From NCBI RefSeq assembly GCF_009914755.1, contig NC_060939.1: a DNA stretch of 64,000 nucleotides, one strand, 5' to 3'. This DNA comes from the human T2T-CHM13v2.0 reference genome, Homo sapiens. The first letter of the stretch is position 1; each line of letters opens with the position of its first letter. The notes below the pieces were generated by a model. It saw nothing but the letters and a program-made list of their open reading frames with translations. It did no database searches and had not been told where the DNA came from. Position numbers and translations under genes: made by a program. Positions 1 to 64,000 of the stretch are shown here, in pieces.

Positions 1-821
1 ATACACATACATATGCACCTATGTTTATATACGTATATGTATACACATACATATGCACCTATGTTTATATACGTATATGTATACACATACATATGCACCT
101 GTTTATATACGTATATGTATACACATATGCACCTGTTTATATACGTATATGTATACACATACATATGCACCTATGTTTATATACGTATATGTATACACAT
201 ACATATGTACCTGTTTACGTATATGTATACACATACATATGTACCTATGTTTATATATGTATATGTATACACATGTGTATATATTTATACACACATGTTT
301 GTATATTTATACACATGTATAGATTTACACACACATATGTATGTATATATTTATACATATGTGTATATACATATGTATGTATATACACACATATGTATAT
401 ATACATATGTGTATGTACGTATATACACATATGTATATATTTATATACATATATGTACATATATTTACATACATATGTGTAGATATTTACATACATATAT
501 ATATATTTACATACATATGTATATGTATTTATATACATGTGTGTATATATTTATATATACACATATATGTATATGTATTTATATACATATATGTATATAT
601 ACATACATGTATGTATTTATATATGTATACGTATATGTATATATTTATATACATACATGTATATATTTATATATGTATACATATGTGTATATATACGTAT
701 ATGTACATATACGTATATAGACATATACATATGTACATGTATATATACATATACATATACATATACATATGTATATGTAAATGTGTATATACATATGTAT
801 GTGTATACATATATAAATATA

Positions 822-854
<33 letters not shown>

Positions 855-860
855 CTATAT
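1..860. repeat. AT-rich minisatellite (~40-bp unit atacacatacatatgcacctatgtttatatacgtatatgt) decaying into (TA/CA/TG)n microsatellite
   Basis: Unit repeats at 1, 41, 81 and onward with internal deletions to ~270, then degenerate tatata/catata sequence. Truncated by the window start. Confidence 0.95.
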
Positions 861-1339
861 AGACAAAAGAGTACCTTTGAAGGCTTTGGAAGGTGAAACC
901 TAGTCAATGGCTTCATTGGAGCACATACCTACATTTCTGATTGCTCCCCCCCCAGCCAAAAATATTGATTAGCTATGATTTCACGTTTAAACAGGGCAAT
1001 AGAGAAAATGGAAATGTTTTCTAGTTTCAAAAAACTTGTCTCCCTGGAGTGTCAAGCTTCATCTTCATGAAAAGATTATTAGTGGTAACCTCTTCGGAGC
1101 AGAGAGGATTTTAAAGGCAGATGAGGTCTGTGTAGGCTGAGAGTGGGGAGGAAAAATGTGACTTGAGTCTGGAAGAATGGGAGGGACTGGCAAAGGCTTG
1201 GGGAGAGGTCGTCACTTTTATCTCTGTTCCTCTCACATTGTGTAGCCTCTTGGAACTTTGCTGAAGGACCCTTTGCAATGCTACACATATTAGGAATGGA
1301 CACTGAAACCGTCACCTACAGGAAATGAGGTGTCAGAGA

Positions 1340-1560
1340 CTGAAGGACAGGTGGCTTAAAGGTCAAGTATTTGGAGCTGAGCCAATGGTCCTGAATCTCA
1401 GCTCTACTATGTAGTAATTGTGTGTCACTGGGAAAGTTACTTAAGCTTTCTGTGCCTCAGTTTATTCGTCAGTGAATGAGTCGTCTAATAGTACCTACCT
1501 TATAGAGTTATGAGGATTATAGGATAGTATTTCTAAAGTGCTTAGTACCTGATACCTGAA
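1340..1560 (+). mobile_element. MIR SINE (others at ~9440-9660, 25370-25540, 51540-51940, 61490-61620, 63260-63460)
   Basis: tgaatctcagctctact...gggaaagttacttaagctttctgtgcctcagttt core. Confidence 0.75.
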
Positions 1561-4500
1561 GCACCATAGCCTCCCCTTAAGGAGTAGCTGCAGTGGCTGA
1601 TGCTCTTGTTGTTTGGAAATATTGATGGTGGAGAGACTCATTTAACTTTAATGCCATATAATGTGTCATGTTTACCTCCCTTAATAGAACCTAATAATTG
1701 CTTCATATTTAAAAACTCATTTGCAGTATTTTAGCTCAGTGGGAAGATTGATTTGGATGTTTTTAATCATTCTAAGCCTTTGTTCTAGCCGAGGCTCTAT
1801 GAAATGGGTTGCAAAATCCACAGACTGAGAAATGATAGAAAACTAGGGAAAGTTCATTTGGGAATTATCAATTTAAGCTGTCACATGATAATGTCCACTT
1901 CATTGCGCTGACACTGGCATTGATGGAATCCAAGTGGTGGAGAAAAATCGATTTAACCTTTTTAAAAGATGATGGTTTTAATATTGATAAGTGTTCTTTA
2001 CCTTTTCATTTGAGAGATGCTACTGTAATGGAATGCCTTATAAATACTAATGAGTGCTGACTGCCATCTTTGATAGTAACTCCTTTGAGTATTTTAAGAC
2101 AAACTCCCATGATCTGGGCAAATGTCATGTTAATGCATCCCAGACAGGTTGAGAAATATATTCATTAAATCATGCTTCACATGAGTGTAGGAAGAGTTTA
2201 TTAATTTATATTTAAAAACCTTTGTAGATTCACAGGCCAAAAAAGGGCTTAGGAGGTGTGTGCGTGTGTGTGCGCGTGAGTGCATGTGATTCCTTTTAAT
2301 TCATCTGTGGCAGCTTTTTCTCCTTTGATTGAGACATTTGGATCAGTTCAGAGGGCATTGGATGCACATCAGTCAGCTCCTCATGAGTGCTTCCTGGGTG
2401 CCTCACCTGCTGCCCTTTCTTAGTCCCCAACATGCTGGGGAATTCCAGCTGTCTCCAGGATCCTCAGGATTGTAAAGGATTTCTGCCTATTAAGATCCAA
2501 ATGTTAATGGAAAGAGGGGACAGAGAGCTGGGCTTTAGGATCCATGCCAGTTCTAGGATCCTTCAATTCTTGGTTGATAGTGTCTGAGATCACTTATGTG
2601 GGCCTTACTCTGTTGTGGAGTTCAGGGGCTTCATTGTCAACCTGTTGATGGTGATTTTGTAGAGATGTTAAGAGGAGTGGGTCATTTCATTACGAAATGA
2701 TTGGGAAAAACCAGATGGGATGTCCAAGCAGATAAAACGGGCGCATCCTCACTATAGTTTACTCCCTGACCTTCAATCAGTAAGACTGATGATCATTACT
2801 AATTTAATACCTCTGTAAAAAGCTGCCCTGTACCTTATCATAGAGCAATAAATATGTATTACACAACATGTTTTTCCAAAAAGCTTAACAGTTATGAAGC
2901 TCTTTAGGTTGATGAACTCCACTAGTCTCTAGGCAGGCTTGGATTTCTAGTAAATATTCAGTCATGATGTTAATAAAACGAATCCTCTTCTGAATTCATT
3001 CATTTGTTTGTTCCATCAAAACTTATCTGTAATGTGCCAGGTATTGATGTGGACTGGGAAAATCCAGTCTCTTCCCCTCAGGGCACTTACAGTATTGCAG
3101 GGTGGTATTGAGGAGTAGATTAGGAGATTAAGTAAATAAACTAACAAGATAATGTTGGATCCTTAGGGCCATCAAGAATGTGAGGTGTGATGAGATTATG
3201 ACATGGAGGTACTGCTTCACACTAGAAGGTCAGGATTAGAGTTAGGCTTGGGGTAGAACTTGTTAAGGAGGTGATTCCTGATGTGGGACCTGAAAGAGCC
3301 AGGTTTTTGATCTGTGCAAAGGTCACATTATGTAACTAATAACAGCCTTGAATAAGGAAACAAAATCCCTACACTTGCACCCCAAGTGTTTGATGCACCC
3401 ATTTTCTCCTTATGTGAGGTTTCTAGTGTTATACTTCACACAGGCATTACCCTTCCACCAAGTAGAACTGAACCATCTCGAAATAATGGGCCTCTTCCAG
3501 GCAAGGACGTGACTGTGGCTCAGTAGATCCTACCTTTCTTCACACAAACCAAGTTGGCTGAACTTTGCTCCCAATGAGAGCTCCTTCTGTGTTTACTTTC
3601 CAATTACATTGGCCAGTCAGGTAAGCCTAGAGCTTTGGCCAGGCTTGCTTTAACTTTCCTTTGACGCTTAAAATATGTTCTTTCGCTTGTTGCTTTTAGC
3701 TCTCTGTAAATGCCACACTGTCCTGTCATTCTCAGGCTGTCAAGATTCTGCCCGCTTGTGTCAAGATACTTATTGGAAATTAGAGCTTCCTCTACTTTAA
3801 GTCTGAATCTTTTCAACACTGGATTTTTATATGATTTACGAAATTTGAATTGTTTGGTGAACAATGAGCCAAAACAGACAGTGAGGCTTTGCAAAGGTGC
3901 AAGTGTCTTAATCAAGAACCCTTCCTGCTCAGTCCGTGGAAACTTACCCAGTGGTGTAAACCCTGCCACGGTGGCTTACACAGGTTCTCTGTGCTTTTTG
4001 TTGATTAACTCAATATGGAACAGTATGCTTTGGGTCCTGAGAGTCAGAAGGAATGGTAATACAGAATTATACCTTTATAGAAAAGCAGAAATTTACTAAA
4101 TTAAATGTTAAACTCGAGCTTAAATGCTATTGAAGCGCTTGTGTTGTGCAGATAGATGCCTGTACTGATTGTTCTCTCTCTGGAGCTTCTGTTCTGTGCA
4201 GAGATGACAAACATGATAATATTTTATTGCACATAAGTAGGAGTTAAGAATCTGGGATAGATATCTGTCTTGATTTTCCGTAATATGCCTGTACCATGTG
4301 AAGTGGTTTCATTTATTTTACATAGCCCTGTGTTATTTAGAATATTCTAAAACTATATGTGGACTTTCCTGTATTGGCTGTTGAATAAGAACTAATTAGC
4401 TGTGCCATATCTGGAGTTAGCATGGCCTCTTGAATTGTCTTAAAGAAAGTTGTAGGATATTTCTGGTCCTTCTATAGGATCTATGGTTCTGATATTTGTG

Positions 4501-4574
4501 CTGAGATGGAGATGGTAATACCAGCCTAGAGCCATTGCTCCCCTTTCCAAAGCCCAAGGCAGATGTTCAAGTGA

Positions 4575-4948
<374 letters not shown>

Positions 4949-6466
4949 TGATCTGAGCTGGTCACCAGAAACCTAGTTGTCATCCAAGACTGTTTTTGAT
5001 TAAACTTTTTCTTTCTGTTGTCTGAAAGCACACATACAAAATGTCACTGCAAACATTACTTTTATTTTTACATTCGCTTATTACAAAACATTATGTCAAT
5101 AGTAAAAGAAAAAAAAAGCACATATTATCTGCCTTTGGAAAAAATCAGCCATCAGTGATTTTTTCATTTTTTTTTTCCCCAACTTAAGCCATACTTGTAC
5201 ATCACTTCACAGAGCCATAAACATAGTTTTGGTAGAATTTTGTAGTTTGTGTTTTTCACTTAAAATTATACCATAAATTATTTTCCAGGTGACTACATAG
5301 CATTGGAGAATTCGTTTTTAATGGCTGCATTAGTGAAAATGAGTGGCTCGTATTTCTGTTCCTGGTGTATGTGTGTATCTAAAAATATATCACTTAATAT
5401 GCATTCTGTGCTACATTTCCTAGGCTTGTAGAACATTTATAGTTTGTAGTAACTCAGTTGTCACCTTGTGCAAACTGTGCAAGAGATTCTATCCTTCACT
5501 TGTGCTGATGGAGTAATTTAAAATTTCATGTCGTGAGCACGTATTGAGGATTACTATAGAAGCCTATGAACACTGGATTTTTGTATGGATTTTCTCTAAT
5601 ATACTCTAAATCTAAAAACACATTAAGGCAAAGCACCTGGCTCCTCAAAGAGCTAACACCATGAAATTACCTAGAAAACAAAATTTAGCCAAATGAATTT
5701 ATACCTTACTACAGGGACTGAGAGTTATCTATTTTTTTCTATTAGCTGAACAGCAGTCTTTATCTCTGTTATATGAAATGACATGAGCTGTGCAAGGTGA
5801 AGTCACTCAGAGAACAATCATAACATTAAGAGAAATGTGGCCTGAAAGAATACATTTTGATTTTTATGCTACTTATAGAGTTCAGTGTGATGGAGCTAGG
5901 AAAATTGACAGCAGAGCCCAACAATTTTAGTACAGAATTTATCTGCTCTGGGAAAAAGCTGTCTTCATTGTGTTATGAAATGTGAATTGGTGTTGGGTAT
6001 TTATAGAGTGAGAGGCAGCAGAAAATGTCCTCATAGTCAAGTTTAAGAAAATGTCTTATCTAAATGAGAAGCAATACATTGATATCTATACTGACATAAG
6101 TAGCATGACTATGGAAGATGATTAGATAAGAGTGGCCCTTGGTTGACTTCATGACTTCTGTTTGATTGGCAGTGTATAAAATGTAGTAATTTCACATAAA
6201 CATTTGGGCTGAGAGCATCTCTTGAAAGATCTGAGTGTGAGGCGAGTCAGGCTGCATTCCTGCAGAGCTGCCGTAGCCACAGTGAGGACAGGACCCATGG
6301 TCACCTGGGATTTTGACCCTGACAAATAAATATATCTTTTTACTTTACCGAATTCATCTCCTTAAAATGTGTCAGTTTCTAGACCTGTACATTCATTCCA
6401 ACTTGGCTTAAAATTAATAAATTTTGTCATTTTTATGTTTTCTTAATCATCCTAAAATACACATAA

Positions 6467-7500
<1,034 letters not shown>

Positions 7501-10500
7501 ACGTTTTTACAGAGCTTACTACAGTTGTAAGACATGACCTTTTGAACTGTCATTGTAAGAAAATTACCTGGCAGATCAAAAGATCTGGATTCTAGTAATG
7601 TCTCCATCTTTAATTAGCCATTTGACCTTCAATTCTGTTTGACAACAGTTAATTAGGCTGTGCTGTGGTAAGTGCTGATCCCCTCATGAGGTGACACAGA
7701 GTGGAGAAAAATAAACCACAAATTTTTTATTCATGCCTCTGGTTTACAGATTTTTTTTTTTTTGGTCTCAAAGTAAAAACAAGGTATCACAGCTTAAACT
7801 TTTCTAATTCTAAAGTTTGTAATCTGTCACCTAAACTTATAAGTGTAACTTAGATTCTCTTCAGACCTAGGTAGGGTTACCAGCCATCAAAATAAGACAT
7901 GAAAAGTATGATATAAGGGAAACAGGTAATTTTGAAATTTTTGGAGGATCTGTGGTTAATATCTGAACCTTATTTACAATTTCTACTTATTTATAAATTT
8001 GATTAAAAATTAGCATATCTTAATTAAATGTTGTTTATTTTATCTTATCTCTTGTCATACCTTGCTTTTCTGGCTTCCCAGCTCATTACAGCCTGGCTTC
8101 TGTGTCCCCGAGGTGTCTGCTGCCCTCCCAGTAACCAAACAAGTTGGGGGCACCTCTGCTTCCCTCAGCTGACTTTTCTGCAACATTTGCAATTGTTGCT
8201 TACTCCTTGAAACTTCCTCTCTCTTTCCTCTGTGCTGCCACTAAAAGTTAATTATTCCTGTGGTTCAGCACCCAGCCTTGTTTGCTTTTCACTTTACACA
8301 CTTGTTTGAGGAGAGACGGTTCCTGTCTTCCACATTTCCATCTCAGATTTTGCTCTGAACTCCCACCTTGAATATCCAGTTGGACTATATAGTGTGTCTC
8401 AACTTTGATAACTTATCAGTCTTCCACCTTACCTTCTGTAAATGGCTCTTGCTCCTCTTTCCCTGTGTTAATTGGTGGTTCCACCATATTACCTCTGGCC
8501 TATCTAGGCAACTTAAACACCTGCTGCTGCCTGCTCCCTATTCCTCTCCAACACATATAATCAGCAAATTACAAAATTCAGCTTCTCAGTCCCTTCATTG
8601 TCATTCTAGTTACATTTTTTTGTGGTCTAGCCTTTATCACACTGGATTAATGCATCAACTAGGTACTGCATTAGCATCTCATTCTTAACACCTCCTAGAT
8701 CACACAACACTGTTGGAATTGCTTTGCTATCTGCTTCTCCTACTGTACTCTGAGTGCCTCAGGAGAATAAATGGGGTGTGTATTTTATTCCTTGAGCTAA
8801 TGCCTAGGGGAACTAAAGGATACTGTAATAGTCTCTCTCTTAAAGTCTCTCTTTTTTTTTTAATGCACAAAATGTAAGTTTCACATCGTTGCATGTGACA
8901 GACCTAATTCTACTGCAGTATCACACAAGTGTAACCATTAAACTCCAGAGACTGAAACAGTTTTCTCATCAGCTTAAAAAAAAAAATCTGGTGGTAGTAT
9001 AGCTCAATGGTGGGTTGAAACACATCTGCTTTTTACATGATCCTTGATGCTCCAGAGCACACTGTTTACTTTCACTTTCAATGACTCTAATTTCAAATGG
9101 TATAGATCAAGGTTGCACATATGTGTACATAGAGGATGAGACTGTGGTGGGTGACATGTTAGAAAGCTGTGAATACCTCGATATTTGATTGGCAACAGCA
9201 AATGTTTTCGTCATAGCATTGGAATATTCTTGATTGCTTCTGTTTATTATTGCTTCTTATTTCCTAGCATATTTGAATTGCATCACTTTCTGATCAGCCT
9301 TTGTAATTTTCTTTACCATTTCCCATTGTGATGCACTAATAATTATTATACAGTGTCTCTTCAGGTTTTTAAATTCTTATTTTAGAATGATGACTGCTTT
9401 GCCCAGAGTAGAGATTTGGTGATCCCAGTGAGGTAGGGATGGCAATCTAGCCTAAGGTATAAGCACAGATGTTGTGATCAGAGAGAACCTGGTTCGAATC
9501 CTGGCACTAATACTTACTGGCTGACAAGTTGCTTCATGTTTATAACCCTTGATTTCTTCTTACATAGGATTGGTATTTTTACTCAGCTCTGTTAACATTT
9601 GTGAGGAATTAGAAAACTCATGGACAAGAAGACAGTGCCTGCACTTAGTCACTGCCAAACAAAGGGCCACTATTTATATCCCTAAATTATCCGCTTCATT
9701 TGGAAATATCACAAATGTGGCCACTGGTTTGATTTTTTTGCAGCAATTCATATGTGGATGAAATTGAGCTCAGTGCAACTCAGCTATCTAACGCTTAAGA
9801 AGACACACATTTTATATTCTGATAAATACTGAGTTGGAGACATACTTGCTGTGAATGAATGAATAAATGAATTTAAAGTTTATACTTGTCCTTATGAGAG
9901 TAAGCATTAATTTGTCATTGATTACAACCTTAAATGATTGATGAGTACTTAGAAACTAATGACTTCGCAAAAGAGAATTTCCAAACTGTCAATTTGCTTA
10001 GAATTTAAACAATGTCATTGTATTATTCCTCTAAAGCTTGAAGTTTTCCGATGTGTTTCTTTTTATCTGGCATTTTATTAAAAGATGTGTTACGCATGGG
10101 AAAGGTCAATGAATGTGACACAGGGCTTGGCAAAGCTGGGATTTATGGAGACACAATTTTTTAGAAGTTTTCTATTGGAAGATCAGACCTGTTCTTCTTC
10201 CTTTTCCTAAAGACAAAATTTAGGAGATAACATCAATTAATAATTTTGAGAAATAGTCCTTAACACTTTGATCATATAACTATACCCCAATTATTTTATG
10301 AGATGACCCATCTAATTGGGGCATAAATGATTTCAAATACATCTTTAGGGAAGATGGCTAAGTTTCCAACTTGATCTAACAGGTGCTTTAGAGACCTAAT
10401 ACAGAAAGAGTTTAGATTGATTATAGAAGGAATATAATGTAGATTGGAAGATCTCTTTAGTTTTCGTAGTGTTTCTAGTATCAAATCTAGAGAGACGGTT

Positions 10501-11160
10501 TTATTCTGTGTAAATGAGATCTATGATATTAGCAACCATTTAGATATAGATGGCTAGATTATTAACTTTTTAGCAGTTTGACTTTCGTCATAGCACTTAT
10601 GACTATCTGACATAAGTATTTTAATAATTAATTTTATGCATACTTGCCTTTCTTGAGTAGTGATAAATCCTATTTACATAAAGACCTCTAAAAACATGCC
10701 TGTAGGCCAAGGAAGGGACGTTGCATCTCGTGAAGAATCCTGGAATATTTGGTAGGAGAGAGTGGAGGAGGGCTTTGGGCTTATGCTGAGTGGCATTAAG
10801 GGTGGACCAGCAGAAGCCGTGGTCAACTCTGTACTGAGTGCTATTCTGAAGCCGAGGCAGTTTCACAATTGAGTATCCTAGTGATCTTTGCTCAGGAAGC
10901 AGGGGAAATGAAGTAGAGCTAGGAAAGTTGGTAGGAATGAAAGAAATCATTCAACAGTAGGGAGTTATTACATTGTTTAGCAACTATGGAATGCTCTTAG
11001 GAAAATTTTTTTTGTTGACTTTACAGTTGTACTTACTTCTGTTAATGAAGCACAATCTGATTTTTAGCAGGGATGACTTTTATTTACTCAGATGTCACAT
11101 AAAAACTTTTGTCTTTTCCTCACAGCTCCATTTTGGTGCTCAGAATTTTCTTGACATCTG

Positions 11161-11517
11161 TAGGCTGAAAATCCCAAATGCAAAAATCTGAACTACAAAA
11201 TGTTGCAAAATCCAAAAGCTTTTGAGTGCAGACATAATGACACAGGTGGAAAATTCCACACCTGACCCTGTGTGATGGGTCACAGTCAAAATGCAGCCGA
11301 AACTTTGTTTCATGTGCAAAATTATTGAAATATTGTATAAAATTACCTTTAGGCTATGTATATAAGGTGTGTATGAAACATTAATTTAGTGTTTAGACTT
11401 GGGTCCTGTCCCCAAGACATCTCATTATGTATATGCAAATGTTCCAAAATCTACAAAAATCTGAAATCAGAAATACTCTGGTCCCAAGCATTTTGAATAA
11501 GGGATACTCAACCTGTA
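11161..11517. mobile_element. Tigger4b (Zombi)-like TcMar DNA transposon relic
   Basis: ggaaaattccacacctgacc core; terminus ggtcccaagcattttgaataagggatactcaacctgta; ~360 bp. Confidence 0.75.
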
Positions 11518-12686
11518 GTAGGAATAAAATATACCACCCTCCTCCCCATGTCTGTTGGATGAATAACAACTTTTATTGATGATATACTAAACTTTGTCCT
11601 TAAGCTGTTCTCCTACAAAATATGGGACTCCTTTCAGATAGCAAGTCTCAGTACATAGCTGCAAAACTTTGCATGATGTTGTTTAAATTGAGAGGCTATT
11701 TTGATGTCATGAGTGAGTATCAGGAAGGCAGACCATCACAAGAATTGGGTCTTTTCTGTGAGCAAGAGACTTAGAGAAGTAAGGGACCTTTCTGAAAAGA
11801 AGCACAACTTGCCCATGTTCCTCTTTCCTGAGTGGACCCAACAGGCAGTGGTTAATGTGAGATACGGTGTATAGTTTTGTATTTCCAGCAATGCTGAAAT
11901 CTGAATAACCAGGAAGCTAAAAATGAAGAAACAAATCATAAATCAAAGAACCTTTGATACTTCTCCTTCCTTCCACTGGTCTTCTTCCTTGGACTCGTCC
12001 TGCGTGGAACATATTCCACACAGCAGACACTATGATCCTTTGAAAATCCATGACAAATCAAATCAATCAATCCTCTGACCAACCTTCACCTCCTCTCCTC
12101 CCTGACTTCCCAATTCACTTAAAATAAAACCTCAAGTCTTTGCTGGCCCTCATCCCTTCTCTGACATCATCTTATTCTGTCACTGATAGATCAGGCAGAT
12201 CTGGCTCTGTTGACCTCTTTGCTGTTAGAAGCAAGGAACATGTTCTGGCTTTGGGGCTTTGCATGGATCCATTCCTATTTTTGGAATCCTCTTTCTCAAA
12301 TAGTGTTTCTCATTCTTGTCACTTAAGTCTCTGCTCACATGCTCCCTCATCCTCTGTGGGATGGCTTCATCCCTCTTCAAACATATATATCCTCATGGGA
12401 ACACTAGCTTCCCAAAGGCAGGACCCTTGTCTGATTTGACCACTGAGTTGATGAATTTGTAAGAAGCCAAGTCAGGCTTTGAAAGCAGATTCCTAGCATC
12501 CATTGAAAGGAGGAATTTTGAGGGTAGATGCTAGATTAGACAAAATTCAACCTTATCTCCCATATATTTTGCGTGTGGTAACAGTGGTGTATGTTCCCTA
12601 CAATGCCCTGGTAGCATTACAAAGAAAAATTGTTTGGGCTTTTTCAGAACTATCACATTTTAAAAATATTTGTTGTCATTTTCTTT

Positions 12687-12990
12687 GTTTTTTTTTTTTT
12701 TTTTTTTTTTGAGACGGAGTCTTGCTCTGTCACCCAGGCTGGAGTGCAGCGGCATGATCTCGGCCCAATGCAGTCTCTGCCTCCTAGGTTCGAGCGATTC
12801 TCCTGCCTCAGCTTCCTGAGTAGCTGGGATTACAGGTGTGTGCCACCATGCCCAGCTAATTTTTGTATTTTTAGTAGAGACGGGGTTTTACCATGTTGGC
12901 CAGGCTGGTCTTGAACTCTTAACCTTGTGATCCGCCCTCCTCGGCCTCCCAAAGTGTCAGGATTACAGGCGTGAGCCACCGTGCCTGGCT
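12687..12990 (-). mobile_element. AluS SINE inserted in the tail of the adjacent older Alu
   Basis: Full dimer; TSD tcattttcttt at 12676-12686 and 12990-13000. Confidence 0.9.
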
Positions 12991-12992
12991 CA

Positions 12993-13283
12993 TTTTCTTT
13001 TTTAAGATGGAATCATGCTCTGCCGCCCAGGCTGGGGTGCAGTGGTGCGATCTTCTCAGGGCTCACTGCAACCTCCATCTCCTGAGTTCAAGCAATTCTC
13101 TTGTCTCAGCCTCCTGAGTACAGCACCTGCCACCATGTCATTTTTTTTTTTTTTTTTTTTTTTAGTAGAGATGAGGTTTTACCATGTAGGCCAGGCTGGT
13201 CTTGAACCCCTGACCTCAAGTGACCTGCCTGTCTCGTCCTCCCAAAGTGCTGGGATTACAGGTGTGAGCCACTGTGCCTGGCC
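12993..13283 (-). mobile_element. Older, diverged Alu (J/S) with internal deletion
   Basis: Alu arms recognisable; gctgggattaca segment missing near 13120. Confidence 0.85.
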
Positions 13284-14519
13284 ACATATTGAACATTTAT
13301 GTGCTCAAATCCCAGGAGGGTTTCTAATTCCTTGGTTACTTAATAATGTCACAACTAAATGAATGCTTCAGTTATCCAGATTTCTCTAAGCCCAGGTTAT
13401 GGTAAACAGATTTATTTCTATATTGTGAGTTTGAATTTCTTTTCTAATTATGAGTGACTCCTCTCTCAAAGGACATGCAAATCTTTTTATCCTGCCTCTG
13501 CCCCGTCACCTGGGTCCACAAAAAAGCATCTGTGTCTACTTCTGAAAATGCAAATTATTTGAATGTGCCAGAGTAAGTAAAAAGGAAGTGGTGCATGCAT
13601 GGTGTAGTTTGTAAATGTAAGAGTGACTTGAGACAGATGAGATCCTTTATTGAAATTAATAGTTAATGAATTTTCCCAAGAGAAACACCATTTAGTAGAG
13701 GTGACAATGGTAGTTACCGAAAACCCTATTTAAATCACGCTTGCCTTAAAAAACTAAAAACCAAAAAACCAAAAAAATCTTGTCTATTTCATCTTGTCTG
13801 GTTTGCATTATGTTCATTACCTGATTCTTCTTTCTAAAAGGAGAGATACAGTTCTGAAAATAGTTATTGCCTAAAGGGAGAAAACAAATTCTTTTCCTGG
13901 TATTGCAGTTTTGTTATTTGTTTTCCAACAGGTTAAAGGATTTAATTATTCAGATGCTCTAGAAGTGTTCTCTGCATATTCTTTTGATCATACGCCCTAT
14001 CAAGCAGGTACTTTTTGAGCAGACACACCCAATATATAAGTTTACATATTTACTTATAAATTATGTACATGTACTATGGTGCTGATAATATATATACATT
14101 ATTCAGCATACACTAAAATAGAGATTAAAAGAACACATTAAGTCAGTGTGAATGGAAGTTCCAATATTTTCTTCCTACACTCTGTGGCTATGCTGGACTC
14201 TCCCTGGGCCATGCTCACTCAGTTCACTCTGGGGACCCCCTTCACCCCACCCAGCCTAGTCCAGGTCATGGGATTGCAGGACCTGAATAAAAACACACCA
14301 TTAGTACTCATACTCTGCCTAGGGAGGCTAAGGGAAGAAAAGTTTGCTAAAGGTCCTGAATAAAGCTCATCGAACTCCAAATTCTTCACCTTTAAAGAGA
14401 ACATGCTACAGTGCACAGCCTGGAACCTGGGGCAGAGTGGTGATCAGGAAGGGGAAATTGATGTTCTCCTCCTATTTCTGCTGCTGTTCTGTTACTGCAG
14501 CTGTTAACTGCTAGTTCAT

Positions 14520-14795
14520 AAATCTTTTATCTAAAAATTCACAATTCAGAAACTTTTGCAAATGGAAAGGATTTTGTTTGTAAGAATCCTTACCAGAGTT
14601 TGGTAGCAAACTCTGACTTGGACTCTTGTGTAACTATTTCCGTTCTATGTAGTAGTTATATATCCCATTAAGTTTGAATTGTGGTATGTTTGATGATGAA
14701 ATACTGTCTCCAAACCATTTAGGGTATTGTGTAATATATGATACACTCTCTAAATTCTTAAATTTCTGAACTCCAAAAACAAACCTGGCCCAAGG
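14520..14795. mobile_element. MER46C/Tigger-like DNA transposon relic
   Basis: aaatttctgaactccaaaaacaaacctggcccaagg terminus; degenerate. Confidence 0.45.
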
Positions 14796-15829
14796 TTGGT
14801 TTAACCTCTGTGATGATTATTTCTACTTTGAAGCTTGTTGCCCTTTTGTTCAGGTTATTGCTGTATGATCATTTGGTGAAGGATACTGCTTTTTGATGGA
14901 CATGATCGCTTGTAAAGGCTTCCCCAGGTCTCTACTGTAGGGAAGAGTGCGCCTGTCCTGATTCAGTCATTTGTAAACTATTGTTATTGTTTGGACAGGA
15001 ATAGCAGATGGCTTAGTCTCACCCTTGTGCACTGAATGCCCTCCACATCACCATGTAATTGTCCTTTCCAGATCATACATTGGGTAAGGAACCTTCTGAT
15101 CTCTGCCCTGTTCTTAATCTCCTTCAACCACTTTCTCTTCCCCTTTGGCTGTTCACCAGTGAGGTCATTTGCTTTATCTCTGGAATATATGAAAAGGCTC
15201 CACCTGTACCTCTCATGTTGTCTTCTCACTTCTGTTTTCTCTACCCAAGGAACCTTGAGTGCCTTTCCTGGGGATTCTGGCCACGGAAACTTCTCCTGTT
15301 CCTCAGGGGCAATAAGGGTATGCGAAAATTCCTCCCCGACTCAGGATCCAGTGGGCTTGCCATGGTGCATTCAGAGGCTCTGCCATCTCTTTAGCATTCC
15401 TTTCCAGGCTGCAGTCTACCCCCTGAGTCCAGCCCACTCAACTTTCTTGTTCAGCTTTGGCATCATCTCATGATTGGAGGGTGCAGCCCTCATTGATAGG
15501 CTGGCATTCTTTCCAGAGTGACAGTGCCAACTCTCTTCTTCTTTCTGCCCTCTCGTCTTCTCTCATGGGCCACAGAGTGGTTGGGAATACAGGTTGTGGG
15601 CAGATAGTAAATGGGGCTTCCAACACCATATTAAGGACTTTGAACTTGTACAAAGTTTATCTGCAGGAGCCATTAAAGGTGATTCCATCTCTACCTTGAA
15701 AAGACCGTTGCTCTGGTGGTGTAAATGAGAGATTGTAGAGGAGAGAGGTGAGAGAAGGGGAGTAGAGGTTCAGAGTACACTCTCAGATATCCTTTATTTC
15801 ACTTCAGTTTCAAAATGTTAATTTGACTG

Positions 15830-16461
15830 TGTAAACCAAAAATAAAATTCTAAGGCCCTCCAACCATCTGAATGAACCCCTCTTCTCAGCCAACGGCATT
15901 CCAACGTTAACCTGAAAAAATGAGTTCAGGCCATGATGGGAGGGGACAGCCAGGCATGCCTCATTATACCCTCCTCCCTTTTGGAATTACTGAAAGAACA
16001 GTAATAGAACAGTGATAGTTCTTTAGGTCTGGTAAGAAACATTTACAACCTGTTCTCTCTGAAGCCTGCTACCTGGAAGCTTCATCAGCACGATGAAACC
16101 TTGGTGTCCACAACCTTTTGTCATGACCGAGACCCTCCTTTCTATTGATGATTCTTTTACCAATTGCCAGTCAGAAAACTTTTAAATCTACCTGTGACCT
16201 GGAAGCTCCCCTGCCTCCTCACCACCCACCCCTGCTTCAAGTTGTCCCACCTTTCTGGACCAAACCAATGTGTATCTTTCATGTATTGATTGATGTGTCT
16301 CATGTCTCCCTAAAATGTATAAAACCAAGTTGTACCCCCAACCCCCTTGGGCACTTGTCATCAGGACCTTCTGAGGCTGTGTCATAGGTGCATCTTTAAC
16401 CTTGGCAAAATAAACTTTCTAAATTGATTGAGACCTGTCTGAGACACTTTTTGGGTTCACA
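15830..16461 (+). mobile_element. Solo ERV1 LTR, MER4 group
   Basis: TG...CA ends (tgtaaaccaaaaataaaattctaagg...gggttcaca); gtataaaaccaag TATA region; caccttgggcac-like box; AATAAA 16409-16414. Confidence 0.85.
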
Positions 16462-17740
16462 CTACCACCTGATTGGTAAAACAGTTGGAGTGGATAGCAT
16501 GTGGATTCTGTGTTAGGCAGCTGTGAGTCTTAGTGACAACTCTACCATCAAAAACCAACCGGTGGCCAGGCAGGCTGTAATGTATAAAGTAGGGGCTTTT
16601 ATGCCTTTTAGTAATTCTTGCAGGATGCTTCTGAGTATTATATAAATTACGTCTGTAACATGTGACTGAGTACCAGGAATGTAGTACCTGTTCAGTAAAG
16701 GTTGGTGTTTAGTTTCCCTCACACCATGAGATATTTGCACTGAGGTCTGAACTTTGAAAACCAGGCATATGTAGTTGATGTTTTTGTATTCCAGATAGTG
16801 TCGCTTTTAATTGACACAGGTAGTGTTCATTAGGTCATGTTAATAAAAGAAATAGTTTTTTTCTAACCATGTATTAAGCTATCCAAAACCCCTGCTTGGC
16901 TGATGTTTATGCTGATTCAGAATGAATTCATGTCATAATTTAAAACTCGTGAACTGAAGTGTTTTTCATTGTACATTGGATTGAAGATCTCACTTAAAAC
17001 TGTGTGGTCTGTGTGAGGTTGTATTACTTTATTGGTTAGGAAACTATATTTCAGGACTTTGAAAAACATTAATTTCTTGTATATTGCAATTAATCTAATT
17101 AGACAAATATTTAAATATTTTTGGAAAACTAATGTTTTATTTCCTTCCCTTCTAATTATTGTCTTTACACATCACAGCAGTATAATCTACTGTAGTCTTT
17201 TATTCAGGGTAACTTATCTTTAAATAATTAAAAAATAAATTTAAAGAGCTTTTAGTTGGTCACCTAAACTATTTTATTGTTTTAAGTACCAATAAATGAA
17301 ACTTTATAATAGTCTTATTGCACAGTTATTAAATATAACATTTCATGATGCCTTTTAATATGTATAATGTTTGTTAATTGAACTTCATTTGGAAAGTGTT
17401 TGAAGATTGTAGTTTTAATTTCTGATGTGTGTGTTTTTCATAGTCCATCTTTTAGCAATTTATAAAGTGAACTATTTCTTTTGGAAGATGACTAAGACAT
17501 TGCTGAAACTATATTGGCCTAGGTCCATTTTTCAAAATCATGATTTGTAAATTTACTTTGAAATTTAACTTTAATTGTTAAAGCAAATCTAACAGTGATT
17601 GCAAGATATAGGAAAGTCATAGCTGCAAGGTCTATATTTTTGATTTAGTATACATTTAAAATATTGCTTCTCAAAGCATATTTTAGAGGGTATGTGTTAT
17701 ATTAATGGTGAAATAAATATATAGGGAGTTGGGCATATAA

Positions 17741-18079
<339 letters not shown>

Positions 18080-18107
18080 TTATTTCTTCTTTGTAGTAGA
18101 AAATATA

Positions 18108-18210
18108 CTGCAGGAGTCATTAAAGGTGATTTCATCTCTGCTTTGAACAGATCACTGCTCTGGTGGTATAAATGAGAGATTGTAGAGGAGAGAGGTTAAA
18201 GAAGGAGAGT
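18108..18210 (+). repeat. 103-bp direct copy of 15661-15763
   Basis: Ungapped, 12 mismatches (10 transitions). Confidence 0.93.
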
Positions 18211-18376
18211 CAGACTCATGACTTTATAGTAGAAAATAGACTCATGACTTCATAGTAGAATATAGACTCGTGACTTTGTGTCCATAAACCTGTTTAGTAA
18301 GCAGAGAAGGATGCATTATCCACTTTGGTTTTCGGCTGAATAGTGAATGGGCATTGTGTCTTCTGAGAGATACATA

Positions 18377-18988
18377 CAGCTAAGTCTCATTGTTCACGAT
18401 AGTTATGTTCTATCAAGTCAAAACAAACACTGAAATAGCAAACACTGGACCATTGCTTGTAGGGGAAATACAAAGTTAGCTTCCTTTCAGCCTCTGGCCA
18501 CAATATTTTTGCCACCCTATTAATAGATAATGGTATTGTGTATGTGTTTCTGTTTAAGGACATGTCATTTAACACGTATTGTTGACTCATTAACTCTGAA
18601 CTCATAGCCAACAGCATTATGACTTACGCCCGAATGAAGTTTATCTAAAACATGTGTCTTCTCTGTAAGACACATCACAGCCTTCTGTCCTTAGGAACAC
18701 CAGACAACACTACAGCTTTATGCTAGGGAACCATTTTAAACAGTGAAGTCACCAACCAAAAGCACAAAGAGATGAAAAACACAGCATTAAATAGACCACG
18801 GAAAGAAGAGTTACAGTTTGAGAGCTGAAACAAGAAGGCAGACATTGCCTTCTTCAGCCTCCTCTGGGAATATGCATGTAGAGAGATTCACATTTTTTTG
18901 CACGTGTCTGTGAATGACCACAAAAGTGCTGTGGGGTTATAAAGAAACTTTAGCGAGTATACCAGTTCACAAATGAGAATCATCTGTA
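18377..18988. mobile_element. MER82-like TcMar-Tigger DNA transposon
   Basis: tacagctaagtctcattgttcacgatagttatgttcta...gagaatcatctgta ends with TA target sites; ~610 bp. Confidence 0.75.
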
Positions 18989-19435
18989 GTCAGACTAGAG
19001 TAAATTTTTAAGGCTTTCAAATTGTCAGCTGAACAGCTAAACCCTTTCTTCCGAAGAGCTTAGTCTGGTAGATATGAGTAGATTCAAATTCTCCTCCTAC
19101 CTGGAAGGCCTAGTTTCTCTCTCTGGCACTCCTCTTACTTGGTGCTGACACTTGAAACCTCTTAGATGTCCCTCACTTCTTCTTGGTCACAGTCCCTACT
19201 TCCACTTGAACAAGTGAATCACCTTTGCCTCCTCCCTAGGACCCTGGTTAGCTTACACATTCTGTCATATGTCCTGAAATGGGAAGTGTCACAGTGTAGT
19301 GATGAAGAAAGTGGGCTCTGGTTTCAGATGGCCTAGGATTAAATCCTGCTCTATCACTTACTGTTTTTGTGCCCTTGGGCAGGCGGTCATTGTTTTCCCA
19401 TCTGTACAAGGGGTATAATAATATTGTCCACTTGA

Positions 19436-19740
<305 letters not shown>

Positions 19741-22169
19741 CTACTTGAAATGTCAGTCATTGATAAGATAATATGTATTTAAGGTATTTAATATAGGTTG
19801 GCACATAAGCCCTCAAGTGTAAACTATTAACTCACTCAGTTACTTATATGTAACTTGTTTTTAGCCATCTTAAGAATTTGATTATGCACACCAACAAAAA
19901 CAAAAGAAGGGGAGGAATTAGAGTAGAGGATACTCATGTATGAAAAGATCAAGCTGAGGTAATATTAGAACAAACTAGGAGGTTTGGAAGATATAAACTC
20001 TCAATTTGGTCCTGAGTTCTGACCAGTCCCAATAAGGAAAGCCTGATTCTCACTATCTTTTAAATAAAGGATTTTTTTTTTCAGAGAGCACACATCTATT
20101 TCTGGAACTGAATAATTATTTTTTCCTTGTTATAGGGCACTTTGATGTGCGTATGCCTGTTGTGCTGATTTGTGATATGTTTGTGTATACATGTGTGTCT
20201 CATTACACTCAGAATCTTGGAGATTTGGCTTCAGTTTACTTAACTTCCATATCCAGGCCTACCTATGAGGCAATAACTCTGCCAAGGACTCCTGCTTTTG
20301 ATGATGGGATTGCCAGGACACTTGACTCTACAAGAACTCTGCGTTTGCCCTTCCTCTGATTTTATCATGAGTCACTTATACTAACTCTAAGTGCAGAAAA
20401 AGGCAACAGGGGTTATATGAAAATGGTAATGGCAGACAGAGGCAGACGAAGGGACTGAGTTCAGTGTACTTTGTCCAAGGGGTCACGTGGACTTGGACAT
20501 TGTGGCTGGGACCTTAAAGCCAAGGTCTCCATGCTTTTGGTTCATGGCACTCTATTATTAAATATTTCAAAGTATATACTCCATGTGTATGCACTTACTT
20601 ACTTGTAGATTATATATACATAGTTCAGAGTTTATATAAGATATACACTACTGTTTGCATTGAGATATTAAATAGCTTATATAAGATGTACACCACTGTT
20701 TGCGTTGAGATATTAAAAGAAGGATGACTGTTCTAAAAGTAGATCATAGAGATATTGTGTAACTCAATAACTTTAATAAATATTATTCAGTTGTACATTT
20801 AAAATGGGTAAATTGTATATTATATAAATTATCTTAATGAAGCCTTTTTAAAAAGGAAGATAAAATGAAGGCAAAATAAACAGTATATAAACATTTGAAA
20901 ACTTAGAAAGTAGAAGGCTTTTGATCTCACCCAATTTATTAATAATTAAATCCTTATTTTTTAGCAGAAGCAATGTAATTAAACATGTCATCAACATTTT
21001 TAATCATTTCATTTCAGAAAGCTCACGCTGGGAGTGTAATTACCACAATTTCAGTATTTTCGTCTGTGTTTTGACTATTGTCTTCAGTCCATAGTTGCTT
21101 TGCAAGATTCTTTTTTAGTAAGACAAGATCACATCTTTAAATCTCTGTAGCTAGCTGTGCTGTACACATACACGTGCATGCGTGTGCGCGCACACACACA
21201 CACACACGTGCTCTACAGTCTCAATATGCACACATGGATGATCCTGAGAGTGTGTGGCCTGGGGTCTGTGTTGCTGCACTGTGATCATTACATTCTTGCA
21301 TCAGAGCAGCTCCAAATAGCTTGTGAGTCACTGATCTATGGATTATGTGAGGGGGCCACAGCCTCTTCCATTTCCTGGTGCTGCATTATTCATTAGCACT
21401 TTTACTATGTGAATTGCATGCAAATATTTTTTTGACTCGTTTGTATTTTTATTATTATAATTATTTGTCTGTCTCCTCCTCCAAGATATATGCTTCAGAA
21501 GGTCAGGAACTCAGTCTGTTTTGTTCACTGTTGCATTCTCAGCACTTTGACTAGCTCTTGGCACAAATTCTTGGCTCAATAAATATTGCCAAATAAGTAA
21601 ATCAATTTGTGTATTAAATTTTAGTAACAACACATTTTCCTTCATTTTAAAAATGAAAATAAATACACGCTGAAGTTCAGATATTTTCTCCCTGCCCACA
21701 CTGAGGTACCAACACTCAATTTTGGAGACCATTGCTGTAGTTGGGCGGTAGGTGAACAGCAGAGAAGGAAACGAAGGGTATCAGAGGCAAGGCAGAGAGC
21801 CCATAGAGAATGTGTTTCACTGAAAGGCCAGACTCACTTTTCTGGCTTTTGACATTTGGATCAGACCCACCTTACCCGTCTTGCCATATAAAAGGAAAGC
21901 AATGAAGAGTTGAGTCAGAAAATGAAGCAGATAAATGTAAAACTTGGTTCAGAACAATGTAAAACATTTTTGCAATTTTGTGCAACAGGGCTGCTGGTGA
22001 TGTTTGAGGGACTTGGAAGACATTTAAGAGTGGCACTGTGACCTGTGACCTGTGACTTGTTCACATTGACTGGGCTGGCGAAGACAGGAAGTATTCAAGG
22101 GAATTGCACCTATTCAGTTTGTTTTGAAGAACTGCTTTGTAATGTAACTGAAATCCAGTTGATTCAGTT

Positions 22170-22925
22170 TTTGTGTTTGCTTTTTGAATAATTTACATAC
22201 AGTAAAATCTATCCTTGTTAGGTAGATGGCTGTTGGAGTTTGAGAGATACGTGCAGTCTTGTCACCACTGCCGCAATCATAATGTAGGTGGTTTCTGTCA
22301 CCTCTTCAAAAGTTTCCCTGTCCCTGTTGCAGTCAATTCCTTCCCCTTAGCAAGCATTGGTCTTATTGCTATCCATATAGTTTTCCCTTTTCCAGAATGT
22401 CATTAAGAATGATATCATACAGTACGTTTGCTTTTTATGTACGAATTCTTTCACTTAGAGGAATTTATAAGCGTTACGCTATGTTGTTTTGTGTATTAGA
22501 AGTACATTTCTTTTTGTTGGTGAGTAGTATTCCATTATATGGACACATCATATTTAAAAAAAATCCATTCACGAGTTAATGGAAAGATGGATTTTTTAAA
22601 GTTTTTGACAACTTTGAATAGTTTCTTTAAATGTTCATGTGCAAGTCTTGGTGTGGAGATCTCTTTTAATTTCTCTTAAACTCCTGTGAGATTGCTGGAT
22701 CATATAAGAAACTGTCACATTTAATTAAACAAGAAATTTATACTTCAATTATATAAGAAACTTTCAAGCTGTTTTCCAAAGTGTCTGTGCCAGTTTACAT
22801 TCTTATAATCAATGTATGAGAATTCCACTTTCTCCTCATCTTCACCAGCACTTTGCATTGTCAGGATTTTTGGTTTGTTTGGTTTTGTTTGCCTGCTTGC
22901 TTACTTTTAGCCATTCTAGGAGGCA
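22170..22925 (-). mobile_element. L1MC/L1ME-type LINE 3' fragment
   Basis: tgagtagtattccatt, gagattgctggatcatat, gttttccaaagtg, gtatgagaattccac...ttttagccattcta. Confidence 0.75.
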
Positions 22926-22947
22926 GTTGGTTTAGTTTCAAATGTAA

Positions 22948-23291
<344 letters not shown>

Positions 23292-23299
23292 CAAATTCA

Positions 23300-23730
<431 letters not shown>

Positions 23731-25559
23731 TAACACCTCATTAAATACCGTCAGAACTTCTATTTCTGTATATTCATAGTATATGTTCCACACTGCCTTG
23801 CTATCCATGAATTCTTACCAGTAGATCATAAACTTCTTATGGACAGGTTTTGTGCCACTCTTATAAGAACTAGTAGATACTCAGGTAACATTTCTACATT
23901 GACTTTTTTTTTTTTTTTTTGAGGAGATAAGAGTAGAGTCAGCTCTGAGATGACTACTTTTTAAGTGATTCTTATTTTTAATCTTTTTGTATATTATTGG
24001 TAGTTTTTAGGACCTAAGGAAAGCATGTTTGCCGGATTTCCACTTCTGAATCAGGGATGGATTGATGGAATACTTTAATAACATTATTTTTAAACTATTA
24101 GCATAAGGGTTTTTTAATTGCTCCAACAATGTTAGTGTCTTCTTCACTTAGCATTATACTATTTTAATAATATTGTTTAAATGATTAGTATAAGGACTTT
24201 TTAAATTGCTCCAACAATGTTCATTTGTCTTTCACACTTAGCACTTCGTGATATTTATAAAGGGCCCATTGAAGTATCTCGTGTTGACACACTGAGGTTG
24301 GTTAGTTTGGGTTTCAAATTCTGTCAGTTTTCAAGCTCTGTTCAAGTTCACTTTTAAGCATGAATCATGAGTTACACAAATCATATAGATTTATTCTTAA
24401 AATGTTGATTATTTTAAGTCATCTTTTTCAGTAAGTGCCTTATAAAGATTTGGGCAGAGTTTCAAATTCTTCTAATATTCAGGCTTTAGGTGTAAGAATA
24501 ATTGATAGAATTTAGGGGTAAGAATAATTGATAGAATAATTGATGTTTTAGACAGATAATAGAGTAGATTTGTCTTTACAACTCCAGATATCTGGAATCA
24601 TATGTTTTCAATGATTGCCTTATGAAGATTATTGAAAACTGATATCTCAGTGTTAATTTTCAGTGTGTCTTGTATAAGCTCTCTCGTGGACAGAGCAGCT
24701 TTTATAAGGGTTAAATTTATCAGGCTCCCATATATGTGATTAGCCATTGCTGTAGACAGTTTTCTAGTATTTCATGTTAGGAAATACTCAACAAATACAT
24801 TTTAATATAACCAAGGTTCTGAAGAAGACCTTACCTCTGAATATTTTCCACAGAGCCTATTATATTCCCGAGTTCACAGAAAGTTGTTTTATTACTTCAA
24901 GGACTCTCTGGGCTCAACTCTGTAGCTAAAGAATGTTATGTTATTCTCTGGGCTTGGTAATTGTGTTCCAACTCTGATATTTAGCCGTGATACTGTTGTT
25001 TCAGAGTTTGAAGTAAGGGAAGATACCTCTAAAAAAAAGGTTCAACTCTAAAGCGTTTCACTTATCCATCTATATTGTAACATTTTTTTTCCAGTTGTCC
25101 CTTTTCTCCAAACAGAATAAAATAACAGAGGCAGGGCACAGTGGTGAGGGTATTCAGGCACCATGCTTGTGGTTCCAGCTAGTGGACGTTATGTTCCTGT
25201 TGGGGACTTTTGAAATGTATATGATGGTTTTTCTGGTCACACTGACAGGGACATTGCTGACACATAGGAGATGGGGACTATGATAGCTGCCATCTTACAG
25301 TGTACAGAACAGACCCATATGTCAAAGAATGTTTCCACCCCAAGTGCCAGAAGTACCCCCTGTTGAGCAACACTGAGATAGAGAGGCTTCAATTTCGGGC
25401 ACTGTGAGCTTGAACAGTTTGCATTTGCTTCATCTGTAAAGTTGGAGGTAAAATTACCTATTGTATAAGATCATTTTAAGGATTTCTGATGATGTATGTA
25501 AAGCAGTGAACACAGGACCAGATGCTTAGTAGGAACTAGTAGAGGAATTGTTTGACGCC

Positions 25560-26115
25560 ATTTTTAACCTTTAGTGGTTTCCCAGCCCACTCACAGTAAA
25601 AGCTGATGTCCACAGACTGGCCTACATGGACCTGTCCAATGCGATCTCCTGCTCCCCTTTGAGGTCATCTCCTGGTGGTCCCCCTCTCTGGCTCTCTTCC
25701 AACCACACTGGCCTCCTTGCTCTTTCTCCATCTCCCCAGGTGGGCTGCCTACCCCCTATCCCCCTCTCCTGGCCTTCTGCACTTGCTCTTTCTGCTATGT
25801 GAGAGGCTCTTTGGCTACATGTATCCCCCTGGTGTTCTCCCACACTTTCTTCCACATTCTGCTTACCTCATCTAAGGGGTGTTTTCCTGATGCATGATAG
25901 AAAAATAGATGCTTGGCTGTCCACAGCCACCCTTTGTTTCCACTCGGTTGTTTCTCTTCCCTTTACCATCACAGACAGACAGAAATTATTGTCTGTCTCT
26001 TCCAAGTAGTACATAACTTTCATGTAAGCAAGTACTCTGCCTTGTTCACTGATATATCCCTAGTGGCTGGAATATCCCATCGTTACTTAGGTGTCAATAT
26101 GTGTATCAGATGACT
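25560..26115 (+). mobile_element. L2 LINE 3' relic
   Basis: ccacactggcctccttgct, ggccttctgcacttgct, ttgttcactgatatatccctagtg; similar L2 relics at ~3000-3320, 8100-8800, 11940-12450, 27640-28200, 61140-61345 and 62240-62700. Confidence 0.7.
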
Positions 26116-28603
26116 GGATTAGTATTTTAAAACAGCAATGGCAAAGAAGTTGTAATTGACTGGTAACACTTGGTTGTATTACCAGTCAATCACAACAGTG
26201 TTACCAGTCAGTTACAACAGTACTTCATATGCTATTTGTGTGTATGTATGTGAGACGAGAGTGTGTGTGCATAAAAAAGTTATCCTTTCTACTAGTTACA
26301 TAGTTTTAAATCCAGATGATGGAATTAATAATTTACAGGAAACTCCCCATCTAAACAATTTTGATAAGCTTTGCAAGATATACCACACATTAGGTTGTCC
26401 AAAAATTGGATTTCTCTACTCACTGCTCTTCCAATTATATTATTCTCTCATCTCTTTTAATTGAAGGAAGCATGATACTTGTATTCTTACATGAGACTAC
26501 CTTAAGGGCATAATGATGTGATTATATTTGGGTATATGTTTTGAAATTGGTTGCAAATCTCTAGAGGTTATCAGTAAAACTACTTGTAGCATGTTAGAAT
26601 TAGTGAGTTTTCCTGTCTGCTTGGAGGAGGTGTAATTGCTCTTTGGATAGACAATAGGTGTTTGCTGTTTCTGTTAATATGGGTAGGAGCTGGGGACATG
26701 CTTTGAATGATTATGTTATGAAAGAAACTACTGGCTTGATGTTTTAGAAGCAAGAGAAAGATAAATGGTGTAATATACTTATTTGAAAGATAGGTATTTG
26801 AATTTAAATTTTCTTTCTTGCTCTTTGGTAGATGTGATGATTTCTTTAAAATATTTTGCTTTGTTTCTGAAAAATTTGTCTGGATTTTATGGCTTAAAAA
26901 TATGCACCATTTGTGAAACATATTCTTTTTCACACCAGAAATGGCTTTGGAACATATGCATAAAGTTTCTGTTGTTCTAAATTAGTGTTTCTTTTGGGCT
27001 AACCTTTCAATTACATTTACCATCCTAAAATAACTTCTTTACCTAAGTTGGACAAGATTTTGTACTGGAAATTAATACCTTTGCCTCCTACTATCCTTAT
27101 TCCGGTGATGTTCTAAAGATAGTTCAGGTGTTCTGTTTCTGCAGGTAATTATTAGACAAGGAAACCTTTAAATGTGGTGATAATGTTAGGCAGGACCTTT
27201 GAAGTTTAATGGTTGTGTTCTAATGTAGGAACTGTTTAAGAGATCCATCTGTGTGGTTTAATCTAGGGCCAATAAACTCAATTATGTGAAGAAGTGAATT
27301 GCCTTCTCTTATATTTGTATGTAATGGCTAAGACAATTTTTTTTATTGGATGGTGCTTAATTTCAAAACTTGGGTCTATACCTGGATGGCAGATAATAAC
27401 TATTCTTCTAAGGTGATCAAGGAAGTGTGTGTGGGTGTGCATGCATTGGGAGATGAGGGGTAGCAGTCCAATCAATGAGTAATTACTGATTGAACACTGT
27501 AGCCAGAGAAGCACGTGCGTTTAGCGTGAGTGTTGCGTCTGTCTACCTCTGTGATCCAGCCTCTTCTGCTCGACCTTCAGCCCAATTTTTTTTTTAGTTA
27601 TCTAATCTGTTACTTTCATTTCCTTCTTTCCCACTCTCTTCTGAACCTACTTTAGGCAGATTTTCTTCTCCATTCTCCCATCAAAACAATGCATATCAAG
27701 ATTGTCAGTAATCTTCATTTCACTAAATGGATACATTCAAGATTATTGTTACTGGATCTCCAAACAGCACTTGAGACTGTTGACCACTTCCTCTATAAAA
27801 CACCCTTCCTTTGGCTTTTCGGTTTTGGGTTCTATTTGTCATAAGATAACACCATATTTTTTTTTTCACCTCTCTGGCTATGTCTTTCTAGTTTTCTTTG
27901 CAAGTTTATGCTGCTCTAAGAAACCACTAAGTGTTGGAGTTCTTTAAGGCTAATCGTCATAGTATAAGGCTTTTATATTTTCTTGGCAATGTCATCCATT
28001 ACCATGCCTCCAATTGTCATCTGAATTGCCAATCTCTTCAACATCTTTCTCTAGATGTGCCCTCTCTCTTTGCTTCACAATCATGTGTCCAGCTGCCAAT
28101 GTGGCTTTTCCAGCTGGACTTGTGAAACACAACAAAGTCAAGACTGATCTCAGGCTATCCCTTGAAAACCTGTACTTCTCAGCGAATTACCCTAGAACTC
28201 TCTAGTAGGGCTGGACTCAATAGTGACATACCGTCTCTCATCCCCTTTAGTGAGTGCCGTTAATGCAGCAACATTGCTTTCTCAATACCTGTTGTCTTTA
28301 CTGATAGAACAAGAAGATGAACAAATCAAAAGCACATAGATCTAAACAACACAGCCAAACACCTTTCACTAAATGGCATATATAGAACCCAGCAACTGCA
28401 GAATTAACCATGTGCTGGGCCACAAAGGGAGCCTCTAATTTCAGAGGACTGAAAACATACTGATTTGCTTTCTGACTTAATCCTCAGCAATTAGGCTAGA
28501 AGTCAGTTACACAAACATAACTAGACAATCCCCATATAGAAATTAAGCACTATATTTCTAAAATCCAATATGTCATAGAATAAGATAGAAATCAGGAAAT
28601 ATA

Positions 28604-29318
28604 TAGGAGCCAGAGAGTCACCATGAAGTTCAATCGCTTGGTGACCTGGGACCACAGCAAAAACTGCAAACGTCACTTCAATGCCCCCTCGCAGGTATGC
28701 AGGAAGGTCATGTCGTCCCTGCTCTCCAAAGAGCTGAGCAGAAATACAATGTCTGCTCCATGCCCATCTGCAAGGACCACGAGGTCCAGGTGGTTTGAGG
28801 ACACTACAGAGGTTAACAAATTGGCAAGTAGTCAAGTTGTACAGAAAGAAAGTCAAGGTGTATCCATCATTTCCCAATGCATGCACACCCACACACACTT
28901 CCTTGTGTCCCTTATTCAGAAAGAAATATGTCCTCTACATTGAGCAGGTGCAGTGTGAGAGGGCCAACGGCACCACCATCCCTGTGGGCCTTCACTTGAG
29001 CAAGGTGGCTCTCACCAGGCCAAAACTGGACAAGGATCAGAAAAAATTCTTGAATGCAAAGCCAAGTCTTGACAAGTTGGAAAAGAGACAGGCAAATATA
29101 AGGAAGAACTTATTGAGAAAATGCAGGAATGAATATAACTTGTTGTGCAACCATGGTTTAACTGGAGATTTTTGGCCTAGCATGTGTTTCTTTGGAGCTT
29201 ATCAAAATGTCTCTGGAATATTTCATTTCCTATTTTGTTACCACTGGTTCAGTGAATCTACTTTTGGAATTTTGATTAATAATTTTATGAGTGAAAATGG
29301 GAAATGCTCTAAAAAAAA
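28604..29318 (+). pseudogene. Processed pseudogene of 60S ribosomal protein uL24, RPL26L1-type
   Basis: ATG 28623 gives [29 protein letters not shown]. Frameshifts follow; then [32 protein letters not shown]; C-terminus [12 protein letters not shown] (TGA 29130-29132; EELIEK is the RPL26L1 rather than RPL26 form, from memory). Intronless, 3'UTR, short poly(A) 29311-29319, 17-bp TSD agaaatcaggaaatata at 28587-28603 and 29319-29335. Confidence 0.9.
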
Positions 29319-30923
29319 AGAAATCAGGAAATATACTGAACTGAATGGTAATGAAAATGTGACATATTACAACTTGTGGAATGCAACTAATTCAGTGCTT
29401 AGAGGGAAATTTATAACATCAAATGCATAAACAAGCAAAAGGTATGGTCTGAAAATCAATATCTAATTTTCAATGTCAATAGTTTAGAAAAAGAATAGTA
29501 AATGAAACCCAAAGGGTATAGGTGTAGCAAAAAGGAAATAGTCAAAAACCAAAATTAATAAATAAAATCAACAGAGGAAAAATTAATTTTAGAAGGTATT
29601 AATAAACTTGCAGGATTGTTCAGAAAAAAAGCATATTACCAATATGAGCAATAAAAAGGGTTATTTTTAAACTAAACATGATATAGAAATGAAAAGCATA
29701 GGATATTATGAATAACTCTAGTCCAATAAGCTAAATACTTTAACATGGACAAACTCCCCCCTCCCCACAACAGCAAACATAACAAAACTGACAAAAGAGG
29801 AAGTAGAAATTATGAATGAATTGATGTCTATTAAATAATTTAAATTTATTATTAAAAATCTTCACATATATACACATGCATGCCAGAGAGCTTTACTGAT
29901 GCATCCTTTTAAAAAATGCCACCAATTTTACACAAACTTTCTAAGAAAATGGTAAAGGAAGTCATGCTTTCCAACTCTATGGTTTCTACCAAAACATCAC
30001 AGGAATAGAAAATTATGACTACACTCTTTCATGAACATAGGTGTAAAAATCCTAAGACACTTAGCAAGTAGAACTTAGTCTGATATATAAAAGTGTTATC
30101 CCAGTGGAATTTATTTCAGCAGTGAAAGGATGAGTAAATACTTGCAGATCAGTATAGTTTCTCACATTAACAGAAAAGGAGGAAATCATATGATCGCTTT
30201 GAAGGTTGCAGAAGAAGCAATTACAGTGAATGCTACTTACAATAGAAATTTTTATCAAACTAGAAATAGAAGAGAATTTTCTTAACTTGATGAGTATTTA
30301 TCTTAGAAAGTCTACAGAAAACATAATTAAATGATGAAATTTTTAAGATTCTTTTGAGAGTGTTTACAACTGAAGGGTGCCCCTTATCATTTCTATTAAA
30401 TAACAGAATAAACAAGTCATAAGGATTAGGAAAAAATATAAAACTAGTATTAGTCACAGGTGATCAGGTTGTACAGATACAAAATCTGAAAATAGTTACC
30501 AAAAATGTGTTAGAAGGAATAACAGAAATCATCAAGATCAGTATTTACAGGTAAATTTTACTTTTATATGCTAGTAATAAAGAAAAATTAAAAATGTCTA
30601 TACTGAAAATTTCAAAAGATAATTGAGATAAATTTTAAAGTGAATTAAAGATTCTGTTTTCCATATCTTTACATTTTCTCCACTGTCTGTTTTTTTCTAT
30701 TGCATCATCTATTTGTGCATCTGTAGACCACAAAATCAATTTCGTATTTATTGCAACTCACTGATAATCTTGATTATATCTTGCCTGTTCTGGACCCTTT
30801 ACATTTCAGAAACATGGAACCTTTGTTAAATCTTAAATCAACTTAAATCAATTTAACCTTTCTTAAATCAACTTGTAAGAAAGATAAGAGCAGGTGATAA
30901 TAAAATAGAAAAAACATAGATGA

Positions 30924-31274
<351 letters not shown>

Positions 31275-33691
31275 TTTATAAGTGTTTTTAAAGAAACAAC
31301 TTTGGCTTCATTAATTCTTTGTATTCTATGCCAGAAAAAATAATACTAAAAATAATAGGGACATATTCATAAACAGGACAGAGATTAAAACACCAATATA
31401 ATGAAATTTTATGTTGGTATGTTTACAGTCCTAGATAAAAATCTATACTTTTCTAAAAAATATGGAACTTATTAAACTAATACAAGATGTAAAAAACCTA
31501 AATGAGTTTAAAACCAATGAAAAATTCAATTCAATCACCAGTTAAATAACTATTTTCAAGAAAACCTTTATGCACAGGCAATTTTATAGGTAAGTTCTAG
31601 CAATTAAGTAAGAAATTCCACTCTTACACTAAGTCTTTCTTTGCTGAAAGTAGTATAACACATGACTCAACCTAAACAAAGAACAAAGGAAAAATTACAG
31701 GTTGATATTACATGTAAACTAGTATGGACAAATAATAATATGTTCGTAATCTGAATTCAGCAATGGTATTTTTAAAATATTACAATGCAAATAAGAAATA
31801 TTTGGTTATATCTCAGAATGAAAAAGATAGTTTAACATTAGAATATCAATGTAATTTACTACATTAACAGATAAAAGGAGAAAAGAAACATGATTACTTA
31901 AACAGATGCAGGAAAAAAATCTTTTGGCAAAATTCAGCACTTGTCCATCTTAAGAGCTGTTAGTAAACTAAACCAAAAAAAAAAAAAAAAGAGATATGTT
32001 CTTAGCCTAAAATGTCTTAAGGAATATTACGAGGATGGTTAATATCACAACTACTGTTACGTATTGAGTTGGAAGCCCAAAAAAAAAAAAAAAAAAATTA
32101 AGTGACTTGAAAAAGATGACACAAAACTGTCCTCATTTGAAAATAATTTGCTTGTCTACATAGAAAATCATAGATAATTAGAGTTTACAGACACATTATT
32201 GGAGTGAAAAATGATTTCAAGAAGATGGTTGGAATTAGAATCCACATATAAAAGTCAATTGCTTTTCTACATACTATCAGCTCATGAGGAAATTATAATA
32301 CAATACTAATAACTACAAAATTATGAGATACCTAGGAATTAATTTATCAAAATATGGGCAAGATGCCTAGTAGGAAAATTTAAAAATATAACTAACTGCT
32401 CATTGAAGACTGAAGTTATATAGATACCATTGATCTAGTGATCATGCTTTTTAATATTTACCCAAATGAGTTGAAAACTTAGGTCCACACGAAATCCTGC
32501 ACATGGATGTTTCTAGCAGCTTTATTTATAATTGTCAGAAAGTGGAAGCAGCCCAGAGGTTCTTCAGTAGTCAAATGGATAAACTATGGCACATCTAGAC
32601 AATAGAATATTATTCAGAGATAAAAAGAAATGTTATCAAGCTATGAAAAGGCATGGAGGAACCTTAAATACATATTCATGAGTGAAGTAAGTTAGTCTGA
32701 AAAGGCTATGTAATATGTGATTCCAGCTCTTTGACATTCTGGGAAGGACAGAACTATAGAGACTATAATGCAATCACTGGCTACCAGAGGTTCAGGGGGA
32801 GGTAAGAGAGGGATGAATGGACAAAGCAGGGGATTTTTTATGACGTACAGAAACTACTCTGTATAATACTGTAAGGGTAAATACAGGACATTATATGTTT
32901 GTCAAAGCCCATAGAACTGTACAACACAAAAAGCCAACCTTAATTTACACTATAGATTTAGTTGTTAATCATGTGTAAATATTGGTTCAACAATTGTATT
33001 ATAACAAATGTATCACACTAATACAAGATGTAAATAAAAGCGAAGAAATGTATGTTAAAAAGGATGGACAGAGGTAGTATATAGCAGAGGAAATCTCTAT
33101 ACTTTCTACACGATGTCTTTGTAAATCTAAAACTGCTCTAAACATAGTTCATTACAAAAAAAGATATAAAAAGTATATTCATGGCTTGGGAGATGAAAAT
33201 ATCATGAAGCTGTCAAATGCCCTAATATTAATTTGTAAATTAATTGCCAATCAGAATGTCTTCTGCTTTTATTCGGAGGTACAGATACCCAGACAAATGG
33301 ATTCTAAAATTTGAATAGAAGAGCAAAGAAAATAGGAACCAATTTGAAGGACTACAAGGTGGACTGCTTGCTCAGCTCAGTATCAACACTTATGGTAAAC
33401 CTATAGCAATTAATTATTATACGGTATTGACACAGGTATAGATAACCAGGTATAGTCCTCACCTATGGAAACTCTGTACCTGATAGGGATGGCATAGCAA
33501 ATCATTAAGGGCTGGGGTTGGTCTTTGCAGTAAAGGGTGCTTTACAATTAGATTATCCAAATGGATAAACAAAGAAATATCACCCCCATCTAAAACCATT
33601 AACAATTCAGGATAGAGTAAATGACTGGTTGTGAAACTTTAGAGCTTTCCTAGAAAAACATATGATAATATATTTATGACCTTGAGGATTT

Positions 33692-36600
33692 GATTTGATT
33701 TGATTTTTATTTTTCAACTGTTATTTTAGTTTCAGGGAGGTACATGTACAGATTTGTTCCATGAGTAAATTGCATGTCACTGGGGTTTGATGTACTAATG
33801 GTTTCAGGCAGTGAGCGTAGTACCTAACAGGTAGTTTTTTTTGAAAATCCCTCTCTCCCTCTACCCTCAAGTAGGCCGTGGTGTCTGTCATTCCCTTCCT
33901 TGTGTCTATATGTACTCAGTGTTTAGCTCCTATTTATAAGGGAGAACACGTAGTATTTGGTTTCCTGTTCCTTTATTAATTCACTTAGGATAATGGCCTA
34001 CAGCTCCCTCCACTATTATTGAATAGGGAGTCCTTTCTCCATTGCTTGTTATTGTCGAAGTTTGTTGAAGATCAGCAGGGTTATATAACCTGTTCCATTG
34101 GTCTGTGTGTCTGTTTTTGTACCAATACCATCCTGTTACAGTTGCTATAGCCTTGCAGTATAGTTTGAAGTTGAGTGGTGTGATACCTCTGGCTTTGTTC
34201 TTTTTGCTTAGAATTGCTTTGGTTATTTGGTCTCTTTTTTGGTTTCATAGGAATTTTAGAATAGTTTTTTTTCTAAATCTGTGAAAAATGAGTGGTAGTT
34301 AATAGGAATAGCATTGAATCTGTAAATTGCTTTGGGCAGTGTGATCATTTTTAACAATAGTGATTCCTCCAATTCAAGAGCATGGAATGCTTTTCCATTT
34401 GTTTGTGTCATCTCTGACTTCTTTTAGCAGTGTTTTGTAATTCTTGTTGTAGACATCTTTCACCTCCCTGGTTAGTTCATTCCTAGGTATTTTCTTCTTT
34501 TTGTGGTTATTGTGAATGGGATTGTGTTCTTGATTTGGCACTCAACTTATACATTACTGATTTATAGAAATGTTACTGATTTTTTTTTTACTTGATTTTG
34601 TATCCTGAAAATTTACTTGTTTATCAATTCTAGGAGGCTTTGAGCAGGGACTATGGGGTTTTCTAGGTAAAGAATTGTATAGTCTTTGAAGAGAGATAGT
34701 TTGACTTCCTCTCTTCCTATTTGGATGCCTTTTATTTCTTTCTCTTGCTTTATTGTTATGACTAGGACTTCCAGTACTATGCTGAATAGGAGTGGTGAGA
34801 GTGGGCATCTTTGCCTTGTTCTGGTTCTCAAGGAGAATGCTTCCAGGTTTTGCCTGTTCACTATGATGCTGGCTGTGGGTTTGCTGCTCTCTTTTTATTT
34901 ATTATGTTCCTTTGATGCCTAGTTTGTTGAGGGTTTTTAACATGAAGGATTTTGGATTTTATCAAAAGCCTTTTCTGCATCTATTCAGATAATCATGTGG
35001 TTTTTGCTTTTAGTTCTATTTATGCGATGAATCACATTTATTGATTTGCATACTTTGAACCAAGCTTGCATCCCAGAAATAGTACTATATCATGGTGGCT
35101 TAGCTTTTTGATGTGCTGCTGGATTCAGTTTGCTTGTATTTTGCTGGGAATTTTTACACCCGTGTTCTTGACCTGAAGCTTTTGTTGTTGTTGTGTCTGT
35201 GCCAGGTATTGATATCAGAATGATGCTAGCCTCACAGAATGAGTTAGGGAGGAATCACTCCTCCTTGATTTTTTAAAAATAATTTCAATAGGATTGGTAC
35301 CAGCCCTTCCTTATGCATCTGGTAGTATTTGGCTGTAAGTTTTTCTATTCCAGGGCTTTTCCTTTTTCGTAGGTTTTTAAATTTTTTTTATTTTTTATTA
35401 GTGATTCAATTTCAGAACTCACTGTTGGTCAGATCAGAATTTCAATTTCTTCTTGGTTCAATCTTGGGAGGCTGTATGTTTCCATTTATCCATTTCTTAT
35501 ATGTTTTCTAGTTTGTGTGCATAAAGGCATCCATTAGTCTCGAGGGTTTTTTTTTTTTTTAATTTCTGTGGGGTCGTGGGTAACGTCTGCTTTGTTGTTT
35601 CTGATTGTGTTGATTTGGATCTTCTCTTTTTTTTTTCTTCATTAGTCTCACTACCAATCTTATTCTTTCAAATAACAACTTTTGGTTTCATTGACCTTTT
35701 GTATGGGTTTTTGTGTCTCAATTTGATTCAGTTCAACTCCAACTTTTGTTATTTTTCTTCTGCTAACATTGGGTTTGATTTGCTCATTTTTCCAGTTCCT
35801 CTAAGTGTGATGTTAGATTGTTAATTTGAGATCTTTCTAACTTCTTGATGTAGGCATTTAGCATTACACACTTTCATCTTAAACTCCAACTGTGTCCCAG
35901 AGATTCTGATATGTTGTGTCTTGGTTTTCATTAGTTTCAAAGAATTTCTTGATTTCTGCCTTAATTTCATTATTTACCCAAAAATCATTTAAGAGCAGGT
36001 TGTTTAATTTCCATGTTATTGTGTGGTTTTGAGAGGTCTTTTTTGTTTTCGTTTTTGTTTTTATTGAGAGTGTGGTTAGTATATATTTTTTAACTTGTTG
36101 AGAATTGCTTTATGGCCAAACATATGATGGATCTTAGGGTATGTGCCACATGCAGATGAGAATGTATATTCTGTTACTGTTGGTTGGAGTATTCTGTAGA
36201 AGTCTGTTAGGTCCATTTGGTCAAGTGTTGAGTTTAGGTCTCAAATATCTTTCTTAGTTTGGAATACTAACAAAGTTTGACCTAACAGTGTCAGTGGTTT
36301 GAAGTCTCCCCCTAGTATTGTGTGGATATCTAATTCTAGGCCTTTACAAGCTTGTTTTATGAATCTGGCTGCTCCAGTGTTGGGTACATATAAATTTAGG
36401 ATAGTTGATTCTTCTTGTTGAATTGAACTCTTTATCATTATGGAATGTCCTTCTTTGTCCTTCTTGATTATTGTTAGTGCACTCTGTTTTGTCTGGAAAA
36501 AAATAGGAACCCCTGCTTCTTTTGTTTTCTATTTGCTTAATAGATCTTTCTCAATCCCTTTACTTTGAAGCTATAGATGTTGTGGCAGTTGAGATGGGTC

Positions 36601-38931
36601 TCTTGAAGACAACATGCAGTTGGGTCTTTCTTCTTTATCCAACTTGCCACTCTGGGTCTTTTAAGTGGGGTATTTAGCTTATTTACATTCAAGGTTAATA
36701 TTGATATATACAGGTTTGATCTTGTTGTTGTGATGTTCACTGTTTGTTATATAGTCTTGACTGTGCAGTTGTTTTATAGTGTCAGTGTGCTATGTACTTC
36801 AGTATATTTTTTTGATGGCCAGTAACAGTCTTTCATTTCCATGTTTAGCATTCCCATAAGGACCTCTTATAAGGCTGGTCTAGTGGTAACATATTCCCCT
36901 AGCATTTCTTGTCTGAAAAGGATTTTATATCTCCTTCAGTTTTGAAGCTTAGTTTGGCTGGATATGACATTCTTGGTTGGAATTATTTTTTTTTCATATA
37001 CTGAATATAGGCCCGCAATTATTTCTACTGAAAGGCCCATCTTTGCCTGATGGGATTCCCTTTGTATATGACCTGCCCCTTCTCTCTAGCTGCCTTTAAG
37101 AATTTTTCTTTTGCAATGATTTCAAAGAATCTGAAGACTCTATACCTTGGTGAAAGTCATCTTGTATAGTATCTTGCAGGGGTTCTATGAATTTCCTGAG
37201 TTTGCAGGTTGACCTCTTTAGTGAGGTCTGGGAATTTTCATGGATAATATTCTTATATCCTCAAATATGTTTTCCCAGTTGCTTTCTAACTCTGTGTCTT
37301 TCAGGAATGCCAGTGAGTGATAGGTGTAGTCTTCTACATAATCCCATATTTCTTTGAGGTTTTGTTTATTTTTTAAAATTCTCTTTTCTTTATCTTTGTC
37401 TGCCTGCGTTGATTCAAATAAGTTGTTTTTGAATTCTGAGATTCTTTTCTCAGCTTTCTCTCTTCTGTTAGTAATGCTTCCAATTGCAATCCAATTTCTG
37501 TCATGAGTGATTCATTTCCAGAAGTTCAGTTGATTCTTTTGTAAAATGATTATGACATCTTTCAGCTCCTGGGCCGTTTTACTGTTTTCCTTGGATTGAA
37601 TTTCAGCCTTCTCCTATATCTTGACGAGTGAGCTTCCTTGCTGTCTGGATTCTGAATTCTATGTCTGTCATTTCAGCCATTTTAGTCTGGTTAAGCATCA
37701 TTGCTGGAGAGCTAGTGTGGTCATTTGGAGGTCAGAAGATACTCTGGCTTTTAGAGTTGCCAGAGATCTTGCACTAGTTCTTTCTCATCTGTATGGGCTG
37801 ATGTTCCTTTAATCTTTTAAGTCACTGTCTTTTTGATGGGGCTTTTTGCTTTTATACTCTTTGATCCCCTTGAGGGTTTGACTGTAGTGCAAATTAGGTT
37901 TAGCCAACTGGCTTCATTTTTGGATGCTTTCAGGGAGGCAAGGCTCAGTTTAGCACTCCTGGCCTGCATGCCCTTATCATTGGGGGCTGGAAACAGGCCA
38001 GCAGCTTGGTTCTCTGGCCCCTCAAGGTTAAGCACCTGCTGTGCTGGAGGAGCTGAAGTGTTCACAGTCCCCTAGCAGCAACACTCTGATGGGGGCTGCC
38101 AATAAAAGTGATCCAGTGGGGCGGTGGTGTGTCGTTATATGTGTGTGCACTGGTGAGGCAGTGGGAGGAGGCTGTGGGTGGGTGCACCAGGCAGAAGAAG
38201 GCTGTGGGTGGGTGCACACCGGCAGAGGTCTTTCTGCAAAAGTACTCTGACAGGTAGGTGGGGTCTGCTGTTGAAAAACCTATGGCAGTGGCTGCTTGTA
38301 AATGCTTTGGCTGGGCAGCTGAGGCTGCGCTGTAAGTTGTGTGGCCAGGCAGGGACCCTGGGAGAGGCCAGCAGACAGGTGGAACACTCAGATCAGATTG
38401 TTCCTGTCCCATAGCAAGACATCCTTGCTCTGTCGGGGTCCAGCAGCTAACAAAGGCTAATGCTGCCTAGAGGAGTATGCCAAGCCTTGGGGGGTGGGCT
38501 TTCATGGCCATGCTCCATGGCAGATAGTCCCATGCCAACCCCCCTTGGCTTTGCACAGGCTGGAGTTCTGTCTCTGCTAACTATCTGGGAAGATCTCCCT
38601 GCCACCTTAAATATCTGGGGGGGTTGTGGGATATCCTGCAGCTGGGATCTCAAAGGTCTATGGTGAAAGTGGACCACTCCATGCCTATTTCATTCACCCC
38701 TTTCCTAGGAGCTGTTTGGGGCCAGGAATGAGTCTTACTGCTTGGCAACCCCATGTAGAGTTCCCAGCTTCTTACCTTTCAGCCTGGGGTCTACATCCTC
38801 CCTCTGTCCCCTCTCAATACCTTCTTTCTGAAGATCTGTTCAGAATATGCCAGTCTAATTGATAGTCTTGTCTCTCTTAGTGGCAGAAGCTATTCCTGGC
38901 TGCATTTAGTTGGCCATCTTGGCTGGTCCCC
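33692..38931 (-). mobile_element. Near full-length, internally deleted primate L1 (L1PA15-17-like)
   Basis: 5' end gggaccagccaagatggccaact (minus strand, at 38930). ORF1/ORF2 remnants: ISILTLNVNKLNTPLKR..CCLQETHL endonuclease, [21 protein letters not shown]. 3'UTR at 33710-34010. TSD accttgag(g/t)attt at 33679-33691 and 38932-38944. Confidence 0.9.
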
Positions 38932-40114
38932 ACCTTGAGTATTTTAAAACCATATGCATTGCACATATTCCAACCCCAAAACACAATACATTAAAAAATT
39001 GATACATTGAACTCACCAAATTTTCTTTTTAAATGACTCTTGGCACCATATAAAGTTTTTTAAAAAGCTACTTATTAGATCCCCTTTCGTCATTTCAGAT
39101 TGGCAAATATATAGCTTGCAATTATAGGTGCAGGCAAGGATGTTGCACAATGGGAACTCATTAACTGCATCAGGAATATAAATTAATATACCTACTTTGG
39201 AGAATAGTTTGGCAATACCTAGCTAGTCAAGTTTAAAATATATGCGACCTACAAACCAATAATTCTACTCTGAGGTATGGTGTTTCTCAATGGGACCTTA
39301 TTGGTAATTTGGACAGGATAAGTCTCTCTTGTGGAATATTTTGTATATCCCTAATTTGCACACACTATGAGTTATGTTCCCTACCATGGCCATTTTAACA
39401 ACCAAATATTCTTCACCCATTACTAATCACTTCTAACTGGAAGTTTATACTTGGCTGAAAAACAGAGAGAGAAACTGACGTGTACATCAGAAGACAAGTC
39501 TAAGTATCTTCTTTAAATCCTTTTGTAGTGGTATAATAGAGTTAAGCATCTTAAGTAACCATCTGTGGAACATTAATCAATATATTATAGATCTTTCCAT
39601 AATGCAATCCTATACAACTCTTAAAATGGCTTTAATGAAGCTACATTTATCATTGTGGGTAAAATTCGTGAAGGTAATGCTGATTGAAAAGCATGTAGTC
39701 ATGTACGACTTATGTAAAGTTTATTAAAAATATGTTTATATATCCCTAAATAATATATAATAGAATATGTGGATGAAATAAATTCAGTTTTAGGACAGTG
39801 GTTTCGTCTGCTAGGGAATGGTGGGAAAGTCTTCACAGAGATGTTCATAGGCAGTGTGATTGCACAGAAGTGCATATGAGAATGCATAGCCAGTGCTAAG
39901 AATCTTTGGAGCTTATTGGCCCAGGGATCTGAAAATGATTATGGGCTGAGGTATATGAAAAATAGCAGGGTTAGAACACTAAAAGGCCTTTACAACTATT
40001 TAGGATAAAAAAGTTTTTAAAAAGATTAGGTAAGATCTCAGTTAAGGCAGGTAGTATAGTGTTGAAGCCCACTTTGTATTTTTGTTGAAATTTTAAAATT
40101 TTGATTAATATTTC

Positions 40115-40640
40115 AGGGTTCAGGTCTCTAAGACCACTCTCAGCTTTGGTAATTCTCTAGGAGGACTCAACCTTTCCTCCTACAGCTATGATTTACCACA
40201 GGAATAGCAGGGAAAAAATAATAGTGGCAAAGAGAAAAGTGGATGAGAAAATCTGGAAGAACCCAGGCATAAACTTCCAAGAGTTCTCTCTCTGTGGAGT
40301 CACACAGGACATGTTTAATTCCTGCATCAGTGAGTTTGACAACATGTGTGAAATGTTTTCCACCAGGGAAGTTCCTTAGGGAGCTTTTTATTGGGAGCTG
40401 GTCACAAAGGCACCTCTACCTAACATGTGCTCAAATTCTAGACTCTCAGAAGGAAGGCAGATAATTAGTATAAACCAAGTTGTTTGCATACAGTTTGTGC
40501 ATAGTGACCCACTCTTATCACTTAGCGTGGTGGGGAATCTCCCAAAATCCAAGTTACTGATGCCAGGTAAGGGCCAACCTTGCAGGCAGACCTTTAAAAA
40601 CATAGCAACCTCAGACTAGCTAATTATGCTTTGCTTCACA
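40115..40640 (-). mobile_element. MER21-family LTR relic
   Basis: aagaccactctcagctttggtaattctctaggaggactca, ccaggcataaacttccaagag, gggccaaccttgcaggcagacc. Confidence 0.7.
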
Positions 40641-42288
40641 ATTTATTTTTTTTTGTTGAATGGTACATTAACTTCGTTAGGGTTCACTTAAAAGTCACTT
40701 ACACATTTTATTGAATTCATTCTGGTCATTTCAGGGCAAGATAGTAACTGTAAATATCTCATCAGAGATTGGAATTAAAGTGGATGTGTAAGTGTCTGAA
40801 TGTTTCCGAAACCCTAGCTCCTTCCTCCCTTTCCTTTTCTCCAAACTTCTCCAAGCACACTATATGAATTTGGAATGACTGAAAAAGAGGTAAGCAGTTC
40901 TAGGGTCTTTTCAAATGACTGAGATTTCTAGGGGTCATACCCTGTCCCACTTCTAGTCATTAACCAGAGAAGATAGGATCTTACTTCTCTATTAATGCAT
41001 TATGTTTCCTTCCAAGAACATGGATGGTGGGGCTGAAAATTTCATCCGGTTCTTTTAGTTGATCTTAATTTTGAAGGGGTTTCTGTCCACGTGGTATAAT
41101 TTTAAATAGTATGTCTAGTATATGAAATGATTCTCCACCTGTAATTAGATTACACATTTAGTAAAAAGTTGAAATGGTAGATAGGGAATCTGTGTTTTGG
41201 AAGAAAAGAGCCAAATTTATCTTAAAAGCAGGGAAATGGTTTGTTTATCCTCTGGAAATGATCTAGAGAGAGCTTTTTATGAAGGATAATCTCCTTTAGA
41301 AAAGAGGAGAGATTTGTTTTTGCCGCAAGCATAATTAAATGCACCAAGGTATATAAATTCTTTTCCCAGTTCTATTAAAGTGCAGAATAATCTGTCTATA
41401 TAATTACATTTGCCTTTATCTTTATCATAAGGTAGGCATACACCATCAGATTTTTTACTATTATTGACCCTATTTTTGTTATTCTTTTTCCCTCATGTTA
41501 AAATGACGTGATATGAAATTTCCTTTCGACTGGTAAGAAAAACAAATCTTGATGGTTAATTAAAAAAATATCCAGTAATGACACATTCTGACTAGTGACT
41601 GCTTGCTAGTCTGTTATTTGGATTGATACTAGATTGTGAAAGCCAGACCTTTTTGTCCCATTTATATTAAAAAAGAAGTTTGAGAAACAATCCGAGTCAG
41701 TGTTACTGAATAGCTCTAAAATGCTCTGTAAAATTATGCTGTTCCATTCTGAGAACCTCTTTCCTACCTTGCGGTTCTTATTCAGGTAACATTGCAGTAT
41801 GAGCTCAATCAGAGATTTGGGGGCTGGTATTAAAAAGGTTTGTTTTCTTTTTCTGCTTGGCCAGTTGCTAGAGGCCAGCTGGGGAGGATGTCTGGCTTAA
41901 AACCATAATAAATGAAGCTTCCATTAGGCTCCTCGGCTTGGGGCCATTTCCTGTAAAGACCTTGCTCTGCCGTTAGTGGTTTGGAGAGGGAAAATGCATA
42001 TTTTTGTTCAATAAATGAAAGCTGAAGATTACCAGGTAGGGTAGCATAGGTATCATGTTTTGTGAAGAGATCCTGCTCTTCAAGGGTCACATTTTAGCTT
42101 ATAGCCTTTTGAGTGTTTATGACAATAACCTATGAACTTGAGTCATGGTAGAAAATGGAACAAATATGTTTATTTTTAAATATCCTTCGAGAGGAAGCAA
42201 ACAATATAATATTCAGATAGTTGAATTTGTCTCAGCAGCCTTTCCAAACCTGACTCTTAGATTTATTATTTCTTTAAGTTTTGCTTTG

Positions 42289-42647
42289 TCTGGAAAATAC
42301 ATTGTTCATTGGAGAAGTAACATTTTCAGGCACAAAAGAGACCAAGCGTACATTACGTACTTTAAGAGCACTTTTTTTTTTCTGGACACATCTTTTTATG
42401 TTTATATGTTTGTAATTCTTTATACATGGTTGTTTATTTTGTTGTTTTATTCTGTATTTTATGCTGTTGTTGCTTATTCTGGAAAATATATTGTTCTGGG
42501 AAATACGCTGTTTATTGGAGAAGTGACATTTTCAGGTACAAAAGAGTCCAGGGGTGTATTAGCTTTATACACCTTAAGGATCCTTATTTTCTCTGGGCAT
42601 ATCTTTTTGTGTTTATATGTTTATAATTTTCTGCACGTGGTTGTGTA
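42289..42647. repeat. Old degenerate tandem duplication (~150-bp copies, ~200-bp period)
   Basis: tctgg(a/g)aaatac...ttggagaagt(a/g)acattttcagg(c/t)acaaaagag...tttatatgttt...tggttgt repeated at 42289 and 42495. Confidence 0.85.
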
Positions 42648-44874
42648 CTACTCACATACTTGGAGAAACTATGGTCAGCGTGCTTTGCAAAACTTAAATG
42701 AGTTCCGGTTCTGAATAAGTTAGAATAAAAACACTTCAACGTTTCTCTTCCACTGAACACAAATATGAAATATATGGTAAAGCTAGTTGAAGTCTCAGAA
42801 AAGTAAAGCTACAGCTTCGACAAACAGGAAAGCCATTCTCCTCATTCATCAGATTGGCTCCTGCAGTTTCCCAGTGCCAACTGCTGACTGTCTCTATCCA
42901 TAGATCCCCTGGAGCTGGGTCATGACAAAACTGGACCAATTATCCAGCGTGAATTTAATGCAGTCCCAGATCCAGATGTTAGCAGTGGATCTCAGAAGGA
43001 AAGAGAAAGAGATGACCTCTAGCTGTGGCCCAAGGAGAAAAGGGAAGTCCTGAAGCTAAGAGGGAGGGGGAAATCCCCTACCTTGTGTGCCTCCTTTATC
43101 TCACTTTTGTCATGCCCCGGCTCCCCAACAGTCTTGTGGTGGAGGCAGTGGCAGCAAAAGCAGCTGGTGGTAGGAAACTGCAGAAGCAAAAATAATGGGT
43201 TAGGGAGGGGCATATGCTTTCTATTCGGTAAAATAGAGCTATTTGGTAGCTCTTAGTGGTGCCAATTGGGTTTTTTAATTTGTTTTGTTTTTTAAATCTC
43301 TCTGTGTCTTCCCCACAACCCTGGTATGATCATAGATGTAGGTTGTTCCCGATTGTTGAATGAAAAAGGGTGAGTTCTAGGATGCCAGAAAGTATCACAG
43401 GAGACAGCTGAGAAGGAAGGGCTTGGGAAATGATCAAATACATTGTGGACTCATGGACTCATCCATAGCCTGAACATACATGGATCTGATCCTTATTAGC
43501 GTACCAATGACTTTGAGAATGGAGTTAATGGGTGGAACTCCACTCAAGTCCCAGACTGACCTTACGTCCTATACAAGCAGGGCATATCTAAATGAACCTG
43601 CATAGCTATTGAAAACTAAACTGATAATTGGAACCATAGCCAACAGAAGGTGGGCTGCAATTTATGGCTAGAAGCTAACCAGATCAAGTGCTTCCTAAAA
43701 CAATGATATCAGCATCTTTGTAGACTTAAATAAAGCAGAGAGTTTTATAACATTCAAAATGTCCAAGGTATAATTTATATTGGTTTATGAAGAAATGTAA
43801 AAATGTTAACTCACATGGGAAAAGGCAATTAACAGATGAAAATGAAAATATGACTTTAAAGGAGCTATTGTAGAATGCTCAAATGAATAATCATGAGTCT
43901 TGAAATAAAAGATAGAAACTATAAGCGAGGAAAGATGTGAAGTGGCACCAATGGAAACCAGAACTGAAAAATACAATAGCTGCCTGCCCCACCCATTCTC
44001 CACCCATAAAAAACAAACCTCACTATATGGATTCAATAGCAGACTGGGGATGACAGAGGAAAGAGTCAGTAAAACTGAAGATAAATCAATAAAGGTTATC
44101 CAATCTGAAGAAAGAAGAAGATTGAAAAATAATAGAGTCTCCGGGATTATAGAACAATCACAAAAGGCTAATATTTGTATCACTGGAGTGCCAGAAGGAA
44201 AGGAGAAAGTGAGTAAGCCTCAACAAGTATTCAAAGAAATGATGGCTGAAACATTGATAGATTCAAGAAGCTAAGCTAACCCCAAATAGGATGAATCCAA
44301 ATAAACACACACCCAGGCACATCATAAACTGCTAAAAACTTAAAAAAATATTGAAGTCAGTCAGAGCAATGATAACTGATATATGGAAGAACAATGATTC
44401 AAATGGCTGAGATTTCTCATCAGAAATCATGGAGGCCAGGAGAAAATGGCACATCCGTTTTTCAAGTGTTGAAAGAAAAGTATAGAATTCAATATCTAGC
44501 TAAAATATCCTTCAGAAATGAAGGTGAAAAATATATTCTCAGATTGGGAAAAACTAAGAGAATTTGGAGGCAGCAGACCTGACACAAAATAACAAGAAGG
44601 CCTTCTTAAACAGATGAGAAATGGTACAAGAAGGAAATATGGAATATCAAAATCAAGGAAATGCAAGTGAAAAATACAATAGCCTTTCTATTTTAATTGA
44701 ATAGACTATCTTAAAATTTAATAGACCATTTATTTTCTCTTGAAATTAAGTATGGCTTATGGTTGAAATCAAAAGTTAAACATGGTCTGATACAAATTTT
44801 CACTGTATTTAGATGTAATATATAAGACAACTTATGTATTATTATATTATGGGAGAAGAGACCTATACGCTGGT

Positions 44875-45410
44875 ATGGTAGACAGGATAATCTCCCTTCC
44901 CTAACCCCAGATACCCACATCCTTATCCCAGGATCCTGTGAATATGTTACATTATGTGGCACAAAGGACTTGTAGATGGGATCTAACAGACTTTAAGATA
45001 GAATAACCTTTGTTTTCCTGGTGGGCCCAATCAAGTAACATGAGCCCTTAAAAGTGGAAGAGGAAAACAAAATAGTGGGATGCATCAATGAGAGAGACTT
45101 AACTCACTGTTTCTGGCTTTGAAGATGGAGAAAGGGGTCAGGGAATGTGGGCGGCCTCTAAAAGCTAAGATCAGTCCTTAGCTGACTGATCAGCTAAACA
45201 TGGCTGTTGATGAAAATTTTAAAAAATGGAATTTTGCTAAGGCTGAGAAAGATAAAGAAATGGATTCTCAACTAGAGCCTCCAAAAAAAAAAAATGCATT
45301 CTTGTCAGCGCTTTGATTTCAGCCTGACAAGACCCATCTCAGACTTTCTCAGAACTGAAAAGTAATAAATTTATCTTTTTAAGCCACTAATTTTTTCATT
45401 ATTTGTTATG
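44875..45410 (+). mobile_element. MLT1D/E-type MaLR LTR inserted in the L1
   Basis: ctgtgaatatgttac, ggtgggcccaatc, ggctttgaagatggag, ttttaagccactaa. Confidence 0.75.
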
Positions 45411-46410
45411 GGAGCAATACAAAACAAATGCAGGTGATCTGGTTTCTCTGTTCCAATTGAAGTGGTAAAATATTAATTCTAAATAAAATGTGGAAAGTTA
45501 ACTATACATACCGTAACCCCTAGAATAATCACTGAAAGTTTATACAGAGATATAGTCAAAATCATAACTGATAAATTAAAATGGAACACTATAACCTCAA
45601 CAAATGAAGAAGGGCGGGAACAGAAAAAATGAAAAACAGAACAAGAAGGAAATGATAAAATGGCAGACCTAAATCCAGACCTATCAAGTACTATGTTAAA
45701 TATAAATGGTCTAAACAAACCAACTAAAAGCTAGAGATTGTCAGACTGGATTTAAAAAAATGTCCTAGCTATGGGCTTTCCATAAGAAACTCACTTCAAA
45801 TATATTGTTATTGTAAGCTGAAAAGCAGAAAGGATGGAGGGAAATAAAACCCACACAAACACAAACCAAAAGTAAATTAGCATGGCTATGTTAAAATCAA
45901 ACAAGATAGGCTTCAGAGCTAGAAAATCATCAGGGTTAAAGACAGACATTACATATTGATTGAAGGGTTAGTTCGGGAAGAAGCTATAACAATCATAAAT
46001 GTGTGTGCAATAACAGAGCTTCAAAATACAGAAGCAAAAACTGATGTAACTGAAAGGAGAAGTAGAGAAATTCACAACTATAGTTGAAAAATTACTCCTG
46101 TCTCAGTAATAGAAGATCAGCAAGGACATAGAAGAACTGAACTATCAACCAACTGAATCTAATGGACATTTATACAATACTCCACTCAACCATAGTAGCA
46201 TATACAGTCTTTTCAAATGCATATGGGACATTTACCAAGACAGTCCACATTGGGGGTCATAAGTCAAACCTTAACAAATTTAAAAGAAAGTCATAAAGAG
46301 AATGACTTCTGGTCATAACTGAGTTAAACTGGAAATTAATAAAAAGATAGATAGAAAAATCTTCAGATACTTAGAAATTACCAATATACTTTTGAATAAA
46401 CCATGACCTA

Positions 46411-46769
<359 letters not shown>

Positions 46770-46932
46770 TTACATAATACATGACCCAAAGAGGAAGTTT
46801 CAAGATAAATTAGAAAATATTTTAAACAGGAAAAAAATGAAAATGACATTTCACATCTTGTGGCATGCAGCTAATATGTAGCCTTAAACCTTATTTTTAA
46901 AATGAAGAAAATGCTCAAAGCCATAATCTAGG

Positions 46933-47146
46933 CCAGTGGTTGGCAAACTTTCTCTCTATGTTTGGACAGTAAATATTTTAGGCTTTCTGGGCCATATGGT
47001 ATCTGCCACAACTATTAAACTCTACCATTGGGCAAAAGCAGTCATCGCCAATATGTAAACACATTAGTGTGGCTACATTCAATGAAACTTTATGTATAAA
47101 AACAGGTAGTTGTATTGATTTGGCCTGTAGATTACCACCCTCTGAT
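46933..47146. mobile_element. MER58A-like hAT MITE (further copies at ~52714-52914 and ~63835-64000)
   Basis: cagtggttggcaaactt...acattcaatgaaactttat... Confidence 0.7.
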
Positions 47147-48667
47147 TTAGCCACCACCTTAAGAAAATAAAAAAAGTAAGACCAAATTAAACCTAAATCA
47201 AGAAGAGAGAAATAAATCATAAAGACAAGAGTAGAAATGTATGATACTGAAATAGTAAAACAATGAAAATTAAAAACCCAAATCTGGTTCTTTGAAAAAT
47301 AATCCATAAAATTGATAAACCTCTAGCACTATACTTACTGGAGAAAGATTGGATGCTTTCTAAGACTGAGGGGGAAAAAAAAGAATATGCATTCTCACTA
47401 ATACTATTCACTATCTTATTTGAAGTCTTAGTCCAATAAGGCAAGAAAAAGAAAAGGCATAGCATATGGAGAGGAAGAAATAAAAATACCCAACGTGATT
47501 TTCTATGAAGAAGACCTAAAGGAATATAATAAAAGCAATACGTAAATGTAGGAAGTTACAGGATACAAAGCCAATATAAAAAAATTCAATTGTATATGTT
47601 TATGCTGAAAATACACAATTGGAAACAAAAATGAAAAGCCATTTACAATAGCTTCAACAAAAATGAAATACAAATCAACCTAATAAAACATGTACTGGGT
47701 ATGTGAGCTAAAACTGGAGAATGCTGATGAAAGAAACGAAGGAAGACCTAGATAAATGAAGAGACCTGCCATGTGCTTGTATTGGAGACTAAACATAGTA
47801 AATATGTCAGCACTCTCCAAACTGCTCTATTTATTGAAAACAATACCAATCAAAATGTTGCAGTATCTTTTTAATCGAGAGTAACTCATTCTAAAATTTA
47901 TATAGAAATACAAAAATCTGGAATAGCTAAACAAATTTGGAGAGGTCACACTACCCAATTAAAAGACTATCATCCTTCAGCAATCAAAATGGTATTGGAA
48001 TAGTTACATAGATCAATGGAAAGGAATAATGAGTCAAGGTTATCTACTACACAGATGTAGCAGAGATTTTTGATGAAAGTACAAGAGCAATTCAGTGGAG
48101 ATATTACAGTCTTTTAAAACAATGACATTGGAAAAAATTATTCACATGTAAAAAATGAACCTTAAACTAAATATAACACTATACAAAAGTTAAATAAATT
48201 ATAAATCTAAATATAAAATGTAAAACTATATTACTATTAGAAAACATGGGAGAAAACCTTTGTTAATTGGGATTAGACAAGGAGTTCTTACACATGACAC
48301 CAAAAGTATATAACATAAAATTTTAAAAAATGGCTTGTTAGACTATATCAAAATTAAAAACTTTTACTGTGCAAAAGGCACTACTAAGAATGAGAAGACA
48401 AGCTACAAAGTAGGGGAAATATTTGTGAACTCTGTGTTCAACAAAGGACTAATACCCAAAATATTTAAAGAACTCTCATAACTCAACAATAAGAAAACCC
48501 AATTTCTAAAAATTGTGTAAAAGTCTTGAATAGACAGCTTATCAAAGTAGATAAAAAGACAGGAAATGCATAGAAAGGTTTTCAACATCACACGTTATTA
48601 GGAAAATGAAAATTAAAAACCCAGATGTTGATAATACTGGGTTTTTCAGTATTATCAACTGAAAGGA

Positions 48668-48772
48668 CTTGGCCCCAGAGGGCCGGCCTTACTCCAGGCC
48701 ACGGTCTTCCTACACCTCGGTGCCCAGCAGTCTGTCCACTGCAGGGATCTTTCCCAAGAGCAGCAGTAGCTC
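48668..48772 (+). repeat. 105-bp direct copy of MCTP2 coding sequence 53557-53661, embedded in L1
   Basis: 103/105 identical, ungapped, by manual alignment. Confidence 0.97.
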
Positions 48773-50049
48773 ATACACATACCTATTAGAATGGCTATGC
48801 ACATACCTATTAGAATGGCTAAAATTAAAAGTCCTGATGGTACTAAGTCCTCAGTAGGATATAGACAACTGGAATTCTCATAATTGTGGGCGGGAATGCA
48901 AATTGGTCTGTTAAAGTCTGGCAAAGAGTTATCAGGTTCTTTATAAAGTTAAACATTCATTTATCATATGACCCAGCAATCTCACTCTTTGGCATTTATC
49001 CCAGAGAAATGAGAACATATATTCGTACACAAAAAACCTGTACACAAATGATTATAGCAACTTTATTTGTAAGAATTCCAAATTGGAAACAACCCAAATG
49101 TCCTTCAAGGGGTAAATAGATTAATTGTGGTACATCCACACAATAGACTACTACTGTCAGCAACAAAAAGTTCAACTACTGACATGTGCAGCAACTGGAT
49201 GAATCTCAAAGGTAACGTGCTGAGTGAAAGAAGCCTGTCTCTAAAAGTTATATACTGTGTGATTCCGTTTAGAAAACATTCCCCGAAAGACAAAATGATA
49301 GTGATAGAGAATAGAACGGTGGTTTGCAGAGGAAGGAAGTGGGGGCCTGGGAGCGCGTGATCCTTTGGGGATAGACAGACCCCTCTGTGTCCCGATTGTG
49401 ATGGTGTAAACACAAATCTGTAAATGTGTTAACATTATAGAACTGTGCACCAAAAGTGAGAAAAAAGCCAATTTTGTTTTAGAATGATTTCAAAAATAAA
49501 GTTGAAAAAGTCATTTCTTAACAAAACAAAGATGGTGAAACTGGTGGTTCCAGTGTCCAGGGGTTAGGTATATCCCTGCTTTCTACTTGAATTTCTCTTG
49601 AATATATTATAATGTACCAGTAATACGTGCATTCCTACCAGCTTCACCCCCTCAAATAAAGGAGACTGACTCCTGGCACAGGACAGTGTAGTGCATGGAG
49701 AAGATAAACATTTTTCCACTTAGACACATTCTTTAGAGATGCAACTTTGTTTACAGCAACTCCTTTTCTCATTTTCTTGGAGATGTTTTTGGTTTGCTTA
49801 GATACACAGATTACAAACCTCTTCATTTCATAAGAGGCTGATTCCCATTCCCAGTCTCCCTTCCAAATAGGAGATTTCCCTCAAAGGGGAATGTAAGCCT
49901 CTCCCCTAGGATTCCTAAGCTTTGATCTGCACAGTAACACCAGGGAGATTGGTTGGAAGGCAGATTCTTGGGACTCACGTTCATCTCCTGTGGTGGAGCC
50001 CAGGACTGTCTACTTTTATTTATATTTATTTATTTTGAAACTTTTTTCT

Positions 50050-50357
50050 CTTTATTTTTCTTTTCTTTTCCTTTTTTTTTTTTTTTTTGAGACAGTCTTA
50101 CTCCATCACCCAGGCTGGAGTGCAGTGGCGCAATCTCAGCTCACTGCAACCTCCGCCTCCTCGGTTCAAGCAATTCTTGTGCCTCAGCCTCTCAGTTCCT
50201 GGCATTACAGGTATGAACCACCATACCTGGCTAATTATTTATATTTTTAGTAGAGATGGGATTCTGCCATGTTGGCCAGGCTGGTCTCGAACTCCTGACC
50301 TCAAGCCATCCACCCGCCTTGGCCTCCCAAAGTGCTGGGATTACAGGTATGAGCCTG
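50050..50357 (-). mobile_element. Alu (J/S), diverged
   Basis: Antisense dimer with T-rich tail. Confidence 0.88.
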
Positions 50358-50829
50358 TATGGGACTGGGTATTTTTAAAGACACAATCTTGATGAGTCTC
50401 TTTGGGGTGCTGTAGGGAACCTCTTTGAGAAATTCTATAGAGCCAGGAATTTAAACTTGTAATATATCTGTCTGTCTGTCTCCATCTCGATAGCTCTCAT
50501 TACTTGTGTTGAAACACATATGGCTCCACCTAACTGTTTTAAGCATTGTACAGTATCCCACTGTGTGAGCGCATCTGAAGCTGCTCCCACAGAAACCACA
50601 GTGCTGCTTCTCTGGGCTATGTTCAGGTATACTTTATTTCACACATGTGCTGAGTCTTCAGCAGCAGCCGCTGCATGACATATGGGTCATTCCCAAACTT
50701 CAATCTCATTGTTTTTGCTGAGAAGGTACTGGCCACCTTCTCCATTTTTATGTTTTCCATATATATTACTTTCTTTACAATGGACTTTTCAGTTATTTAA
50801 ATATTTTTTCTTTCAGCTTTAGATTTTTA

Positions 50830-51286
<457 letters not shown>

Positions 51287-53261
51287 CTAATTGAAGGAAA
51301 ATATTGCTATATGAAAATAGAAGCAATGCCTTTTATCGTATTTGCAAGTCAAGTTATGAGATGTGAATTGAATGTACTTGCGTATTGCTAACGTGAAATT
51401 CAAGTTTCTGTTTAGGATAACGTTTTTAAAAGCTGCAAAAAAAGTTGTAAACTATTTTAAACATTTAAAGCCAAAATGACCCAATACAAAGTAATTGAAA
51501 CAATTTTAAAAGTCGCTAACATTGTATTAAACATTTACTCCATACCTAGCACTGTTCTAGATACCAAAGCACTTTCTGTGTATTAGTCCATTCAGTCCTC
51601 ACCGCAGCCTCCCGAGGTACTTACTGTTAAACTCATCTGTAACATGGGAATAACAGTGAGACACAGAACTCTTACATAACTTGATTAAGATATCCAAACA
51701 AGAAATGATGAGAATAATGATAGAGACACCTTTCTGTGTCTGAGCACTTTAAAGCATCAGACACTGTGCTTTCTACTTTGTGTCATCGTATCTGTAAACT
51801 AGGTAATCTCGTCCCCACTGGGTGGGTGAGGCAATGGAGGCTTAGTGAAGTGACTTGCACCTGGTCCTACCTCTAAGTAGAACAGAGTAAATCAGAATTG
51901 TAACCCATGGAGTCTGTTTTGAGAGGCCAAGCTCTTAATCTTTACATTGTCTGCAGAAGATACCAAGTTCATCCTGGGAGAAGCTCTTGTCATGCGCTGG
52001 TCATTAGGCAAGGGCTATAGAGACAAAGTCCTGACTTTTAGCAGGCAAATGGCTGCACACACCCTGATCTCTGGCTCTCTGGACCATTCTTCACAATGAT
52101 AAACTGTCCTCTCCTTGAAGGAGCTGGGGTGGGGCACAACAGCCAGGGTCCTTGATTTTAGAAAATGTGATTTGTGGAAGCTCTTGGCCTCTTTTGGCCT
52201 CAGCCAAATGTGGCAAAATACAAACAGGCCAGGTCTCAGTGTCTGCCCATCCTGTTCTTTTTCATACTGAAAGGATTTATTATGAGGCATGTGACACATA
52301 AAATAAGGGTTATTTCTGCAAATTTGATTTTGATTTGATCCGTGATGAGTTCAACCTGTTATATCCCAAATCACCACTTTCCTCCACAGCATTTACCCTA
52401 CTCTGTAATTACGTATTTACTGTATGTGTGAAGCATCCTTATCCCTCATAACCAACTGCTAGTGAGCCACACTTTCATTCACATTCTCAGGCTACATCTC
52501 AGAAGCTTGCTTTGTTTAAGGGCTTCATTATGGGAATTTTGTCATTTCTTCTGAATAAGAACAAAACTCACATTTTTATAAATGTGTTTTGCTCTAATCA
52601 CCTGTATGTGAATATAAATTTGAAAGATACTAGATGGAATCCTAGTCGATAGGGCCATGTTTTTGTTCTTGAAAACGTACACTTAATTCTGGGAAGGAAG
52701 TTGACATGGTTAAAGCAGGGATCAGCAAGCCACAGTCTGCTGGGTTTGCAAAGTTTTATTACAACACAGCCACATTCTTTCATTTAGGTATTCTGTCTGT
52801 CTCCTTTGATGTCGCACAGCAGAGTTGAGTAGTAGCGACAGACACCATCTGGCCCACCAAGTCTAAAATATTTAATAACTGGCCCTGCACTGAGACTGTT
52901 TGTTGACCTCCGGTTTAGAGAAGTAGAAAGTCCCCACCCCTTGATCATACTGAAGAACAGCTGCTGTTGGTGTTCTCGTGAATGTCTTTAGCTCCGCTTC
53001 CTCTGGGAAGGAAATAAGACAGTTATCTCTTCATGAAGCATTTTTTTTTTTTGGTGCCAACCTTATCATCTCATTCTTCGTTTTAATGTTTCTACAGTTG
53101 CTCTGATAAAATTCTTTTAAAAAGTTCTTTAAAAATGCTTTCCCCAATATTTATACAAGTTACCAACCAAATGTTGCAGTCTTAATCATTTATTGGAAAC
53201 TGTAAGATTTTTGAGTCGTGTTTCTCACTTTGATGTGCCTTACTGCCACCAAGAAGGTTCA

Positions 53262-53312
53262 TGTTTTTTTTTTTTGTTTGTTTGTTTTTTGTTGTTTTTT
53301 TCTGTTTTATAG
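53262..53312 (+). promoter_or_regulatory. 3' splice acceptor / U-rich polypyrimidine tract of the MCTP2 coding exon
   Basis: ~50 nt T-rich tract (tgtttttttt...ttttctgttttatag) immediately before the exon. Confidence 0.85.
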
Positions 53313-53377
53313 GAGTCATTGCAGTTTTCAGTAGAGGTGTACTTCTGAGAAGTGGCTTCTTGGGTCTTCATGCAGCC

Positions 53378-53842
53378 ATGGATCTGGATAAACCATCTGT
53401 TTGGGGCTCATTAAAACAGCGGACCAGGCCATTGTTGATCAACTTGAGCAAGAAGAAGGTGAAAAAGAACCCAAGTAAGCCCCCAGATCTACGGGCAAGG
53501 CATCACTTGGACCGCCGTCTCAGCCTCTCTGTGCCTGATCTCCTGGAGGCTGAGGCCTTGGCCCCAGAGGGCCGGCCTTACTCCGGGCCACAGTCTTCCT
53601 ACACCTCGGTGCCCAGCAGTCTGTCCACTGCAGGGATCTTTCCCAAGAGCAGCAGTAGCTCCTTGAAACAGTCTGAAGAAGAATTGGATTGGAGCCAGGA
53701 AGAAGCCAGTCACCTCCATGTGGTGGAAACAGACTCAGAGGAGGCCTATGCCTCTCCTGCTGAGCGGAGACGGGTGTCCAGCAACGGCATCTTTGATCTT
53801 CAGAAAACTTCCCTTGGAGGGGATGCACCAGAAGAGCCAGAG
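53378..53842 (+). CDS. MCTP2: MCTP2 (multiple C2 and transmembrane domain-containing protein 2), first coding exon, codons 1-155; exon 53313-53842 including 65 nt of 5'UTR
   Basis: Translation [74 protein letters not shown]...GGDAPEEPE recognised as the MCTP2 N-terminus. Strong Kozak gccATGg. Long polypyrimidine tract ending ttttatAG (53311-53312). Phase-0 donor GAG|GTGAGA at 53842/53843; 465 nt = 155 codons. Confidence 0.96.
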
Positions 53843-53861
53843 GTGAGAATAGGGCTGGGCT

Positions 53862-54165
53862 CTCTTTTTTTTTGTCTCTCTCTCTCTCTCTCTTTCCCTC
53901 TCTTTCTCCCTCTCTCCCCGTCTCCCTCTCTCTTCCCCCCTCCCCCTCCCTCTCTCTCTTCCCCCCTCCCCCTCCCTCTCTCTCTCCCCCTCCCCCCTCT
54001 TTCTCTCTCTCTCCCTCCCTCTCCCTCCCTCCCTCTCCCTCTTTCCCTCTCCCTCTCTCCCTCTCTCCCTCTCCCTCTCCCTCTCCCTCTCCCTCTCTCC
54101 CTCTCCCTCTCTCCCTCTCTCCCTCCCTCTCTCCCTCCCCCTCCCCCTTCCCCTTCCCCTCCCTT
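53862..54165. repeat. Polypyrimidine (CT)n/(CCCTCT)n tract
   Basis: ~300 nt almost exclusively C/T beginning ~20 nt after the exon donor. Confidence 0.95.
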
Positions 54166-55329
54166 TGGAAAATTTGGTTAGGAGTTATTTTCGTGGTTAG
54201 CTCAGATGGGGAGAATGTTGTTTACAAGAATTTAAATTAATGCAGTATTGATTGTACCCAGTGTTCCCATTAGTTTTAGGGTTGACCTCTGTGTGTTTTA
54301 AAGCTATTACAAATAACTCTTCCAGAATACTTTAGGACATTAAAAGCCATATTGGATGAATTCTCTTTTATCTGTCTCCTGGCAAAGAAATTAAGTACCT
54401 AACTTTTCCTGGAATTTTTTTTTAAGTGTATGTTTGTGTCTCTCACTACACCATTGCCCAGTCATACCTGTAGAAAAACCATGCATATTATTACTCCTAA
54501 GAAGCATATGAATGTATGTCCCCCTTTGACTGCCTTAGGATTTGAACTTCCTTCTATTTTATACCTGTGTGTGCACTCGCCTGTGAACAAGCATTCTTTT
54601 AAAAAGTTAACAAAACTTTAGTATTTCAATACAATTAATTAACCAAATATAATGATGACACAAATATTTTATTTCAAGGGTGAATATAATTTAAATTCAG
54701 TCCCCAGGTTACCAGATCATGATTTAAGTGACTGATGTAATTAGTTGTCTTTAAAAAGTCTTTCGTTACTGACACTGAAGTAGGTTTCCATGTTGAAGTA
54801 AGGGGTTAATTTTTCTGTGTTCCAGGTTAGTGTTACAATTGCCTAGAAAACTGGTTGTTTAACTTGGATTTTTAGTTTCACTTTTAGAAACAAAACTCAT
54901 TGCTTATTCCATGTATCAGGGTTTCACCAGGGAAGGGATCATGGATGTTTGGAGGATATCATGGCCATATTCGTTAGCAAGCATTACTATATTAAGACAC
55001 CATTACCCATAAATGACTTTAACTATTTTTTTATTTGGCATTACGTTTTATAAAACCCATTTTGTAAACCTTTTTTGACTTTTTAGTTATTTATGAATTT
55101 GAAATACATGTTTCTTTTAAACAAAATGCAAATGAAGTAGATTATTAAATCAGGTCAGTATAAGGAAGGTAACCTGTTGAATTATATAATAAAGTTAATC
55201 TTCGTCTTTTTTTTTCCTGACCAGAAAATAAAAGTGGGCTTCTTGGCTTTGATATACTAACATTTTCATACTCAGAAGGAATTTTTTTGAAGCGACTGCT
55301 GTTAAACCATTTAGAACTTTTATTGTCAT

Positions 55330-55651
<322 letters not shown>

Positions 55652-57287
55652 TTAAACAGAAATATTTGAATGCTACTCTAGGCCAGGCAGTGTGAAAGTT
55701 GCTATTGGAAATAGAGATGGGTAAGAAAGTGCCTCTGCCCTCCAACTGTGATTTTTTGGGAGATCTTACAAGCAGAGCATAAGAGGCTACTGGATATCAG
55801 AGCTGTTGTTGCAAAATGTTTCAGCCTGGTCTCCTGGCAGCTCACTGGAAGGAGGGGATCAGTGTGTGGAAAATGAGGGCATGTTATCTGTGAAGCAGTG
55901 TCCAAGTTGGCACAGAGGATAGTGTGCTTGCCAGGTGAGGAAAGCTGGTGATCACAGCCTGAAGTGTGGATGGGTGCTGTTGGGGGTGATGAGTGTTTTG
56001 CTCTACCTGGATTGGAGGCACTGGGAGCTTTGTGGTGTGATGTGTGTCTGGAAGGGTGTGGGCTGGTCCATGATAGTAGATGTGGGGTTGTTGGGTTGGC
56101 TATTTTATCTTCTCCAGGCTAAATGCAGAAAGCTTAGAATAGGCAGATTCCTTCCAGAATAGGTTATTCTGGATCATTTGGTTTTTCCCTTTTAACGCAA
56201 CCATTTTTTTAACCTTTGTTCTCAAAAATGAATCCTTTGCTCCTCTTTTTCTGACCTAGAAAGTACAAAACAAAGACCAAGACTGATTCTACCGTTCAGG
56301 GTTGAGGTTCTCTCTACTTGAGTGCCGTTGCTTTGCTGGGTGGCATGCTTGCAGAGGACGGAGGGACGGGAGTGCGGCTGATCAGACCCCTAGGATCCCT
56401 TGCAGTCTAGTTCTGCCCACCCAGCTCCCTCCTCACCGGCTCCTCCCCTCAGTCCTGCCTGTTTGAGTTGGGCCTGTCCCACTACCCAGTCTGAGTTCCA
56501 AAACTGAAGAACCTGGAGTCTGATGTTTAAGGCCCTGTCCCACTACCAGTTTATCACATGGTACAGAAGAGGGGCTTCCTTACTTATCTTCTCCACTAGG
56601 CTGTGTTGATTTGGAGGATTGGCATGGCTGGGGAGACACCTTTGTCTTTGTTTTCTAAGCGTCTAGCTTCATGCCTTGCGCATAGCACATAACGTATGCT
56701 CAGCTGATATTTGTTTAATACAAAAACGATGATAGCAACGTGTGCATTCAGGTTACTTGGGTATTTGTGTTTTTCCTGCGAGTTTTCTTTAGTTTATGAT
56801 TTAATTAAAATCATCTGTGGTTTTTGAAAAACTACTCAATTTTATTTTATATGATAATTGAAATTAGAGGTTTAGGCAGGTGTAAACTTTTTGGCTGAAA
56901 TTTGATATTGATTTTAACTCTGAATTTATCATTTCTGCTTTTTTTTTTTTTTTTAAACAAAGGGAATTCCTGCAGAATTCATGTCACCTGAGAGTTTGGG
57001 AATTGGTTCCTCTGTGTTTTAGATATGGCTTATCTGTTTCTTCCTAGTTAATAGCTGGTGGCTTTCTATACCTTGTGTGGAATGAGGAAGAAATGAAGAA
57101 GAAGGAAGGAGTTGGCATGTGGCAAGCCTGGTGTACAGCAAGGACAATCAGATTTTTGTCCAGTGTTCTCAGTTTAACTTACTTTGTTTTTAGCTTTCCA
57201 GAGGGGTCAGGCAAGGAGTGAGCATCTGTGGCCTGAGGGATCCCTAGGGGTTTGCCTCTTCTGTTGTGTACCAACGCTTCTCTGGTG

Positions 57288-57390
57288 CCAGTTGAGATAA
57301 GTGGGGAGGTTACTCTGAGCAGGGTGGTCAGGAAAGGCTTGAAGAGAACTCCTTTTGAGAATTAGTAAGACTCAGATAGGCAGAGAGTAA
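57288..57390 (+). repeat. 103-bp direct copy of 61242-61344
   Basis: Ungapped, 4 mismatches, all transitions. Confidence 0.95.
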
Positions 57391-57931
57391 GCCTGTGGCA
57401 GTGGGACAGGACCCCAAATATCAGCAATGCCTGAATTCTGCAGTCACCTCCAGGCCCACCAGCATCAGCAAAGAAAGTGAAATGTTAGTCTACTGTTACG
57501 GGGAAATGGAATGATGGGGCAAAAGAGGAAAGTAAGCATGAGGGGCAAGGAAGAAGGAATGTGAAAAACAGGACAGGCAGAGCCTAAAATATTGCAAATG
57601 CCAAATCCAGCTGTAAAACCAAAAGGTGAGAACATACGCTTAGAAGAAAGGATACATCCGTGGAAGAGGATTTAGCCAGACTCTCTCTTGAGCTCCAGAT
57701 CCACACCCTACTGGATGTCTCATAGGAACCTGGTTTCGACTTGTTTTGACAGAATTCAGTCTCCCTGAAGAACCACCTCAAACATAGACCATGATTTCTT
57801 GGCAGTATCACCATTATTCACCTAGTTGTTCAAGCCAAACATCTGTGAATAATGGTAGTCTCTTACTTTCCCTGCTTTTCATGTTTGTGGGGTCTTTTGT
57901 CGTCTCACATGTTTCCTCCTCTCTTACCTAT

Positions 57932-58870
57932 CATATTAGTCCATTTTCATGCTACTGATAGACATAACGAGACGGGGCAAATTACAAAAGAAAGACGTTT
58001 AATATGGACGACTTACAGTTCCACATGGCTGGGGAGGCCTCACAATCATGGCAGAAGGCAAGGAGGAGCAAGTCATGTCTTACATGGATGGCAGCCAGCA
58101 AAGGGAGAGAGCATGGACAAGGAAACTCCCTGTATTAGGGTTCTCTAGAGGGGCAGAACTAATGGAATATATATATATATAGTTTATATATATATAGTTT
58201 ATATATATAGTTTATATATATATAGTTTATATAGTTTATATATATATATAGTTTATATATATAGTTTATATATATATATATATAGTTCTGTCTAGAGGGA
58301 CAGAACTAATGGAATATATATATATATGTTTATTAAATATTATCTCACATGATCACACGGTCCCACAATAGGCCATCTACAGGCTGAGGAGCAAGCAGTC
58401 CAGGTTCCAAAACTGAAGAATTTGGATTCGGATGTTTGAGGGCAGGAAGCATCCAGCATGGGAGAAAGGTGTAGGCTGGGAGGCTAGGCCAGTCTGTTTT
58501 CACATTTTTCTGCCTGCTTATATTCTAGCCACACTGGCAGCTGATTAGATGATGCCCACCCAGATTAAGGGTGGGTCTGCCTTTCCCAGCCCACTGACTC
58601 AAATGTTAATCTCTTTTAGCAACACCCTCACAGACACACCCAGGATCAATATTTTATATCCTTCAGTCTAATCAAGTTGACATTCAGTATTAACTATCAC
58701 ACTCCCAGTCATAAAACCATCAGATCTCATGAGACCCATTCACTGTCACGAGAACAGCATGGGAAAGAGTTGCCCCGTGGTTCAGTCATCTCCCATGGGT
58801 CCCTCCTACAACATGTGGGAATTATGGGAGCTACAAGATGAGATTTGGGTGGGGACACGGAGCAAACTTA
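57932..58870 (-). mobile_element. THE1-family MaLR LTR split by MLT2A (pieces 57932-58130 and 58702-58870)
   Basis: attagtccattttcatgct...gttccacatggctggggaggcctcacaatcatggcagaagg...aaaccatcagatctcatgaga...gatgagatttgggtggggacac. Confidence 0.88.
58131..58701 (-). mobile_element. MLT2A-type (HERV-L) solo LTR
   Basis: tgtattagggttctctagagg...aagttgacattcagtattaactatcaca; TG..CA ends; perfect 5-bp TSD CTCCC (58126-58130, 58702-58706). Confidence 0.9.
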
Positions 58871-59294
58871 CTTCATATTCATTCTGTTCTACTGAAATCC
58901 TTCCCATACTTCAAGGCCTAGTGGAAACCTTCCTTCTCTGTGGTGCTTTTTCCAACTCTGTGGTGAGTATAATCAGCCTGCCTTCATTTTCATAGCATGT
59001 CACTTTTACTCTGACTGAGCACTAACCTCAGTCTGTTCTCTGGAGAAATCTGTAGAGAGAAGAAGGGATTACAACAGGAAGAGGAGGTAGAAAGGGGAAG
59101 ACAAATTGGTCCTGGGCAAGGGCATCACTGAGTAAGTTCTTGAGAAAGTCGGCATGCTCTAAGACATGTACTAACTGTCCAGTGGTCATCTAGCTCAGAG
59201 GACTGACTCATGATAACCAGATGGTCACAAGTCTGAGCTACAAATGACAATCACAACTAATTTGCCATGAGAATTAAATACTTTGAAGACTCTA

Positions 59295-59627
<333 letters not shown>

Positions 59628-60182
59628 TCATTCTTCATTTTTGTCAAATCACACAGAAAGTCAAATCATAATCAATGTCTACTTCATTAACCTGTTAGGA
59701 GAAATTATTATCTCAGGGCCTGGAAACACTTGAAATGCATTTCCTCCCCACAGTCAGCCTTTAGGAGAAGTCACATGAGAATCAGGAAAATTGGTGCAGG
59801 GATTGGCACACTGCAGGGAGAATGCATGGGCTCCATGCTGAATGGCATTTCATACACCATCCATCTCACAATGGGTACTGAGCCACAAATTAGAACTTGA
59901 CATACTCACACTTTGTCTACTAGGGCCACCTTTATCCATCTCTGTGAGCCCACTTAGTCCAGGAAGCCTGGATTTTAAAGTCCCTCCTTCTGAACAAGTC
60001 CAAACTTTTATTGAGGCTTCCTGGCGTGACCTCTCCCTTTTTCTGATTGACACATTATTTCATTAATTGTATGTTATCACTTCATTAATTGTAAGGCTGA
60101 TATCTTATCATGGTGGCCTGGCATCCATATTGTGTCCTTTAGGTGACTTTGTATGTCTGGGTGCTGACGGATAAAGAGTCAT

Positions 60183-60485
60183 TGCTTGGATTGAATTGTG
60201 TCCCCCAGACCAAGTTCTTATGTTGAATCTCTAACCTTTACATGACTGTATTGAAGATATGGCCTTTAGGAGGCGATTAAGGATAAGTGAGGTCAGAAGC
60301 ATGGAGCCCTGATCCAATGGAACTGGTGTCCTTATACAAGAGAAAGAGACACCAGAGGTCTCTCATTCCCCACCATGTGAGGACACAGTGAGAATGGAGT
60401 CATCTGCAAGGCAGGAAGTGGGTTTCTGTTGTTTAAGCCACCTAGTAAGTGGTATTTTGTTATAGTCGCCTGAGCTGACTAACTC
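60183..60485 (+). mobile_element. MLT1A-type MaLR LTR, internally deleted
   Basis: tgaattgtgtcccc, ggcctttaggaggcgattaagg, gttgtttaagccacctag...gcctgagctgactaa. Confidence 0.75.
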
Positions 60486-63400
60486 TGTGATCTTAACAGT
60501 TTTAGCCTCGGAGGACGATCTCATTGCTTGTGGCCAAGACTTGTGGCTAAAGAGGAGGTAAGAGCACCATAGTCTACTGCCACATACCAATACCTCCACA
60601 CACATACACACACATGCGGATATATATATATATGTATGGGAGTGTATATATATACCTTTTTATAGGTGTGTGTGTATACACACATAGCTGTTTAGAAGTC
60701 AGTCTCTCTTGTTAGAGTATAAGCTCTTGAAGAGTAGAAATGTCATTTTTCTTCTTCTCCCGGCCTTTCTGCAAACCTTGCTTATATGATATGCATGTAT
60801 ATTGATTCATATTATCACTGCAGTTGACTTTCCAGCCACTGCCAAAGGCTTGGAAAGCCATAAGAAATTTAGTTGTGTTGGGGAAGGGTGATACATGGAG
60901 GCGCTACGTGGGTAGGGCCCTAAAGAAAGGAGTTTCTAAGCATCAGATGAAATGTGAAGAAGCTAAAGTTAAGGGAACTCGGAGGGAGAGGAGCTTATTT
61001 TTTTATTTTTTTCTTCTTATCTAGTTTTTTTCTCCTCATTTTCTCCTCTAGTCAGCACTCTCCTAGTACTTACTTTACAAGACGCTTTTAACATGCATTG
61101 TAAAATCAGCTAAGTATTTAGAAAATGCATACGGTCTATTCTGGTTCTTGCCGTAGGTATTGATGGTGAAATTGGGATTAGACACAGACACTGAAAAAAA
61201 TGACCAGCAATACCAACCAGTCTCTACTCAGTGCTAGATAACCAGTTGAGATGAATGGGGAGGTTATTCTGAGCAGGGTGGTCAGGAAAGGCTTGAAGAG
61301 AACTCCTTTTGAGAATTAGTAAGACTTAGATAGGCAGAGAGTAATACAGATTAGTTAAGTTTGTCTGTGGGGCTAGAAAAATATGAAGGTCTTAGCCCAG
61401 TACCTGCCAGCCACAAGCACCTAACAAGTGCTTACTGCCATGATTTTGGTTGTATTCATTAGTGTTTATAATTATTTTTAACATTGCTTATTTTTCAGAA
61501 TGACATGGAGGTTTGGAGAATTTTAGTGACTTGCTTAATGTCATCCAGCTAGTAAGTGTCAGAGACAGGATCTAACTCCAGGATTGTCTGAATCCTGGGA
61601 CTGTGCGCAGAACTGTGGGTATAACATGAGTTTGGAAGTACAATTCTGCAAATGGGAGAGCTCAGATCTGGAGATAAAAAAAGTTGATCACAAAAGGAAG
61701 ACATTTATTTTTCTGTGTCCACTGTGTCCTTTTAAACACAAGGATAATTATCAAGATTGAATGGGCTCATTGTCATGGTCAATAACTAATAATTATGAAA
61801 GAAAGGATCATTCCCCCTTTCCCATAATCCATGAAATTCCACAATGGGGTATGTCCTTCCCTGACATTTCATTTGGCAGTTGGAGTTGTGAATAACTAGC
61901 TTTGGCATGCACTTACGTGGGTGAGTTGAGTGATTTAGAGAAGTTCCCCATTGAGATATTTCCAGAAATGGCTTGGCAACTGCATAGCTTCAGGTTAGTG
62001 ATCACAGAGAAGTAGAGTGAGAAACCACAGAGGAGAGGAAACGACCTCCAGGTTGCAAAATTAAACAAGTGCGTCAGTTTCTCTACACTTCAATGACGTC
62101 ATTTTTACTATTTTTGTGTGATCTCGAAAGTCGTACCTCAATAAGTGATGGTGTGTCAGAGAGGCAGGTGTGTCAGCTACATCCCAGGGTCCATCATGGG
62201 CTCAGTCTCGCTGTTCTTCTTCCTTCCCTTCGCACCTGTTGAACGCCTGCTTTGTGCTGATGCAGATCCAGACACTAGGGACAGAGTAGTCAACAAAATA
62301 GAAAAAAGTCACCTTCCTCATGGAGTTTCCACTAGGAAAGGTGGCAAGCTATAGATATAATCAGAACATAAAGTGTCATGGAGAGAAAGAAAGCAGAGTA
62401 GGTGCTGGGGGGGAGGTGTTATCATTTTGTACAGAGTGGTCAGGAAGGACCTCTTCCGAGAAGATAACCTTCACACAAAGATATGGAGGAGGTGAGGAAG
62501 TGGGTTGTGTGCATAGCTAGAGAAAAGCCTTCCAGAAAAAGAGAACAGCAAGCATAAAGGCCCCAGGGTAGCAGGAGTGTCCCTGATGTTTCAGGAAGAG
62601 CAAGGAAGCAGTGAGGCTGGAGAGGAGGCAGTGAGGCGGCAATGGGAGGAGATGGCAGAGAAGTGAACAGAAGCCACATCATGTAGGGCGTTCCTATCTT
62701 GTCAGGCAACTCTAGCTGCTTAGTGCACTGAATGAGCGGGATGCACAGGAACCCCATGGGCTCAATGCTGCATCACTCATAGGGCAGAAGGAATCGTTGG
62801 CACACGGGCAGTGCTTGCTGTGTCTGCTGTAGACACTGGGTATAGCAGTAAGTCCAAGCTTTGCCTTGGACAAAAGATATGGAGAAATGGCGCACAGGCT
62901 GATGGGCTGTGGGCAGAGGGAAAATGGCACTGTCCCGAGGCTTCGTCAGCCAGTCTCTGACTTTGTCCTGGTCACTTTCGGTGGGGAATGTTGGAGGGAG
63001 CTAAGAAAGGGACTCAGATTGCTCACCACCTTCATCAAGTTCTTTTGATCCACTCTTCCCAAACACATAGGCTGTTTTATGACTATTACTAATATAATTC
63101 ATAATAATAATAATAAATAGAATAGCAACACCAATCTAATGCTACTTACTGAGGGTTTATGTGTAAGGAACTCTGCTAATTTCTACATAAATATTATCAG
63201 ACCACATCTATTTGGTTTCCTCTGTATGCGAAGAGTCCTCGCACAGTGTCTGTCTGAGAAAAGGCTTTCAGTAAATACCCTCTGAGTGATTTAATTATCC
63301 TAACAACCTATAAGAATCTGTTTTGATCCATTGAGAGATGTTCCCATGTCTTGAATTTTAGGTATATTTTTCAAGGACAGAAAGCTAGAAGGTAGCAGAG

Positions 63401-64000
63401 GTGGGACTCAAATCCAGGTCTTTTGGACTCCAGAGCCTTGTTCACTACCATGTACAGCTGCCTCCTGGTCAGGCGAGGTGTGCTGTTTTGGGATTCTCCT
63501 GGCGCAGGTGTGGTACAGTGAAAAGAGCAGCGTACCCAGGTCACTCAGGGGAAGCCCAACCTAGAGTGCTCTCCAGGGCCGAACTCTCCAGCTTTCCTGT
63601 GATGGCCATTTAGCCTCCTGGCTCTGCTTTCCTCTTTGCCAATTGGGGAGACTAATGACAGCCTGTGGACTTGTTTTAAGAAGTTACAAGGAGCATAAAT
63701 TTTACATTAGAAAGTGCTCAGCGATGTACAAGCAACCATTTTTTAAAGTATCTCCTGTTAATAAACATGCAAAAAACTTACGGCAGGTCAGTGGACAAAT
63801 ATTACTAAATATGCAGAGTTTTAGAGCATTTCAACAGGGGTTGATAAACTTTTTTTTTTAGAAAGGGCCAGAGCTTTGTGGGCCACAGGCCTCTGTCACA
63901 ACTACTCAAGGTGAGGTCACATGACATTGGCCATAGACAACACAAGAACAAGTAGACAGCGGTGTATTTCAATCAAACTTTGTAAAAGCAAGCGGCGGGC

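What the first reader, a model, noticed from the sequence alone, without database searches (positions are those of the whole stretch)
48615..48821. Three interlocked fold-backs and a 22-bp tandem duplication bracket the exon copy
Seen at the left junction: aaaaacccag (48615-48624) pairs with ctgggttttt (48637-48646). gttgataatactg (48627-48639) pairs with cagtattatcaac (48647-48659), a perfect 13-bp stem with a 7-nt loop. tttcagt (48644-48650) pairs with actgaaa (48658-48664). At the right junction, cacatacctattagaatggcta occurs twice (48776-48797, 48800-48821). Inference: serial snap-back synthesis, a jump to the exon, then re-annealing with local duplication. The repair path can be reconstructed step by step and is typical of Pol theta or MMBIR.
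Basis: partly seen in the sequence, partly recalled or inferred. Interest (0 to 1): 0.7.

Follow-up and report, generated by a model that had tools for sequence, protein, structure and literature searches.

The report
Repair scar carrying an exon fragment
About 160 bases were patched into an old LINE repeat in an MCTP2 intron, apparently in one error-prone repair event: short fold-back copies, a 109-base copy of a nearby MCTP2 exon, and a 24-base duplication; it is a clean example of a known kind of mutation.

Summary
Three perfect, interlocked inverted repeats (10, 13 and 7 bp) lie at 48615-48664. A possible fourth (10 of 11) lies at 48579-89/48624-34. They end exactly where a 109-bp, 97% copy of the MCTP2 coding exon begins (48664-48772 = 53553-53661, same strand, 4.9 kb downstream). 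Three bases after the copy ends there is a 24-bp-period tandem duplication, with a 22-bp exact core. Its duplicated segment starts at the very column where the host L1M-type repeat was interrupted. None of 30 related repeat copies carries the filler or the duplication, and the filler is unique in the genome. The best reading is one complex, multi-step template-switching insertion, of the alt-EJ/Pol theta or MMBIR kind. I date it roughly 3-40 million years old. The full path cannot be reconstructed step by step: one switch has no microhomology and the ancestral sequence is unknown. The enzyme cannot be named either, since a 109-nt tract is long for Pol theta. This is a known kind of event, of modest interest.

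The parts
48566..48623 (+). Left part of the host interspersed repeat.
   Evidence: nhmmer with a profile of 30 genomic copies places columns 10-67 here, E = 8e-8. The family gave 7151 first-look candidates in the genome. Pfam did not confirm a LINE domain.
48624..48639 (+). Ambiguous 16 nt. Either the diverged continuation of the host repeat (columns 68-80) or a first fold-back tract, since 48624-34 is the inverted copy of 48579-89 at 10 of 11.
   Evidence: Fit to columns 67-80 beats all but 0.96% of 5000 shuffles, but other placements on the profile score as high. An inverted pair of this quality occurs at 65 of 56700 background positions.
48637..48646 (+). Fold-back tract 1, an exact inverted copy of 48615-48624. 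Its first 2-3 nt (CT or CTG) overlap the preceding stretch, which is possible priming microhomology.
48647..48659 (+). Fold-back tract 2, an exact inverted copy of 48627-48639 (13 nt, 7-nt loop). It has 0 nt of microhomology with tract 1.
48658..48664 (+). Fold-back tract 3, an exact inverted copy of 48644-48650. That template spans the junction of tracts 1 and 2. The tract overlaps tract 2 by 2 nt (AC).
   Evidence: A 7-mer inverted match with loop 3-20 occurs at 152 of 56700 background positions.
48664..48772 (+). 109-bp direct copy of part of the MCTP2 coding exon.
   Evidence: 106 of 109 identical to 53553-53661. The whole genome holds only this copy and the exon.
48773..48775 (+). 3 nt (ATA) with no assured template. 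They pair with ATG at 48797-99 if the repeat unit is taken as 24 nt.
   Evidence: (D1)
48776..48797 (+). Extra copy of the first 22 nt of the right part of the host repeat.
   Evidence: Exact match to 48800-21. nhmmer places 48777-97 on columns 81-101.
48798..48799 (+). 2 nt (TG) between the two 22-nt copies. They are the same two bases as 48638-39 at the left junction.
48800..48859 (+). Right part of the host repeat, resuming at profile column 81.
   Evidence: nhmmer places 48801-48859 on columns 81-139, E = 1e-8.
53553..53661 (+). Donor: part of the first coding exon of MCTP2 (codons about 59-95). It is still in place.
   Evidence: and the annotation supplied with the finding (coding 53378-53842).

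Best explanation
A single break or collapsed replication fork hit an old LINE-type repeat in an MCTP2 intron, between family columns 80 and 81. It was mended by repeated rounds of priming, short synthesis and release.

Proposed sequence of steps:
1. The free 3' end folded back on itself three times, perhaps four. Each time it copied 5-13 nt of the sequence just behind it in reverse complement (48637-46, 48647-59, 48658-64, perhaps 48624-34).
2. It then primed in trans on the MCTP2 exon 4.9 kb downstream on the same or the sister chromatid and copied 109 nt in direct orientation.
3. It primed on the other side of the break and copied 22-24 nt, came off, re-annealed at the start of that same stretch, and was sealed. 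This left a 24-bp tandem duplication.

The net result is about 160 bp inserted with little or no loss of host sequence.

Shown: the copies, their templates, their exact abutment and their rarity. Inferred: that it was one event, the order of steps, DNA rather than RNA as the exon template, and the enzymes. The short tracts fit Pol theta-type end joining. The 109-nt long-range tract fits MMBIR/FoSTeS-type switching better. I cannot separate the two, and a hybrid is possible.

The event is old. Three differences in 109 bp suggest roughly 3-40 million years, using a recalled neutral rate of about 1e-9 per site per year.
For: - Templates. Each fold-back tract is an exact inverted copy of sequence 7-12 nt upstream (34 nt for the possible fourth). 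The 30-nt filler 48637-66 occurs nowhere else in the genome at up to 3 mismatches.
- Rarity. 36 of 41 bases are covered by inverted matches against a maximum of 33 in 8114 background windows. 0 of 3000 local shuffles have two >=10-bp stems.
- Self-templating. The template of tract 3 (48644-50) spans the junction of tracts 1 and 2, so tract 3 was copied from newly made sequence.
- Coupling on the left. Tract 3 ends on 48664, the first base of exon homology. A 7-mer fold-back ends at any given position in only 152 of 56700 cases.
- Coupling on the right. Both 22-nt copies begin one base before profile column 81. The left flank of the host repeat aligns up to column 67 with certainty and probably to column 80.
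- Not a family feature. 0 of 30 related repeat copies have the filler or the duplication.
- Age agreement. 0 of 30 mismatches in the three perfect stems, 1 of 24 in the duplication and 3 of 109 in the exon copy, against 75-79% identity among copies of the host family.
- Donor retained, and only two copies genome-wide.
- Precedent. Pol theta alternates snap-back, in-trans and untemplated synthesis, with a median insertion of 7 bp, and in-trans copying gives short duplications (PMC4912351, passages). MMBIR-linked insertions are inverted copies >=10 bp of templates within 100 bp, can be multi-templated and occur as germline variants (PMC8421209, passages). Fold-back insertions at breaks, most under 14 bp, are documented in PMC11724301 (abstract, sections 15 and 22).
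Against: - The switch from tract 1 to tract 2 has 0 nt of microhomology. With a 7-nt loop made of tract 1 itself it cannot be a simple primed snap-back; it needs untemplated bases or a template in trans.
- The exon-to-repeat junction also has 0 nt of microhomology, plus 3 unassigned bases.
- The 109-nt tract is longer than the roughly 30 nt given as typical for POLQ (PMC11724301, Discussion).
- Two-copy tandem duplications of this size are common, 6 in 64 kb, so the duplication could be separate.
- Whether 48624-39 is host repeat or filler is unresolved.
- An 11-mer at 48657-67 also matches 46048-58, though the flanks do not extend.
- No outgroup sequence was available, so 'one event' rests on abutment and similar age, not on an observed empty site.
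- Pfam did not confirm that the host repeat is a LINE.
Confidence: 0.7

Rival explanations
1. The same single-event repair, but the 109-nt patch was copied from MCTP2 RNA (nascent pre-mRNA or mRNA) rather than from DNA. This would be a class 2 templated sequence insertion made by a reverse-transcribing repair polymerase or by LINE-1 ORF2p acting at a break.
For: The donor is exonic and sense-oriented. The insertion site lies inside the MCTP2 transcription unit according to the annotation supplied with the finding. There is no poly(A) and no target-site duplication of 5 bp or more, and the junctions carry filler and little microhomology. These are the features listed for class 2 insertions (PMC5110952, passages). 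A 2025 paper reports transcript-templated break repair in human cells (PMC12065846; search listing and start of abstract only).
Against: The fragment lies within one exon, so no splice junction can show an RNA origin. A donor only 4.9 kb away on the same strand is what proximity-driven DNA template switching predicts. Class 2 donors are described as distant regions (PMC5110952).
Confidence: 0.12
2. A free DNA fragment from the exon region, for example a displaced flap or replication by-product of about 100 nt, was captured at the break by end joining. The fold-backs and the duplication were made by end processing in the same repair.
For: The exon-to-repeat junction has 0 nt of microhomology and 3 stray bases. 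In yeast, distant templated insertions at breaks rise when flap nucleases or RPA are deficient (PMC11724301, abstract and Discussion).
Against: The left exon junction is seamless, with a 1-nt overlap and a possible CTGA microhomeology, which fits priming better than ligation. The mechanism has not been shown in the human germline.
Confidence: 0.1
3. Independent events. An exon-fragment insertion, later short-range template-switch mutations that made the hairpins, and an unrelated slippage duplication happen to lie side by side.
For: Short template-switch mutations that create perfect inverted repeats are frequent in ape genomes (PMC5453318, passages; PMC7954356, listing only). Small tandem duplications are common, 6 in 64 kb. 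A similar hairpin-plus-duplication site exists at 26149-26219 without any exon fragment.
Against: The boundaries coincide to the base on both sides. From the base rates, the chance that an independent hairpin cluster and an independent duplication both abut a 109-bp insert is below about 1e-5 (my rough estimate). A single four-point template switch copies one contiguous fragment, whereas here the inverted tracts are interleaved and out of order.
Confidence: 0.08

Closest known systems
MMBIR-linked templated insertions (MMB-TI; Osia et al. 2021, PMC8421209, passages read)
   Same: Inverted copies of 10 bp or more taken from templates within 100 bp. Junction microhomology at most switches. Multi-template complex events occur and are found as germline variants.
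   Different: This case also holds a 109-bp direct copy from 4.9 kb away and a direct duplication. Two of its junctions have no microhomology.
Pol theta-mediated end joining with templated insertions (Kent et al. 2016, PMC4912351, passages read; SD-MMEJ papers PMC2943611 and PMC5728401 seen in the search listing only)
   Same: Alternation of snap-back (in cis) and in-trans copying with possible untemplated bases. Tract lengths of 5-13 nt are close to the reported median of 7 bp. In-trans copying gives short duplications.
   Different: The 109-nt tract from 4.9 kb away exceeds the roughly 30 nt stated as typical for POLQ (PMC11724301). POLQ dependence cannot be tested on a fixed ancient allele.
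Short-range template-switch mutations, four-point model (Loytynoja and Goldman 2017, PMC5453318, passages read)
   Same: A one-step origin of perfect inverted repeats and hairpins in primate genomes without selection.
   Different: One four-point event copies one contiguous reverse-complement fragment. Here there are three or four fragments in interleaved order, plus a non-local insert.
Class 2 templated sequence insertions (Onozawa and Aplan review 2016, PMC5110952, passages read)
   Same: A patch of transcribed sequence inserted at a break, with no poly(A) and no target-site duplication, end-joining features at the junctions, and the donor retained.
   Different: Donors are described as distant regions and the template as RNA. 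Here the donor is 4.9 kb away in cis and an RNA origin is untestable.
Fold-back inversions at breaks in yeast (Yu et al. 2024, PMC11724301; abstract and sections 15 and 22 read)
   Same: Very short inverted duplications primed at microhomology next to the break, followed by capture of the other end by end joining.
   Different: The yeast events are single fold-backs. Here there are several in series, combined with a distant templated tract.

Membership tests
Templated insertion at a break or fork (general) | The inserted bases are copies of sequence present elsewhere, and the donor is retained. | tested here: met
   The exon donor 53553-61 is intact. The fold-back and duplication templates are all present next to the insert.
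MMB-TI (MMBSearch definition, PMC8421209) | Insertion of 10 bp or more that is an inverted copy (80% identity or more) of a template within 100 bp. | tested here: met
   The 10-nt and 13-nt tracts are 100% identical to templates 12 and 7 nt away.
MMB-TI (MMBSearch definition, PMC8421209) | Microhomology at the switch junctions. | tested here: inconclusive
   Overlaps are 2-3, 0, 2 and 1 nt at the four left junctions and 0 at the exon-to-repeat junction. The ancestral sequence needed for exact counts is not available.
Pol theta-mediated end joining | Templated tracts are short (stated as up to about 30 nt) and taken from the break's flanks. | tested here: inconclusive
   Met by the fold-back tracts (5-13 nt) and the 22-24-nt duplication. 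Not met by the 109-nt tract from 4.9 kb away.
Pol theta-mediated end joining | Dependence on POLQ. | not testable with these tools
Class 1 templated sequence insertion (LINE-1 ORF2p-mediated) | Target-site duplication of 5 bp or more flanking the insert, a poly(A) tail, and a TTTT/A target. | tested here: not met
   There is no poly(A) after 48772. The only bases shared between the two insert borders are TG. The break lies at ...ATACT(G)/(C)ACATACC.
Class 2 templated sequence insertion | No target-site duplication or poly(A), and end-joining features at the junctions. | tested here: met
Class 2 templated sequence insertion | Patch derived from RNA of a distant locus. | not testable with these tools
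   The fragment lies within a single exon, so there is no splice junction, and the donor is only 4.9 kb away.
Single four-point template-switch mutation | One contiguous reverse-complement fragment explains the whole cluster. | tested here: not met
   The inverted tracts are copies of 48615-24 and then 48627-39, which is reversed order for a single fold-back, and their arms interleave.
Known structured RNA | A match to an Rfam family. | tested here: not met
   0 matches at E <= 1 in 48300-49100 on both strands.

The most novel reading that the evidence does not exclude
The 109-nt patch was reverse-transcribed from the MCTP2 transcript being made across the broken intron itself. That would make this a fixed germline fossil of transcript-templated break repair in cis, combined with Pol theta-style snap-back synthesis.
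Probability: 0.12. Interest if true: 0.55.

Novelty: new member of a known kind. Interest (0 to 1): 0.25.

Why it matters
This is a tidy natural example of how one faulty repair can create three things at once: a perfect hairpin, a small duplication, and a displaced piece of coding sequence. Such multi-part scars are easily misread as several mutations or as selected structure. The exon fragment also serves as a dated snapshot of MCTP2. It keeps a CpG (CGG) where the gene now has CAG at codon 72, which suggests an Arg-to-Gln change in the gene after the copy was made. Nothing found here points to a function for the insert.

Tried and rejected
- Another source for the filler. A whole-genome pattern search with up to 3 mismatches found only the site itself. 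An 11-mer match at 46048-58 does not extend and is within chance.
- 48627-39 copied from the repeat's own downstream part (48833-45). Only 8 of 13 match, so I did not adopt this.
- Assigning 48624-38 firmly to the host repeat. The a-priori placement is better than 99% of shuffles, but other placements on the profile score as high, so it stays open.
- Protein-level confirmation of the host repeat. Three stop-free pieces gave no Pfam family; the only row was KH_SLS1_1 at E = 0.06, below its cut-off.
- Structured RNA. No Rfam match. The 13-14-bp stem is too short for a microRNA precursor (my judgement).
- LINE-1-mediated insertion (class 1). Rejected, because there is no poly(A) and no target-site duplication.
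- Outgroup or empty-site test. Not possible: the genome tool states that this genome has no relatives here, and the other collections hold phages, plasmids and prokaryotes.
- Earlier findings of this scan.
- Literature on this locus. A search for MCTP2 together with 'templated' found 6 papers, and all 6 are unrelated by title and abstract start. In the wider search, the 8 listed of 1,194 papers did not mention MCTP2. Other wordings were not searched.

Full report
**What is there**

- 48615-24 is the exact reverse complement of 48637-46 (10 bp).
- 48627-39 is the exact reverse complement of 48647-59 (13 bp, 7-nt loop).
- 48644-50 is the exact reverse complement of 48658-64 (7 bp).
- The arms interleave rather than nest, so 'interlocked' is a fair word.
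- The repeat finder adds a fourth pair, 48579-89 with 48624-34, at 10 of 11 (I10).
- On the right, 48776-97 equals 48800-21 exactly. The true period is 24 (TRF: 1.9 copies, 100% matches). As 24-nt units, 48773-96 and 48797-820 match at 23 of 24.

**The exon copy**

A blastn of the region against the window shows that 48664-48772 is 97.2% identical (106 of 109) to 53553-53661, on the same strand and 4.9 kb downstream (alignment). According to the annotation supplied with the finding, that stretch lies in the first coding exon of MCTP2 (coding 53378-53842). A search of the whole assembly with 48600-48830 found four places:
- the site itself;
- the exon;
- two 30-nt matches to other copies of the host repeat.

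So there is no third copy and no processed pseudogene that could be the source. Homology stops sharply on both sides, and the flanks of copy and donor are unrelated.

**The host sequence**

The flanks belong to an old, highly repeated family. A 341-nt piece of a related copy gave 7151 first-look candidates, of which 40 were scored, at 75-79% identity. Pfam did not confirm this on three stop-free pieces.

I aligned 30 copies (L004 and L007-L035) with the two window flanks. Five loci were left out:
- L001, L002 and L005, which are the window's own places;
- L006, which is the same place as L004;
- L003, which matched only in part.

None of the 30 has the filler or the duplication. A profile built from them places 48566-48623 on columns 10-67 and 48801-48859 on columns 81-139. 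The extra copy 48777-97 falls on columns 81-101.

The 15 bases 48624-38 fit the missing columns 67-80 better than all but 0.96% of 5000 shuffles. However, scanning the whole profile finds equal or better placements elsewhere. The same bases are also the 10-of-11 inverted copy of 48579-89. Either the host repeat runs on to about 48638 and nothing was lost, or 13 columns were replaced by a further fold-back tract. I cannot decide between these without an ancestral sequence.

**More than chance?**

- Outside the two simple-repeat blocks, 57 kb of the window holds 5 perfect hairpins with stem >=10 and loop 3-20, and 2 of them are here. Block-wise dinucleotide shuffles give a mean of 1.85. For stems >=13 the shuffles give 0.075 against 1 observed.
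- Of 3000 shuffles of the local 400 bp, 2 had a 13-bp stem and none had two 10-bp stems.
- 36 of the 41 bases 48624-48664 are covered by exact inverted matches of 7 nt or more to sequence at most 60 nt upstream. None of 8114 background windows reaches this; the maximum is 33, at 26179.
- The 30-nt filler 48637-66 occurs once in the genome at up to 3 mismatches.
- The tandem duplication alone is not rare. Six two-copy duplications of period 20-45 lie in complex sequence in this window.

**Are the parts one event?**

Three arguments say yes.
1. Abutment. The last inverted tract ends on 48664, which is also the first base of exon homology. A 7-mer fold-back ends at a given base in only 152 of 56700 positions. 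The duplicated segment begins one base before column 81, the column at which the host repeat resumes.
2. Self-reference. The template of the third tract (48644-50) spans the junction of the first two tracts, so it was copied from freshly made sequence. That is what serial synthesis on the growing end predicts.
3. Age. The three perfect fold-back stems have 0 mismatches in 30 pairs, the duplication 1 in 24 and the exon copy 3 in 109. Copies of the host family differ by 21-25%.

Against this, the age figures are small numbers and small duplications are common. I had no outgroup either: the genome tool says this genome has no relatives here.

**Junction by junction**

| Junction | Microhomology or unassigned bases |
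|---|---|
| Host repeat to tract 1 | 2-3 nt overlap (CT or CTG) |
| Tract 1 to tract 2 | 0 nt. The 7-nt loop is tract 1 itself, so a simple primed snap-back is not possible; untemplated bases or a template in trans are needed |
| Tract 2 to tract 3 | 2 nt (AC) |
| Tract 3 to exon | 1 nt (A), or CTGA if a 2-nt gap is allowed; the fourth copied base is a mismatch (A for C) |
| Exon to host repeat | 0 nt, plus 3 unassigned bases (ATA) |
| Between the two 22-nt copies | TG, the same two bases as 48638-39 |

The path is therefore only partly reconstructable. The mirror-image order, with synthesis from the right end on the other strand, gives the same product.

**Mechanism**

The short inverted tracts taken from the immediate flank match several described processes:
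- Pol theta, which alternates snap-back, in-trans and untemplated synthesis, with a median insertion of 7 bp, and whose in-trans copying gives short duplications (PMC4912351, passages);
- MMBIR-linked templated insertions: inverted copies of 10 bp or more from within 100 bp, sometimes multi-templated, present as germline variants (PMC8421209, passages);
- fold-back insertions at yeast breaks (PMC11724301, abstract and sections 15 and 22).

The last paper states that POLQ alone mostly makes tracts of up to about 30 nt. By that measure the 109-nt tract from 4.9 kb away fits long-range microhomology-mediated template switching better. Short-range template-switch mutations also create perfect hairpins in one step in ape genomes (PMC5453318, passages). 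One such event copies a single contiguous fragment, which is not the case here. I conclude that this was one complex template-switching repair or replication event, and that the enzymes cannot be named from sequence.

**RNA or DNA template**

The patch lies within one exon, so there is no splice junction to test. There is no poly(A) and no target-site duplication of 5 bp or more, which rules out the LINE-1-mediated class 1 insertion. It leaves the class 2, break-repair type described in PMC5110952 (passages). The nearby cis donor favours DNA, but RNA is not excluded.

**Age and a by-product**

The three differences between copy and donor are as follows.

| Copy position | Donor position | Copy / donor base | Context |
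|---|---|---|---|
| 48667 | 53556 | A / C | 4th base of the copy |
| 48696 | 53585 | A / G | CpG lost in the copy |
| 48703 | 53592 | G / A | CpG kept in the copy and lost in the gene |

Divergence is d = 0.0275, with an exact 95% interval of 0.0057-0.080. With a recalled neutral rate of about 1e-9 per site per year and two lineages, this gives about 14 million years, range roughly 3-40. The event would be older if the exon evolves more slowly than neutral. The third difference implies that MCTP2 codon 72 was CGG (Arg) when copied and is now CAG (Gln). This is an inference from CpG decay and was not checked in other species.

**Function**

There is no Rfam match and no annotated exon at the site. 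A 64-codon open frame runs through the patch (48663-48857), but nothing suggests it is used. As single-stranded DNA the site folds into the 13-14-bp hairpin at -11.2 kcal/mol.

**Verdict**

The event is a new instance of a known kind, and I found no paper linking MCTP2 with templated insertions.

Noticed in passing
window 26149-26219: A second small complex rearrangement. A 22-nt arm (26149-70) is inverted against two tandem copies, 26176-97 (90%) and 26197-218 (95%). That is a hairpin whose right arm is tandemly doubled, with no foreign insert. It was the top background window in the inverted-coverage scan, at 33 of 41.
   Followed up: partly
window 53590-53592 (MCTP2 codon 72) vs 48701-48703: The intronic copy keeps CGG where the gene has CAG. 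By CpG-decay logic the gene changed from Arg to Gln after the copy was made. Conversely, codon 70 is GGG in the gene and AGG in the copy, where the CpG was lost in the copy.
   Followed up: partly
window 48663-48857 (+): A 64-codon stop-free frame runs through the exon copy in the MCTP2 reading frame and on through both duplicated units. There is no sign that it is expressed.
   Followed up: no
window about 48000-49400: This stretch belongs to a very abundant old interspersed repeat family (7151 first-look candidates). It is not among the stretches listed as masked in the annotation note supplied with the finding.
   Followed up: no
window 1-865: A complex TA/CA-rich satellite-like block with nested periods of 16-112 nt, rich in perfect hairpins. 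It accounts for most of the 55 perfect hairpins in the window.
   Followed up: no
window 18212-18277, 20632-20717, 24485-24537, 38169-38226: Further two-copy tandem duplications of 26-45 bp at 90-96% identity in otherwise complex sequence. They served as the base rate for the 24-bp duplication.
   Followed up: no

What the first reader, a model, noticed from the sequence alone, without database searches (positions are those of the whole stretch)
48668..48772. A 105-bp piece of the MCTP2 coding exon is copied 4.9 kb upstream into an L1 3' region
Seen: cttggccccagagggccgg...gcagcagtagctc matches 53557-53661 at 103/105 (109 bp with 3 mismatches from 48664), in the same orientation, with no splice site or poly(A). 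L1 sequence on either side is collinear (aaaatgaaaattaaaaac... then ...cacatacctattagaatggctaaaattaaaa), so the exon is the donor. Inference: a recent DNA-level, or nascent-RNA-templated, capture of the gene's own exon at a break in its own intron.
Basis: seen in the sequence. Interest (0 to 1): 0.75.

Follow-up and report, generated by a model that had tools for sequence, protein, structure and literature searches.

The report
Exon fragment patched into intronic L1
A roughly 160-base scar inside an old L1 repeat in an MCTP2 intron is stitched from copies of its own two flanks plus about 109 bases of the gene's coding exon 4.9 kb away, the mark of one DNA break mended by a polymerase that kept switching templates; it is a clear example of a known kind of mutation.

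Summary
Window 48668-48772 matches 53557-53661 at 103/105, and 48664-48772 matches 53553-53661 at 106/109, in direct orientation. The T2T genome holds only these two copies. The exon is the donor: its peptide is invariant in 27 of 27 mammals at both internal differing codons, so those changes lie on the copy.

- two reverse-complement copies of the left flank (7-10 nt and 13 nt);
- 4 nt of filler;
- the exon patch;
- a 24-25 nt direct copy of the right flank.

Outside simple repeats, these are the window's only perfect hairpin and only short tandem duplication of that size, and both abut the exon patch. There is no poly(A), no target-site duplication of 5 nt or more, and no L1 cleavage motif.

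Best reading: one break repaired by serial primer-template switching, of the Pol theta end-joining or MMBIR type. A DNA versus RNA template is unresolved, and so is the age (0 to about 50 Myr). This is a known kind of event and of modest interest. A second unique 103-nt duplicate lies nearby (57288/61242).

The parts
48330..48639 (+). Left flank: old LINE-1 ORF2 remnant, sense strand. It ends ...CCCAGATGTTGATAATAC(TG).
   Evidence: Genome relatives match at 67-75% identity over query 8-289. Aligned with L1 relatives up to about 48637-48639. The relative L006 encodes ORF2p residues 1077-1230, E 2.4e-50.
48615..48624 (+). Template of inverted patch 1 (AAAAACCCAG) in the left flank.
   Evidence: Exact reverse complement of 48637-48646.
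48627..48639 (+). Template of inverted patch 2 (GTTGATAATACTG). This is the left-flank end.
   Evidence: Exact reverse complement of 48647-48659.
48640..48646 (+). Inverted patch 1: GGTTTTT. With the flank's terminal CTG (48637-48639) it forms a 10-nt reverse-complement copy of 48615-48624. CTG/CAG is a possible 3-nt priming microhomology.
   Evidence: Absent from all 16 L1 relatives.
48647..48659 (+). Inverted patch 2: CAGTATTATCAAC, a 13-nt reverse-complement copy of 48627-48639. It forms a perfect 13-bp hairpin with a 7-nt loop.
   Evidence: DNA fold -11.2 kcal/mol, z -4.8, 0 of 200 shuffles as stable. The 33-mer is unique in the genome at up to 3 mismatches.
48660..48663 (+). Filler TGAA. 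It is either untemplated, or TGA continues the exon (53551-53553) with a 2-nt slip.
   Evidence: Inference.
48664..48772 (+). Exon-derived patch, 109 nt (105 nt under the strict reading from 48668).
   Evidence: 106/109 to 53553-53661. Only two genomic copies.
48773..48797 (+). Direct patch: a 24-25 nt copy of the right flank (ATACACATACCTATTAGAATGGCTA).
   Evidence: 24/25 to 48797-48821. TRF period 24, 1.9 copies. It is the only short tandem duplication of 22 nt or more outside simple repeats in the window.
48797..49330 (+). Right flank: the LINE-1 ORF2 remnant resumes (..CACATACCTATTAGAATGGCTAAAATTAAAA..).
   Evidence: Relatives match at 68-76% identity and align across the junction. The translation of window 48865-49116 matches ORF2p 1152-1215, E 9e-13.
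53553..53661 (+). Donor: internal part of the first coding exon of MCTP2, codons 59-95. It is intact.
   Evidence: Hub annotation gives the exon as 53313-53842 and the CDS start as 53378.

Best explanation
A single DNA break (or collapsed fork) in an old sense-oriented LINE-1 ORF2 remnant in the MCTP2 intron was repaired by iterative primer-template switching. Read on the top strand, the 3' end of the left side went through five steps. (1) It folded back on itself, possibly pairing its terminal CTG with CAG 13 nt upstream, and copied 7 nt. (2) It copied 13 nt of itself again in reverse complement. (3) It added 0-4 nt and then copied about 105-113 nt of the MCTP2 coding exon 4.9 kb downstream, in direct orientation. 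(4) It copied 24-25 nt of the opposite (right) flank. (5) It re-annealed at the break-proximal end and was sealed. The net result is a 160-nt insertion with essentially no loss of L1 sequence. The enzymology is most likely alternative end joining of the Pol theta (TMEJ / SD-MMEJ) kind or microhomology-mediated BIR. The exon template was more likely DNA than RNA. One possibility is the long resected 3' tail of the right end, which would carry the exon's antisense strand and would give the observed direct orientation. What is shown: the patch anatomy, the uniqueness of the pieces, donor polarity, and the absence of retrotransposition marks. What is inferred: that this was one event, the order of steps, the polymerase, and the nature of the template. 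The scar has no indicated function.
For: Five patch relations were verified base by base. Outside simple-repeat tracts the window holds exactly 1 perfect hairpin (of 25 rows; the other 24 lie in simple TA/CA tracts) with a stem of 13 or more and a loop of 20 or less. It also holds exactly 1 exact tandem repeat of 22 nt or more (of 7 rows; the other 6 lie in simple tracts). Both touch the exon patch within 5 nt. The patches are 97-100% identical to their templates, while the host L1 is only 67-76% identical to its relatives. If the patches were as old as the host, P(>=23/24) is 2e-3, P(20/20) is 8e-4 and P(>=106/109) is 2e-13. None of the 16 aligned L1 relatives carries any of the block. The 33-nt hairpin has no other source in the genome. 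The donor is intact and conserved. No poly(A), no TSD of 5 nt or more (only TG or ATAC is ambiguous), and no TTTT/A site. From the literature, Pol theta scars in C. elegans show flank-templated inserts, reiterated priming with 'complex combinatorial inserts', reverse-complement snap-back inserts, about 3% of inserts from distant sites, and roughly 1 error per 30 nt (PMC5068794, passages read). Foldback inverted insertions of 5-34 bp occur at yeast DSBs (PMC11724301, abstract). MMBIR-type templated insertions exist as human germline variants (PMC8421209, abstract).
Against: The exon patch (105-113 nt, from 4.9 kb away) is longer and more distant than typical Pol theta inserts, which are mostly under 25 bp, with about 85% primed within 10 bp of the break (PMC5068794). 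Microhomology is weak or absent at three of the five junctions. The second fold-back has no obvious paired primer. The exact ancestral L1 sequence at the break is ambiguous by 2-4 nt, with two parses possible. That it was one event is inferred from adjacency and equal freshness, not shown. No other species or human haplotype could be examined. The irregularities (a 2-nt slip and a C>A change) cluster at the left end of the exon patch. In the Pol theta data mismatches cluster where synthesis stops, which would fit right-to-left synthesis better than the left-to-right order proposed here.
Confidence: 0.6

Rival explanations
1. RNA-templated patch. The exon piece was reverse-transcribed from nascent MCTP2 pre-mRNA tethered at the locus, by Pol theta or L1 ORF2p acting without its endonuclease. 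This would be a class-2 'templated sequence insertion'. The flank micro-patches would come from the same end-joining reaction.
For: The donor is transcribed sequence of the same gene, in the same orientation and 4.9 kb away. The size of 105-113 nt falls in the 73-414 bp range of experimental TSIs. TSIs are enriched for transcribed sequence and reduced by RT inhibitors, and class 2 has no TSD or poly(A) but does have microhomology and filler (PMC5110952, parts 1-2 of 4 read). Pol theta can reverse-transcribe RNA (PMC8195485, title and start of abstract in the search listing only). The error cluster at the left end of the patch fits synthesis running right to left, as a cDNA primed from the right end would.
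Against: The patch lies inside one exon, so no splice junction can show an RNA origin. A sense-RNA template forces synthesis from the right end's bottom strand. The two inverted patches and the direct flank copy then need additional separate reactions. Germline expression of MCTP2 was not examined.
Confidence: 0.15
2. Capture by end joining of a free DNA fragment from the exon region, for example a displaced lagging-strand flap or excised single strand of about 100 nt, with small fill-in patches at the joints.
For: Patch size is about 100 nt. A second clean 103-nt duplicate 4 kb apart, with no micro-patches, lies in the same window. In yeast, distant templated insertions rise in rad27 and RPA mutants (PMC11724301, abstract).
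Against: A random free fragment would rarely come from within 5 kb. A source window of 1e4 out of 3.1e9 bases gives about 3e-6 (my arithmetic from the genome size). Proximity therefore has to be built into the model. Plain ligation does not explain three flank-templated patches.
Confidence: 0.1
3. Several unrelated small mutations (an inverted duplication, a tandem duplication and an exon-piece insertion) accumulated at the same spot at different times.
For: The order and unity of the steps are not shown. One difference exists between the two 25-nt tandem copies. Short-range template-switch mutations are common in ape genomes (PMC5453318 and PMC7954356, search listing only).
Against: Three features that are each unique in 64 kb of non-simple sequence lie end to end within 185 nt. 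All are near-perfect inside a 67-76% identity host.
Confidence: 0.08
4. L1-mediated retro-insertion (class-1 TSIP or processed retrocopy), or a chimera made by L1 reverse-transcriptase template switching when the L1 itself inserted.
For: The host is an L1, and the insert is transcribed sequence.
Against: There is no poly(A), no TSD of 5 nt or more and no TTTT/A site. The exon patch is 97% identical to its source, while the L1 is 67-76% identical to its relatives, so the patch is far younger than the L1.
Confidence: 0.02
5. Assembly artefact in T2T-CHM13.
For: Only one assembly was available here.
Against: The copy differs from the exon at 2-3 positions and is embedded in structured micro-patches. 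A mis-join would be identical to its source and would lack these patches.
Confidence: 0.02

Closest known systems
Class 2 templated sequence insertions / TSIPs (Onozawa and Aplan; PMC5110952)
   Same: A patch of about 100 nt copied from intact, transcribed donor sequence. No TSD, poly(A) or L1 cleavage site. Filler and microhomology at the joints. Heritable (germline).
   Different: The donor is 4.9 kb away in cis in the same gene, not a 'distant' locus. The patch is flanked by three flank-templated micro-patches. An RNA origin cannot be tested here. Polymorphism status is unknown.
Pol theta-mediated end-joining scars (templated 'delins', snap-back and trans templating; PMC5068794, PMC4912351)
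   Same: Direct and reverse-complement copies of sequence within about 25 nt of the break. Several patches in series. Microhomology of 0-3 nt. Mismatch or slippage near a switch point.
   Different: One patch is 105-113 nt long and comes from 4.9 kb away. There is little or no deletion at the break. POLQ dependence is untestable.
MMBIR / FoSTeS templated insertions (PMC8421209)
   Same: Serial template switches to nearby templates in either orientation with little homology. Known as human germline variants.
   Different: No accompanying copy-number change or larger rearrangement was seen in the window. A replication origin for the event is untestable.
Short-range template-switch mutations (four-point model; PMC5453318)
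   Same: A new perfect hairpin made by copying the adjacent sequence in reverse complement.
   Different: The two inverted patches sit in swapped order relative to their templates, so one four-point event cannot produce them. They are also joined to a 4.9-kb-distant direct patch.

Membership tests
L1-mediated insertion (class 1 TSIP / retrocopy) | Target-site duplication of at least 5 bp flanking the insert | tested here: not met
   Only TG (2 nt) or ATAC (4 nt) can be read on both sides, depending on the parse.
L1-mediated insertion (class 1 TSIP / retrocopy) | Poly(A) tail and upstream polyadenylation signal at the 3' end of the insert | tested here: not met
   The patch ends ...GCAGTAGCTC and runs straight into ATACACATACC.
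L1-mediated insertion (class 1 TSIP / retrocopy) | Insertion at a TTTT/A-type L1 endonuclease site | tested here: not met
   The site reads GATAATAC(TG)/CACATACC.
Class 2 templated sequence insertion | Donor intact; insert is an extra copy; no TSD or poly(A); NHEJ-like joints (microhomology, filler) | tested here: met
   The exon is intact and conserved. 4-nt filler and 0-3 nt microhomology.
Class 2 templated sequence insertion | Template is reverse-transcribed RNA | not testable with these tools
   The patch lies within a single exon, so there is no splice junction to examine.
Class 2 templated sequence insertion | Donor in a distant genomic region | tested here: not met
   The donor is 4,889 bp downstream on the same strand.
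Pol theta end joining (TMEJ / SD-MMEJ) templated insert | Inserted bases copied from the immediate flanks, direct (trans) and/or reverse-complement (snap-back), often in several rounds | tested here: met
   7-10 nt and 13 nt inverted copies of the left flank, and a 24-25 nt direct copy of the right flank.
Pol theta end joining (TMEJ / SD-MMEJ) templated insert | Short inserts (mostly under 25 bp) templated within about 10 bp of the break | tested here: inconclusive
   True for three patches. The exon patch is 105-113 nt and comes from 4.9 kb away (PMC5068794).
Pol theta end joining (TMEJ / SD-MMEJ) templated insert | Dependence on POLQ | not testable with these tools
   This needs a genetic or inhibitor experiment.
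MMBIR / FoSTeS | Two or more template switches to nearby sequence with microhomology at the joints | tested here: met
   At least four switches. Microhomology is 3 nt at one joint and 0-1 nt at the others.
MMBIR / FoSTeS | Origin at a collapsed replication fork (one-ended break) | not testable with these tools
   No sequence feature separates this from a two-ended break.

The most novel reading that the evidence does not exclude
The exon patch is a cDNA of the gene's own nascent pre-mRNA, laid down at a break in its own intron. That would make it a natural germline fossil of transcript-RNA-templated double-strand-break repair in cis. The second 103-nt duplicate 4-8 kb downstream would then be a sister scar of the same repair-prone episode.
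Probability: 0.12. Interest if true: 0.65.

Novelty: new member of a known kind. Interest (0 to 1): 0.3.

Why it matters
The scar is an unusually legible record of a multi-step repair reaction in the primate germline. It holds five patches with their templates all identifiable, one of them a coding-exon fragment from 4.9 kb away. It shows that short flank-templated synthesis and a long-range templated patch can occur in one joint, which bears on how far the end-joining or MMBIR template search reaches in vivo. It has no indicated effect on MCTP2. The insert is intronic, unannotated and upstream of the coding start. It does not open a new question.

Tried and rejected
- Other donors for the hairpin: a genome search with the 33-mer at up to 3 mismatches found only the locus itself.
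- Processed pseudogene as intermediate donor: the whole exon has no other copy in the genome.
- Naming the host by Pfam: 0 meaningful hits for 5 window fragments and 7 fragments of relatives. PDB sequence search did identify LINE-1 ORF2p. The 37-aa fragment across the tandem duplication gave nothing.
- In-window L1 relatives spanning the junction: none were usable, so genome relatives were used instead.
- One four-point template-switch event for both inverted patches: rejected, because the patches are in swapped order relative to the flank.
- CpG-decay dating that assumed the exon had lost a CpG: rejected once Q72 proved invariant in 27/27 mammals, so the copy gained G at 48703.
- Literature on this locus: a search for MCTP2 plus 'templated' gave 6 papers, none about this insertion judging by title and abstract.
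- Polarity of the second duplicate (57288/61242): no relatives of its flanks and no micro-patches were found, so it is unresolved.

Full report
**Observation**

The window was read at both places. An ungapped comparison at offset 4889 gives 103/105 for 48668-48772 vs 53557-53661, and 106/109 for 48664-48772 vs 53553-53661, in direct orientation. The three differences are:
- 48667 A vs C;
- 48696 A vs G (the exon has a CpG here);
- 48703 G vs A.

The three-of-four match at 48664-48667 has a chance probability of 0.05, so the 109-nt reading is likely but not certain. A search of the whole T2T genome with the 109-mer returns 2 matches from 2 candidates, the copy and the exon. The complete 530-nt exon likewise finds only itself and this piece. 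No processed MCTP2 copy could therefore have served as an intermediate.

**Who is the donor**

The window's exon peptide was searched against the protein database using longer lengths. It found MCTP2 orthologues: 162 proteins with E of 1e-3 or better, of which 120 are listed. I aligned the human exon peptide with 26 of these, chosen to span primates and other placental orders.
- Residues G70 and Q72, the codons hit by the two internal differences, are identical in 27 of 27 sequences.
- A60, the codon hit by the third difference, is A in the 10 catarrhine sequences and varies elsewhere.

The exon has therefore kept the ancestral state, and the differences lie on the intronic copy. In the exon's register the copy reads S-R-P-R where the exon reads S-G-P-Q. 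The exon is old and constrained, and the copy is derived.

**The host**

The flanks belong to a highly repeated family: 6426 first-look candidates, of which 40 were scored. L1-type relatives are 67-76% identical to the window.
- One relative (L006) encodes 154 residues that match human LINE-1 ORF2p 1077-1230 (E 2.4e-50).
- The window's own + strand translation of 48865-49116 matches ORF2p 1152-1215 (E 9e-13).

The host is thus a sense-oriented, heavily decayed L1 ORF2 C-terminal segment. By the numbering, the insertion sits at about ORF2p residue 1113-1115. Pfam gave no hit for these fragments.

Of 28 fetched relatives, 16 reached the junction and were aligned with window 48560-48856.
- None of the 16 has any residue across the window-specific block.
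- On the left, rows such as L012 and L031 read ...ATG-AGATACTACTA, opposite the window's ...ATGTTGATAATACTG.
- On the right, they resume at CATACCTATTAGAATGGCTAAAAT.
- Three or four of the 16 rows (L015, L021, L030, partly L012) have unrelated sequence to the left of the junction.

**Anatomy of the block**

Between the two L1 flanks lie about 160 nt (48640-48799 in one parse). All pieces were verified by script:
- (a) 48640-48646, GGTTTTT. Together with the flank's last CTG this makes 48637-48646, the exact reverse complement of 48615-48624.
- (b) 48647-48659, CAGTATTATCAAC, the exact reverse complement of 48627-48639.
- (c) 48660-48663, TGAA, unassigned. Alternatively, TGA continues the exon (53551-53553) with a 2-nt slip.
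- (d) 48664-48772, the exon patch.
- (e) 48773-48797, a direct copy (24 of 25) of 48797-48821, the start of the right flank. TRF reports period 24 and 1.9 copies.

Patches (a) and (b) sit in swapped order relative to their templates, so they need two separate switches. Together with the flank they form a 13-bp perfect hairpin with a 7-nt loop. Its DNA fold is -11.2 kcal/mol, z -4.8, and 0 of 200 shuffles are as stable. The 33-mer occurs nowhere else in the genome at up to 3 mismatches, and the reversed control gives 0.

The ancestral L1 sequence at the break is ambiguous by 2-4 nt:
- Either ...ATACTG|CACATACC..., with TG on both sides of the block.
- Or ...GATAATAC|ACATACC..., with ATAC on both sides, the tandem copy then being a further slip.

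In neither parse is there a target-site duplication of 5 nt or more, a poly(A) tail or a TTTT/A site.

**More than chance, and one event?**

A scan of the whole window was run for two kinds of feature.
- Perfect hairpins with a stem of 13 or more and a loop of 20 or less: 25 rows. Of these, 24 lie in the simple TA/CA tracts at 360-800 and 58237-58284. The other is 48627-48659.
- Exact direct repeats of 22 nt or more at a distance of 15-60: 7 rows. Of these, 6 lie in simple tracts. The other is 48776-48797.

Both unique features abut the exon patch. All patches are 96-100% identical to their templates inside a host that is 67-76% identical to its relatives. If the patches were as old as the host, the probabilities of such matches are 2e-3, 8e-4 and 2e-13. 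Adjacency, equal freshness and rarity make a single composite event the economical reading. This is inference, not proof.

**Mechanism**

The pattern has reverse-complement copies of the same end, a direct copy of the opposite end, several rounds, little microhomology and a few unassigned bases. That is the pattern described for polymerase-theta end joining.
- In C. elegans, flank-templated inserts, 'complex combinatorial inserts' from reiterated priming, snap-back inserts, about 3% of inserts from distant sites, and an error rate of about 1 in 30 nt within templated inserts are reported (PMC5068794, passages read).
- Three modes of Pol theta extension are reported: untemplated, in cis and in trans (PMC4912351, start of abstract from the search listing only).
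- Foldback inverted insertions of 5-34 bp at yeast breaks, and distant templated insertions, are also known (PMC11724301, abstract).
- MMBIR-type templated insertions exist as human germline variants (PMC8421209, abstract).

The simplest path extends the left end's top-strand 3' tail: two fold-backs in cis, then the exon, then the right flank, then closure. In that path both trans templates, the exon and the right flank, are the bottom strand to the right of the break. That is what a long resected right-end 3' tail, a sister chromatid or a fork template would offer, and it accounts for the direct orientation. This favours a DNA template.

Three points count against a plain Pol theta reading:
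- The exon patch is 105-113 nt and comes from 4.9 kb away, whereas most Pol theta inserts are under 25 bp and primed within 10 bp of the break.
- Microhomology is 3 nt at one joint and 0-1 nt at the others.
- The slip and the C>A change sit at the left end of the exon patch. In the Pol theta data errors cluster where synthesis stops, so this would fit right-to-left synthesis.

Right-to-left synthesis is also what a cDNA primed from the right end on sense pre-mRNA would look like. Class-2 templated sequence insertions are 73-414 bp, enriched for transcribed donors and sensitive to RT inhibitors, and they lack TSD and poly(A) (PMC5110952, parts 1-2 of 4 read). They are the matching RNA-based precedent. 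Pol theta is reported to reverse-transcribe RNA (PMC8195485, search listing only). Because the patch lies within one exon, no splice junction can decide the question. My estimates are:
- DNA-templated serial switching: about 0.6;
- RNA-templated patch: about 0.15;
- fragment capture: about 0.1;
- independent events: about 0.08;
- retrotransposition: about 0.02;
- assembly artefact: about 0.02.

**Age**

If the 2-3 differences, plus the one in the tandem copy, are later substitutions on neutral lineages, then at 1e-9 per site per year (a recalled rate) the pooled estimate is about 20 Myr, with a 95% range of 5-52 Myr. It is older at slower rates. If they are synthesis errors at about 1 in 30, then 3.6 errors would be expected in 109 nt, and the event could be arbitrarily recent. 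'Recent' therefore holds relative to the L1 host only. No other primate genome or human haplotype was available here.

**Comparison and novelty**

The event works like a Pol theta / MMBIR templated insertion and resembles a class-2 TSI. It fails every tested criterion of L1-mediated insertion. No paper on this particular insertion turned up: a search for MCTP2 plus 'templated' gave 6 papers, none relevant judging by title and abstract. It is a new, well-preserved member of a known kind. No function is indicated.

**A second duplicate nearby**

A self-comparison of the window lists only 3 non-self pairs of 40 nt or more at 93% identity or better. One is the exon pair. Another is 57288-57390 vs 61242-61344. 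This pair is 99/103 identical, all four differences are transitions, it is in direct orientation and the copies are 3,954 bp apart. It too has only two copies in the genome. No micro-patches lie at its edges, and I could not tell which copy is the insert. Two unique direct patches of about 100 nt, each 4-5 kb from its source, within 13 kb of one gene is suggestive of a shared episode or a locally favoured process.

Noticed in passing
window 57288-57390 and 61242-61344: A second unique direct duplicate: 103 nt, 99/103 identical (four transitions), 3,954 bp apart, in the intron after the coding exon. There are only two copies in the T2T genome. No flank micro-patches were found, and which copy is the insert is unresolved. 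From recall only, the flanks of the 61.2-kb copy look like the two halves of a minus-strand MIR.
   Followed up: partly
window 28861-28905 vs 27462-27418: A 45-nt inverted match at 93% identity, beside or inside the annotated RPL26P5 pseudogene.
   Followed up: no
window 48605-48623 vs 47262-47280: A 19-nt exact match (AATGAAAATTAAAAACCCA; E 6e-5) between the left flank of the insertion and a site 1.3 kb upstream. From recall, the upstream site is probably an earlier part of the same L1 ORF2. Both are A-rich and each is close to what L1 relatives read there, so convergence by composition seems likelier than another templated patch.
   Followed up: partly
window 48637-48857: The new hairpin creates a pyrimidine run plus CAG (GGGTTTTTCAG/T) that looks like a splice acceptor. 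The copy also sits in a 64-codon open frame (48663-48857) that includes 35 MCTP2-like residues. No annotated exon lies here, and splice strength was not scored.
   Followed up: no
window 53834-54192: A long CT-rich low-complexity tract begins right at the donor splice site of the donor exon, about 190 nt past the end of the copied stretch (family D1; masked 53857-54168 in the hub's table). Such tracts can stall forks. Any link to the event is speculation.
   Followed up: no
window 46451-46746, 50068-50355, 50874-51041, 55330-55629: Four repeats of 120-300 nt with A/T tails, 74-91% identical to each other in direct and inverted orientation. They look like Alu elements (name from recall). Two of them lie between the copy and the exon.
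   Followed up: no
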